Assembly: GCA_036785375.1 (NCBI GenBank)
Contig: JAWMAR010000094.1
Span: forward strand, 6,696,001 to 6,760,000
Direction: 5' to 3'
Source: Leucoraja ocellata
Taxonomy: Eukaryota
Length of the DNA: 64,000 nt
The notes under the pieces are model-generated. The model did not search any database, was not told where the DNA came from, and was given only the letters and a program-made list of their open reading frames with translations. The number at the start of each line of letters is the position of its first letter. The first letter of the stretch is position 1. Shown piece after piece: positions 1-64,000 of the stretch. Made by a program: the position numbers and the translations under genes.

Positions 1-1180
1 CGAAACCCTTCTTCAGACTGATCGGGGGTGGGGGTGGGTGGGGACAAGAAAGGGAAAAGGAGGAGTAGCCAGAAGGCTGGAGGGTGGGAGGAGACAGCAG
101 GGGAGCTGAGGAAGGGGAGGAGACAGCAAGGACTAACAGAATTGGGAGAATTCGATGTTCATGCCCCGGGGGTGTAGACTCCCCAAACGGAATATGAGGT
201 GCTGTTCCTCCAATTTCCGGTGCTGCTCGCTGTGGCCATGGAGGAGACCCAGGACAGAGAGGTCGGAGGCGGAGTGGGAGGGGGATTTGAAGTGCTGAGC
301 CACCGGGAGGTCAGCTTGGTTATTGCGGACCGAGCGGAGGTGTTCGGCGAAACGATCGCCCAACCTCCGCTTGGTCTCACCGATATAGATCTGCTGGCAT
401 CTAGAGCAGCGGACGCAATAGATGAGGTTGGAAGAGATGCAGGTAAACCTCTGTCGCACCTGGAACGACTGCTTGGGTCCTTGAACGGAGTCGAGGGGGG
501 AGGCAAAGGGACAAGTGTTGCATCTCCTGCGGCCGCAAGGGAAAGTGCCCGGGGAGGGGGTGGACCGAGAGGGAAGGGAAGAATTGACAAGGGAGTTATG
601 GAGGGAGCGGTCTTTGCGGAAGGCAGATATGGGGGGAGATGGGAAGATGTGGCGAGTAGTGGGGTCACGTTGGAGGTGGCGAAACTGACGGAGGATTATT
701 TTTTGTATGTGACGGCTGGTGGGGTGAAAGGTGAGGACTAGGGGGACTCGGCCCTTGTTGCGAGTGCGGGGATGGGGAGAAAGAGCAGTGTTGCGGGGTA
801 TGGAAGAGACCCTGGTGCGAGCCTCATTTATGGTGGAGGAGGGGAACCCCCGTTCCCTGAATAGTGAGGACATTTCAGATGTCCTGGTGTGGAACGCCTC
901 ATCCGTGGAGCAGATGCGGCGTAGACGGAGGAATTGGGAGTAGGGGATGGAGTCCTTACAGGAAGCAGGGTGGGAAGAAGTGTAGTCCAGATAGCCATGG
1001 GAGTCAGTGGGTTTATAGTGTATGTCGGTTAGAAGTCTATCACCTGCAATGGAGATAGTGAGGTCAAGGAATGGTAGGGAAGTGTCGGAAATGGTCCAGG
1101 TGTATTTCAGTGCCGGATGGAAATTAGTGGTGAAGTGGATGAAGTCAGTCAGTTGTGTGCGGGTGCAGGAGGTGGCACCA
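1..1180 (-). mobile_element. Penelope-like retroelement, 5'-truncated (RT C-terminus + GIY-YIG endonuclease) with start of pseudo-LTR
   Basis: ORF 133..1245(-) contains LPFLDL..YKPTDSHGYLDYTSSHP (PLE RT thumb) and CxxC..IYIGETKRRLGDRFAEH (GIY-YIG). Terminal repeat motif ctgaagaagggtttcg lies at 1-16(-). Confidence 0.9.
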
Positions 1181-2550
1181 AAGCTTCCGTCCATGGCCCG
1201 TGCCCGTGAACATGGTGACCGCCCGTGACCTAGACCTGACGTCACGTCACCTAGACAACAGCGATATCAACTCAGTCGGCGCCGAGGTGATGTCCAGCGG
1301 CTCAACAGTAAATATGAAGCGGAAGCAACAAACTACCCTTAGCCATTTAAAAAACAAAACAAGCCTGCTGCTGCCTCGGACGACACTCCAGCAGTCACTA
1401 GGACGTTAGATGCAGAAGAGGGAACCACAGCGGAGCCTGATGCCAGCAGTGTATCGGGTAAGTGAAAGTCGTATACAAGTGAACTTTAGTAGATATTAGA
1501 CTACAAGCTACTAGCTTATAAGAGATTTCCCAAACTGAATGAATACCACACATATATTCACTAAACGGCCTTGCTAGCTCAATCTTGTTGCAGTAAAGTA
1601 GTAAATAACGTCGTTATTACACATTTTACTGTGAGACTGTGAGTGTGTGTGTGCTGAATATCTCCTTGTTCCTTCTAGATGATAACTCCTGGCCAGCCCT
1701 ATGGACTGAGAGTCAGGCTAGGGAGTTTAAAAGCAGGCATTCTTGGTTAGAATGGAAGGACAGAAAGTTAGGTAAATATCAGCCAACTTGTAAAGCTGGT
1801 ATAAACACATGAAGTCAACTTTATGCAAATGAGAGTATAGCTGGTTTATTTTCATCTTAAAGATACATTAATTTCACTTTTATACAATTAAATTATAATG
1901 ATATTGTCACAGTGAAGCTTATTTACAGTTCATTCAATTTTGAATAGATTCTTATCCAGTTCAGAAGGTGTTATTGCTAATATAGATTCAAAAAAGACTA
2001 CTTGTATGATGTTAATTAGTCATGATTTTGTTTACTTCCAGGTTGTGCTATTTGCAGCTCAACAAAATCTACTGGCGTCTTAACAGAGAAAAGAATTTCC
2101 ATATCTGAGGAGTGGGCGATGTTTAAGATCCAGTCATCAGGCTCAAGCAGACTAACAGCCCTGGCCTCCTTGAGAAACAAGATCAGACGGCATGAGATGT
2201 CCAGGGCACATGAAATAGCTCAGGAGCTCACTGAAAAGGGTGGACAGGATTTACTTGGGAATCTAGTGAGAGCTGTGTCAGACACTGTGTTAACTGAGAC
2301 AAATGCTGCATTCAGAACAGCATATTATCTTGCCAAGATGAACTGACCTTTCTCTGACCATGACGATCTCATTGAGCTTCAGGAAAAAAACGGTGTCAAC
2401 ATGGGCACAAGTCTGCACTCAAGGTTCAGTTCAACAAAAATTGTGGAACACATAGCAAAAAAGATGCAGACAAAAATAGTTGACAGCATTGTGTCATCTT
2501 CAAGCAAGCTGTCTGTTCTCATTGATGAGGCAACTTCTCTCAGCCATAAA

Positions 2551-3087
2551 GTCAAGTCAAGTCAAGTCAAGTCAAGTTTATTTGTCACATACACATACGA
2601 GATGTGCAGTGAAATGAAAGTGGCAATGCTCGCGGACTTTTGTGCAAAAGACAAACAACAAAACAACCAAACAAATTATAAACACAATCATAACACACAT
2701 ATTCTTTTACATAATAAATAATGGAAGGAAAAACGTTCTGTAGAGTTAGTCCCTGGTGAGATAGGCGTTTACAGTCCGAATTGCCTGGGAACTGGGAAGA
2801 AACTCCTTCTCAACCTCTCCGTTCTCACCGCATGGCAACGGAGGCGTTTGCCTGACCGTAGCAGCTGGAACAGTCCGGTGCAGGGCTGGAAGGGGTCTCT
2901 CATGATTTTGTTTGCTCTGGAGTTGTACCTCCTGTTGTATAGTTCCTGCAGAGGGGTGAGTGAAGTTCCCATAGTTCGTTCGGCCGAACGCACTACTCTC
3001 AGCAGAGCCTTCTTGTCCTTGGCAGAGCAATTCCCAAACCAGATGGTAATGTTCCCGGACAAGATGCTTTCCACCGCCGCTGCGTAG
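2551..3087 (-). mobile_element. Rex1/Babar-type LINE 3' fragment inserted in the hAT
   Basis: ORF ESILSGNITIWFGNCS...RTERLRRSFFP; (CTTGA)n tail at 2551-2576. Absent from the second hAT copy at the equivalent site (~63462). Confidence 0.85.
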
Positions 3088-4115
3088 ATCAGCCATAATT
3101 GTCAATGTGAAGGCCTCTTTAGATGGAGCTACTCCTGAATTTGTTTTTTTTGGACCTGGTGGAGCTGGAAAGCCAGAGGGCAGAGTCTATAGAGGAAGCT
3201 CTATTAAACTGTTTGGACACTGCAGGCTTTAGTGAAGAGTGGCTTCAAAACAACTGGATCTCATTTGTTTCTGATGGAGTCAGTGTTATGTTAGGCAAAA
3301 GCTCTGGTGTGGCAACCAGGCTGACTACAAGGTACCCTAACCTCTTCACATGACACTGTATGGACCACCGTCTAGAACTGGCTGTAAATGATGCTGTGGA
3401 TGAGGTTCAGGCAGTCAACCACTTCAAAGTTTTCATGGACAAACTCCACAATCTCTACAGTCAGTCCAATAAAAATTCACGGGAACTTATGGAAGCAGCA
3501 CAAGAAGTGGGCTCACAAGTCCTGAAGATTGGCAGAGTTTTAAACACCCGATGGGTTGCCAGCAGTTTCTGTTCTGTAAAGGCTGTGTGGAGGTCATACG
3601 AAGCACTTAACAGACACTTTGAGAATGCTGCAGGAGACCAAACAAGAAACGGCAAAGAGAGACAAACCTACAGAGGCCTGGCACGTCATATGCAAAGCAA
3701 GGAATTTCTTTGTGACCTTGGACTCATGTATGATGCACTATCGGAACTTTCAAACCTGTCCCAGCAATTACAGGCCCATTCAATCACACTTTTAAGAGCA
3801 GAACAGCTGCTGAAGCGCACCATCCGAGTGCTGGCATCATTTAAAGATTCTCCAGGAGAGAAATTGGAGGAAGCATTGAAAGCACAGGCTTTGGGACAGT
3901 TTGGATCAGTGTCCCTGGAGTCAAATGCTAAGCTCATGCCGATCAATACAAAGCAGTTCCTACAAAGTCTGATCAACAACATGGAGAAGCGGCTCTCATT
4001 TAAGGATGAAATTCGTCATGATCTCAGAATTCTGGATTCAAGCACCTGGCCATCAACACCTGGCATACGGCACGGTGAGTCACAGGTAAAACCACTGTGC
4101 AGGCGATTCAATCTT

Positions 4116-4878
4116 AACCATATAACCATATAACAATTACAGCACAGAAACAGGCCATCTCAGCCCTACAAGTCCGTGCCAAACAATTTTTTTCCCCCTT
4201 AGTCCTACCTGCCTGCACTCATACCATAACCCTCCATTCCCTTCTCATCCATATGCCTATCCAATTTATTTTTAAATGATACCAATGAACCTGCCACCAC
4301 CACTTCCACTGGAAGTTCATTCCACACCGCTACCACTCTCTGAGTAAAGAAGTTCCCCCTCATATTACCCCTAAACTTCTGTCCCTTAATTCTGAAGTCA
4401 TGTCCTCTTGTTTGAATCTTCCCTGTTCTCAAAGGGAAAAGCTTGTCCACATCAACTCTGTCTATCCGTCTCATCATTTTAAAGACCTCTATCAGGTCCC
4501 CCCTTAACCTTCTGCGCTCCAGAGAATAAAGACCTAACTTATTCTCTGTACTCTCTCTATTTTGTTGACATCCTTCCTATAATTGGGCGACCAAAATTGT
4601 ACACCATACTCCAGATTTGGTCTCACCAATGCCTTGTACAATTTTAACATTACATCCCAGCTTCTATACTCAATGCTCTGATTTATAAAGGCTAGCATAC
4701 CAAAAGCTTTCTTTACCACCCTATCTATATGAGATTCCACCTTCAAGGAACTATGCACGGTTATACCCTGATCCCTCTGTTCAACTGTATTCTTCAATTC
4801 CATACCATTTACCATGTACGTCCTATTTTGATTTGTCCTGCCAAGGTGGAGCACCTCACATTTATCAGCATTAAACTT
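4116..4878 (-). mobile_element. CR1 LINE 3' fragment (family with (TTATATGG)n tail)
   Basis: FNADKCEVLHLG...YKALVRPNLEYGVQFWSP...FFTQRVVAVWNELP; tail ccatataa repeats. Confidence 0.9.
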
Positions 4879-6166
4879 TGTCAAGAACAAGCTGTCAATG
4901 GAATGAGAGATTTCATCGAGCACCCAGAGAGTGAACCTGAATGCCTCAAACCACTCATCCACTGCATGCAGACCATCCCTTGCAGCACTGCAGAGTGTGA
5001 AAGGGACTTCAGTCTGATGAATATTGTGTACACAGACCAAAGATCTAGAATGTTGTTGTCTAGTGTCAGCAATTTGATGATGATCAGCATCAATGGGCCC
5101 CCTGTAAGCCTTTTTGAGCCAAGCAAATATGTATCAACATGGTCACGAAGCCATTGCTCTGCCACGCAAGCAAGAAGGCAGAGCACACCTCAGATGCCTG
5201 AGTACAAGCAAATTTGGAAAGTTTTGTAAACTAGCAGGCTACTACATTTAAAGTGAAAAACAATTGTTGACAAAATCCCTTTTAGTGGAATACAAACACT
5301 TTTCTATACCTGCTACAGTAGCAAGTATGGAAAAGTGTTTGTATTCCACTAAATATCCCTCATGTAACTGTGTATTCCCCTTTGTTTGTTACTTTTTTAC
5401 AATGAAGGGATTGTGGTGTTTGTTTTATTTTACGGGTCATGCGCCCTCCGCTGGTCGTTTTTGCGGATGTACTGTTTTTCTTCTCTGTTAAACACTGAAC
5501 ACATGTTATTTGCATAGGACTTACTGTGATTGAAAACGTGTATTTTGTGATGCTGTGTGATTGCTGTATTAAGTATGAGTGTGAGACGTCTTAGAACAGT
5601 TGCTGATATGTTTTATTTATTTTAATTTATTATTTAAGCATTTTTGTATGGGAAACATAATTCTAAAGAACATGTTTTTATTTTGTATTTTTGCATTTAT
5701 TGTTTCTTAGATAGGGTATTTTATTTTATCGAGTTGTAATTGTTTCTGACAAATGACTAACTCTGTTTTTTCTTGTCTCAAAACTCTAAACAGAGCATGC
5801 AGCAGCAGCAGCAATAAATGTCCTGTGCAAAAGACTCAAGTATCCCATCGTCTCCTTAGCACATTAGTACTGAGGCCAGGCCGGTTACATATACAGTAGT
5901 ACAGTGTTTATATAGCCAACAGTTACTTATTTATTGATGCTTTATAGTTTATTTGATGCTAGTGCCTAATGGTGATTTTAATTTGACTGTTTATTGTCCT
6001 AGAAACTGATGACAATATCGAGTGTTGAATAATCTCAATTACTTATGGTGGTTGTAGGCTACTGTATGTGACAGTGAGTGTGGCGGTGTTTATAGGACGG
6101 GTGTGGAAGAGGCTAGGAGGGAATCATCACAGTATACCCACTACAAAAAACTAGACTACACCATTG

Positions 6167-6211
6167 CTGTGTCTGTGTGTGTGTGTATCCCTATGTGTGT
6201 GTCTGTGTCTC

Positions 6212-6248
<37 letters not shown>

Positions 6249-6374
6249 CTCCCTGTGTGTGTGTGTATATCTCCCTGTGTGTGTCTGTCTGTCTCCCTGT
6301 GTGTGTGTGTGTGTGTGTGTATCTGTCTCCTTGTGTGTGTGTGTGTATATCCCTGTGTGTGTGTGTGTATCTCC

Positions 6375-6409
<35 letters not shown>

Positions 6410-6705
6410 TGTCTCCCTGTGTGTGTGTGTATCTCCGTGTGTGTGTGTCTGTTTCCCTGTGTGTGTGTGTGTCTCNNNNNNNNNNNNNNNNNNNNNNNNN
6501 NNNNNNNNNNNNNNNNNNNNNNNNNNNNNNNNNNNNNNNNNNNNNNNNNNNNNNNNNNNNNNNNNNNNNNNNNNNNNNNNNNNNNNNNNNNNNNNNNNNN
6601 NNNNNNNNNNNNNNNNNNNNNNNNNNNNNNNNNNNNNNNNGTGTGTGTGTGTTTGTCTCCCTGTGTGTGAATGTGTCTTCCTTTGTGTATGTGTCTCCCT
6701 GTGCA
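6167..6705. repeat. Compound (GT)n microsatellite spanning an assembly gap
   Basis: (gt)n tracts interspersed with tctccct; N-run 6476-6640. Confidence 0.95.
6476..6640. other. Assembly gap (N-run)
   Basis: 165 N. Confidence 1.
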
Positions 6706-6730
6706 TCTGTTGTCACATCCTGGCCTTAGA

Positions 6731-8054
6731 CAGGGCTGCCAACTCTCACGCTTTGAGCATGAGAGTCACGCATTTCAGCCAATTCTCACGCTGATGACAG
6801 AATTCTCACGCTGTCTTCAGTCCCTGCACAGTTTGTCTTTTTGCGCCATATCACAACGATCTGTGCGGTCTGGGGACGCGCGTCAGTTGGCGGCTGTGAG
6901 TGACGTTGCATCTCTTCTCTTCTCTTCTTTCTTGGTTGGATGTGCAGCCGCTGACAACATGAAGCAGCCGGAGATAAAACTAACCAGGTGAATCAGTTGT
7001 AAAACATAGGGAGGACCACAATGGGGCCAAACATCTAGGACAGGGTTCGGCATCCTACTGCACACGGGCTGAATCCGGCCCATAACCCAAAAAAACAAGT
7101 TTTTTTTCAGTTTGTTTTCGCAGGGTCGGGGCAGGCGAGCCGACCTGAGAATGGCAGCCAGTTCCTGGGACGCGAGCTGATCTGGGAACGGCAGCCAGTC
7201 CTTGGGCACACAGAATGCCAACTTGATCATTATGGACAAATTGGGCCAGCCACGTACATGTTGTATAACTCTGACTCTATGAAGATCTGAATGGGCTTAG
7301 AATGACCATTTAAGCAAAATAAACTTTCCCCATTTTGATTCTTGAGATTAATATCCCTTTACAGCGTTAAAGTACTTATGAGGTCGAGTCAGGAAAGTGA
7401 ACATGTTATTTCTTTTTAGTTTGCTTTAATTTGTTAGTTGATTATTTGTTGAGTGCCATCATTTCTGAAATGGTCTTAAAGTAACTTAACTGTTATAAAG
7501 CAGTAATTGGAACTTGCATAAATTGTTTGCATTATTAGCAAGACTGCCAACTCTCACGCATTGAGCGTGAGACTCACGCATTTCACAAAATTCTCATGCT
7601 CTCACGCTGATCACAAAATTTCTCACGCTCAAATATCTGCGGGTGCTGAAAGTTCAAAATAAAGCAAAAATTGTTTTACTGGTGAGTAAAAACCATGAGG
7701 GGAATATCAGGTGAATGCATAGTCTTTTTCCCAGGATATGTGATTAAAGCACTAGAGGGGATTGGTTTAAAGCAGGGCTATCAAACTACCAGCACCAACC
7801 CCCTCCCCCTTCCTCCCTGAGTCACGGCACACACCTCCCACCCTCACCTCCGGCGACTCTATGTCCGTCGACCGCTCTGTCCACACTCCATGGAGTTTTA
7901 ACCCCGGCCCGGAGCCAGGAGTGGACCGGGTGAGTGCCGCCTTCGGAGCCTACTATGGGAGTGGGAACACCCCCTCCCACACCCTCCCCCCCTCGGTCAC
8001 TACGCTCCTTCGCAATTTCTCACTCTCAACGCTCACCCAATGTTGGCAGCCCTG
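6731..8054. mobile_element. Non-autonomous hAT-like element (13-bp TIR)
   Basis: CAGGGCTGCCAAC at 6731 and GTTGGCAGCCCTG at 8042-8054; subterminal ctcacgc repeats; no matching TSD found. Confidence 0.55.
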
Positions 8055-8647
8055 GTTTTATTGCATAAAGTGCAAGTGAAATGAATTTGCCAGCAGCGGT
8101 ACAATGAAAAAGAACACACAAAAGCACAATAAAAATATAATATAAACATCCACCACAGCTTTCATCACTGTGGTGGAAGGCACAACATTTGGCCAGTCCT
8201 CCTCCATTTTCCCCCGTGATCTGGACCTCAACCCCCCGCAGCCGTCGCTGCAGGCGTCCAGATGAGTAGACAAGTTGAAAAGTCCAGATAAATCCTGAAT
8301 CGGTGCCTCCCACCCAAAGACCGTGGCTTCAGGTTGTTGTAGACCGCAGGCTGGCGGTCGAAGACTAAAAGTTCCCGCCGCGCCGCAGCCAGAAGCGCTG
8401 CAGACTGCAGGGCCGGCGGTCGGAGCTCTTCTCCAACGGTCCCTGGCGAGGGACCCCGCTCACGGTGGCAACCCACACCACCCCCCCACACCACCCCCCC
8501 ACACCACCCCCTACACACCACCCCCCACACCACCCCCCACACAAGACACACAGAGAAATATTAAAAACATACATTAAAAAACACAAAAAAAGTAGAAAAA
8601 ATTAACACATTGCTGGCAGGGCTGCCAACCTTGCAACGCCCCCACCG
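8055..8647 (-). mobile_element. Non-coding retroposon with Rex-type 3' end
   Basis: 3' end (gtggtggatgtttat...ggcaaattcatttcacttgcac...aataaa on the - strand) resembles the element at 36975-37645. Confidence 0.45.
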
Positions 8648-9680
8648 AGGATGTTAGGAGGTTGCAGGGTGACCTGGACAGGTTGAGTGAGTGGGCAGAT
8701 GCGTGGCAGATGCAGTATAATGCAGATAAATGTCAGGTTATCCACTTTGGTGGAAAAAACAAGGGAGGGGGTTAGGTTATGTAAGGGGGAGGTGCAGCGA
8801 GACCTGGGCGTCCTTGTACACCAGTCACGGAAAGTTGGCTTACAGGTACAGCAGGCAGTGAAGAAAGCTAATGGAATGTTGGCCTTCATAACAAGAGTAT
8901 TTCAGTATAGGAGTAAAGAGGTTCTTCTGCAGTTGTATAGGGCTCTGGTGAGACCACATCTGGAGTATTGTGCAGTGGAGAGATAAGTTTTTTTGGCCTT
9001 CCATCACAGCAATGTGATGGATGTTTATGTAAAATGTAAATTGTGTTGTGTCTGAGGTCTATTTGTTTGTAATGTATGGCTGCAGAAACGGCATTTCGTT
9101 TGGAACTCAAGGGGTCCAAATGACAATTAAATTGTATTGTATTGTATTGTGTACAGTTTTGGTCTCCTAATTTGAGGAAGGACATCCTTGTGATTGAGGC
9201 AGTGCAGCGTAGGTTCACGAGATTAATCCCTGTGATAGCGGGACTGTCATATGAGGAAAGATTGAAAAGACTAGGCTTGTATTCACTGGAGTTTAGAAGG
9301 ATGAGGGGGAATCTTATAGAAACATATAAAATTATGAAAGGACTGGACAAGCTAGATGTAGGAAAATATTCCCAATGTTGGGCAAGTCCAGAACCAGGGG
9401 CCACAGTCTTAGAATAAAGGGGAGGTCATTTAAGACTGAGGTGAGAAAAAACATTTTCACCCAGACAGTTGTGAATTTATGGAATGCCCTGTCACACAGG
9501 GCAGTGGAGGCCAAATCACTGGATGGATTTAAGAGAGAGTTAGATAGAGCTCTACGGGCTAGTGGAGTCAAGGGATATGGGGAGAAGGCAGGCACGGGTT
9601 ATTGATAGGGGATGATCAGCCATGAATAGCGGTGGTGGTTCGAAGGGCCGAATGGCCTCCTCCTGCACCTATTTTCTATG
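8648..9680 (+). mobile_element. CR1 LINE 3' part (family with (TTTCTATG)n tail), with short retroposon insertion at 8978-9143
   Basis: LYRALVRPHLEYC, QFWSPNLRKD, NIFTQTVVNLWNAL; the insertion ends in (ATTGT)n. Confidence 0.9.
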
Positions 9681-10269
9681 CCACAATGGTCACTGAGTCT
9701 CCGCTTGGTCTCACCAAAATACAGGGGCAGATGTAGTTCTCAGCAACTAACCACATGGTGCCTGGTTGCTTACCATAGTGTACCAGTTTCAGAGATAAAG
9801 ACCAGGAGTCAGGCAGGGTTCAGTCAGCCACTCTCCCCTGTCTTATTCAGTTGCAGTAAAGAAACCTCTGTTAAATCCATCAGGAAATATGCGAACAGAA
9901 GAGGGGTGGCATTGCCAGGCAGTAGAGGCACTCAGATCAAAGATTCCCTGCCCATGGATGGTGTCACCATCTTCTGCTCGGATCCACAGTTGGCCCACAC
10001 TTTGGTCAGCATCTGTGACCTGTTGACATTGGGAGCCGGAATAAACTGTTAGAAGAACGAGACTCTACTCTTCGGCATCTGGGCCGACTGATCTTCCGTC
10101 CCTTCACCATTAGGTGTGACTACCTGAAGGTGCTGGGAATCAGGTTCAGAGGAGCTGAGACAAGCAACAAGAATTGGCTGCAATAGATAGCCAAGGGCAA
10201 ACAAAAATTGAAAATGTAATAATCAGAATAAAATGGGTTATTGGGTGTGAGCTGCTCTCTGGACTGCTG

Positions 10270-10640
10270 TACTTAGAGGCATACAGCATGGGAACAGGCC
10301 CTTCTGCCCAACTTGCCCATGTTAACCAAGACGCCCCATCTACACGAGGCCAACTTGCCTGCCTTTGGCTGAATATCACTCAAATTCATTCCTATCCACG
10401 TGCCTGTACAAATGTCTTTTAAATGTTATCATACCTGCCTCTGTGAAAAAGTTGCCCCACGGGTTCCCATCAAATGTTTCCAATCTCACATTAAACTTAT
10501 GTCCTTTGGTTCTCGATTCTCTAATCTGGGTAAAAGACTATATGCCGTCACCCTATCTATCCACGTCATGATTTTATACACTTCTATAAGATCATCCCTC
10601 AGCCTCTTGTGTTCTAAGGAATGAAGTCCTAGCCTGTCCT
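10270..10640 (-). mobile_element. Old CR1 3' fragment
   Basis: Similar to the 3' UTR and ORF2 end of other CR1 copies in the window. Confidence 0.6.
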
Positions 10641-11062
10641 CCCCATCTTCGGGTTTTCTGGCACCTCACTCAAGTCCAATGATGATTCATTTTTCTCAGC
10701 AAGGCCTCCCACAATTTATTCTGTAGGTTTCCGCTGTGTCCTTGGATATATCTGATCAGCAAGTCTCGAAATTAACCGATGTCCTGGAGCCAATGGCCAC
10801 CTAAAGTCCAGCCGGGCAACCTAAAAGCAGAGTCATTTTGCCTGGCTTGGCAAGCGAAGGAATGCTGGGCTGATGTGGACAGTGGACGATTTTTTTCAGT
10901 GACTGTGGAGCATCAGTGATGGTTTTAAAGGGCGTCAGTCACTGATGCTCCGCAGTCGCTGAAAAAATTGCAAAGTGGGACAGGCTCTTTAAGGGAACAA
11001 CAGCAACAGAACAATTTGCAGCTGTGTCGAGCGCCTGAGCCGCTAATTCCCTTCTTCCTTCA

Positions 11063-11712
11063 GGATTCAGTGAAAGTAGACTGAACTCCTCTTTCCCCTC
11101 CAGCCCCCCCCCCCCCCCCCGCCTCCGCCTCCATCCCTGCTTCTCCACTCCCCCCTTACCCTTCTTCCCTTCCCCTCTGCCACCCTTCTTCCCTTCCCCC
11201 CTATTCCCGCTCCACTCTTCTTCCCCCTCTCCACCCCCCCACCCCCACTACCCTCACATCCCCTTCTCCAACCCCCCCCCCCCCCCACCACTTTCCCCGA
11301 TGACCTCATTTGTGGACCCAGCCTGTGGCAAGCGATCCCCCGCACACTATCCCACACACACTAGGGACAATTTATACAAACCTTATAAAATCCAAACGGG
11401 AGGTGCACATCTCTGACCTAATTCTAGGTTGATGGGCTTGGTATTTATAAATTATCCCTAGCGTGTGTGGGATAGTGTGCGGGTTGGTGCGGAAAATGGG
11501 AGGAGGGAGAGGGTGAGAAGGGGATGTGAGGGGAGGGTCGAAGTGGAGAAGGGAGAGAACAGTGGAGCGGGGAGGAGGAAGAGGGGGGAAGGGAAGAAGG
11601 GGAGAGGAGAAGGGAGAATGGTGGGGGGGAGTGGAGAAGGAGGGATGGAGGCGGGAGGGAGGAAGAGGGGGGTGGAGGGGAGAGAGGAGTTCAGTCTACA
11701 CTCACTGAATCC
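11063..11712. repeat. Long imperfect inverted repeat (foldback), arms about 11063-11383 and 11441-11712
   Basis: ggattcagtgaaagtagactgaactcctct... versus ...agaggagttcagtctacactcactgaatcc; inner cgcacactatcccacacacactaggga versus tccctagcgtgtgtgggatagtgtgcg. Confidence 0.85.
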
Positions 11713-12201
11713 ATCCCTGTGAATAGTTAGAGACAGTGATTTGGATCTGGAAGCGACCAATACAAAGTAAAACTGAACGATTCAGACGTCTTTTCATTTA
11801 CACAATTGACTTTATTGTATTAATTTTAATATATTAATGTTTAAAATCCATGCATTGAAGGAAGAATATTTTACAGCCCATCTGTAGTCCGTAACCCCCA
11901 ACCCTAAACCTAACCCTAACCGGGTGTCACTCGCAGGACAGTATACGCCAGCGTGTGACCGGGTGCACGACATGATGAGACACCCTAATGTCGCCCCTGG
12001 ATTTTGAACCTTTTGAACGTCACTACATGCGTCACCATGCGTCACCACCCGACCACGACGCCACAACCTCTTTTCAGGCTGTTGCCGAAAATATCGCCCA
12101 AGTGGGAAAGGCCCTTAAATCCCTCATCCCACGGGAGGGGCAGAGAAACTGCAAAGCCACCTGCCTGCGTTTGGTCCATGTCCCTACAAACCTGATCTAT
12201 C

Positions 12202-13266
12202 TGTGAGATGCAAATGTGAGTGCTCACAATCACGATGCCAGAGACAAAGTCGTGGAAACAAGAAACACCTTTATTTATGAGTCTGCAGCCCCCGGGTATC
12301 TCTCTAACCGAGACACACCGAGACCATGAAACCATCCTCTACTTATACAGCACCATTTGGCTGAATCAGCCTCCCCTTCTGGCTCCTTCCAATCAGAGCA
12401 CTGAGGTTCACATTCTCACCAGAACGTCCCGTAACGCCCTTCAACGTCCAGGTTACCTCCCACATCATACATCGCATGTGTATTTAAATGAGACATTTTT
12501 TTTTTTTTTTTTTTAAGAGCCGTTGTTTCTGAAGAACCAGTTCCTAAACAAGAGCCACTGCCCCAAGCAAACACCTGCCCAGCAGAAGTCAACGCAAGTG
12601 AAGACTGGCTTCCGGCACAAACCTTCCTAATATACAGTCCTTGGAAGCCTTCAATTACCTTTGGCCGGTACACTCGGTTAGTGTCTCCATGACCAAGCTT
12701 ATCATTGTCGCCCCCTCCAAATGACCAAACCGTTCGTCCATCCTGAGATACAGCAAGAGTGTGGGAGCTGCCACAAGCTACTTGGCCAACACTGCTTATA
12801 TCTTTAACAAGAGATGGTAGATTACGACTACGGCTGTCACTATGTCCAAGTCTACCAAAGTCTCCTTCTCCCCAGGTATAAAGTTCTCCATCGGATGTCA
12901 CTGATGCACTGTGCCTATATCCTGCTGACACACAGATCACAATCTTTCCAAGTAAAGGGTCTTGAATCAATTTGGGATTTAAATGAGACATTTTGTCATG
13001 TTGGGAGTTGTCGTAATATTCATGTATCTTATTAAGCATGCGCAGTACAGAGTAGTTCCTGCCCTTTCCCCCAGTTCTCGTAATGTTTCTGCTGGGCTGC
13101 TTATCTTCTAATTCTCAACCTTGAAATGTCACTACCTGTTCTTCTGCTGTTACTATCCAGACAAGCGCGGTGGGGTGTTCGTGCTGAAGCTCACTATTAT
13201 CCTACCTCAGCTATTTCTCAGGATTTCTAGTCTAAATCAACTATCCCTATTAACCCTTTCCTCACA
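12202..13266 (-). mobile_element. Solo LTR (ERV1/Gypsy-type) carrying a HERC1 retrocopy
   Basis: Termini TGTGAG...CTCACA. 4-bp TSD TATC at 12198-12201 and 13267-13270. Minus-strand AATAAA (12270-12275), TATA-like motif (~12343-12348) and CCAAT box (~12389). Confidence 0.8.
12500..12976 (-). pseudogene. HERC1: Processed (retrotransposed) fragment of HERC1 E3 ligase mRNA, RCC1-like domain 1
   Basis: Translation PKLIQ..LGKIVICVSAGYRHSASVTSDGELYTWGEGDFGRLGH...VWSFGGGDN.KLGHGDTNRVYRPKVIE..QG..IRKVCAGSQSSLALTS.GQVFAWG...SSETTAL matches recalled HERC1 RLD1. Poly(A) appears as T19 at 12496-12514. TSD atttaaatgagacatttt at 12482-12499 and 12977-12994. Confidence 0.88.
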
Positions 13267-13416
13267 TATCCATGTACCTGTCTCTGTCCCTGTCTTCCTA
13301 TCTGTCTGTCTCGCTGTCTCTGCATCCATCTCTGTCTCTGCCTCTGCTCTTTCTGTCTCTCTCTGTCTCCGTAACTCTGTCTCTCGCTTACCAGTTCTCC
13401 CCCACATTTTCATCAG

Positions 13417-14085
13417 AAACCCACCTCTGACATTTGGGCACTGAAGCTCCCCCTAGTGCTCCAGTGTAGTGCCAAGTTACAGCCATGTTGCTGAAAGGGT
13501 AGTTGTGATACAGCATGGTGTTCCTGAAGTCCCACACCAGAAGAGCTCCCCACTATTTGCACTCTCCTTGACCTCGTCCTTCCCATACCGGCAAGTTCAG
13601 CTGAGGCTGAGCGAGGCTTCAGTCGGCTGAAACAGCTGAAGACCACCATCAGATGTTCCCTCCAGGATGACCAGGTAACAGACCAGCTCCTCATCATGCA
13701 GCATGCCAGTAACATCAAGGACTTTGATCCCCGGCCAGCCATCAGCTTGTGGCATGCAGGAGGGATGAGGGCAAGGGGGCCTGACACGGGTGAAGACCCA
13801 GCTGCAGCATCTGCCTCCGGACCTCACCCTGACAGTGACAAGTCTGATGAGGAGGATGCTCTGCTTGGGAGCGACTCAGATGACAATTAAAGTGACTTGC
13901 ATGTAGTTGAACAGCTCTGCCTTTTCTTTGCTTTTCAGGAGATGGTTTAAATGTCAACCAGAAAAATTACACATTTTCACAAATATAATGTTTCTGTTCA
14001 TTTAAAGTTGATATCCCCCCCTAAAATAAAAATAACCACCAGCCATTTGTATTGCCTTCTGGGCAATCTCACTTGCCAAGTTCCA
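13417..14085 (+). mobile_element. hAT (ZNF862-like) transposase C-terminal remnant
   Basis: Frame reads PEELPTICTLLDLVLPIPASSAEAERGFSRLKQLKTTIRCSL...DFDPRPAISLW (hAT dimerization domain). A possible matching left end lies at ~10760-10860. Confidence 0.75.
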
Positions 14086-14089
14086 TGAT

Positions 14090-14815
14090 TGATTAGGTAA
14101 GAGAGAGGTGCAGCGAGACCTGGGTGTCCTTGCACACCGGTCACTGAAAGTTGGCGTGCAGGTACAGCAGACAGTGAAGAAAACTAATGGAATATTGGCC
14201 TTCATAACAAGATAATTTCAGTATAGTAGAGAGGTTCTTCTGCTCTGGTGAGACCACATCTGGAGTATTGCTTACAGTTTTGGTCTCCTAATTTGAGGAA
14301 GGACATCCTTGTTATTGAGGCAGTGCAGCGTAGGTTCACGAGATTGATCCCTGGGATGGCGGGACTGTCATATGAGGAAATATTGAAAAGACTAGGCTTT
14401 TCACTGGAGTTTAGAAGGATGAGGGGGTATCTTATAGAAACATATAAAATTATAAAAGGACTGGATAAGCTAGATGCAGGAAAATTGTTCCCAACGTTGG
14501 GCGAGTCCAGAACCAGGGGCCCAGGTCTTAGAAAAAGGGGAAGCCATTTAAGACTGAGGTGAGAAATTACTTTTTCACCCAGAGAGTTGTGAATTTGTGG
14601 AATTCCCTGCCACAGAGGGCAGTGGAGGCCAAATCACTGGATGGATTTAAGAGAGTTAGATAGAGCTCTAGGGGTTGGTGGAATCAAGGGATATGGGGAG
14701 AAGGCAGGCACGGGTTATGGACAGGGGATGATCAGCCATGATCACAATGAATGGCGGTGCTGGCTCGAAGGGCCGAATGGCCTCCTCCTGCACCTATTTT
14801 CTAAGTTTCTATGTT
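14090..14815 (+). mobile_element. CR1 LINE 3' fragment
   Basis: RPHLEYCLQFWSPNLRKD...; 3' UTR and tail as at 9600-9680. Confidence 0.9.
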
Positions 14816-16419
14816 AATATATTCACCTATTTCCATGATTCATCTTCTTAGTGGGAACAGAGTAAATGAGGTACTGTGTACATTCTAACGTACAGTATAG
14901 GTCTGGTCACCATTGGAGAGGGACAATACCAACCAAAGCAGTCACAGACTGCAAGACTTAGTTGGTCAGGCAGATAATGTTTAATGCACAGATATGTGAG
15001 GTGAGGCGCCTTGGTAGAAAGGAACGAAAGGGAAACAAGGTGACAGAAGGTCACAGATCTACAGGTTGTGCAGGAACATGGGAGCAGAGTATTCCTCTGT
15101 ATCTATATCAGAGAGTGGCAGGGCATGTGGAATGAGTGGGGAATAAAATACATTGCATCCTTGGATTGTTAAACAGAGGTCGGAGACAGAAGCAGGGAGG
15201 CAGTGGAGCATTCTAACACAATGGCGGGCCACAGCTGGAGTGTATCACCATTTTGTCTCTCTCACAGCAGGCCTAATGTAAACACAGCTGTGCTTACAAA
15301 CCTGGTGTATTTGCAAGTAAGGTTGTCATTGTTCCGTTTCAGTACATATGAAAGTAAAACACTCTTGCCATCCCTGGAATCATTTCCGGGAATATTCTTT
15401 ACCTGCTCTGGGATGTCCACAGCCTTTCTGAAGTGAGAATCTGTCATTATGTACTAAGCAAGTACGTCCCACTGGTACAGTTCTGTGGCTGTGCGTGTAT
15501 TTGTGCACTCGTCCTGTCACAGAATGACCCTGTAACCAGTAATGGCTTGAGACATTCAAACCAGTTTTCTGTGAATCTTCTAATGTCCAGTGTGGACAAC
15601 GTTAGTTTATTTAAAAAAAGGCCAAACTTCTGTACACTGTATTACAAGCACGCTGAGCTGCTAGAGCACAGCACTGGCCAGTGAGAATGCAGACCAATAT
15701 AACACTCAGCTCTCTAATATAAGGACAGACATTGACACACACAACACGTATGATCCCGAGCTGCACAATTCCATCACTTCACTGGAACTCTGTCCGACAA
15801 ACATCATTGGCACAGTACTGCAAGGACACCTATCTTTACAACAACCAGCACTGTCTATAAGGGTATAGATTGTAACAAGAGCAGTTGGATAAATAAGGGA
15901 TTAGAAAACTGTAAATACTGAAAACGTAAATTAGAAACAGTTGATAGTGGAAATTCTCAGCTGGTCAGTCTGCAACATTTTCTGGTTTTACATTAATACA
16001 TGCACAGCTGCAGAACTGTAGCAGTGGACCACACTTGTTATGTACACAATACTACTCACTGTAAATTATCTGCCATTGTGTGTGTACCGATCAAGTCTAT
16101 ACAACTGATAGAGTTCTGTGGTTGTCCATGTATTTGTGTCTTCACATACTTATAGGGAACTGACAGGAAACAATAACACAGTCGCTAGACTGTTCTGCAA
16201 GGCCACATGCTAGGAAAACACAAAACAGTATACGCCAAGGACACTGAGCTGCTGCAACAAGGCACCATAATGTCAGGACACAGATTCCAACAACCCCAGT
16301 GCTGCTCTGCAGGGCCACACATTCTCAGCACCGACCGTTTTTTCTGCACAGGTGAATCTCTGGTATTTTCTACCCTGCTGTGGACTAGATCATTGGAGAG
16401 ATTTAAAAAGGGAAATAAG

Positions 16420-16700
16420 TCATAGTCATAAAGTGATACAGTGTGGAAACAGGGCCTTTCGGCTCAACTTGCCAACACCGACCAACATGTGCCAGCTACA
16501 CTAATCCCACTTGCCTGCGCTTAGTCCATATCCCTTCAAACCTGAACTATCTATGTACCTGTCTAACGGTTTCTTAAACGTTGCGATAGTCCCAGCCTCA
16601 AATTCCTCCTCTGGCAACTTGTTCCATACACCCACCACCCTTTGTGTGAAATGGTAACCCCTAAGATTCCTATCACATCTTTTCATCTTCACCTTGAACT
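16420..16700 (-). mobile_element. CR1 3' fragment
   Basis: HFTQRVVGVWNKLPEE...FKKPLDRY. Confidence 0.75.
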
Positions 16701-18185
16701 GGTAGGGGGCGCCGGAGAAGGGAAATGGCTGCCCTGCCGACAGTCTGTTCGATATTTCATCCTTTTTGTTATTTTTAGCGTTTGTTTAGAAACATAGAAA
16801 ATAGGTGCAGGAGTAGGCCATTCGGCCCTTTGAGCCTGCACCGTCATTCAATATGATCATGGCTGATCATCCAACTCAGTATCCTGTACCTGCCTTCGCT
16901 CCATACCCCCTGATCCCTTTAGCCACAAGGGCCACATCTAACTCCCTCTTAAATATAGCCAATGAACTGGCCTCAACTACCTTCTGTGGCAGAGAAATCC
17001 AGAGATTCACCACTCTCTGTGTAAAAAAATGTTTTTCGCATCTCGGTCCTAAAAGATTTCCACCTTATCCTTAAGCTGTGACCCCTTGTTCTGGACTTCC
17101 CCAACATCTGGAACCATCTTCTTACATCTAGCCTGTCCAACTCCTTAAGAATTTTGTAAGTCTCTATAAGATCCGTCCTCAATCTTCTAAATTGTAGCAA
17201 GTACAAGCCGAGTCCATCCAGTCTTTCTTCGTATGAAAGTTTTGCAATCCCAGGAATCAGTCTGGTGAACCTTCTCTGTACTCCCTGTATGCCAAGAATG
17301 TCTTTCCTCAGATTAGGAGAGCAAAACTGTACGCAATACTCCAGGTGTGGTCTCTCCAAAGCCCTGTACAACTGCAGTAGAACCTACTTGCTCCTATACT
17401 CAAATCCTTTTTATATTAATGCTAACATACCATTCGCTTTCTTCACTGCCTGCTGCACCTGCACGCTTACTTTCAATGACTGGTGTACCATGACACCCAG
17501 GTCTCGTTGCATCTCCCCTTTTCATATCGGCCACTATTCAGATAACAGTCTACTTTCCTGTTCCTCCCACCAAAGTGGATAACCTCACATTTATCCACAT
17601 TATACTGCATCTGCCATGAATTTGCCCACTCACCCAACCTATCCAAGTCATCTTGCAGCCTCCTAGCACCCTCCTCACAGCTAACACTGCCCCCCAGCTT
17701 CATGTCATCCACAAACTCGGAAATGTTGCATTCAATTCCCTCGTCCAAATCATTAATCTATATTACTAAATCTCGGTTCTAGACCGCTTTTGGCCGTCTG
17801 TGCTGCGATTTCCGAGAGAACGCCGTCACCTAAGGCTGTAATTTTTGGCCACTTTGCTCACAGCCCCCCTCCGCCGCACGTGTGCCGAGGATGTTTCCCA
17901 TCGATGAAAAATGGCAGAGATATTAATGTGTTTACAAAATTCCCCATTCTCTCTGCTGCTCCTGCTGGAGGGAGGGAGAGGGACTATAAAACCAGGAAGT
18001 GGTGTGCCTCATTTAGTCTCTGCAACATGGAGGGCACTCAGAGCTCTGAATGACACTGAGCAAATGTCTTCACACCTGTGAGTAAGTACCCTTAATGTGG
18101 TTTGGAAATGAAAATATGGTTAGTTTGAAATAAAAAATAACTGCCTGCAAATGGTTGTTTCGGGGGTTTGGGTAAAAATGCACTC

Positions 18186-19838
18186 TCTTTCTCTCTCTCT
18201 ATCCCCACTCCTCCCTCTCCCTATCCCTCTCTCTTTCTATCTCTCTCCCCCACTGTCTCTCTCCCTTTCTCTCTCTCTCCCCTCCTCTCTCTCCCCACCT
18301 CTCTCCCCATCCCCAACCCACTCTCCTCTCCCCCTCACCTCTCCCCCCTCTCCTCTTCTCCTCCCCCTCTCCTCTCCTCTTCCCCCCTCTACTCCCCTCT
18401 CCCCCCCCTCTCCTCTCCTCTCCCTCCCTCGCCTCCCCTCTCCCCCACTCTCCGCCCCTCTCCCCCCTTCTCCTCTCCCCCCCTCCTCTCCTCTCTCCCC
18501 TCTCCTCTCCCCTCTCCTCTCCCCCCCCTCTCCTCTCCCCCCATCTCCTCTTCCCCCTCCTCTCCCCGCTCTCCTCTCCGCGCTCTCCTCTCCCCCCTCT
18601 CCTCTCCCCCCCTCTCCTCGCGCCCCCCCCCCTCCTCCCCACCTCACCATTTCCTCCCTCCCCCCCCTCTCCCCCTCCTCTCCCCCCTCTACTCTCCTTC
18701 CGTCTCCTCTCCCCTCCCCTCTCTCTCTCTCCCCTCTTTTTCTCCCCCTCCTCCCCTCCAACCCCTCCCCCACCATCCCTCCCCTAAATCCCCCTCCCCT
18801 CCACACACCACCCACTACCCTCCACCCTCCCTGCTCCCCACCTCTCCCCCTCCCCTCAGCTCACCCCCCTCTCAACACATACTCTCTCTCCCCCTCTGTC
18901 CTCCCCCTTTCTCCTCCCCCCCTCTCCCCCCTCTCCTCTACCCCCTCTCCTCCCTCCCCTCCTCTCCTCCCCTCTCCACTCCCCCCTTCCTCCCCCTCTC
19001 CCCCCTCACTCCTCTCTCCTCCCCTCTCTCCTCCCCCCTCCCCCTCTCTCCCCTCCTCCCATCCATCCCCTCCCCCTCTCCTTTCCCCGCCCCTCTCCCC
19101 TCCCCCCTCTCCTCCCCCCCCTCTCCTGCCCCCCCTCTCCTCTCCCCCCTCTCCTCTCCCCCTTCTCGTCTCCCCCTCTCCCCTCTCCCCTCCTCTCTCC
19201 CCCCCATCCTTTCCCCCCTTTCCTCTCCCTCCTCTTCCCCCTTTCCTCTCCCCCCTCTCCCCCTCCCCCTCACCTCTCTCTCCCTCCTTTTCCCCCCCTC
19301 CTCCTCTCCATCCCCTCCCCACCGCCCCTCCCCTAAACCCCCCTCCCCTCCACACCCCCTACCCTCTTTCCTCCACTCCCCTCCCTGCTCCCCACCTCTC
19401 CTCCCTCTCTCCTCCAGCTCTACTCCCCCCTCCCCCTCTCCCCTCCCCCTCTCTCCTCCCCCCTCTCTCCCCTTCTACCTCTCTCCCGTCCTCCCCTCCA
19501 TCCCCTCCCCCACCCTCCCTACCTCCCCTAAACCCCCTCCCCTCCATACCCCCTACCCTCTACCCTCCACCCTCCCCCCTCCCTCCTCATCCCTGCTTCC
19601 CACCTCTCCCCTTCACCCCCCTCTCAGCACCCCCTCTCTCTCCCCCCCACTCTTACCCTCTCTCTCTCTCCCCTCCTCCCCCACCTTTCCCCCCTCACCC
19701 ACCCTTCCTCTTCTCCTCCTCTCCACCCCCTCTCCCTCTTTTCCCTCTCTCTGTGCCTCTCTCTCTCTCTCTCTGTCTCTGCCCCTTCTCTCTCTGCCCT
19801 CACTCTCTCCTCCTGCCCCCCCCCCCCCCCCCCCTCTA
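18186..19838. repeat. Polypyrimidine/polypurine (C/T-rich) low-complexity tract
   Basis: About 1.65 kb almost entirely C/T; recurring ccctaaaccccctcccctcc unit. Confidence 0.95.
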
Positions 19839-19937
19839 GATGTGACTGTAAGTTGGGGGCTATGCGTCAGTAGATAGGGTGGTTATGGGGTAAAAGGAGC
19901 AAATTAATAATATTAATATAATATCAAGGGGGTAATT

Positions 19938-22086
19938 AACCATATAACCATATAACCATATAACAATTACAGCACGGAAACAGGCCATCTCGGCCCTACA
20001 AGTCCGTGCCGAACAAATGTTTTTTCCCCTTAGTCCCACCTGCCTGCATTCATACCATAACCCTCCATTCCCTTCTCATCCATATGCCTATCCAATTTAT
20101 TTTTAAATTATACCAATGAACCTGCCTCCACCACTTCCACTGGAAGCTCATTCCACACCGCTACCACTCTCTGAGTAAAGAAGTTCCCCTCATATTACCC
20201 CTAAACTTCTGTCCCTTAATTCTGAAGTCATGTCCTCTTGTTTGAATCTTCCCTATTCTCAAAGGGAAAAGCTTGTCCACATCAACTCTGTCTATCCCTC
20301 TCATCATTTTAAAGACCTCTATCAGGTCCCCCCTTAACCTTCTGCGCTCCAGAGAATAAAGACCTAACTTATTCAACCTATCTCTGTAACTTAGTTGTTG
20401 AAACCCAGGCAACATTCTAGTAAATCTCCTCTGTACTCTCTCTATTTTGTTGACATCCTTCCTATAATTGGGCGACCAAAATTGTACACCTTACTCCAGA
20501 TTTGGTCTCACCAATGCCTTGTACAATTTTAACATTACATCCCAGCTTCTATACTCAATGCTCTGATTTATAAAGGATAACATACCAAAAGCTTTCTTTA
20601 CCACCCTATCTATATGAGATTCCACCTTCAAGGAGCTATGCACGGTTATACCCAGATCCTTCTGTTCAACTGTATTCTTCAATTCCCTACCATTTACCAT
20701 GTACGTCCTATTTTGATTTGTCCTGCCAAGGTGTAGCACCTCACATTTATCAGCATTAAACTCCATCTGCCATCTTTCAGCCCATTTTTCCAAATGGCCT
20801 AAATCACTCTGTAGACTTTGGAAATCCTCTTCATTATCCACAACACCCCCTATCTTGGTATCATCTGCATACTTACTAATCCAATTTACCACACCTTCAT
20901 CCAGATCATTGATGTACATGACAAACAACAAAGGACCCAACACAGATCGCTGAGGCACCCCACTAGTCACCTGCCTCCAACCCGATAAACAGCCATCCAC
21001 CATTACCCTCTGGCTTCTCCCATTCAGCCACTGTTGAATCCATTTTGCTATTCCTGCATTTATACCCAACAGTTGAACCTTCTTAACCAACCTTCCATGA
21101 GGAACCTTGTCAAAGCCTTACTAAAGTCCATATAGACAACATCCACTGCTTTACCCTCGTCAATTTCCCTAGTAACCTCTTCAAAAAATTCAAGAAGATT
21201 AGTCAAACATGATCTTCCAGGCACAAATCCATGTTGACTGTTCCTAATCATACCCTGTTTATCTAGATGCTTATATATATTATCTCTAAGTATCTTTTCC
21301 ATTAATTTGCCCACCACTGAAGTCAAACTAACAGGCCTATAATTGCTAGGTTTACTCTTAGAACCCTTTTTAAACAATGGAACAACATGCGCAATACGCC
21401 AATCCTCGGGGACTATTCCCGTTTCTAATGACATTTGAAATATTTCTGTCATAGCCCCGGCTATTTCTACACTAACTTCCCTCAATGTCCTAGGGAATAT
21501 CCTGTCAGGACCTGGAGACTTATCCACTTTTATATTTTTCAAAAGTGTCAGTACTTCTTTTACTTTGAACCTCATAGTATCCATAGCTACTCTACTAGTT
21601 TCCCTTACCTCACATAATTCAATATCCCTCTCCTTGGTGAATACCGAAGAAAAAAAATTGTTCAATATCTCTCCCATCTCTTTTGGCTCTGCAGATAGCT
21701 GTCCACTCTGTCTCTCCAAAGGACCAATTTTATCCCTCGTTATCCTTTTGCTATTAATATAGCTGTAGAAACCCTTTGGATTTACTTTCACCTTACTTGC
21801 CAAAGCAACCTCATATCTTCTTTTAGCTTTTCTAATTTCTTTCTTAAGATTCTTTTTACATTCCTTATACTCCTCAAGCACCTCATTTACTTCATGCTGC
21901 CTATAATTATTGTAGATCTCCCTCTTTTTCCGAACAAGATGTCCAATTTCCCTTGAAAACCAGGGCTCTTTCCAATTTTTACTGTTTCCTTTCAACCGAA
22001 CAGGAACATAAAGATTCTGTACTCTTAAAATTTCCCCTTTAAATGTCCTCCATTTCTCTTCTACATCTTTCCCATAAAACAAAATT
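19938..22086 (-). mobile_element. CR1 LINE, 5'-truncated, young
   Basis: ORFs 21060-22193, 20491-21090 (SGVPQ, KYADD) and 20161-20415; (TTATATGG)n tail. Confidence 0.92.
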
Positions 22087-23767
22087 AGCGTGAGTGCGGG
22101 GGGGGGGGGAGGGGGGATAGTTAGTGTGTGACGCTGCATGCCGCCTCCCCCCCACAACCGCACGTTGGGGGAACAGACCCAACAGGTCTGCACTTGGTCT
22201 AGTATATATTGTAAATAGCTGGGGTCCCAGCAGAGCCTTGCGGTACCCCACTAGTCACTGCCTGCCATTCTGAATCTACGCATCCTGTCTGCCAGTCAGT
22301 TCTCTATCCACATCAATACTGAACCCCCACTGTGTGCTTTAAGTTTGCATACTAATCCCTTATGTGGGACCTTGTCGAAAGCCTTCTGAAAGTCTAGATT
22401 AAACACATCAACTGGTTATCCCTTATCCACTCTACTAGTTACATCCTCGAAAAATTCTATAAGATTCGTCAGACATGATTTACCTTTCATAAATCCATGC
22501 TGACTTTGTCCAATGATTTCGCCATTTTCCAAATGTGCTGCTTTCCCATCTTTAATAACTGACTCTAGCATTTTCCAAACTACCGGTTAGACTAACTGGT
22601 CTCTAATTCCCCGTTTTCTCTCTCCCTCCCTTTTTAAAAAGTGGAGTTACATTAGCTACCCTCCAATCCCCAGGAACTACTCCAGAATCAAAAGAGTTTT
22701 GAAAAATTATCACTAATGCATCCACTATTTCTGGGGCTACTTCCTTAAGTACTCTGGGATGCAGCCTATCTGGCCCTCCGGATTTATCGGACTTTAATCC
22801 ATTCAATTTACCTAACACCACTTCCCGACTAACCTGGATTTCACTCAGTTGCTCCATCTCATTTGACCCCCGGTCCCCTGCTATTTCCGGCAGATTATTT
22901 ATGTCTTCCTTAGTGCAGATAGAATCAAAGTAGTTATTCAATTGGTCTGCCATGTCCTTGTTCCCCATGGTCAATTCACCCGTTTCAGACTGCAAGGGAC
23001 CTACATTTGTTTTAACTAAGATTTTTCTCTTCACATATCTTTAAAAGCTTTTGCAGTCAGTGTTTATGTTCCTTGCCAGTTTTCATTCATAAACTATTTT
23101 CCCTTTTCTAATTAGGCCCTTTGTCCTCCTCTGCTGGACTCTCCCAGTCCTCTGGTAGGCTGCTTTTTCTGGCTAATTTTTATGCTTCGTCTTTTGTTTT
23201 GATACCATCCCTGTTTTCCCTTGTTATCGACGGATGCACTACCTTCCCTGATTTATTATTTTTGCCAAACTGGAATGAACAATTGTTGTAGTTAATCCAT
23301 GCAGTCTTTAAAAGCCTTCCATTGCATATCCACCGTCAACCCTTTAGGAATCAATTGCCAGTCTATCTTGGCCAATTCACGTCTCATACCGTCAAAGTTA
23401 CCTTTCTTTAAGTTCAGAACCCTTGTTTCTGAATTAACTATGTCACTCTCCATCCTAATGATGAACTCAACCATATTATGGTCACTGTTGCCCAAGGGGC
23501 CACGCACAACAAGATTACTAACTAACCCTTCCGCATTACTCAATACCCAGTCTAGAATAGCCTGCTCTCTTGCTGGTTCCTCTACATGTCGGTTTAGAAA
23601 ACTATCCCTCATACATTCAAGTTCAAGTTCAAGTGAGTTTATTGTCATGCTTTGCTTCAGCACAACAGAACATAGTAGGCATTGACTGCAAAACACATGA
23701 ATAAATAAACTGATCAAGTGCAAATAACAGAAAATGGGTTATTAATGTTCGGAGATTTATCTGAGCC

Positions 23768-23967
23768 NNNNNNNNNNNNNNNNNNNNNNNNNNNNNNNNN
23801 NNNNNNNNNNNNNNNNNNNNNNNNNNNNNNNNNNNNNNNNNNNNNNNNNNNNNNNNNNNNNNNNNNNNNNNNNNNNNNNNNNNNNNNNNNNNNNNNNNNN
23901 NNNNNNNNNNNNNNNNNNNNNNNNNNNNNNNNNNNNNNNNNNNNNNNNNNNNNNNNNNNNNNNNNNN
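23768..23967. other. Assembly gap (200 N, probably a fixed-size scaffolding gap)
   Basis: Round-number N-run. Confidence 0.95.
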
Positions 23968-24929
23968 GGACGTTGGGCCGCTGGAAAATTATACAGGAGA
24001 CGTGATAATGGGGAATAAAGAAATGGCAACTTTTTTGCTGCCGTCTTCACAGTGGAAGACACCAGCAACGTGCCTGAAATTCAAGAGAGTCAGGTGTTGA
24101 AGTTTGTGGAGCGGCTATTACTAAGAAGAAGGTACTTGGGAAGCTGAAAGGGCTGAAGGTGGATAGGTCACCTGGACCTGATGGACTGCCCCCTAGGGTC
24201 CTGAAATACGTGGCTTTATTGTGGAAACATTGACAGTGATATTTCAAGAATCTCTAGAGACAGGAGAGGTCTCAGATGATTGGGAAATTGCCAATATTAC
24301 CCCGCTGCACAACAAGGGAGCAAAGCAGAATAGTGGGAATTATAGGAAGATTAGTCTGACTGCAATAGTTGGTAACATTTTAGTCCTTTATAAAGGAGTC
24401 AATCTGCATTCGCCATTCCTCAGCCCACTAGTCCAGCGGATCAAGAGCCTGTTGTAATGTTTGACAACAATCTGACATTGACCGCAGTCTCTGGACCAGC
24501 ACGGTAAGCGGCTGTGGCAGTACAAATTCCACCGATGCTTCTGCACTGAGGAATTCGGGTGCCTGGGGATTATGCAAGCCAGCGACGTGGAGGGAGTCAC
24601 CCGTGGTTGTAGCAAGTAAAGGAACAGGCCCATTGTTGCCCTTCTCTGAAGTGTCCTGGAATGAAGCATTGACTGAATTCCTTGGGTCATCGTTATGTCC
24701 ATCAGTGAGTCTGAAATTCTCTGCCACAGAATGTAGTTGAGGCCAGTTCATTGGCTATATTTAAGAGGGAGTTAGATGTGGCCCGTGTGGCTAAAGGGGT
24801 CAGGGGGTATGGAGAGAAGGCAGGTACAGGATACTGAGTTGGATGATCAGCCATGATCATATTGAATGACGGTGCAGGCTCGAAGGGCCGAATGGCCTAC
24901 TCCTGCACCTATTTTCTATGTTTCTATGT
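23968..24929 (+). mobile_element. CR1 fragments (internal ORF2 at 23968-24390 and 3' end at 24710-24929)
   Basis: SPGPDGLPPRVLK, DWEIANITPL, NYRKISLT; 3' tail tttctatg. Confidence 0.75.
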
Positions 24930-25961
24930 ATCCGTGGGTAGAGGCCACGGGCCCCTGACGCCCCCGGTCGTTATGATATCCTAATATTTCCCTGCTGTTG
25001 ATCCCAATCCCCGCTCCTCCCGAATATTATATATTTATCACAGCTGGAAATCTCGGCGATTTCTCTCTCCCGCAGCGAGCTCTTTCGCAATTATTATCAA
25101 ATCAACTTACTATCAATTAAAATATTGAAGTTCATCGCTTCAAAGAGCAATGAACTGCAATTTATGAAAATCTTTTTGAAAGATTCCATTTAAGGTTCAT
25201 TGTCTTCCGGAGATTGCAGTTTCTTAATGTTAAATCATTTTTGAAAATGCTCCCCCACGTCTCCCTCCTCCCTCGTAGAGTCCCAGCGACCGCGACACCT
25301 GCACCTCTTCACAAACAACCAAAAGCAGCATCGATTTGTATAACGGCAGCTAAATAAAGACCGCGCCAACACCGGCCGGGTCCCCGTGGGGAAATGACGA
25401 GAGCGCAGCTGCATCAGCGCCGCACAAACGGCCCATGAACCGTCGGCAACGTGGTGGTGACTGGACGCAATGAAACTGATGGAGAGAAACATGTTCCAGT
25501 TCATAATTGAACCGAGTTATCGATTTCAAGTCAATCAGGTTCCACCTAAATGTAATCCTTCACAAAAACCTATGCTCTCTAATACTTCATGTTCCTACCC
25601 CGGAATAAAGACTGTATTCACAGTATCTATCCGCCTCATGATTTTATAACTCTATAGGGTCACCCCTCAGCCTTTTGTGTTCCAAGGAATTAGGTCCTAA
25701 CCTGCTCAACCTCTCCCTGTAACTCAGGCACTCCCGTTCTTGCAACCCCCTTGCGCCTCTCTATGCACTTTCCCCTCAGCTAATTAACATGTTTCCTACA
25801 TTAGAGTGACCAAATCTGAACACGACATACCTATTGCGGCCTCATCAACGTGCCCTGCAACTGTCAGATACTAACGTCTATACTTGACTGATGCTGTGCA
25901 ATGTTCTGAAAGCTTTCTTGACCACCCAGTCTACCTGTGACGACACTTTTATGGAACTATG

Positions 25962-27044
25962 TTGTATATATGGACTTCAGTAAGGCCTTTGACAAGGTTG
26001 TTTGTCAGGTTGGAGGCCAGTGACTAGTGAGGTGCCACAGGGATCTGTGTTGGGTCCACTGTTGTTTGTTATGTACATCAATGATCTGGATGATGGTGTG
26101 GTAAATTGGATTAGTAAGTATGCAGATGATACTAAGATAGGAGGGGTTGTGAATAATGAAGTAGATTTTCAAAGTCCACAGAGAGATTTATGCCAGTTGG
26201 AAGAGTGGACTGAAAGATGGCAGATAGAGTTTAATGCTGATAAGTGTGAGGTGCTACATCTTGGCAGGACAAATCAAAATAGGACGTACATGGTAAATGG
26301 TGGGGAATTGAAGAATGCAGGTGAACAGAGGGATCTGGGAATAACTGTGCACAGTTCCCTGAAAGTGGAATCTCATGTAGATAGGGTGGTAAAGAAAGCT
26401 TTTGGTGTGCTGGCCTTTATAAATCAGAGCATTGAGTATAGAAGTTGGGATGTAATGTTAAAATTGTACAAGGCATTGGTGAGGCCAATTCTGGAGTATG
26501 GGGTACAATTTTGGTCGCCTAATTATAGGAAGGGTGTCAACAAAATAGAGAGAGTACAGAGGAGATTTACTAGAATGTTGCCTGGTTTTCAGCAACTAAG
26601 TTACAGAGAAAGGTTGAACAAGTTTGGGCTTTATTCTTTGGAGCGCAGAAGGTTAAGGGGGGACTTGATAGAGGTCTTTAAAATGATGAGAGGGATAGAC
26701 AGAGTTGACGTGGATAAGCTTTTCCCACTGAGAGGAGGGAAGATGCAAACAAGGGGACATGACGAGAATTAAGGGGCCGAAGTTTAGGGGTAACATGAGG
26801 GGGAACTTCTTTACTCAGAGAGTGGAGGCTGTGTGGAATGAGCTTCCAGTGAAGGTGGTGGAGGCAGGTTCGTTTTTATCATTTAAAAATAAATTGGACA
26901 GTTATATGGACGAGAAAGGAATGGAGGGTTATGGTCTGAGCTCAGGTATATGGGACTAGGGGAGAATACGTGTTCGGCACGGACTAGAAGGGTCGAGATG
27001 GCCTGTTTCCGTGCTGTCATTGTTATATGGTTATATGGTTATAT
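25962..27044 (+). mobile_element. CR1 LINE 3' part, inserted in an older opposite-strand CR1 (about 25545-25960 and 27045-27360)
   Basis: ORF 26002-26772 with VPQGSVLGP and KYADD; tail ttatatgg x3. Confidence 0.92.
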
Positions 27045-27471
27045 GTTCCTGTACACTTAATCCCTCTGCTCTACAACACTTCCTATTTACCGGTGACGCC
27101 ACTTTTAAGGAATTGTGTACCTGTACTCATGATCTCTGTGCTCTGCACCCCCTACTCCTCCCCCCCTCCCCCCACCCCCGGGCCTTCATTGTGAAGCCCC
27201 TGTCCTAGATTGACTTCCCAAATCGCAAAGCATTGCAGTTATCTGCATTGCATTCCATTTGAAGTTGTTCAGAGGACTTGTCAAGCTGATCAAGATCCTG
27301 TTTTAACCTCTGATAACCCCTCAATGTCTGCATTACCAGCTATTTTGTGGCATCTGCAATCTGACTTGTACATTCCTATGCATATTTGCCAACTCCGACA
27401 CCGAGGCACTAGAGAACATAGAGTCTGTAGAACAAGCTTCTAACATACCCTAAACTGCAATAGGTTAACCC

Positions 27472-27557
27472 TATGAAGAAGGGTTTCGGCCCGAAACGTC
27501 GCCTATTTCCATAGATGCTGCTGCACCCGCTGAGTTTCTCCAGCATTTTTGTGTACC
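27472..27557 (+). mobile_element. Penelope pseudo-LTR fragment
   Basis: gaagaagggtttcggcccgaaacgtcgcctatttcc...gctgagtttctccagcatttttgtgtacc, like 44649-44740. Confidence 0.75.
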
Positions 27558-27865
27558 ATAGATTAAGAGAGATTATTTAATCAATCAAGACGACCCAAGC
27601 TGCTTTGTTGTTATCGGGAAATGCTGGTGCCCGGACACACAGGAAGGCACCCGAACAGATTACCAAACGCTCCGGTCGAAATGTGGTCTCAAAGAGTATA
27701 TCACTGGAACACAGGGAGGTGCAGAGGTTAAGAAACCTCTAGAGCTCACGACTATCTCAGCGAAGGAAGGAACGTTCATGGCGGCCGCGGTTACATTTGT
27801 GAACCAATATTTGTGAATGAGGCGAAGCGGAGGTGTTGGTGCTTGTGGGGCTGCAGGAGGGAGGT

Positions 27866-28144
27866 TATAACCATATAACCATATAACAATTACAGCACGG
27901 AAACAGGCCATCTCGGCCCTACAAGTCCGTGCCGAACAACTTTTTTCCCTTAGTCCCACCTGCCTGCACTCATACCATAACCCTCCATTCCCTTCTCATC
28001 CATATGCCTATCCAATTTATTTTTAAATGATACCAACGAACCTGCCTCCACCACTTCCAATGGAAGCTCATTCCACACCGCTACCATTCTCTGAGTAAAG
28101 AGGTTCCCCCTCACGTTACCCCTAAACTTCTGTCCCTTAATTCT
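27866..28144 (-). mobile_element. CR1 3' end
   Basis: Near-identical to 19938-20222. Confidence 0.9.
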
Positions 28145-28442
28145 GCCTCATTTCTGCCTCAATTCCTGGGTCTGGGTCGGGGTGGGGTACTGTGTTGGAC
28201 TGAGGACAATGGGTGCTGTGCTCCCGGTAATTAACTGGAGGAAACTTCACTCATGATGATCGCACTGTCCATCCATCGGTATAGAGATGGTGAAGGGGTG
28301 AAGGGTGTTGGTGAGTCACGGTGAAAACCGAAACACAGTTGTCCAAGTGTAACGGTTTTTCTCAGAATAGACGACTGGCTCTCAGAACAACCCGTACTCG
28401 AACTGTCGCCATATACCCCTTTTTATTATATATCTTGATCAG

Positions 28443-28745
28443 TTTAGATTCGTTCGGTTAGAGATATAGCGCAGAAACAAGCCCTTCGGCCCATCGGGTC
28501 CGCGCCGACCAGCGATCACCGCATATTAACACTATCCTACACCCACTAGGGGCAATTTTTACATGTACCAAGCCAATTAACCTACACACATGTACGTCTT
28601 TGGAGTGTGGGAGGATACCGAAGTTCTCGGAGAAAACCAATGCAGGTCACGGGGAGAACGTACAAACTCCGTACAGACAGCACCCGTAGTCGGGATCGAA
28701 CCCGGGACTCCAGCAGCAACTCCACCACTGCGACGCTGTGCGTCC
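28443..28745 (-). mobile_element. tRNA-derived SINE (HE1/V-SINE type)
   Basis: B-box ggttcgatccc on the - strand, V-domain-like core, CR1-derived 3' tail. Confidence 0.8.
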
Positions 28746-28829
28746 GTGGGCTGAGGACAACGGATGCGGTGCTCCCGATACTTAACTGGAAGAGTTAGTT
28801 GAGGGAGAAACGATTTAACTGTTGTTTAA

Positions 28830-29897
28830 GTAGGTTGCGAAATGGTTAATGGAGTTTAATGCATATAAATGTGAGGTGCTGCTGTTTTAGCAGGACCGGC
28901 GCATTAAATGGTACTGCTTTGTTGTAGAACACAGACATTTAGGAGTGAAGGTACACAGTTTCCATGAAAGTGGCGACACATCTAGATGAGATGGTCAAGT
29001 ATGTTTTGGACACATTGACCTCATCATTCATTCTTTATTAGATATAGAAGTTGGGATGTTACCTTGCAGCGGTACACAGCACTGGTTAGACCATAGTTGG
29101 AGTATTGTTGGCAGTTTTGGTAGCCCCACTATACTAAGACGATGTTAAGATGGAAAGAGTGCAGCAAGGTTACGAGGATTTTGCCCTTGACTTGAGTCTT
29201 GATCTATGGGGAGAGTTTATTTTACCTAGAGTATTATACCTAGAGCACAATTAAGAAGACGGGTTCAAGGTGGCAGGGAAACGTCTTAATAGAACTCCGC
29301 GCTGAAACCTTTTCACACAGCGTGTGGTGGGTATATGAAAAGAGCTACCGTTGGCGTTAGTTGAGGCAGAAACTATAACAAGTATTACTAAATTTTGACA
29401 GGTACATGAACAGGGAATGTTTGGATCGACATGGGCCAAATTCAAGCAGGTAGGATTAGTGTAGTGGGTGCACATCGATCAGTATGGACAAGCTGGGCCG
29501 AGGGGTGCGTTTCCGTGCTGTTTGACTCTATCATCTAAAAAGGGACAAACGTATCCACATAGCGCATGCTAGGGAAGTATAGGGAAGAAGGGAAGATTCA
29601 AACAAGGGGACATGACGAGAATTAAGGGACGGAAGTTTAGGGGTAACATGAGGGGGAACTTCTTTACTCAGAGAGTGGTAGCTGTGTGGAATGAGCTTCC
29701 AGTGAAGGTGTTGGAGGCAGGTTCGTTTTATCATTTAAAAATAAATTGGATAGTTATATGGACGGGAAGCGAATGGAAGGTTATGGTCTGAGCGCAGGTA
29801 TATGGGACAAGGGGAGAATATGTGTTCGGCACGGACTAGAAGGGTCGAGATGGCCTGTTTCCGTGCTGTAATTGTTATATGGTCATATGGTTATATG
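28830..29897 (+). mobile_element. Old CR1 fragment (28830-29530) plus young CR1 3' end (29590-29897)
   Basis: Similar to CR1 ORF2 C-terminus and 3' UTR elsewhere in the window. Confidence 0.75.
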
Positions 29898-30462
29898 TCA
29901 TTAGTAACGTTCATTGTATGATTAGGTTCCACACTAGAAATATTTTCATCCGGGCAACCCGTGAGAAGTGGCACTCGGAGCCAAACGTCTCCATATTGGG
30001 CCTAAACGTCACTGGACACAACACAGTCTATGTTAAACCAACTTTGAACTGCTGGAGTGATACAGAGAGACGGGGTGCAGTCTGTGTCCGAAAGAACAAA
30101 TACATATAAATAAGAGCGGGGGGCTGTATGTTCAGGGGGGGGCGGGGGCGGTTAGAGTAGGTAAGAGGAGTGGAAACGTTGAGACGGTAGATGTCACGCG
30201 GGAGTTGGAAATAAAAAGGTTAAAAGAGTTTTTAAATATATATATAAATAAGAGCGGAGTGCTGTACGGTCAGGGGGGAGAGGTTAGAGTACGTTCCTTC
30301 TCTCCAGAGATGCTGTCTGGCCCGCTGAGTTACTCCAGCGTTTTGTGTCTATCTTCGAGGTCTGCCGTGGCGAGCGAGCTTTGTGGATTCACGTGGCTTC
30401 TATGGGTTTAACAACAGGAATAAAGGGGACATATGGGTGGTTTTGTGTCAAAGAATGTAGAA

Positions 30463-30885
30463 ATCCAATCCAATCCAATCCAACTTTATTTGTTAAGCAC
30501 TTTAAGACAACCAATGTTGACCAAAGTGCTGTACAGAAGAATAAACAAGACATCATAAACAGACACCATAACAGAACATAACATAACAGCTCACATAAAT
30601 CACAAAAATTACATATGAAATACAACATTAAATTAAAAGATATAAAACATGAGTAAAAATAATAACCACGCAATAAAGCAATCAACAAAGAAATTAAATC
30701 AAGTAAATAAAGTCGACATCTTACTGGGTATCAAAGGCCACGGAGAAGAGATGGGTTTTAAGAAGTGATTTAAAAACAGACAGAGAAGAGGCCTGTTTAA
30801 TGTGGACAGGCAGATCGTTCCATACTTTGGGTGCCGACACAGCAAAGGCACGGTCCCCTCTGAGCTTCCGCTTAGTTTTAGGCCC
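30463..30885 (-). mobile_element. L2-clade LINE 3' end
   Basis: Minus strand reads PKTKRKLRGDRAFAVSAPKVWNDLPVHIKQASSLSVFKSLLKTHLF; (GGATT)n tail. Confidence 0.85.
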
Positions 30886-31175
30886 CCTAGAAATACGGTC
30901 CTTGGTTATACTTCTGGTAACACACGAACGGGCTCAATAAAATGGCAAAGAGGGGAGAGGGAGAAAGAAAAGGTCGGGACGAGAAATGTATGTGGGAGAG
31001 AGAGAGCGAGAAAGAGAGAAGGGTGGGGGGGGGGGGGTCAAAGAAATACGGAGACATAAGGAGGAAGGCAGAGAGCGAGAGAGAGAGAGAGAGCAACAAT
31101 TTAGACATGGCGAGAGAGAAAGAGTGTTGCAGGCTATTTAGTTTTACTTCTGTTGGGAGAAATGCTGCGATTTCT

Positions 31176-31780
31176 TATCTTGGTTCTTGGTTCTTGGTTT
31201 CTTGGTCCTCCAAAATATTCCAAATGGAATTTAAACTGGAGGTGGTGAAGGGAGGGCTTAAGCCAGAAAGGATTATTGGGAAGAAAGAGCTACTTTAAAT
31301 TTACTTGCATCTGGTTGGGTAACTATAGATGGGTGGAGATTATTCCATGCTTTAATTGTGCCGGGGAAGAACGAATTGCTGTACACATCTGTCTTTGTAG
31401 CTGGGATCACAAATTGGATCGAATGCCCTCGTCTGCTCCTAATTGGTTTGGGTTTGGTGTAGGTCTTGTAGTCTATGTCGAGCTGACCATTTAACATTTA
31501 GTAAAAAACAGGTCAAACGGTGAGCTTCACGTCTGTCATGGAGAGGGTTCCACCACAGAGAATTCAAAAGTTTGGTGACACTCGCTTCTCTCTCATAGGT
31601 GTTAGTAACAATTCGAGCTGCCTGTCTTTGGACACGTTCGATGGAAGAAATGTTTTTATTTATGTATGGGTCCCATGCTGCCATAATCAGAAATGCAAAC
31701 AAAACGCTCGGTTTATACCCACAGATATCTTGTCAAAAATTACAGCAATCATGTTTGGTGCCGTACTGCACTAAATATAA
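31176..31780 (-). mobile_element. Divergent CR1-group LINE 3' fragment with inverted 5' piece
   Basis: AAWDPY..NISSIERVQRQAAR, SRRGHS...YSNSFFPGTIKAWNNL; (CCAAGAA)n tail; + strand IRNANKTLG at 31686-31712. Confidence 0.7.
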
Positions 31781-32184
31781 AAGTTGGAAACCAGAGACGC
31801 GATGCATTTTGACTTTCATGCGCCGTGTGTCAGGAGCAACGACAGAGCTGACGGAGCTCCCGCTGGTCACAATCAACATGAGCATGTTTGGATCAAGGAA
31901 TACATTCAATATCTCTAGGCTTCCCGACTCCCCGATGGCTTGCGAGAAAGATACAAAGAGGCCGAGTTGATGTTAAAGCCAAACAGGCAAGAATAGGTCG
32001 GGTGGAATAAAATGATGCTAAATCGTGAGGGCATCTCTCAGCCCGGTATTAAATATATAAATTCCGAGTACTATTTAACGTGAGAGTTTGAAATGTGTTG
32101 ATGAAAAGTCCAGGTGACTTACACGTAGATAATAGGCGGTTAACAAATACCACAAACAGGTAATAAAGCATGGGGCAATCGAGT

Positions 32185-34640
32185 AACACGTACAAATGTT
32201 ATACAGCGTTTATACGGGATACTGGTGGGAACGCATTTGAAAAGTCCGGGTGGATAAGTCACCTGGACTGGATGGATTGCACCGGGGTTCTGAAGGAGGT
32301 GCCTTCAGAAATTGTCGAAACATTAGTTGTGATATTAAAAGAATCAGTAGAGTTGGGAGTGGTTTCTGAAGATTGGAATATCACGAATATCACCCCGCTA
32401 TACAAGAATGGAGCAAAGTAGAAGAGCAGAATCAAGAGGCCGGTTATCCTGACTTCGGTGGTTGGTAAGATTTTACAGACAATTATAAAGGATGAGGTCA
32501 TATAGTACTTAGAAGTTCATGACGAAATAGGCCGAAATCAGTATGGCTTTGTGAAGGGCCGATCTTGACCCACAGAAGGGAAGCTGTAGAAATTGTGCAC
32601 CTAGATTTTCAGAAACATAGAAACATAGAAAATAGGTGCAGGAGTAGGCCATTCGGCCTTCGAGCCTGCGCCGCCATTCAATATGATCATGGCTGATCAT
32701 CAAACTGAGTATCATGTACCTGCCCTCACAGATTCACCACTCTCTGTGTAAAAAATGTTTTTATCATCTCGGTCCTAAAAGACTTCCCCTTATCCTTAAA
32801 CTGTGACCCCTTGTTCTGGACTTCCCCAACATCGGGAATAATCTTCCTGCATGTAGCCTTTTCCAACCGCTTAAGAATTCTGTAAGTTTCTATAAGATGC
32901 CCCCGCAATCTTCTAAATTTTAGCGAGTACAAGCCGAGTCTATCTAGTCTTTCTTCATATGAAAGTCCTGCCATTTCAGGAATCAGTCTGGTGAACCTTC
33001 ACTGTACTCCCTCTATGCAAGATTGTATTTCCTCAGCTTAGGAGACCAAAACTGTACGCAATATTCCAGGTGTGGTCTCACCAAGACCCTGTACAACTGC
33101 AGTAGAACCTCCCTGCTCTTATACTCAATTCCTTTTGCTATGAATGCTAACATACCATTCGCTTTCTTCACTGTCTGCTACACCTGCATGCCTACTTTCA
33201 ATGACTGGTGTACCATGACACCCAAGTCTCGTTGCAACTCCCCTTGGATTGGAGGAGAGCTACTGTTATCCAACTTTTTTAAGAAAGGAGGGAGAGAGGA
33301 AACAGGAAATTATAGAGCAGCGGTGGGGAAGATGGTGGAGGCAATGTAATAGCGGCGCATTTGGATAGGAGTAACAGAATTTGACCGAGTCACCATGGAT
33401 TTATGAAGGGGAAATCTTGTTTGAGCAATTTTCTGCAATTTGTTAAGGATGTATCAAGAAATATGGATAAGGGAGAGCCAGTGGATGTAGTGTAGTCGGA
33501 AAGCATTTGACAATGTCCTACACAGGAGATTAGTGGGCACAATTGGAACATATGGTATTGGGGGTAGGGTATTGACATGGAAAGAACATTGGTTGGCAGA
33601 CCGGAAACAAAGAGTAGGAATTAACGTGTCCCTTTCAGAATGAGACGCAGTAACTAGTGGGGTGCCACAAAGCTCGGTGCTGGGATTGCAGCTATTAACA
33701 ATATATATACATGATTTAGATGAAGGAATTAAAAGTAACATTAGCAAATTTGCAGATGCCGCAAAGCTGGTGGCAGTGTGAACTGTGAAGAGGATGCTAT
33801 GAGGATGCAGGGTGACTTTGATAGGTTGGGTGAGCGGGCAGATGCATGGCAGATGCAGTATAATGTGGATAAATGTGAGTTTGTCCACTTTGGTGGCAAG
33901 AACGAGAAGGCAGATTACGATCTGAATGTAGTCAGAATATTGCAGGATAAGGGGAAGTGCAACGGGACCTGGGTGTCCTTGTACACCAGTCACTGAAAGT
34001 AAGCACGCAGGTACAGCAGGCAGTGAAGAAAGGCCTTCATAACGAGAGGATTTGAGTATAGGAGCAACGAGGTCCCTCTGTAGTTGTACAGGGCCCTTGT
34101 GAGACCACGCCTGGAGTATTGCGTGCAGTTTTGGTCTCCTGAGGAATGACATTCTTCTTATTGAGTGCAGCGTAGTTTCACGAGGTTAATTCCCGGGATG
34201 GCGGGACTGTCATATGATGAAAGAATGGGAGGACTGGGCTTGCATTTACTGGAATTTAGAAGGATGAGAGAGGATCTTATAAAACCATATACAATTATAA
34301 AGGGATTGGACGAGCTGGACGCATAGAACATGTTCCCGATGTTGGGGGAGTCCAGAACCAGGGGGCAGAGTGTAAGAATATAGGGTAGCGCATTTAGAAC
34401 GGAGATGAGGAAAAACGTTTTCACCAGAGTGTTGTGAATTTGTGGAATTCTCTGCCTCAAAAGGCAGTGGAGGCCGATTCACTGGATACATTGAAAAGAA
34501 ACGTCTCTTTGGATTAGCGGAATCAAGGGATATGGGGAGAAGGCAGGAACGGGGCACTGAGCATGGATGATCAGCCATGATTACATTGAATGGCGATACT
34601 GGCTCGAATTGCCTAATGGCCAACTCCTGCACCGATTTTC
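32185..34640. mobile_element. Cluster of CR1 fragments (32185-32610 +, 32612-33245 -, 33245-34640 +)
   Basis: CR1 ORF2 motifs and tttctatg tails. Confidence 0.85.
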
Positions 34641-34829
34641 CATGTTTAAATGTTTCTATGATAATCTCAAGTGCTGCGAGGGTGTAATCCCATTGTCAAC
34701 TATCTCCAGATCCAGAGACCACACTCTCAGACCGGGTGGTCTGCCCTGGCTGACTGGAATATAAACTCACCCGCAGAGGGGGGTGACGTTTTAGACTCCG
34801 GAGAATCAGTTGCTCGGTTTATACAATAC

Positions 34830-35110
34830 AGATTTTAGTTAGTTTTCTTTAGAGACACATCCCTTCGGCCCACCGAGTCCGCACCGACCAGCGACCACTT
34901 ACACGATCCTACACACACTGGGGACAATTTACATTTATACCAAGCTAATTAACCTACACGTCTTTATGCTTTTGGAGTGTGGGGGGAAACAAAAGATCGC
35001 GAGGAAAACATACGAACATGGGGAGAACGGACTAATTCCGTACAGACAAGCACCCGTAGTCAGTATCGAACCCGGGTTTCCTGCAGTAGCTCAACTGCTA
35101 CGCCACCCCT
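34830..35110 (-). mobile_element. tRNA-derived SINE (HE1/V-SINE type)
   Basis: Homologous to 28443-28745. Confidence 0.75.
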
Positions 35111-35479
35111 GGATTGAATGAGATTTTAGATAGATTGTTGGACGTGAAGGGAATTGATGCGATGGGTTTCGTGCGAGAGGGCAGCACTCGGGTAAATGAT
35201 CAGCCACCTTCACGTTGAATAAGGGCGAGCAGAGGCGCGAGGAACTCCGTGCCCTAATAGTATTTAATGGTCAAATGCAGAGGGAAAGGAACGTTGATAT
35301 TCTCACTTTTAGCACCTTGATCCACCTATTAACGTATTAACGCGGGGAAAATATACAGTAATCAATAATATAATCAATTAGTAATTAGTTATACAAGGTG
35401 CCCACAATAGTGTAAAACCGAAACCCGTAGTGTAACTAAAATCAGAGAACGGTTGCTGCGGGAATGGTTTGCGTTGTGC

Positions 35480-35730
35480 GCTTTTTATTTTAAAGGAACA
35501 ATACGGAAACAGGCTGCCCAAAGATCACTCGTACACACATGTTCCATGTTATCTTACCCTTCCATTATCTAAAGACCAGCATTTTGGGGGGATGTGGGAG
35601 GAAACGGGAACACCGGGAGGAAACTAGCGCGGACACAGGGAGAAACAGCTCCACACAGACAGCACCTGGTTCAGAAACCCGGGTGTCTGGCGCTGTGAGG
35701 CAGCAGCTCTACCCGCTGCTCCACTGCGGC
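35480..35730 (-). mobile_element. Degenerate tRNA-derived SINE
   Basis: tgtgggaggaaac...acagacagcacc...cagcagctctacccgctgc resembles the other SINE copies. Confidence 0.6.
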
Positions 35731-36175
35731 TGGGTGCCCACGAGTATGATGATTGCTGGGAAAAGTAATGCACTGTCATATCCATGTCTTTATTTCTGAT
35801 GTAACGCCTCACGCTGAATGCCCATGCGCGAGTGGCGTAAGGAATGGATTCTCATGTTGGTGGCGCAGATCCAACCCGTGTGTCGGGATGGGCTCAAGTT
35901 GTCCAGGAGTACAGGGGAGTTGACAACTCACCCACGTGGTTGCATCCCAACACACTACTGATTCCTGGAGAGTCTTTGGCCTAACCCGAAACAAATCTCT
36001 CGCCATATCACCTTAGGCGTTTGTCCCTGGGATCGGGTAACATTAGTCATGGAGCCGCAGAGTCACACAGCACAGGCGCTACGTGGTTGCATTCTCTGGA
36101 ACGCTGGAGGTTGCGTGAACTCCCAATAGACGTATATAAAGTTAAGGGGCACACATAGGATTAACAATCAGAACC

Positions 36176-36975
36176 TATAACATAGAAACATCGAAAATAG
36201 GTGCAGGAGGAGGCCATTCAACCCTTCGAGCCAGCACCGCCATTCATTGTGATCATGCCTGATCAACCCCAATCAATAACCCGTGCCTGCCGTCTCCCCA
36301 TATCCCTTGATTCCACTAGCCCCTAGAGCTCTATCTAACTCTCTCTTAAATCCATCCAGTGAATTGCCCTCCACTGCCTTCTGTGGCAGGGTATTCCATA
36401 AATTCACCTCTAAATGACCTCCCCTTTGTTCTAAGACTGTGGCCCCTGGTTCTGGACTCACCCTACATTGGGAACATTGTTCCTGCATCTAGCTCGTCAG
36501 GTCCCTTTATAATTTTATATGCTTCTATAAGATCCTCCCTCATCCTTCTAAACTCCAGTGAATACATGCCTAGTATTTTCAATCTTTCCTCATATGACAG
36601 TCCCGCCATCCCAGGGACCAATCTCGTGAACCTACGCTGCACTGCCTCAATCACAAGAATGGCCTTCCTCAAATTAGGAGACCAAAACTGTACACAATAC
36701 TCCAGATGTGGTCTCACAAGAGCCCTATACAACTGCAGAAGAACCTCTTTACTCCTATACTGAAATCCTCTTGCTATGATGGCCAACATCCCATTAGCTT
36801 TCTTCACTGCCTGCTGTACCTGTAACCCAACTTTCAGTGACCGGTGTACATGGACACCCAGGTCTCTCTGTATTTCCCCCTTACCTAACCTAACCCCATT
36901 GAAATAATAATCTGCCCCCTTGTTTTTGCCGCCTAAGTGGATAACCTCACATTTATCTATATTATACTGTATTGT
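36176..36975 (-). mobile_element. CR1 LINE 3' part
   Basis: ORF 36463-37038 contains LYRALVRPHLEYCVQFWSP. Confidence 0.9.
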
Positions 36976-37645
36976 ACCCAAGTCATATACGGCTTTCCCC
37001 GACGGAGATGCGACTTTTTCAACGTATCTCTTCTGCACAGCGGCTTTAACATCGTGGAGCTGGGAGAAAAGGAGGACATTAGGGATAAGTTATTTGACTT
37101 CCATCACAGTGGGGAATGTGAGGTCGCCGAAAAAACAAGATGGACGTGCTGCCCGCACTGGTGAGGACTCGGAGGGAGAGCCGAGAGTGCGGTGATCTCG
37201 GTGTTTTGCGGGGACATGCCTCCCTGAGGACATCCCGTAGTGTGCGAGTGTGGACGGGACGGCTTTCTGAAGAAGGGTTTCGGCCCGAAACGTTGCCCAT
37301 TTCCTTCGCTCCATAGATGCTGCCAAAGAGGCTGCTACACCCGCTGAGTTTCGCCAGCTTTTTTGTGTACCTACGGCTTTCTGACTGTTGGGGCGGACAG
37401 GGACTGCAGAGAGAGTGACAGCGGTCGGTACAACTCTGGTCACATCACGGTGAAGGACATTGAACTGATGGCTTTGGGTCTCCGCTTATGCTGTGGCCCT
37501 GTGGATTCTCACACACCGCTGTGGTGGCTGTTTAAGTCCACGTGTAATTTGTATGTGGTTATGTATCTTGTTGTTTTTTTGAATGACTGTTGGCAAATCA
37601 AATTCCGTGTATGTTTACATACTTGGCTAATAAATTAATTTCAAT
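36975..37645 (+). mobile_element. Non-coding retroposon with Rex-type 3' end, containing a Penelope pLTR fragment (37266-37371)
   Basis: 3' end ggcaaatcaaattcc...acttggctaataaa; internal ctgaagaagggtttcggcccgaaacg. Confidence 0.5.
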
Positions 37646-37649
37646 AAGG

Positions 37650-37862
37650 ATTCGACGATATTTAATTTGCCATCAGCAGATTATAAGCGCCGGAAATCAG
37701 TCTCCACCCACACAGGTTACATAGCCCCTCCCACTCATTATATTCCGGTTAATAAAGACAACCAGAGGCTCTGGTTTCCAGATACTGGAACCCGAGCGGC
37801 TACCGGACTTTGCAGACCAACTCGAGTGGGTCTGAACCTTGGCTGCTCGCCTGTCCGGAATA
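37650..37862 (+). promoter_or_regulatory. Putative Ig light-chain V promoter
   Basis: Short non-repeat interval upstream of the leader ATG; octamer-like ATTTGCCAT at 37665-37673, ETS-like CCGGAA at 37690-37695, TATA-like TTAATAAA at 37749-37756. Confidence 0.4.
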
Positions 37863-37914
37863 ATGGCCCCAGCGCTGCACCTACTGTGGCATCTGCTGCT
37901 GCTGCTCCCTACAG
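37863..37914 (+). CDS. Ig light chain (sigma-cart / type I) leader exon
   Basis: MAPALHLLWHLLLLLPT+G hydrophobic signal peptide; phase-1 donor G|GTGAGA at 37915. Confidence 0.9.
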
Positions 37915-38039
37915 GTGAGACTCGGGTTGGTTCACGACTGATTATGTGCAACGAGGCTCGTTAAAATCTCCACCATCATCGGTGCTCTACGCGTCTTTAA
38001 CCTTCTGTGGGCTCCAGATCACCCAGTCGTTTCATCCGT

Positions 38040-38270
38040 TCATAAGTGATCGGCCATTCAATCACGGATGATCTATCTCTTTCTCCCAACCCCATTCTCC
38101 TGCTTTCTCCGCATAACCCCTGTCACCCGAACGAATCACGGATCTATCTATCTCTGCCTGAAATACATCCATTAACTTGGCCTAAACCGCGGTCTGTGGC
38201 AAACAATTCGCCTCCCTCGGACGAAAGAAACTCTTCACCATCTCATTCCTAAATGAATATATTTTATTTC
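38040..38270 (-). mobile_element. Degenerate CR1 3' fragment in the leader-V intron
   Basis: ggccattc...cccattctcctgctttctccgcataaccc resembles the CR1 3' UTR. Confidence 0.55.
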
Positions 38271-38309
38271 TGAGGCTTTGATGAATGTTTTTATTGTGTT
38301 TTGTTGAAG

Positions 38310-38669
38310 GTCTCCTGGCGATTCCAGTCCTGAATCAAACCCCAACGTCCGGACCCGTCTCCGCGGCACAGACCGCCCGCTTAGAGTGTCGGATGCAGAA
38401 TGGAAATGTTGCAAGTTACAATGTATTTTGGTATCGACAGCGTCCCGGGGAGAGTCCAAAGTGGTTGGTAACGTATGAAACCGATAATGATATATACCGT
38501 GGCAGTGGGATCACAGACCGGTTCCAGCCGTCCAGAGATACTTCCGCCAACAGCTACATCCTGACCATCGGTACCGTGGAGCCCCGCGACGCCGCCGTCT
38601 ACTACTGTGCAGTGTGGGAAAATAATGTGGGATACTTCTTCAGCCCTGGGACTATCCTGGAAATAAATA
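38310..38669 (+). CDS. Ig light chain germline-joined VJ exon (sigma-cart / type I, NS5-like)
   Basis: Acceptor ttgttgaag|g. Reads IPVLNQTP..LEC..FWYRQRPG..DRFQPSRDTSANSYILTI..DAAVYYC-AVWENNVGYF-FSPGTILEIN. Donor A|GTAAGT at 38670. No heptamer or nonamer between V and J. Confidence 0.95.
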
Positions 38670-39221
38670 GTAAGTGACTCCCTCGTTCTGTTCCCATGAA
38701 TCCCCTTGCAGTCGTTCTCATTCCCCGGCGCTCGGTGCATCCCCAGACCGGGAACGTCGGACTTGTATCTGCGCGCCGTAAAAACTTGCTCTGTCTCTAC
38801 TGGGCGCGGGAGGCCATTCTGCCCAATCGGGTCCGCTCCGTACGTCAGCGGTCGGGAGAGTATTCCCGCCAGCGGGGATTCCTGCATCGTTAACACAAGC
38901 CGCAGTTTGCGACAATCAAACGCGTTAATGTTGGGGAAACAAGGAAGACAATTTGCACGCATTCTGACGAAAGACATTGAGGAAAATACCGGGCAGCGGG
39001 TTGGGCGAGTCGGCTAGAGAGTGTAGCGGGAAAGGACGTGTTGGTGCGGGCTCGGGGTGAATCCGGGATGAACCGGTCGTTTCATCGTCTCTCCACCTCT
39101 CAATGGCTTGTGGATCCGCGCTGCGTCCCCCCGCTCCCCTTGCATCACCTGACAGGGAGTGTTGGATATCCGGAGGCCTCTCCGGTACCGGTACTTCCCG
39201 CCATAACTCCTTAAAGTGGTT

Positions 39222-39530
39222 GCTGCACATTGGCTCAACTGTAGATACGTTGCCTCACTGCGCCAGATTCCGCGATTCGAGCCTGACCTCGGGTGCTGTC
39301 TGTGTGGAGGTTGCAAGTTCTCCCTGGGATTCCTCCGGCTGCTCCGGTTTTCCCTCACATCCCAAAGACGTGCGGGTTTGTAGGTTAATTACCCGTCGGT
39401 GAATAGCCCCTGGTGTACGGGGAGTGGTTGAGAAGCGGGATATCATAGAACTAGTGTGAACGGGTGATAAATGGCCAGTGTGGACTCGGTGGGCCGAAGG
39501 ACCAGTTTCCATGCTGTATCTCCTAAAATA
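39222..39530 (+). mobile_element. tRNA-derived SINE (HE1/V-SINE type) in the J-C intron
   Basis: tRNA-like head, gctccggttttccctcacatcccaaagacgtgcgggtttgtagg core, CR1-like tail. Confidence 0.8.
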
Positions 39531-39650
39531 GCTACATTCGCAAATTCACATTCAAGCGAATTCCAGAGCTGGGGTCAGTGTGAGGCGCTGCCGACGGTCT
39601 CCATCAACTAACAATGCCTCTCTTCTCTTCCGCCCCTCTCCTCCACACAG

Positions 39651-39979
39651 GTAGCGAGTCTCGGAAGCCCACGCTTCTCCTGCTCCCTCCGTCTCCGGAG
39701 GAAACTGGCACGGGCTCGGCCACACTCAGCTGCCTGGTGAGCGGCTTTAAGCCGGGCCTCGTGGCGCTGCGCTGGGCCGTGGACGGCGTGGAGACGGAGA
39801 GCGGGGTGACGACGGGCGCCGTGTCCCCGGACGCCGAGCAGACGTACAGGCTGAGCAGTTACCTGCGGGTCCCCGCCGCCGCATGGGGCAAGGGCACGAG
39901 CTATTCCTGCAGCGTAGCCCATAGCTCTCTGGGCTCGCCTCTCCGCCACACCGTCTCCTCATCATCTTGCGCGAACTGA
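39651..39979 (+). CDS. Ig light chain constant exon (sigma-cart / type I)
   Basis: Polypyrimidine tract + cacag| acceptor. Reads SESRKPTLLLLPPS..ATLSCLVSGFKPG..W..DG..YRLSSYLRVPAAAW..YSCSVAH..SCAN*: C1-set Cys pair plus subterminal Cys for the H-L bond. Spliced CDS is 741 nt (246 aa). Confidence 0.95.
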
Positions 39980-40253
39980 ATTCGTGCCATTGGCATCGGC
40001 TGCCAATTCTCTGCTATGTTTAACACAGAGAGATGTTCACTATGGTCTGCCGCCACATTGTGCAATGTAACCTATAGCAATGTCCGCTTCTGGGAACAAC
40101 ACGAATATGTAATTATCTCAGAGATCAGTGCGAATTTCGTTGTAGATTTGTCTCCAGTTCTATGTGTCTTACTGCCTCTGTCTGTAGAATGGGGGCAGAT
40201 TCCCCTGTAGACAGTAACCGTGTTGTGATTGGATCTGGTGTAACTCAGCTCTC

Positions 40254-40259
40254 AATAAA
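40254..40259 (+). terminator. Polyadenylation signal of the IgL gene
   Basis: First AATAAA after the stop (275 nt downstream), followed by GT/T-rich sequence. Confidence 0.65.
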
Positions 40260-40916
40260 GAGGAAAAACTGCAGTGTGATTCCATTGGTCTGTTTTCACT
40301 CGGATCCTCGCAGTACATTGAGGGGTTTGGGGCAAAGACGTGGCGATCAGGAGCCGCCTTACACAACTACAGCCAGTTCCGCTCAAACGGCTGATTCCGC
40401 TCCTCTTGATCAATCCCACTCTGTGTCTGCACCGACCTCTTCCCCCCTCTCCCACCTGCCGCCGTCTGCCGGTCCCTCTATTCTGCGTCCCGTCTCTCCT
40501 ACCTCCATCGCAACCTCACGTGTTTATCCTACTCCCCATTTCCCACCTATAGCCCCTCTGGATGCTAGTTGCACAATCTCGCCGCTCTTTGGTCAAATTT
40601 GTGGGAGGGGCTGGGACACACACGCGAACACACACACACACACACTTGAAACACGGAGCTGGGCTCATCCGCTCCGATCCATCCGTCAAATTTTGTCCGT
40701 TCCGTTTGTAATTCGATGCATTCCGGGCACGTTGTTCGATTCTGAAGCTGCCGACGCTGCAATATTCAACATGTCGGAGGGAGGGAAACATAATTACGTG
40801 ACAAAAAATAAGCCGAAGTCGATCGTTGGACCATTCAACTTGATCATGGTTCACCTCTCAACCTCGTACTGATTTCGCCAATTAACTCCCAGCCGTGATC
40901 TATAATTGTAAGGAAA

Positions 40917-41120
40917 GACGTGCAATGCCGGAGTAACATCGCTGCTCAGGCAGCATCCCTGGAGCACGTGGGTAGGTGAAAACTCGGTTAGAGACCCTTC
41001 TTCAGATTTAGCTCCGAACCTAAACGTCACCTATCCATGTTCTCCATGGATGCTATCCGACCCATTACCAATGTCTATCCTTGGTCAACTAGCATCTGCA
41101 GTTGATTGTTTGCAGTTGCC
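40917..41120. mobile_element. Old inverted pair of Penelope pLTR-like repeats
   Basis: ggcagcatccctggag...ggtaggtga...gacccttcttcaga followed by aacgtcacctatccatgttctccatggatgct. Confidence 0.55.
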
Positions 41121-41319
41121 GCTATAAATGCACGAAGTTCCCAGATATCAGTAATAATGTGACGCTATCTCTCGGGAAGCATTCGCTACTGAGGACAGAG
41201 TGGGCGAACACTAAAGTACATACAAGCTGACCACCGGGTTGTCAATGTTTAAGAATGAACAGCAAATGCTGAAACATCGAAGGTAGACAAAAATGCTGGA
41301 GAAACTCAGCGGGTGAAGC

Positions 41320-42085
41320 AACATAGGACGTACATGGTAAATGGTAGGGAATTGAAGAATACAGTTGAACAGAGGGATCTGGGTATAACCGTGCATAGTT
41401 CCTTGAAGGTGGAATCTCATATAGATAGGGTGGTAAAGAAAGCTTTTGGTATGCTAGCCTTTATAAATCAGAGCATTGAGTATAGAAGCAGGGATATAAT
41501 GTTAAAATTGTACAAGGCATTGGTGAGACCAAATCTGGAGTATGGCGTACAATTTTGGTCGCCCAATTATAGGAAGGATGTCAACAAAATAGAGAGAGTA
41601 CAGAGTACAGATTTACTAGAATGTTGCCTGGGTTTCAACAACTAAGGTACAGAGATAGGTTGAATAAGTTAGGTCTTTATTCTCTGGAGCGCAGAAGGTT
41701 AAGGGGGGACTTGATTGAGGTCTTTAAAATGATGAGAGGGATAGACAGAGTTGATGTGGACAAGCTTTTCCCTTTGAGAATAGGGAAGATTCAAACAAGG
41801 ACATGACTTCAGAATTAAGGGACAGAAGTTTAGGGGTAATATGAGGGGGAACTTCTTTACTCAGAGAGTGGTAGCGGTGTGGAATGAGCTTCCAGTGGAA
41901 GTGGTGGAGGCAGGTTCATTGGTATAATTTAAAAATAAATTGGATAGGCATATGGATGAGAACAGAATGGAGGGTTATGGTATGAGTGCAGGCATGTGGG
42001 ACTAAGGGGAAAAAAGTTGTTCGGCACGGACTTGTAGGGCCGAGATGGCCTGTTTCCGTGCTGTAATTGTGAAATGGTTATATGG
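41320..42085 (+). mobile_element. CR1 LINE 3' fragment
   Basis: ORFs 41313-41645 and 41621-41806. Confidence 0.9.
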
Positions 42086-42464
42086 TTTCGGGTCGAGACC
42101 CTTCTTCAGACCGGTGTGAGGGTGGGGGGTGGGCGGGAAGCGGAAAGGAAGAGGCGAAGACATGCTGAGGGAGAGATGAGAAGGGGAGGAGAAAGCAGGG
42201 ACTACCTGAAATTGGAGTATAGTCGAGATAGCCATGGGAGTCAGTGGGTGTCGGTCAGTACATCTACTTACTGGCCGACATCTGCTATAAACCCACTGAC
42301 TCCCATGGCTATCTGGACTACACTTCTTCCCACCCTGCTTCCTGTAAGGACTCCATCCCCTACTCCAAATTCCTCCGTCTACGCCGGATCTGCACGCAGG
42401 ATGAGGTGTTCCATTCCAGGGCATCAGAGATGTCTTCATTCATCAGGGTTCCCTTCTTCGATTT

Positions 42465-43860
42465 AAATCTTTTTATTTGAATTTCACAGCAATTTGCATA
42501 CATACAATGATAACAGACAGTGACAGTCAAGGCATAATTGTGCAACAGTATGTAAGTGAGCCTCAAAGCCCTTACCCTTACCCACCTTCAACCCACCCGA
42601 ATCAGGTCGGAACCAAACGGGGACAAACAACACTCACATACATACACATCCACACAAATATGGTAAGATAAACGAAACAAAAAGTACTAAAAAAAAATTT
42701 TTTTTAAATAAAAATAAAAATTTTAAAAAAGGGGTCACTAATAACAGTAAATAAGTAAATAATTAAATAAATACGTGTGGGGAGGGGGGGGGGGGGTTAA
42801 GGGGAAAGCAGCTGCAGTAGAGCAGAACTATGGTGGAGAGCACTCAGTCCTCTTCCGAGTCCAGGGACAAGTTGAGAGTGTTAACAAGTTCCAAGAAAGG
42901 GTTCCATGTATCTAGGAATGTCTTGGTAGAGCCTTTGAGAGGGAACCTAAGTTTTTCAAGCTTTAAATTGTAAAGCACCTCCTTAATCCAGCGGGCGTGT
43001 GTCGGGGGACAGGTAAGCCTCCAGTTAAGCAAGATCAGTCTCCGGGCTAACAAGGTTGTAAAAGCTAGGACCCGTTTCACCGCAACATAGAGGTTGGTGT
43101 TGGGAGGGGTACCGAAAATGGCTGACAGTGGGTTTGGAGGAATAGTCTGGCCGTAGGTTCTGCTTATCAAGTCGAAAGCACTCCTCCAAAAGGCTGCTAG
43201 CTTAGGGCAAGACCAGAACATATGGCTATGGTTGCAGGAGATTGATTACATCTGTTGCAGGTGTCCCTAACAGCGGGGTAAATTCTAGATAATCTTGCAT
43301 TTGTGTAGTGGACTTTGTGAAGGACTTTGCATTGGATTAGGCCATGACGGGCACATGTGGAGGAAGAATGGATCAAATCCAAGGCAGAGTCCCATTGCTG
43401 TTCTGTTAGTTTCGTTTTCAGCTCACCCTCCCACACAGCTTTTAATGAGGTATGAGGTTTCAATATAACCGACCCTAACAAGTTATACAAAACAGAGATG
43501 CATTTCTTCCGGTTGGGATCTAGAGCTAAGATGGTATCGGTCAGGGTCTCAGGGGGGCGATTTGGGAAATGGGGGGATGTCTTCTTCACAAAATCCCTAA
43601 TCTGGAAAAAACGAAAAAGGTGGGAGTTTGGGAGGCTATAGTTGGATGAGAGTTCCGCAAAAGACGAAGAGATGCCATCCTTGTATAGGTTTTTGATACA
43701 ACTGATACCGTTGCTATGCCAGGTTTTGAATGCGTGGTCTGTACTTGAAGGTTTAAAGATGTGGTTTTTAAGCAGTGGGGTCAAGATGGAAGGGCCTTGT
43801 AAACCGAAGTTTTTCCTGAGTTGACTCCATATCTTGAGCGAGGGGGACGCAATTGGGCCT
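42465..43860 (-). mobile_element. L1-clade (fish-type) LINE 3' portion
   Basis: CNRCNQ...HMFWSCPKL..FW (CCHC knuckle), LLARRLILLNW, LEKLRF...F..TW.PF; A-rich 3' end near 42470. Confidence 0.85.
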
Positions 43861-44979
43861 GCACCCCTCTTCTACTATAGCTGAGGCTCTCACCAGGGTC
43901 TCTTCTATACCCCGCAACTCTGCTCTCATTCCCCAACCCCCAACTCGTAACAAGGGCAGAGTACCCCTTGTCCTCATCACATACAACAAATAATTCTCCA
44001 ACTTTTTCACCACCTCCAACGGGATCCCACCACTGGCCACATCTTCCCATCTCCTCCCCTGTATGCTTTCCGCAGAGACCGCACCCTCCATAACTCCCTG
44101 GTTAATTTGTCCCTTCCCACCCAAACCACCCCCTCTCCTGGCACTTTCCCTTGCAACTGCAGGAAATGCTACACTTGTCGCTTTACCTCCCCCCTCGACT
44201 CCATTCAATGACACAGACAGTCTTTCTAGGTGCGGCAGAGGTTCACCAGCATCTCCTCCAACCTCATCTATTGCATCCGCTGCTTTAGGTGTCAGCTGCT
44301 CGACATCAGTGAGACCAAGCGTAGGCTTGGCGATCGCTTGGTCCAACACCTCCGCTCGGTTCGCAATAACCAACCTTATCTCCTGGTGGCTCAGCACTTC
44401 AACTCCCCCTCCCATTCCGAATCTGACCTTTCAGACCTGGGCCTCCTCCATGGCCAGAGTGAGGACCACCGTAAATTGGTGGAGCAGCACCTCATATTTC
44501 GCTTGGGCAGTTTACACCCCAGCGCTATGACCATTGACTTCTCCAATTTCAGATAGTCCCTGCTTTATCCTCCCCTTCTCAGCTCTCCCTCAGCCCACTG
44601 TCTCCGCCTCTTCATTTCGTCTTCCCGCTCCCCCACCCTAACATCAGTCTGAAGAAGGGACTCGACCCGAAACGTTGCCTATATCCTTCCTCCATAGATG
44701 CTGCCTCACCCGCTGAGTTTCTCCAGCATTTTTGTCTACCACCAGGTTGTGAATGGTCCTATTAAAGACAGGGCTTTATTTCATTAATACATGAGCATTT
44801 ATTGATCGTTTCATTAATTAGACACACTTGATGTGAGTTATAACCACCGACTCTCACAGATAATTCAATGAATGCCCACACAAAAGATCATGATGTGAAA
44901 TGGGTGTCTGAGGGGTTGGGTGAAGCCATTTCATTGGGGTTGATCATTGAGGAGAAGGTGAATTTCGAATTAAGTTGAT

Positions 44980-45378
44980 TGAGGGGGGACCTTATAGAAA
45001 CTTACACATTTTTTAAGGGGTTGGACAGGCTAGATGCAGGAAGATTATTCCTGATGTTGGGGAAGTCCTGAACAAGGGGTCACAGTTTAAGGATCAGGGG
45101 GAATCTTTTAGGACCGAGATTAGAAACACATTTTCACATAGAGAGTGGTGAATCTCTGGAATTCTCTGCCACAGAAGGTAGTTGAGGCCAGTTCATCGGC
45201 TATATTTAAGAGGGAGTTAGATGTGGCCCTTCTGGCTAACAGTAACGGGGGGTGTGGAGAGAAGGCAGGTACAGCATACTGAGTTGGATGATCAACCATG
45301 ATCATATTGAATGGTGGTGCAGGCTCGAAGGGCCGAATGGCCTACTCCTGCATCTATCTTCCATGTTTCAATGTTTCT
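44980..45378 (+). mobile_element. CR1 3' fragment
   Basis: Homologous to 14420-14815. Confidence 0.85.
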
Positions 45379-46221
45379 AAGGTGGGAGCTGGAGATTGGG
45401 TGTAAAGAATAAGGAAAGACAGGATGCTGAGTTTAATGCTGCATACCGATATTGTATGTGCCGTAAGTCTCGCTGAATGGTTAGAGAAGTGTAAATATAT
45501 ATATATATGGAGATGGTCGGGGTGCAAAGACTTATGTAGTGAAGTAAGAAATTCCAACCGGATAAACAGCGTTTTTCATTGAGACCAGTTATTCAATTAT
45601 AGAGCAGTACTGCACAGAAACAGGCCTTTCAGGTCACCTTACCCCTGCGGCCAAGTTGGCATACCAGGCTAGTCACATTTGGTTGTAAGCTGTGGGCCGA
45701 GCTTCGAAAATATGTCTAGAATTTAACTTGCGTCACCCATGTCTGTGAACTACTTGAAACTTTGCACATATTTAGATATAATTGAGAAGGAAGTTATACC
45801 TCGTCAGTGCCAAAAGTTGTATTTTAATTAATTAAGCCAATTAGAATATGATATCGAAAAAGTAGGCACCATCTAGTGTCCAATGCCCGTATTAATCCAT
45901 GGGGAGCCTAATTCTGTGCTGCTGTTTGTTTAAGCCATATATATACTAGTGAATATGAGTGTAATTATATATAATTATATTATATAAATATAATATATAT
46001 AAATATAATTATATAAATATAATATAACAAATATAAATGTGAGTGTGTATATTGAGTGGGACTGCCGCAGAGGTCGGGGTCCTGAACCTGCCTAATTAAT
46101 GTGTGAGGGCAGTTCCTGTGGGTTCCCACCTTTACTGAACCCCACTGACTGCCAGTTTGCAGAGTGGGACTGGGGCAGTGCCAGACTGGGGGAAGACTAA
46201 GGCATCTTCCACTGACAGGAA

Positions 46222-49146
46222 AATGCATAATGCGGGGGGTTTCTTAAATGTGCATATTTTAATGCTAGCAGCATTGTAAGAAAGGTGGATGAGCTTAGAG
46301 TCTGGATAGACACCTGGAAGTATGATGTTGTGGCGATCAGTGAAACATGGTTGCAGGAGGGCTGTGATTGGAAACTAAATATTCCAGGATTTCCTTGCTT
46401 CAGACGTGATAGAATTGGAGGAACAAGAGGTGGAGGTGTTGCATTGCTAGTCAGGGAAGATATTGCAGCAGTGCTTTGGCAGGATAGATTGGAGGGCTCA
46501 TCTAGGGAGGCTATTTGGGTGGAACTGAGAAGTGGGAAAGGTGTAGCAAAACTTATAGACCGCCAAATAGACGTATTATAGACCGCCAAATGGGGAACGA
46601 GAATTGGAAGAGCAAATATGTAAGGAGATAGCAGATATTAGTAGTAAGCACATGGTAGTGATTGTGGGAGATGTTAACTTTCCACACATAGACTGGGAAA
46701 CACATTCTGTAAATGGGCTGGATGGTTTGTAGTTTGTAAAATGTGTGCAGTATAGTTTTTTACAGCAATACATAGAGGTACCTACTAGAGGAGGGGCAGT
46801 GCTGGACCTCCTGTTAGGAAATGAGACGGGACAAGTGGCAGAGGTATGCGTTGGGGAGCACGTCGGGTCCAGTGATCACAATTCCATTAGTTTCAATATA
46901 ATTATGGAGAAGGTCAGAACTGGACCTAGGGTTGAGATTTTTGATTGGAGAAAGGCTAACTTTGATGAGATGCGAGATGATGTAAAAGGAGTGAACTGGG
47001 ACATTTTGTTTTATGGGAAAGATGTAGAAGAGAAATGGAGGACATTTAAAGGAGAAATTTTAAGAGTAAAGAAACTTTATGTTCCTGTTCGGTTGAAAGG
47101 AAACAGTGAAAATTGGAAAGAGCCCTGGTTTTCAAGGGAAATTGGACATCTTGTTCGGAAAAAGAGGGAAATCTACAATAATTATAGGCAGCATGAAGTA
47201 AATGAGGTGCCTGTGGAGTATAAGGAATGTAAAAAGAATCTTAAGAAAGAAATTATAAAAGCTAAAAGAAGATATGAGGTTGCTTTGGCAAGTAAGGTGA
47301 AAGTAAATACAAAGGGTTTCTACAGCTACATTAATAGCAAAAGCATAACGAGAGATAAAATTGGTCCATTGGAGAGACAGAGTGAGCAGCTATCTGCAGA
47401 GCCAAAAGAGATGGGGGAGATATTGAACAATTTCTTTTCTTTGGTATTCACCAAGGAGAAGGATATTGAATTATGTGAGGTAAGGTAAACTAGTAGAGTA
47501 GCTATGGATACTATGAGTTTCAAAGTAAAAGAAGTACTGACACTTTTGAAAAATATAAAAGTGGATAAGTCTCCAGGTCCTGACAGGATATTCCCTAGGA
47601 CATTGAGGGAAGTTAGTGTAGAAATAGCCGGGGCTATGACAGAAATATTTCAAATGTCATTAGAAACGGGAATAGTCCTCGAGGATTGGCGTACTGCGCA
47701 TGTTGTTCCATTGTTTAAAAAGGGTTCTAAGAGTAAATCTAGCAATTATAGACCTGTTCGTTTGACTTCAGTGGTGGGCAAATTAATGGAAAGGATACTT
47801 AGAGATAATATATATAAGCATCTGGATAAACAGGGTCTGATTAGAAACAGTCAACATGGATTTGTGCCTGGAAGGTCATGTTTGACTAATCTTCTTGAAT
47901 GTTTTGAAGAGGTTACTAGGGAAATTGACGAGGGTAAAGCAGTGGATGTTGTCTATGTGGACTTTAGTAAGGACTTTGACAAGGTTCCTCATGGAAGGTT
48001 GGTTAAGAAGGTTAAACTGTTGGGTATAAATGCAGGAATAGCAAGATGGATTCAACAGTGGCTGAATGGGAGAAGTCAGAGGGTAATGGTGGATGGCTGT
48101 TTGTCGGGTTGGAGGCAGGTGACTAGTGGGGTGCCTCAGGGATCTGTGTTGGGTCCTTTGTTGTTTGTCATGTACATCAATGATCTGGATGAAGGGGTGG
48201 TAAATTGGATTAATAAGTATGCAGATGATACCAAGATAGGGGGTGTTGTGGATAATGAAGAGGATTTCCAAAGTCTCCAGAGTGATTTAGGCCATTTGGA
48301 AAAATGGGCTGAAAGATGGCAGATGGAGTTTAATGCTGATAAATGTGAGGTGCTACACCTTGGCAGGACAAATCAAAATAGGACGTACATGATAAATGGT
48401 AGGGAATTGAAGAATACAGTTGAACAGAGGGATCTGGGAATAACCGTGAATAGTTCCTTGAAGTTGGATTCTCATATAGATAGGGTGGTAAAGAAAGCTT
48501 TTGGTATGCTAGCCTTTATAAATCAGAGCATTGCGTATAGAAGCTGGGATGTAATGTTAAAATTGTACAAGGCATTGGTGAGACCAAATCTGGAGTATGG
48601 TGTACAATTTTGGTCGCCCAATTATAGGAAGGATGTCAACAAAATAGAGAGAGTACAGAGGAGATTTACTAGAATGTTGCCTGGGTTTCAACAACTAAGT
48701 TACAGAGATAGGTTGAATAAGTTAGGTCTTCATTCTCTGGAGCACAGAAGGTTAAGGGGGGACTTGATAGAGGTCTTTAAAATGATGAGAGGGATAGACA
48801 GAGTTGATGTGGACAAGCTTTTCCCTTTGAGAATAGGGACGATTCAAACAAGAGGACATGACTTCAGAATTAAGGGACAGAAGTTTAAGAGTAACATGAG
48901 GGGGAACGTCTTTACTCAGAGAGTGGTAGCGGTGTGGAATGAGCTTCCAGTGCAAGTGGTGGCGGCATGTTCGTTGGTATCATTTAAAAATAAATTGGAT
49001 AGGCGTATGGATGAGAAGGGAATGGAGGGTTATGGTATGCGTGCAGGCAGGTGGGACTAAGGGAAAAAAAGTTGTTCGGCACCGACTTCTAGGGCCGAGA
49101 TGGCCTCTTTCCATCCTGTAATTGTTATATGGTTATATGGTTATAA
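46222..49146 (+). mobile_element. CR1 LINE with near-complete ORF2 (APE + RT), few disablements
   Basis: YFNASSI, VAISETWL, SSDHNSI, SPGPD, VPQGSVLGP, KYADD; stops near 46730 and 47488; ttatatgg tail. Confidence 0.95.
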
Positions 49147-49442
49147 CCCTAACCCTAACTCGCCCCCTTGCAGAGCTGTCCACGGCTGGAGCTGAAGCCG
49201 TTTTGGGCTCCGTAAGTGTGGCTACTCAGCGTGTTCAACTCGGCCAGCATGCTCTTTTGGATCATCATGGTGATGATGGTGGGGAGCAGCACTGCCCTGC
49301 ACGCCGCCCAGGCCGCCTTTAGCACCCCCATAGCGCGGCTCCGTCAGTCGGCCCGCTCGTTCGTTGCAACACCGACCGTCCGACAGCCCGAGCGACCCCT
49401 CGCAACATGTACCGGTGGCCCGGCAGCCCGACCGGCCCTTCA

Positions 49443-49740
49443 CATAGAAACATAGAAATTAGGTTCAGGAGTAGGCCATTCGGCCCTTCGAGCCTGCACC
49501 GCCATTCAATATGATCATGGCTGATCATCCAACTCAGTATCCCGTACCTGCCTTCTCTCCATACCCTCTGATCCCCTTAGCCACAAGGGCCACATCTAAC
49601 TCCCTCTTAAATATAGCCAATGAACTGGCCTCAACTACCCTCTGTGGCAGAGAGTTCCAGAGATTCACCACTCTCTGTGTGAAAAAAGTTCTCCTCATCT
49701 CGGTTTTAAAGGATTTCCCACTTATCCTTAAGCTGTGACA
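49443..49740 (-). mobile_element. CR1 3' end
   Basis: Near-identical to 16788-17080. Confidence 0.9.
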
Positions 49741-49881
49741 CAGCATCCACCGGCTCACCGGCAGCCCTACTGACCCTTCACAGCACTCACCGGCAGCCCG
49801 ACCGACAGACTGGTCGACTGATCGACTGACTTCTGGCTGACCGACCGACCGACTGACCGACTGATTGACCACTGACTGACT

Positions 49882-50880
49882 TGTTGTGGTTCGTTTCTCT
49901 TAAACAGACAAAAACACAAATAAAATCAGTAATCAAGCATTGAAATCTTTATTTCGCCACGCAGGTGTGGTAAGACTCTTACAGTATGTAGATACAGACT
50001 ATACAGAGTAATCTCACACAAAGGGCAGTGATTAAGTACATTCGTTTATATTCCAATAATCAGGGATTCAGCTATACCTTATAACCATATAACAATTGCA
50101 GCACGGAAACAGGCCATCTCGGCCCTACAAGTCCGTGCCGAACAACTTTTTTTCCTTCGTCCCACCTGCCTGCACTCATACCATAACCCTCCATTCCCTT
50201 CTCATCCATATGCCTATCCAATTTATTTTTAAATGATACCAACGAACCTGCCTCCACCACTTCCACTGGAAGCTCATTCCACACCGCTACCACTCTCTGA
50301 GTAAAGAAGTTCCCCCTCATGTTACCCCTAAACTTCTGTCCCTTAATTCTGAAGTCATGTCCTCTTGTTTGAATCTTCCCTATTCTCAAAGAGAAAAGCT
50401 GATCCACATCAACTCTGTCTATCCCTCTCATCATTTTAAAGACCTCTATCAAGTTCCCCCTTAACCTTCTGCGCTCCAGAGAATAAAGACCATGGTACAG
50501 CTTCTTGCTTCTTAAGATTGACAGCTTCTTAAGATTGACAGGTTCTTCCGAGAGAGGAAGACTTAGCCATATATGGTTATATGAGGCAAGCTATTTTCTT
50601 CAGAACAAGAATTTTGTTTTGTTTTTACAGAATGCGCACATTATAATCTTATAGAGCAAGGGTAAGAGCCGAGAGTCTGAACAGCCTCTAAATGTTTATA
50701 TTATGGAGGAGACATTCATGAAGTTGTGCTTGTGATCTCACTTGTATTATTGGAAAAAGGCACATAAACAACGTGTTAGCCTTGTTAGTATAATAAGAGC
50801 AAGGGTTAGAGCATTCTGCTGGCTTTGAGAAAGGTTACAGCCTGTCTTAGTTTCAGCTGAACCAATGTTTGTAAAGTTTG
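49882..50880 (-). mobile_element. Probable 3' LTR of the ERV, interrupted by a CR1 fragment (50075-50491)
   Basis: Ends ...ACAACA at 49882; minus-strand AATAAA at 49948-49953 and TATAAA at 50045-50050; lies downstream of env. Confidence 0.5.
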
Positions 50881-50883
50881 GGC

Positions 50884-52931
50884 TGTTTGGACTCTGTAGA
50901 CTGGACAATGTTCGGGGACTCGGCAACGGACCTGAACGAATACGTAACAGTCGTCACAGATTTCATTAATAAATGTGTGGATGACTGCATCCCTACAAAA
51001 ACCTTCCGAGTGTTTCCCAATCAGAAACTGAACCCTTTGCGATCCGCACACTTCTGAAGACCAGACACCGGGCAGTCATATCTGATGATACAGTGGTCTA
51101 CTAGAAGTCCAGGTACGACATTGGTAAGGTCATCAACAAGTCCAAAAGGGACTTCTGCTCCAAGCTAGAGGATGAGACAGATGTTCGGCAGCTGTGGCGG
51201 GGTCTGAATGCAATCATCTCCTACAGGGCAAAATCAGGAGGCAGCTGGAATGTCAGCGAAACATCACTCCCTGACGAGCTCAATACTTTTTACACACGCT
51301 TTGATAGGGAGAACACTGATGTTCCTTCTCGAGACCCCATTCGCTGTGATGGTATTTCAGTCTCAGTCACAGAGGCCGATGTCAGGAAATCCCTCAGAGG
51401 GGTGAACCCTCGAAAAGCGCCTGGACCTGATGGTATACCCGGTCACGTTCTAAAAACCTGTGTGGACCAACAGGATGGAGTTTTTGTGGACATTTTCAAC
51501 CTTTCACTTCTGAGGTCTGAGGCTCCCACCTACTTTAAAAGGGCATCAATTATACCGGTGCCCAAGAAGAGCAAGGTGAATTGCCTCAACGACTATCGAC
51601 CAGGGGCACTAATGTCGGTGGCGATGAAGTGTTTAGAGAGCTTGATCATGGCGCAAATCAACTCCTACCTCGACAAAAAACTGGACCCACTGCTGTTTGC
51701 TTACCGCCACAACAGATCAATGGTGGATGCGATCTTGCTGGCTCTCCACTTGGGCAACAAAAACTCATATGTCAGGCTGTTATTCATTGATTATAGCTCG
51801 GCATTTAATATAATCATCTCCTCCAAGCTGGTTAGCAAGCTCTCAGATCTGGGTCTCTGCGCAACCCTCTGCAATTGGATTCTCGACTTCCTAATTCAAA
51901 GACCATAGACTGTTCGTATTGGTGGAAATGTGTCAGCCTCGATAACAATCAGCATGGGAGCACCTCAAGGCTGCGTGCTCAGCCCCCGGTATGCTCACTC
52001 TATACTCATGACTGCGCAGCCGGTCATATTGCGAATTCCATCATCAAGTTCACTGACGACACCATTGTTGAGACGTTCACTGATGGGGACGAGTCAGAGT
52101 ATAGAAGTGAGATCGACCGACTGACCAAATGGTGCCAGCACAACAACCTGGCCCTCAACACCAGCAAACCCAAGGAACTGATTGTGGACTTCGGAAGGGG
52201 TAGGATGGGGACCCACACTCCCGTTTATATCAACGGGTCGATGGTGGAGAAGGTCAAGAGCTTCAAATTCCTGGGCGTGCATATTTCTGAAGATTTTTCC
52301 TGGTCCGAGAACACTGAATCAATTATTAAGAAAGCACATCAGCGACTCTACTTCCTGGGAAGATTATGGAGAGTCGGTATGTCAAAGAGGACTCTCTCAA
52401 ACATCTACAGGTGCACAGTAAAGAGCATGCTGACTAGTTGCATCGTGGCTTGGTTCGGCAACTTGAGTGCCCAGGAGCGGAAAAGACTACAAAAAGTAGT
52501 AAACACTGTCCAGTCAAATCATCGTCTCCGACCTCACTACCACCGAGGGGATCAATTGCACTCGCTGCCTCAAAAAGGCTGGCAGCATCATCAAGGACCC
52601 ACACCATCCTAGGCACACACTGATCTCCCCGCTACCTTCAGGAAGAAGGTACAAGAGCCTGAAGACTGCAACGTCCAGGTTCAGAAATAACTACTTCCCC
52701 ACAGCTATGAAACTAAACTGAAATCTCTGAACACTAATAGACCATTATCTGTTTATTTGCACCTTATCTGCTTATTTATGGATGTATGTATATATTTATA
52801 TAATGGTGTATGGACTCACTGATATGATGTGTTCTGTATTCGTGCCTACTATATTCCTTTGTGCTGATGCAAAGCAAGAAGTTCATTGTCCTATCTGGGA
52901 CATATGACAAACTCTCTTGACTTGACTTGAC
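50884..52931 (+). mobile_element. Rex1/Babar-type LINE, 5'-truncated, degenerate
   Basis: KAPGPDGIPG, CLNDYRP, LLFIDYSSAFN, GAPQGCVLSP, KFTDDT, FKFLGVHI; (CTTGA)n tail. Confidence 0.9.
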
Positions 52932-52979
52932 ATTATCAGTTTATGATAACATTCACAATCCCCGGTAGGTACAAAATGG

Positions 52980-53245
52980 ACGAAAACAGTTCACAATAAA
53001 AATTAGAGCGATGATTAATAAAACAATAGAGCCATATTGTAATATAGTATTCCAAAGTCCATCAAGCCAACTGAATGGCCAGAATTTCCCATGTTATTTC
53101 ATTGTACCCATGCATGTCACTGTCAACCTTATGGATTTTCTCAATTTCTTGGGAAATGTGGGTAGCAAGGTCTTTTATATTAGAGGATTCGTCAGGGATC
53201 TTGGCACATCACTCGTCTTATTATAATTCAGGTGCCTCTTTGTTA
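52980..53245 (-). pseudogene. Endogenous retrovirus env transmembrane subunit remnant (gamma-type)
   Basis: Minus strand reads (G)GT*..II..DE*CAKIPDESSNIKDLATHISQEIEKI (decayed CX6CC region), then WPFSWLDGLWNTILQYGSIVLLIIALIFIVNCF (membrane anchor). Confidence 0.7.
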
Positions 53246-54714
53246 ATCCTTATGATCAATACATTTCATGGTAAGAAAGATTTTTAATATATAATAGTTG
53301 TAAAACAGTTAACACGATTTTGTACAAAGATTATCAAGAATTGAGAATGGAGCTGTCAACTATCTTTATGCAGACCTTATAAGAAAATGAAGAGTAATAT
53401 GTAGAATTCATTCGTTTCAGTCTGTTACCGTTAACTCTTATACACATTTCCCCTTTAATTGCTTCATGCCATTTATCCAAGACTGTGGGATCTGCAGATT
53501 AGGTTTTAGCTTCTTTAAGAGATTAACATCCATAAATTCAAATATTACAAGATGCCATGAACTAGAAGCATTATGTAATTTGGTACTTACATTATTGTAA
53601 TTTGGTTTTGAATCTGTCCTTGAGCTCTTAAGGGGTTATGGCACAAACCCAAAATCCTAATCAGATAAAGAAGTTTGTTTACTTCATCGCAGCTAGTTCA
53701 CTGCTTAACACTTCTAAAATAGTAGCCCTTCGCCGTTACAGCGCGTAAGCAGGTTGGCATGTTATTCCACCACTGCTGGCAACGCCACAGAACAATAGGC
53801 TATCGGTATTTATGCAGGGATATGGGGAAAAAGGCTGAACATGGGTGAATTACTGTAAAGGTGTCGGCTTATGTTGTTATAGATGACAGAATAATATTGG
53901 TATCAGGTACCAAAGGACTATTTTAAATAGCTCTCAGGTCTTTGGCAAAACACCATTCATTACATCTTCCCACTTTCGGGATCTATTGCACAGACTTTGC
54001 ACTTTCACTGATAGTGCTTGTTGCAATAAAGCCAACCATGTCAATCATAAAGACTATAGCTGTCCCTTCATCAGCCTCCAGGCCAGTCAATTTTTTTTAA
54101 ATTCATGGCAAGGCAGCTCCACTTTTTTTATAGTCAGCTTATGTTCAGGGGCTGAATACACACATCCCACATGACTGATGCTTTGCCCATAGTTTGTAGA
54201 GTACTTGGACTAGAGCCATAGTGGGCAGATCCTCAGTAGGCAGCTGTTGCTTTTCATAGGGTCCCATTCCTTTCTGACACGTGTGATCTTTCCTTCTGTG
54301 TCATTGGCAACTTAAAACATGAATTATATGTTTGTCCTTCAGCCATTTATCATTTTTTGCTATTTCTTTCGCTGTTACTGGAGGTTGAATAGTTACAATT
54401 AAGTGTGACTCAGAGGCGTCTCTCATTTCAAATCGATCCCTCTGGTTTTATTCCTAATCCCGGGACCCCAAAGAACAAATAAGAGGTCACTGTTAATTGT
54501 TCAAATTTATTCAACCAGGGGGAGTCTCGTTCCAAGTTATCCGGGATTAGGGAGGCAAGTATATAATTCAGTGCAGTGCGTTTGCTTATGTTCATGGCTG
54601 GTTTTAACAAGATACCGTAAATACTGGCCTTTTTATAATTGTGTGTATGGCTTCTTTTTACCTCCAGTCTTGCAGGAGGACATCCAAATTAATACTTCCT
54701 TTTCCCAGTTTCCA

Positions 54715-55010
54715 ATTATTTTGCAATAAAGTAGGTGTATCCAAGGAGGATTATTTTCGACCTTCACTGTAGGTAGATGTAGTCAGCAGTACTGGGAAGT
54801 GCTTTTTCCACCGTTCTCCCAATTTCCTCCGCTCCCAATTTCTTATCAGTCGGTGATCTCCTGGTTGTAAGGATTTGCCGTTATGGTCAGCTGATAGTGG
54901 TTTCTGCGTTTCTCTGGTTCAGAGGTTCCTGTAAGACTAACAAGGTTCTGGTCAATTGCTGTGCATATGTAATTAATGCACACTAAGGTCCTGCCCAGTC
55001 CCAGTCAAGG
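54715..55010 (-). pseudogene. Endogenous retrovirus integrase C-terminal remnant (class I)
   Basis: Minus strand reads ITYAQQLTRTL...KSLQPGDHRLIRNWERRKLGERWKKHFPVLLTTST/TVKVENNPPWIHLLYCK. Confidence 0.8.
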
Positions 55011-55535
55011 ATTTACTTAAACTATTTAACTACTTACAAGGTAGACCCTTTAAAAATAGCTCATTATAAAGAAAAACAATTTAAAAATGATTCCCAATTC
55101 TCATCCAATTCTCATTCAATCTGAATTCCACATGGCCAGTGCGTAATTCAGACCTCGCTTCAATTCAATTCAAAAGGTAAGAAGTAGGAAGAAATCAAAC
55201 AAAAGATACCGACAAGGTTACCAAACCTCATGCCAGGTTATGCGGTGAAGAAATGAACAGTGTCTTTGCTGAGCTACATCCGCTGCTTAACGAAAGTTGA
55301 GAAGAAAGAGAATGTATAGTTAATTTCTACATAGATAGCCATTATATTTTCAAAGAGCAAAGGAAACGAAAATAACTTTCTCCCAGGCTCAACACCCAAT
55401 ACAGCTGCAACTTCTTAAAGAGACACTACCTTTTAGAACACATGAGACTCTATAAAGATTTATCGCGTAAATGTGCAAGCCTTTCAATGACATCCTATTT
55501 CATCTGAATTATATGACTAATTCAACATTCACCGA

Positions 55536-57129
55536 CAGTGGCTTGCAACAGTAATCATACCCCTTGAACTTTTCCACATTTTGTCACGTTACAACCACAA
55601 ATGTAAATGTATTTTATATGGATTTTATGTGATAGACCAACACAAAGTGGTGCATAATTGTGAAGTGGAAGGAAAATGATACATGGTTTTCCAATTTTTT
55701 TACAAATAAAAAACTGAAAAGTGTGGCGTGCAAAAGTATTCAGCCCCCGAGTCAATACCTTGTAGAACCACCTTTCGCTGCAATTACAGTTGCAAGTCTT
55801 TTGTGGTATGTCTCTACCGGCTTTGCACATCTAGAGACTGATATATTTGCCCATTCTTCTTTGCAAAATAGCTCAAGCTCAGTCAAATTGGATGGAGAGC
55901 ATCTGTGAACAGCAATTTTCAAGTCTTGCCAAAGATTCTCAATTGGATTTAGGTCTGAACTTTGACTGGGCCATTCTAACACATGAATATGCTTTGATCT
56001 AAACCATTCCATTGTAGCTCTGGCTGTATGTTTAGGGTCGTTGTCCTGCTGGAAGGTGAACCTCCACCCCAGTTTCAAATCTTTTGCAGGCTCTAACAGG
56101 TTTTCTTCCAAGATTGCCCTGTATTTGGCTCCATCCATCTTCCCATCAACTCTGACCAGCTTCCCTGTCCCTGCTGAAGGAAAGCATCCCCACAGCACGA
56201 TGCTGCCACCACCATATTTCACAATGGGGATGGTAATTTCAGGGTGATGTGCAGTGTTAGTTTTCCGCCACACATAGCGTTTTGCATTTAGGCCAAAAAC
56301 TTCAATTTTGGTCTTATCTGACCAGAACACCTTCCTCCACATGTTTGCTGTGTCCCCCACATGGCTTGTGGCAAACTACAAACGGGACTTCTTATGGCTT
56401 TCTTCTTGCCACTCTTCCATAAAGGCCCGATTTGTGGAGTGCACGACTAATAGTTGTCCTGTGGTCAGATTCTCCCACCTGAGCTGTGGATCTCTGCAGT
56501 TCCTCCAGAGTTACCATGCTTGGCTGCTTCTCTGATCAATGCTCTCCTTGCCCGGCCTGTCAGTTTAAGTGGACGGCCATGTCTTGGTAGGTTTGCAGTT
56601 GTGCCATACTCTTTCCATTTTCGGATGATGGATTGAACAGTGCTCCGTGAGATGTTCAAAGCTTGGGATATTTTTTTATAACTTAACCCTGCTTTAAACT
56701 TCTCCACAACTTTATCCCTGACCTGTCTGGTGTGTTCCTTGGGCTTTATGATGCTGTTTGTTCACTAATGTTCTCTAACAAACCTCTGAGGCCTTCACAG
56801 AACAGCTGTATTTATACTGAGATTAGATTACACACAAGTAGACTCTATTTACTAATTAGGTGACTTCTGAAGGCAATTGGTTGCACTGGATTTTATTTAG
56901 GGGTATCAGAGTAAAGGGGGCTGAATACTTTTGCACGCCACACTTTTCAGTTTTTTATTTGTAAACAAATTTGAAAACCATGTATCATTTCCCTTACACT
57001 TCACAATTATGCGCCACTTTGTGTTGGTCTATCACATGAAATCCGAATAAAATACATTTACGTTTGTGGTTGTAACATGACAAAATGTGGAAAAGTTCAA
57101 GGGGGTATGAATACTTTTGCAAGCCACTG
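55536..57129 (-). mobile_element. Tc1/mariner DD34E transposon, Passport-like IR/DR group, full length but defective
   Basis: About 210-bp TIRs starting CAGTGGCTTGCAA. Transposase ORF pieces 56465-56707 and 55752-56360 (WSD, QQDNDPKH, DLNPIENLW, AKGGSTRY). Start codon mutated and frameshifts present. Confidence 0.95.
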
Positions 57130-57584
57130 TGGAACTGGTTCCACAAACAAGTAACAGTATTTAAACTCACTCACTCTTTCTGTGCCATTTACTCACAAAT
57201 TTCCACACCTCGTGCAATATGCTAAATCTCAAATATTCACACACGTTAAGGTAATACAATTCTCACTCAAGAGTAAAACAGTTATACACTCCTCAAGGAA
57301 ATCGTGCAAAACTCTTAAAACTTTGATACACCCAAAATGAAAAATTTACATTTTAATATATGATATTATTAGGCAAAGGCACTAGGTCTTGTGGTGTTAT
57401 GTTGTGAACCTTGACCAAGCTAGCTTTGGAGAATTATGAAACCGAAGCCATATCTTTCTTAAATATAATTTAAGAAAAACAATTATATAGCTGTGCTGTA
57501 GACAAGATTCATACATAGGCTGTATCAGAGGAAAATGTTATTTGTCAGCCAGCCATTTTACATAACCCTGAGTTTATACCACTA

Positions 57585-59485
57585 TAGGATTTTATTAAAA
57601 GCTTCAAACAGACTCACAACCCCGAGGCAGCCTTCATTGTTGCGGGTGACTTCAATCACTCCAACCTGAAGACTGTACTCCCCAAATTCCACCAACATGT
57701 CTCCTTCCCCACTAGAGAAGACAAGACACTGGACAAAGTCTACACTAACATGGCTGAAGCTTACAAAGCCGTCCCCCTCCCCCAACTTGGTCAGTCTGAT
57801 CACCTTTCACTGTTCCTGCTCCCAAAGTACTCCCCACTTATCAGATGGGTTAAACCCACTGTGAGGACCCTGACTCCCACACGGACATTGATTCCTATGC
57901 ATCCTCTGTTCTGGAACTTATGAACTCCGCCATCAACAGTGTCACCTCCCTCAAGCGGGTGACCATATTCCCGAGTCAGAAGCCATGGATGAACAGCGAG
58001 GTCAGGCTACTGCTGAAAGCACGGGACACCGCTTTCAGGTCAGGTGATGCCCGAGTCTACAGTTCATCCATGGCTAACCTGAAGAGGGGCATCAAGAAGG
58101 CCAAGCACTGCCATAAGCTCAGGATTGAGGAGCACTTCAACAACAACTCCGACCCCTGACGCATGTGGCAAGGCATCCAGGCCATCACGGACTATAGACC
58201 CACCAACACCACCCCCACATCCAGCAACGCCTCCTTCCTTGAGGAGCTTAACCACTTTTATGGCCGCTTCGACAGGGACAATCTAGAGACAGCCATCAAG
58301 GCTGTGCTCCCTGCCGATCACCAGCCCATCACACTCACCCCCTACGACGTATACGTGACACTGTGTAGGACTAATGCACGTAAGGCTGCTGGCCCTGACG
58401 GCATCCCCGGGCGCGTCCTCAGGGCCGGTGCTGCGCAGCTGACAGACATCTGGACTGACATCTTCAACCTGTCACTTGCCCAAGCATTTGGCCCCACCTC
58501 CATCGTGCCGGTGCCAAAACACTCCACTGCGGCAAGCCTCAATGACTTCCGCCCAGTTGCACTTACTCCCATCATCACCAAGTGCTTCGAGAGGCTGGTC
58601 CTGGCACACCTCAAAGGCTGCCTACCCCCCACACTGGATCCCTATCAGTTTGCTTACCGCAAGAACAGGAGTACGGAGTATGCCATCTCAACGGCACTTC
58701 ACTCCGCCCTCTCCCACCTCGACAACAGAGACACTTACGTAAGAATGCTGTTCATCGATTTCAGCTCAGCATTCAACACCATTATACCCTCTAAACTGAT
58801 CACCAAACTCGGTGACCTGGTCATCGACCCCTTCATTTGAAAATGGATACTGGACTTTCTAACCAGCAGACCCCAGTCTGTTAGGTCAGACAAGCACACC
58901 TCCACAACCCTCACCCTGAACACCGGCGTTCCACAGGACTGTGTGCTGAGCCCCCTCCTCTACTCCCTCTTCACCTATGACTGCACACCTGTACATGGTA
59001 CTAACACCATCATCAAGTATGCAGATGATACAACGGTGATTGGCCTCATCAGCAACAACGATGAATCGGCCTTTAGGGAGGAGGTCCAGCTCCTAGCAGC
59101 ATGGTGCACTGACAACAACCTGTCCCTTAACTCCAAGAAGACCAAGGAGCTCATTGTAGACTTCAGGAAGTCTAGGGGCGGCACGCACACCCCCATCCAC
59201 ATTAACCGGACGGAGGTGGAACGTGTTTCCAGCTTCAGGTTCCTGGGGGTCAACATCTCCGATGACCTCTCTTGGACCCACAATACCTTAATTCTGGTCA
59301 AGAAGGCTCACCAGCGTCTCTTCTTCCTGAGGAGACTGAAGAAGGTCCATCTGTCTCCTCAGATTCTGGTGAACTTCTACCGCTCTTCCAGGGAGATGCT
59401 AACTGCATTTCGTTGTCTCTGTACTGTGTGCAGGATAGTACAGTATAATGACAATTAAAGTTGAATCTGAATCTGAATCTGAATC
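57585..59485 (+). mobile_element. Rex1/Babar-type LINE (APE + RT), degenerate
   Basis: [44 protein letters not shown]; (TCTGAA)n tail. Confidence 0.9.
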
Positions 59486-60216
59486 AAAGTGCAAGCTACT
59501 ATCCACATTCTCTTCCCTCTTTATCAGCATGCGTAAGGAAGTGTATATAGTGCAAAAGAAAAACAACTTCAGGTACAAATTTAATATGGAAGTTGCAGGA
59601 AGGCATAATTGTGTAATAAAATTTATCAGCTCCTCCTGCATCCCCCATTATTATCCCTGCTAAAATAAATTTCAATTGTCGCAAATGCATTTGTCTTGAT
59701 TTACATTCTAAACAGAAACCAAACAGCACATTGTTGCTGTTTCTTTACAATTCTCAACAATCCTCACAACATAATTAATTATCTTTACATTCCTTTGGCT
59801 GAAAGAGCCGTTATGTCGACTAGAATCTTTGGTGCTAAGAAGCTGTACATGAATTGTAACATGCCAATATATACTAGGTACATAAAAAGGTACCATATTA
59901 TTGTACTTACTTCTAATAAAAATAAAACATTTCAAAAAAAAGGAATCTTTGGTGCTGTGTAGACCAATGTGCAGAATTCGTAATCTGCTGTGTGGGCAAT
60001 AATGCCAGCCGGGACATTACCTGGGAGACTTCGTTGTGGCCACTTGTATATGCATTGCACTTAATAATGGCCATTTGGACTGGGAAGGTTTAGGCATGCA
60101 GTAGCTGGTGCAGTAGTAAGCGCTGTTTTTAAGTTGAAAAAGTCTTCGTCTTGCTGGAGTGAGAGAGTTAGAGAGAGAGTTGCTGTTGTGCCCTGACAGA
60201 GACACCAATGTATCCA

Positions 60217-60633
60217 CTCCCATTAATTTGCCCACCACTGACGTCAAACTAACAGGTCTATAATTGCTAGGTTTACTCTTAGAACTCTTTTTGAACAATG
60301 GAACAACTTGCGCAGTACGCCAATCCTATTCCAGTTTCTAATGACATTCGAAATATTTCTGTCATAGCCCCTGCTATTTCTACACTATCTTCCCTCAATG
60401 TCCTAGGGAATATCCTGTCCGGACCTGGAGACTTATCCACTTTTATATTTCTCAAAAGTGTCAGTACTTCCTCTTCTTCGAATCTCATAGTTTACATAGC
60501 TACTCTACTTATTTCCCCTACCTCAGATAATTCAATATCCTTTTCCTTGGTGAATACCGAAGAAAATAAATTGTTCAATATCTCCCCATCTCTTTTGGCT
60601 CTGCCAATAGCTGTCCACTCTGACTCTCTAATG
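60217..60633 (-). mobile_element. CR1 internal ORF2 fragment
   Basis: Homologous to 21297-21720; cut at the MITE boundary. Confidence 0.9.
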
Positions 60634-62181
60634 CAGTGGTTCTCAACCTTTTTTCAGTGATGTACCCCCTGTGAAATATTTTTTCAGCCAAGTACCCCCT
60701 AACAAGCGCAAAGCATTTTTGAAACAAAAAAAAGACTTAAAACAGAGCACTGTGCCATCAGTGTCTGATTTATTAAACTTTGGAACTGATAAACACATAC
60801 AAAATTCAAACATTTGAAAAAAAAACTATTTCGAACATTCTAAATGTTAATAATCCATGACTAAATTTATTGCAATTATTTCTCATCACTAAAATGTAGT
60901 GATTCAAACTAATGTAGTGAAAACAGTGACCATATAACCATTTAAACCTATAAAATGAACCATTTAAAACTCCGTAAATGTGCAAAACACTGCTCATTTG
61001 TAGTGGTCTCTCTTGAACTATTTGGAAATAAAAAGATATAACTAAAAAAAAGAAATAAATAATTAACTTAATTATAAATAAAGATTTGTGCACATAAAAA
61101 TAATTATCAACATAAAGTGTCCTCTTTTGGGATCATAGTAAAGATCTGTGCTCAAAAAGAAATCATTAACTTAATTTTAAATAAAAGCAGAAATTGCTAA
61201 AAATAAAAAATAAAAATATTTATCATCGGTTTGCTAGATATGAACTGTTTTGGGAGAGAAAAATGCTCACGGCAGACCAAACGTGTTAAACAGAAATTGG
61301 TCAGATATTGATCTTTACACAGTAAGAAATAATGTGAAATCATCACTGACTTTAATTTTAAATGAATGTACCTGTATGTTATACTGTTTAGTTTGGAGAT
61401 ACAACCAGATAGTCTACTGTACCTGTTTGTTATACTGTTTAGTTTGGAGATACAGCCAGATAGTCTACTGTACCTGTATGTTATACTGTTTAGTTTGGAG
61501 ATACAACCAGACAGTCCACTGTACCTGTATGTTATACTGTTTAGTTTGGAGATACAACCAGACAGTCCACTGTACCTGTAATACTGTTTAGTTTGGAGAT
61601 ACAACCAGACAGTCCACTGTACCTGTATGTTATACTGTTTAGTTTGGAGATACAACCAGATAGTCTACTGAGCTCGCACCGACCAGCGATTTTTGTTACA
61701 GATTTGACCATTTTATTTGGCGGCCAATCAATCGCTGTTTCTAAGGGGGTTGCATCCAATCACCAACCAGCTTGCTTTAAAATTCCCGTCCAATCAACAA
61801 ATAGGTCTCCTCCTGTCCAATCAGCCGCTGTCTCCAAGGGCATTGTGTCCAATCACATAATGCAGTTTAATGGTAATTAGCAGCCTCGGTAAAGGTTGGA
61901 AGCCAGCGGAGCTACTGACAGGCAAACAGGAGGGAGCAGGAGAGATTCACACAGTGTAGAATCCATAGCACCTAGTGTACAATTTCATAATATATACTAA
62001 ATAACTGGGCTGACACACCTTGGCTGGGAACCTGGGGCCCACCAAAATTGTTCCCAATTGGGCCCCGCACATCCTAAGGCCGGCCCTGTATATGTAGGCC
62101 TATATTTTAAAATCTCACGCACCCCCTGGAGTGCCTTCACGTACCCCCAGGGGTACGCGTACCCCCATTTGAGAACCACTG
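60634..62181. mobile_element. Non-autonomous hAT/Charlie-like element
   Basis: TIR CAGTGGTTCTCAA (60634) and TTGAGAACCACTG (to 62181); subterminal gtacccc motifs; flanks ctctaatg and atctagac. Confidence 0.85.
61367..61670. repeat. 51-bp minisatellite, about 6 copies
   Basis: Unit tgtacctgtatgttatactgtttagtttggagatacaaccagayagtcyac. Confidence 0.95.
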
Positions 62182-64000
62182 ATCTAGACGACTGCGATAT
62201 CAACTCAGTCGGCGCCGAGGTGATGTCCAGCGGCTCAACAGTAAATATGAAGCGGAAGCAACAAACTACCCTTAGCCATTTAAAAAAAAAACAAGCCTGC
62301 TGCTGCCTCGGACGACACTCCAGCAGTCACTAGGACGTTAGATGAAGAAGAGGGAACTACAGCGGAGCCTGATGCCAGCAGTGTATCGGGTAAGTGAAAG
62401 TCGTACACAAGTGAACTTTAGCAGATATTAGACTACTAGCTACTAGCTTATAAGAGATTTCCCAAAATGAATGAATACCACACATATATTCACTAAACGG
62501 CCTTGCTAGCTCAATCTTGTTTTAGTAAAGTAGTAAATAACATCGTTATTACACATTTTACTGTGAGACTGTGAGTGTGTGTGTGCTGAATATCTCCTTG
62601 TTCCTTCTAGATGATAACTCCTGGCCAGCCCTATGGACTGAGAGTCAGGCTAGGGAGTTTAAAAGCAGGCATTCTTGGTTAGAATGGAAGGACAGAAAGT
62701 TAGGTAAATATCAGCCAACTTGTAAAGCTGGTATAAACACATGAAGTCAACTTTATGCAAATGAGAGTATAGCTGGTTTATTTTCATCTTAAAGATACAT
62801 TAATTTCCTTTTATACAATTAAATTATAATGATATTGTCACAGTTCATTCAATTTTGAATAGATCCTTATCCAGTTCAGAAGGTGTTATTGCTAATATAG
62901 ATTCAAAAAAGACTACTTGTATGATGTTAATTAGTCATGTTTCTGTTTACTTCCAGGTTGTGCTATTTGCAACTCAACAAAATCTACTGGCGTCTTAACA
63001 GAGAAAAGAATTTCCAAATCTGAGGAGTGGGCGATGTTTAAGATCCAGTCATCAGGCTCAAGCAGACCAACAGCACTGGCCTCCTTGAGAAACAAGATCA
63101 GACAGCATGAGATGTCCAGGGCACACGAAATAGCTCAGGAGCTCACTGAAAAGGGTGGACAGGATTTACTTGGGAATCTTCTAAGAGCTGTGTCAGACAC
63201 TGTTAACTGAGACAAATGCTGTATTCAGAACAGCATATTATCTTGCCAAGATGAACCAACCTTTCTCTGACCATGACGATCTCATTGAGCTTCAGGAAAA
63301 AAACGGTGTCAACATGGGCACAAGTCTGCACTCAAGGTTCAGTTTAACAAAAATTGTGGAACACATAGCAAAAAAGATGCAGACAAAAATAGTTGACAGC
63401 ATTGTGTCATCTTCAAGCAAGCTGTCTGTTCTCATTGATGAGGCAACTTCTCTCAGCCATAAATCAGCCATGATTGTCAATGTGAAGGCCTCTTCCGATG
63501 GAGCTACTCCTGAATTTGTTTTTTTTGGACCTGGTGGAGCTGGAAAGCTAGAGGGCAGAGTCTATAGAGGAAGCTCTATTAAACTGTTTGGACACTGCAG
63601 GCTTTAGTGAAGAGTGGCTTCAAAACACCTGGATCTCATTTGTTTCTGATGGAGTCAGTGTTATGTTAGGCAAAAGCTCTGGTGTGGCAGCCAGGCTGAC
63701 TACAAGGTACCCTAACCTCTTCACATGACACTGTATGGACCACCGTCTAGAACTGGCTGTAAATGATGCTGTGGATGAGGTTCAGGCAGTCAACCACTTC
63801 AATGTTTTCATGGACAAACTCCACAATCTCTACAGTCAGTCCAATAAAAATTCACGGGAACTTATGGAAGCAGCACAAGAAGTGGGCTGACAAGTCCTGA
63901 AGATTGGCAGAGTTTTAAACACCCGATGGGTTGCCAGCAGTTTCCGTTCTGTAAAGGCTGTGTGGAGGTCGTACGAAGCACTTAACAGACACTTTGCGAA
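62182..64000 (+). mobile_element. hAT KIAA1586-like transposon, copy 2 (runs off the window end)
   Basis: Near-identical to 1249-2550 plus 3088-3625; lacks the Rex insertion; same introns. Confidence 0.92.

Follow-up and report, generated by a model that had tools for sequence, protein, structure and literature searches.

Our analysis of a 64,000-nucleotide (nt) stretch of Leucoraja ocellata DNA, here called the window, points to a young, intronless retrocopy of a HERC1-like transcript that had been cut within an exon and then tailed before an L1-clade reverse transcriptase copied it, a reading to which we assign a probability of about 0.55. The parts of this reading differ in strength: insertion by target-primed reverse transcription appears very likely, and a template that already carried its tail is, once target priming is granted, the somewhat better supported choice. 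The copy interrupts a solo long terminal repeat (LTR), and its components are listed in Table 1.

Table 1. Features of the retrocopy, of its surroundings and of a possible LINE relative in the window (position 1 is the first letter of the window).
Feature	Position	Strand	Basis
SINE-like tail of high copy number, interrupted by the LTR	12157..13283 (12157-12201, 13267 on; right end approximate)	+	87% match to 16507-16551
Solo LTR, 570 bp plus 495-bp insertion	12202..13266	-	TGTGAG...CTCACA ends; TATC duplication
Target-site duplication, tail side, 18 bp, ending TTTT on +	12482..12499	.	Exact repeat
A15 tail, nontemplated (A19 including the target's four A's)	12500..12514	-	Sequence and parent protein
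Intronless HERC1-like mRNA fragment, 462 nt	12515..12976	-	Sequence; 152/154 match to P0136; Pfam RCC1
Fifth exon, first 60 nt, cut past Thr-Ala-Leu	12515..12574	-	Parent protein; L001, L005
Fourth exon, nt 275-402, 128 bp	12575..12702	-	L004, L011; 129-nt contig 12573-12701 in X1 and X2, 0 differences
Third exon, nt 131-274, 144 bp	12703..12846	-	L004; X1 contig 12703-12847, 145 nt, 0 differences
Second exon, nt 34-130, 97 bp	12847..12943	-	L004 introns; X1 contig starting at nt 130
First exon copied, 3′ part (insert nt 1-33); 5′ truncation point 12976	12944..12976	-	L004 intron
Target-site duplication, 5′ side	12977..12994	.	Exact repeat; GT next on +
Chimeric open frame, 191 codons, chance product	12416..12991	-	ATG in duplicated target, then insert, Lys run and LTR
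5′-truncated L1/Tx1-like copy (lead only)	about 42470-43863	-	ORF2 end; zf-RVT look-alike, score 0.98

Translation of the minus strand of the insert gave 154 open codons with zero stops. Pfam recognized RCC1_2 in three stretches of it and RCC1 in two, and a search of the PDB by sequence returned RCC1-family structures only. The insert thus corresponds to approximately three repeats and covers part of the first RCC1-like domain, its closest relatives being the first RCC1-like domains of HERC1-type ligases. Among proteins of up to 2000 residues, the search retrieved a bamboo-shark HERC1-type protein (93%), while the search among long proteins retrieved a HERC1-type E3 ligase of 4798 amino acids from the little skate, Leucoraja erinacea (P0136). 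The insert matches residues 495 to 648 of P0136, only about 3% of that protein, with 152 of 154 residues identical. Both changes replace Gly by Asp, namely, QGPLL>QDPLL at codon 6 and GDNGK>GDNDK at codon 92, and both glycines are invariant in 15 of 15 relatives among the rows listed. An earlier note, made from the sequence alone, had read substitutions in GDNDK and GHSDS as signs of neutral decay; the former is a real change, whereas GHSDS is native to P0136 and must be struck from the list, and the change at codon 6 had escaped that note. The pair (12960 and 12702) implies G>A at the second position of two GGY codons, as judged from the protein for these two changes. An origin of the two G>A changes through AID/APOBEC was considered and rejected, given n = 2 and a parent known here as protein.

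In a tree of 24 rows with a midpoint root, the insert is sister to P0136 (support of 100/97) and falls inside a cartilaginous-fish HERC1-like set (98/93). The mammal-type HERC1 set, with bat, bird, and teleost members, is separate (100/99), and the insert lies outside it. By this tree, the parent belongs to a HERC1-like lineage found in cartilaginous and ray-finned fishes, which stands apart from the mammal-type HERC1 branch. The parentage proposed in the earlier note, HERC1, therefore holds at the level of the family, to which the best match belongs, but not for mammal-type HERC1. In this lineage, the two fish groups have a second full-length HERC1-type ligase, distinct from the mammal-type branch and annotated plainly as HERC1 (P0136, P0062, and P0156). 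Carp appears, from the tree, to hold both HERC1-type branches, and a literature search for this second fish lineage did not find a description of it.

The exon structure of the parent was approached through orthologous loci from a metagenome scan, which yielded 28 loci, 6 of which were examined. One of them, L004, which by similarity is a fragment of a HERC1-like gene from a fish, contains GT..AG introns at positions equivalent to insert nt 33|34, 130|131, 274|275, and 402|403, and a further locus, L011, has the introns at 274|275 and 402|403 in common with it. By this comparison, the insert joins five exons and four introns are absent. Both L004 and L011 end before the fifth exon, and its continuity is known from the more distant genes L001 and L005 rather than from vertebrate loci; in these, the exon beyond nt 402 continues across the cut site. 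An intron at the cut site would begin with GT, not A.

Four of 24 listed public sequencing runs were examined over 11750-13700 (X1, X2, X22, and X23; 16 of 4122 pieces listed), with 12486-12522 masked and with a hole in X2 at 12740-12805. X1 and X2 are public runs that likely consist of genomic DNA, their types being guesses ("DNA?" and "?", respectively). A 145-nt contig of X1 covers insert nt 130-274, that is, an exon plus the acceptor G, and a 129-nt contig found in both X1 and X2 covers nt 276-404, that is, an exon minus its changed first base, plus GT; the G92D change at 12702 is the first base of the fourth exon. These lengths are exactly those expected of sequence that a parent with introns would have in common with a spliced copy. 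The spliced form is thus likely to exist as DNA in both organisms, because the parent alone would yield contigs that enter introns. Contig ends in X1 and X2 support three of the four junctions predicted from L004, while the first (nt 33|34) left no trace in the X1 and X2 read tables and rests on L004. Among the 16 of 4122 pieces listed, no contig spanned an insertion junction or an empty LTR site.

At the other end of the copied fragment, a run of 19 T's on the plus strand (12496-12514) represents the poly(A) of the minus-strand insert. Since the first four T's of this run belong to the target duplication, 15 A's are extra. In P0136, Thr-Ala-Leu is followed by Arg-Pro-Arg. All 8 cartilaginous-fish proteins have Arg as the residue after the cut, and each of the 15 rows listed has either Arg or Lys there. 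Because an Arg codon follows the cut, the parent can have supplied at most one A of the tail, which leaves 14 to 15 untemplated A's. Downstream of the cut, P0136 has a further 4150 codons. A search for 19 types of poly(A)-signal hexamer across the whole insert found none, and the use of a canonical or variant signal was rejected on this ground. Intronic polyadenylation was likewise rejected, with zero intron bases ahead of the tail, as was internal priming on an A-rich stretch, with no more than one A from the parent. The fold predicted for the insert's final 120 nt was unexceptional (z = +1.12; 182 of 200 shuffles at least as stable), so that the cut site appears structurally ordinary, and Rfam gave no matches at the gathering threshold in the whole window.

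The two copies of the target-site duplication agree at 18 of 18 positions with a spacing of 495. At a fixed place, this 18-mer would recur by chance with a probability of 4e-11, and the 14-mer without TTTT with one of 7e-9. Since the plus-strand bases after the 5′-side duplication are GT, the nick would have been TTTT/G; its T-run agrees with the L1 site TTTT/A, but the base after the nick is G rather than A. Among 28 A-runs of at least 7 on both strands of the window, the insert's run alone exceeds 10 and is the sole one with a long repeat inside 1 kb. Three others have a recurring 10-17-mer, but 1.7 to 7.2 kb off. Collectively, these results bear out much of what the earlier note had claimed: an intronless segment of about 460 bp (462 nt here, four introns absent) with roughly three RCC1 repeats, a poly(A) fused in mid-coding sequence after Thr-Ala-Leu without AATAAA, a perfect duplication ending in TTTT (here, an exact 18 bp), and a position inside an LTR. 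L1-type target-primed reverse transcription, also suggested there, is supported by the tail, the duplication, and the T-rich nick.

The LTR that received the insert is flanked by a 4-bp duplication, TATC, at 12198-12201 and 13267-13270. On its minus strand, it carries TATAA (12343-12347) and AATAAA (12270-12275), and because both are downstream of the insert, the insert itself would lie in U3, upstream of the likely promoter. Family-wide minus-strand RNA reads of the single-cell run X23 at 12212-12409 agree with this orientation. The LTR itself splits an older repeat whose label as a SINE is our reading of the sequence: contigs of X1 and X2 connect 12174-12193 to 13264-13267, and RNA reads run beyond 12201 into right-flank letters. 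The stretch 12157-13283 can accordingly be described as a nest of three levels, composed of a SINE-like tail, a low-copy 570-bp solo LTR, and the retrocopy, and the order of arrival is SINE, LTR, and then, likely, the retrocopy.

A single difference in 275 compared bases separates the insert from parent DNA (95% interval, 0.01-2%; the assembly may mask a few), and the copy is therefore young. The LTR differs from its contig at 6 of 250 positions, and the comparison with the insert (1/275) is weak (p = 0.06). In X1, contigs on the insert reach a depth of 60-70, whereas many other single pieces stand at about 30. This suggests the parent plus one copy, contig depth being a rough guide that gives no copy number. 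By the same rough guide, the depth of 153 for the LTR contig suggests that most LTR copies are without the insert.

We propose that a spliced HERC1-like transcript would have ended 60 nt into an exon, either because it was cleaved and polyadenylated without a signal or because an endonuclease cut it during decay and the fragment was then adenylated. RNA decay intermediates are marked by adenylation, and coding regions can undergo polyadenylation without a signal. A LINE endonuclease may then have nicked the plus strand past TTTT in the resident solo LTR, whereupon the TTTT-3′OH end would have base-paired with the tail and primed reverse transcription. Copying would have halted at 462 nt, an ordinary 5′ truncation; cleavage of the second strand 18 bp off would have created the duplication, and the two G>A changes would have followed later. 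The tail and the duplication are hallmarks of L1 retrocopies, whose target-site duplications are described as peaking near 15 bp (PMC2831318). L2-type elements, by comparison, are reported to require their own 3′ end and to yield duplications of 1-9 bp (PMC4476161). A distinction between relaxed and stringent LINEs is drawn in a review (PMC3747384). The main LINEs described for the elephant shark are L2 and CR1 (PMC5381603). Adenylated decay substrates are covered for snRNA, and tailed U1 copies have been proposed to result from direct capture of already adenylated RNAs, with template switching argued to be largely confined to U6 (PMC4476161).

A candidate for a related element in the window is the 5′-truncated L1/Tx1-like copy of Table 1, which has a zinc-knuckle motif, a 3′ UTR, AATAAA, and a short A run. 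Its duplication is imperfect (9-10 bp), its target lacks TTTT, and a 10-base palindrome stands between tail and target. The repeat that hosts it is presumably Penelope-like.

Three points count against a template tailed beforehand: the absence of a poly(A) signal, an RNA end that went unseen, and a negative human search. As regards the second, no RNA ending at the cut site was seen in X22 and X23, of which 6% and 1%, respectively, were read with 12486-12522 masked, and no spots with many molecule ends were listed in the runs. As regards the third, oligoadenylated truncated 5S and U2 retrocopies were sought in human, and none was found (PMC5322556).

The strongest competitor shares the target priming and differs in the template. 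Reverse transcription would have begun on the poly(A) of a LINE and, some 15 bases on, jumped to the untailed broken end of a HERC1-like mRNA, or the two RNAs would have been ligated. Such an early switch or ligation yields an identical final sequence and requires no poly(A) signal, of which the insert has none; it has been proposed for 3 of 25 tailed noncoding RNA (ncRNA) retrocopies (PMC2912911) and figures among the two models put forward for snRNA copies with tails, although, as noted above, switching is reported as largely U6 specific (PMC4476161). Human mRNA/L1 chimeras are also known (n = 17), but they mostly begin at the transcript start and mostly retain long L1 sequence (10.1101/2025.02.02.635956). 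We prefer the pre-tailed template because zero LINE bases lie between fragment and tail and because the human chimeras mostly hold long L1 sequence; the early switch is a possible explanation that we hold only tentatively. The earlier note had named both an adenylated fragment and a switch from an L1 poly(A) as sources of an abnormal template. Both indeed remain the leading options, and one insertion cannot separate them. A start from the tail of the full-length HERC1-like mRNA, followed by a jump of >12 kb or by internal deletion of a longer retrocopy, would have the merit of a normal polyadenylated mRNA as its template, but it must leave zero bases of 3′ UTR, and a jump would find at most one A of microhomology at its landing point in the parent. 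We therefore judge it unlikely.

Even less probable, in our estimation, is capture by an LTR element through a double template switch in the particle, with TTTT pairing with poly(A) and an 18-nt jump back. The insert does lie inside an LTR in the same orientation with both ends cut, and LTR-mediated copies, which accounted for five of seven young zebrafish retrocopies, are often 3′ truncated (PMC5131818). Such copies are nevertheless described there as being without poly(A) or duplications and as replacing part of the internal frames of the element, whereas the present LTR is interrupted and the interruption is flanked by a duplication. The contig depths given above, a rough guide by which most LTR copies likely lack the insert, and the weak excess of differences in the LTR also speak against capture. 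Duplication at the DNA level, in which one exon was copied together with a genomic A-tract, or chimeric assembly with cDNA from contamination, draws some encouragement from the lack of a junction-spanning contig among the listed pieces and from run types that are guesses. The earlier note had set out a single parental exon followed by an A-tract as the result that would speak for duplication; we found five exons and a parent that continues with Arg-Pro-Arg. The four missing introns, the contig ends in two separate runs, which indicate that a spliced form exists alongside the parent gene, and a perfect 18-bp duplication, which is atypical of assembly products, render this explanation very improbable.

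The copy itself is probably dead, as judged from its sequence. It contributes to a 191-codon frame that could be taken for a working retrogene making a three-blade RCC1 fragment: the frame is open throughout, the length of the insertion is divisible by 3, an A occupies position -3 relative to the ATG, and a few minus-strand RNA reads of X23 fall on the insert (up to about 5-fold depth at 12542-12673). These reads, however, are indistinguishable from reads of the parent, either source being able to account for them, and the bulk RNA run X22 has zero depth on the insert and is uninformative for expression; the listing of runs shows no recorded RNA holder here. Moreover, the TATA of the LTR is downstream of the frame. 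We consider the copy probably dead because both changes strike invariant glycines and because youth by itself accounts for the open frame; a functional product is hardly to be expected.

Among known systems, the closest are the processed pseudogenes made by L1. As described in PMC2831318, they share with the insert the lack of introns, the poly(A), the duplication, the T-rich nick, 5′ truncation, and short copying of a very long mRNA, and a duplication of about 5-30 bp, introns removed, and a 3′ poly(A) are all present here. They end at the 3′ UTR, whereas the insert breaks off within the coding sequence, 4150 codons short of the stop, and not at the mRNA's own polyadenylation site; it also lies in a cartilaginous fish. 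Because it ends at codon 648 of 4798 without a signal hexamer, we regard it as a variant rather than a standard processed pseudogene. Tailed snRNA and ncRNA pseudogenes (PMC4476161 and PMC2912911) resemble it in the tailing of a normally nonpolyadenylated RNA end, in the duplication, in the L1-like site, and in the two models for their origin; they derive, as described, from mammalian small noncoding RNAs, while the insert derives from a spliced coding mRNA cut within an exon. Tailless retropseudogenes (PMC5322556) are likewise copies of 3′-truncated RNAs with target duplications, but they are described as lacking a tail and as primed by complementarity at an internal site, in contrast to the 14-15 untemplated A's found here. 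LTR-mediated retrocopies (PMC5131818) share the partial mRNA, both cut ends, and LTR-element flanks; they are described as internal replacements driven by microsimilarity with neither poly(A) nor duplication, unlike this interrupted solo LTR with tail and duplication.

One survey found retrocopies in each of 579 vertebrate assemblies, with lower counts outside mammals (PMC13320880), and according to a review they usually keep the 3′ UTR (PMC5470649). The screen of PMC2831318 excluded, by design, hits without a 3′ UTR, and retrocopies of the present kind would escape standard screens in which a 3′ UTR is required. Neither this locus nor tailed mid-coding mRNA retrocopies as a class appeared in the part of the literature that we searched. 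What we describe is a single unusual event produced by known machinery, a clean and very young case of a retrocopy tailed in mid-coding sequence, and it is of interest mainly if it represents a class. The insert suggests poly(A)-based mobilization of a host mRNA in a group where L2 and CR1 have been described, in the elephant shark, as the main LINEs (PMC5381603). It is conceivable, though doubtful, that skates hold an overlooked class of retrocopies in which germline mRNAs are cut in coding exons, receive a tail in the absence of a signal, and are taken up by a LINE that, like mammalian L1, recognizes poly(A) alone and nicks at T-runs. Many such copies would matter as a record of the places at which germline mRNAs are cleaved and tailed; if the class is real, the 3′ ends of its members would map these sites in vivo. 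It would also imply relaxed L1-type trans-mobilization in cartilaginous fishes.

Elsewhere in the window, an immunoglobulin light-chain cluster comprises a V exon at 38285-38674 (+), to which J is already fused in frame, and, about 1 kb further along, a C exon at 39584-39976 (+). Pfam assigns V-set and C1-set domains to these exons, and the arrangement fits the germline-joined clusters described for the little skate (PMC2192082). Pieces of hAT-type transposase lie at 13528-13890 (+), with a Pfam hAT dimerization domain, and, as recognized by eye, at 3354-5226 (+) and 63185-63604 (+); a Tc1-like transposase fragment at 55755-56375 (-) was also recognized by eye. Gaps of N's occupy 6476-6640 (165 bases) and 23768-23967 (200 bases), and a low-complexity C/T tract of 1.7 kb extends over about 18160-19836. 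A moderately repeated element opens with a short run of telomere-like CCCTAA units (11900-11921).
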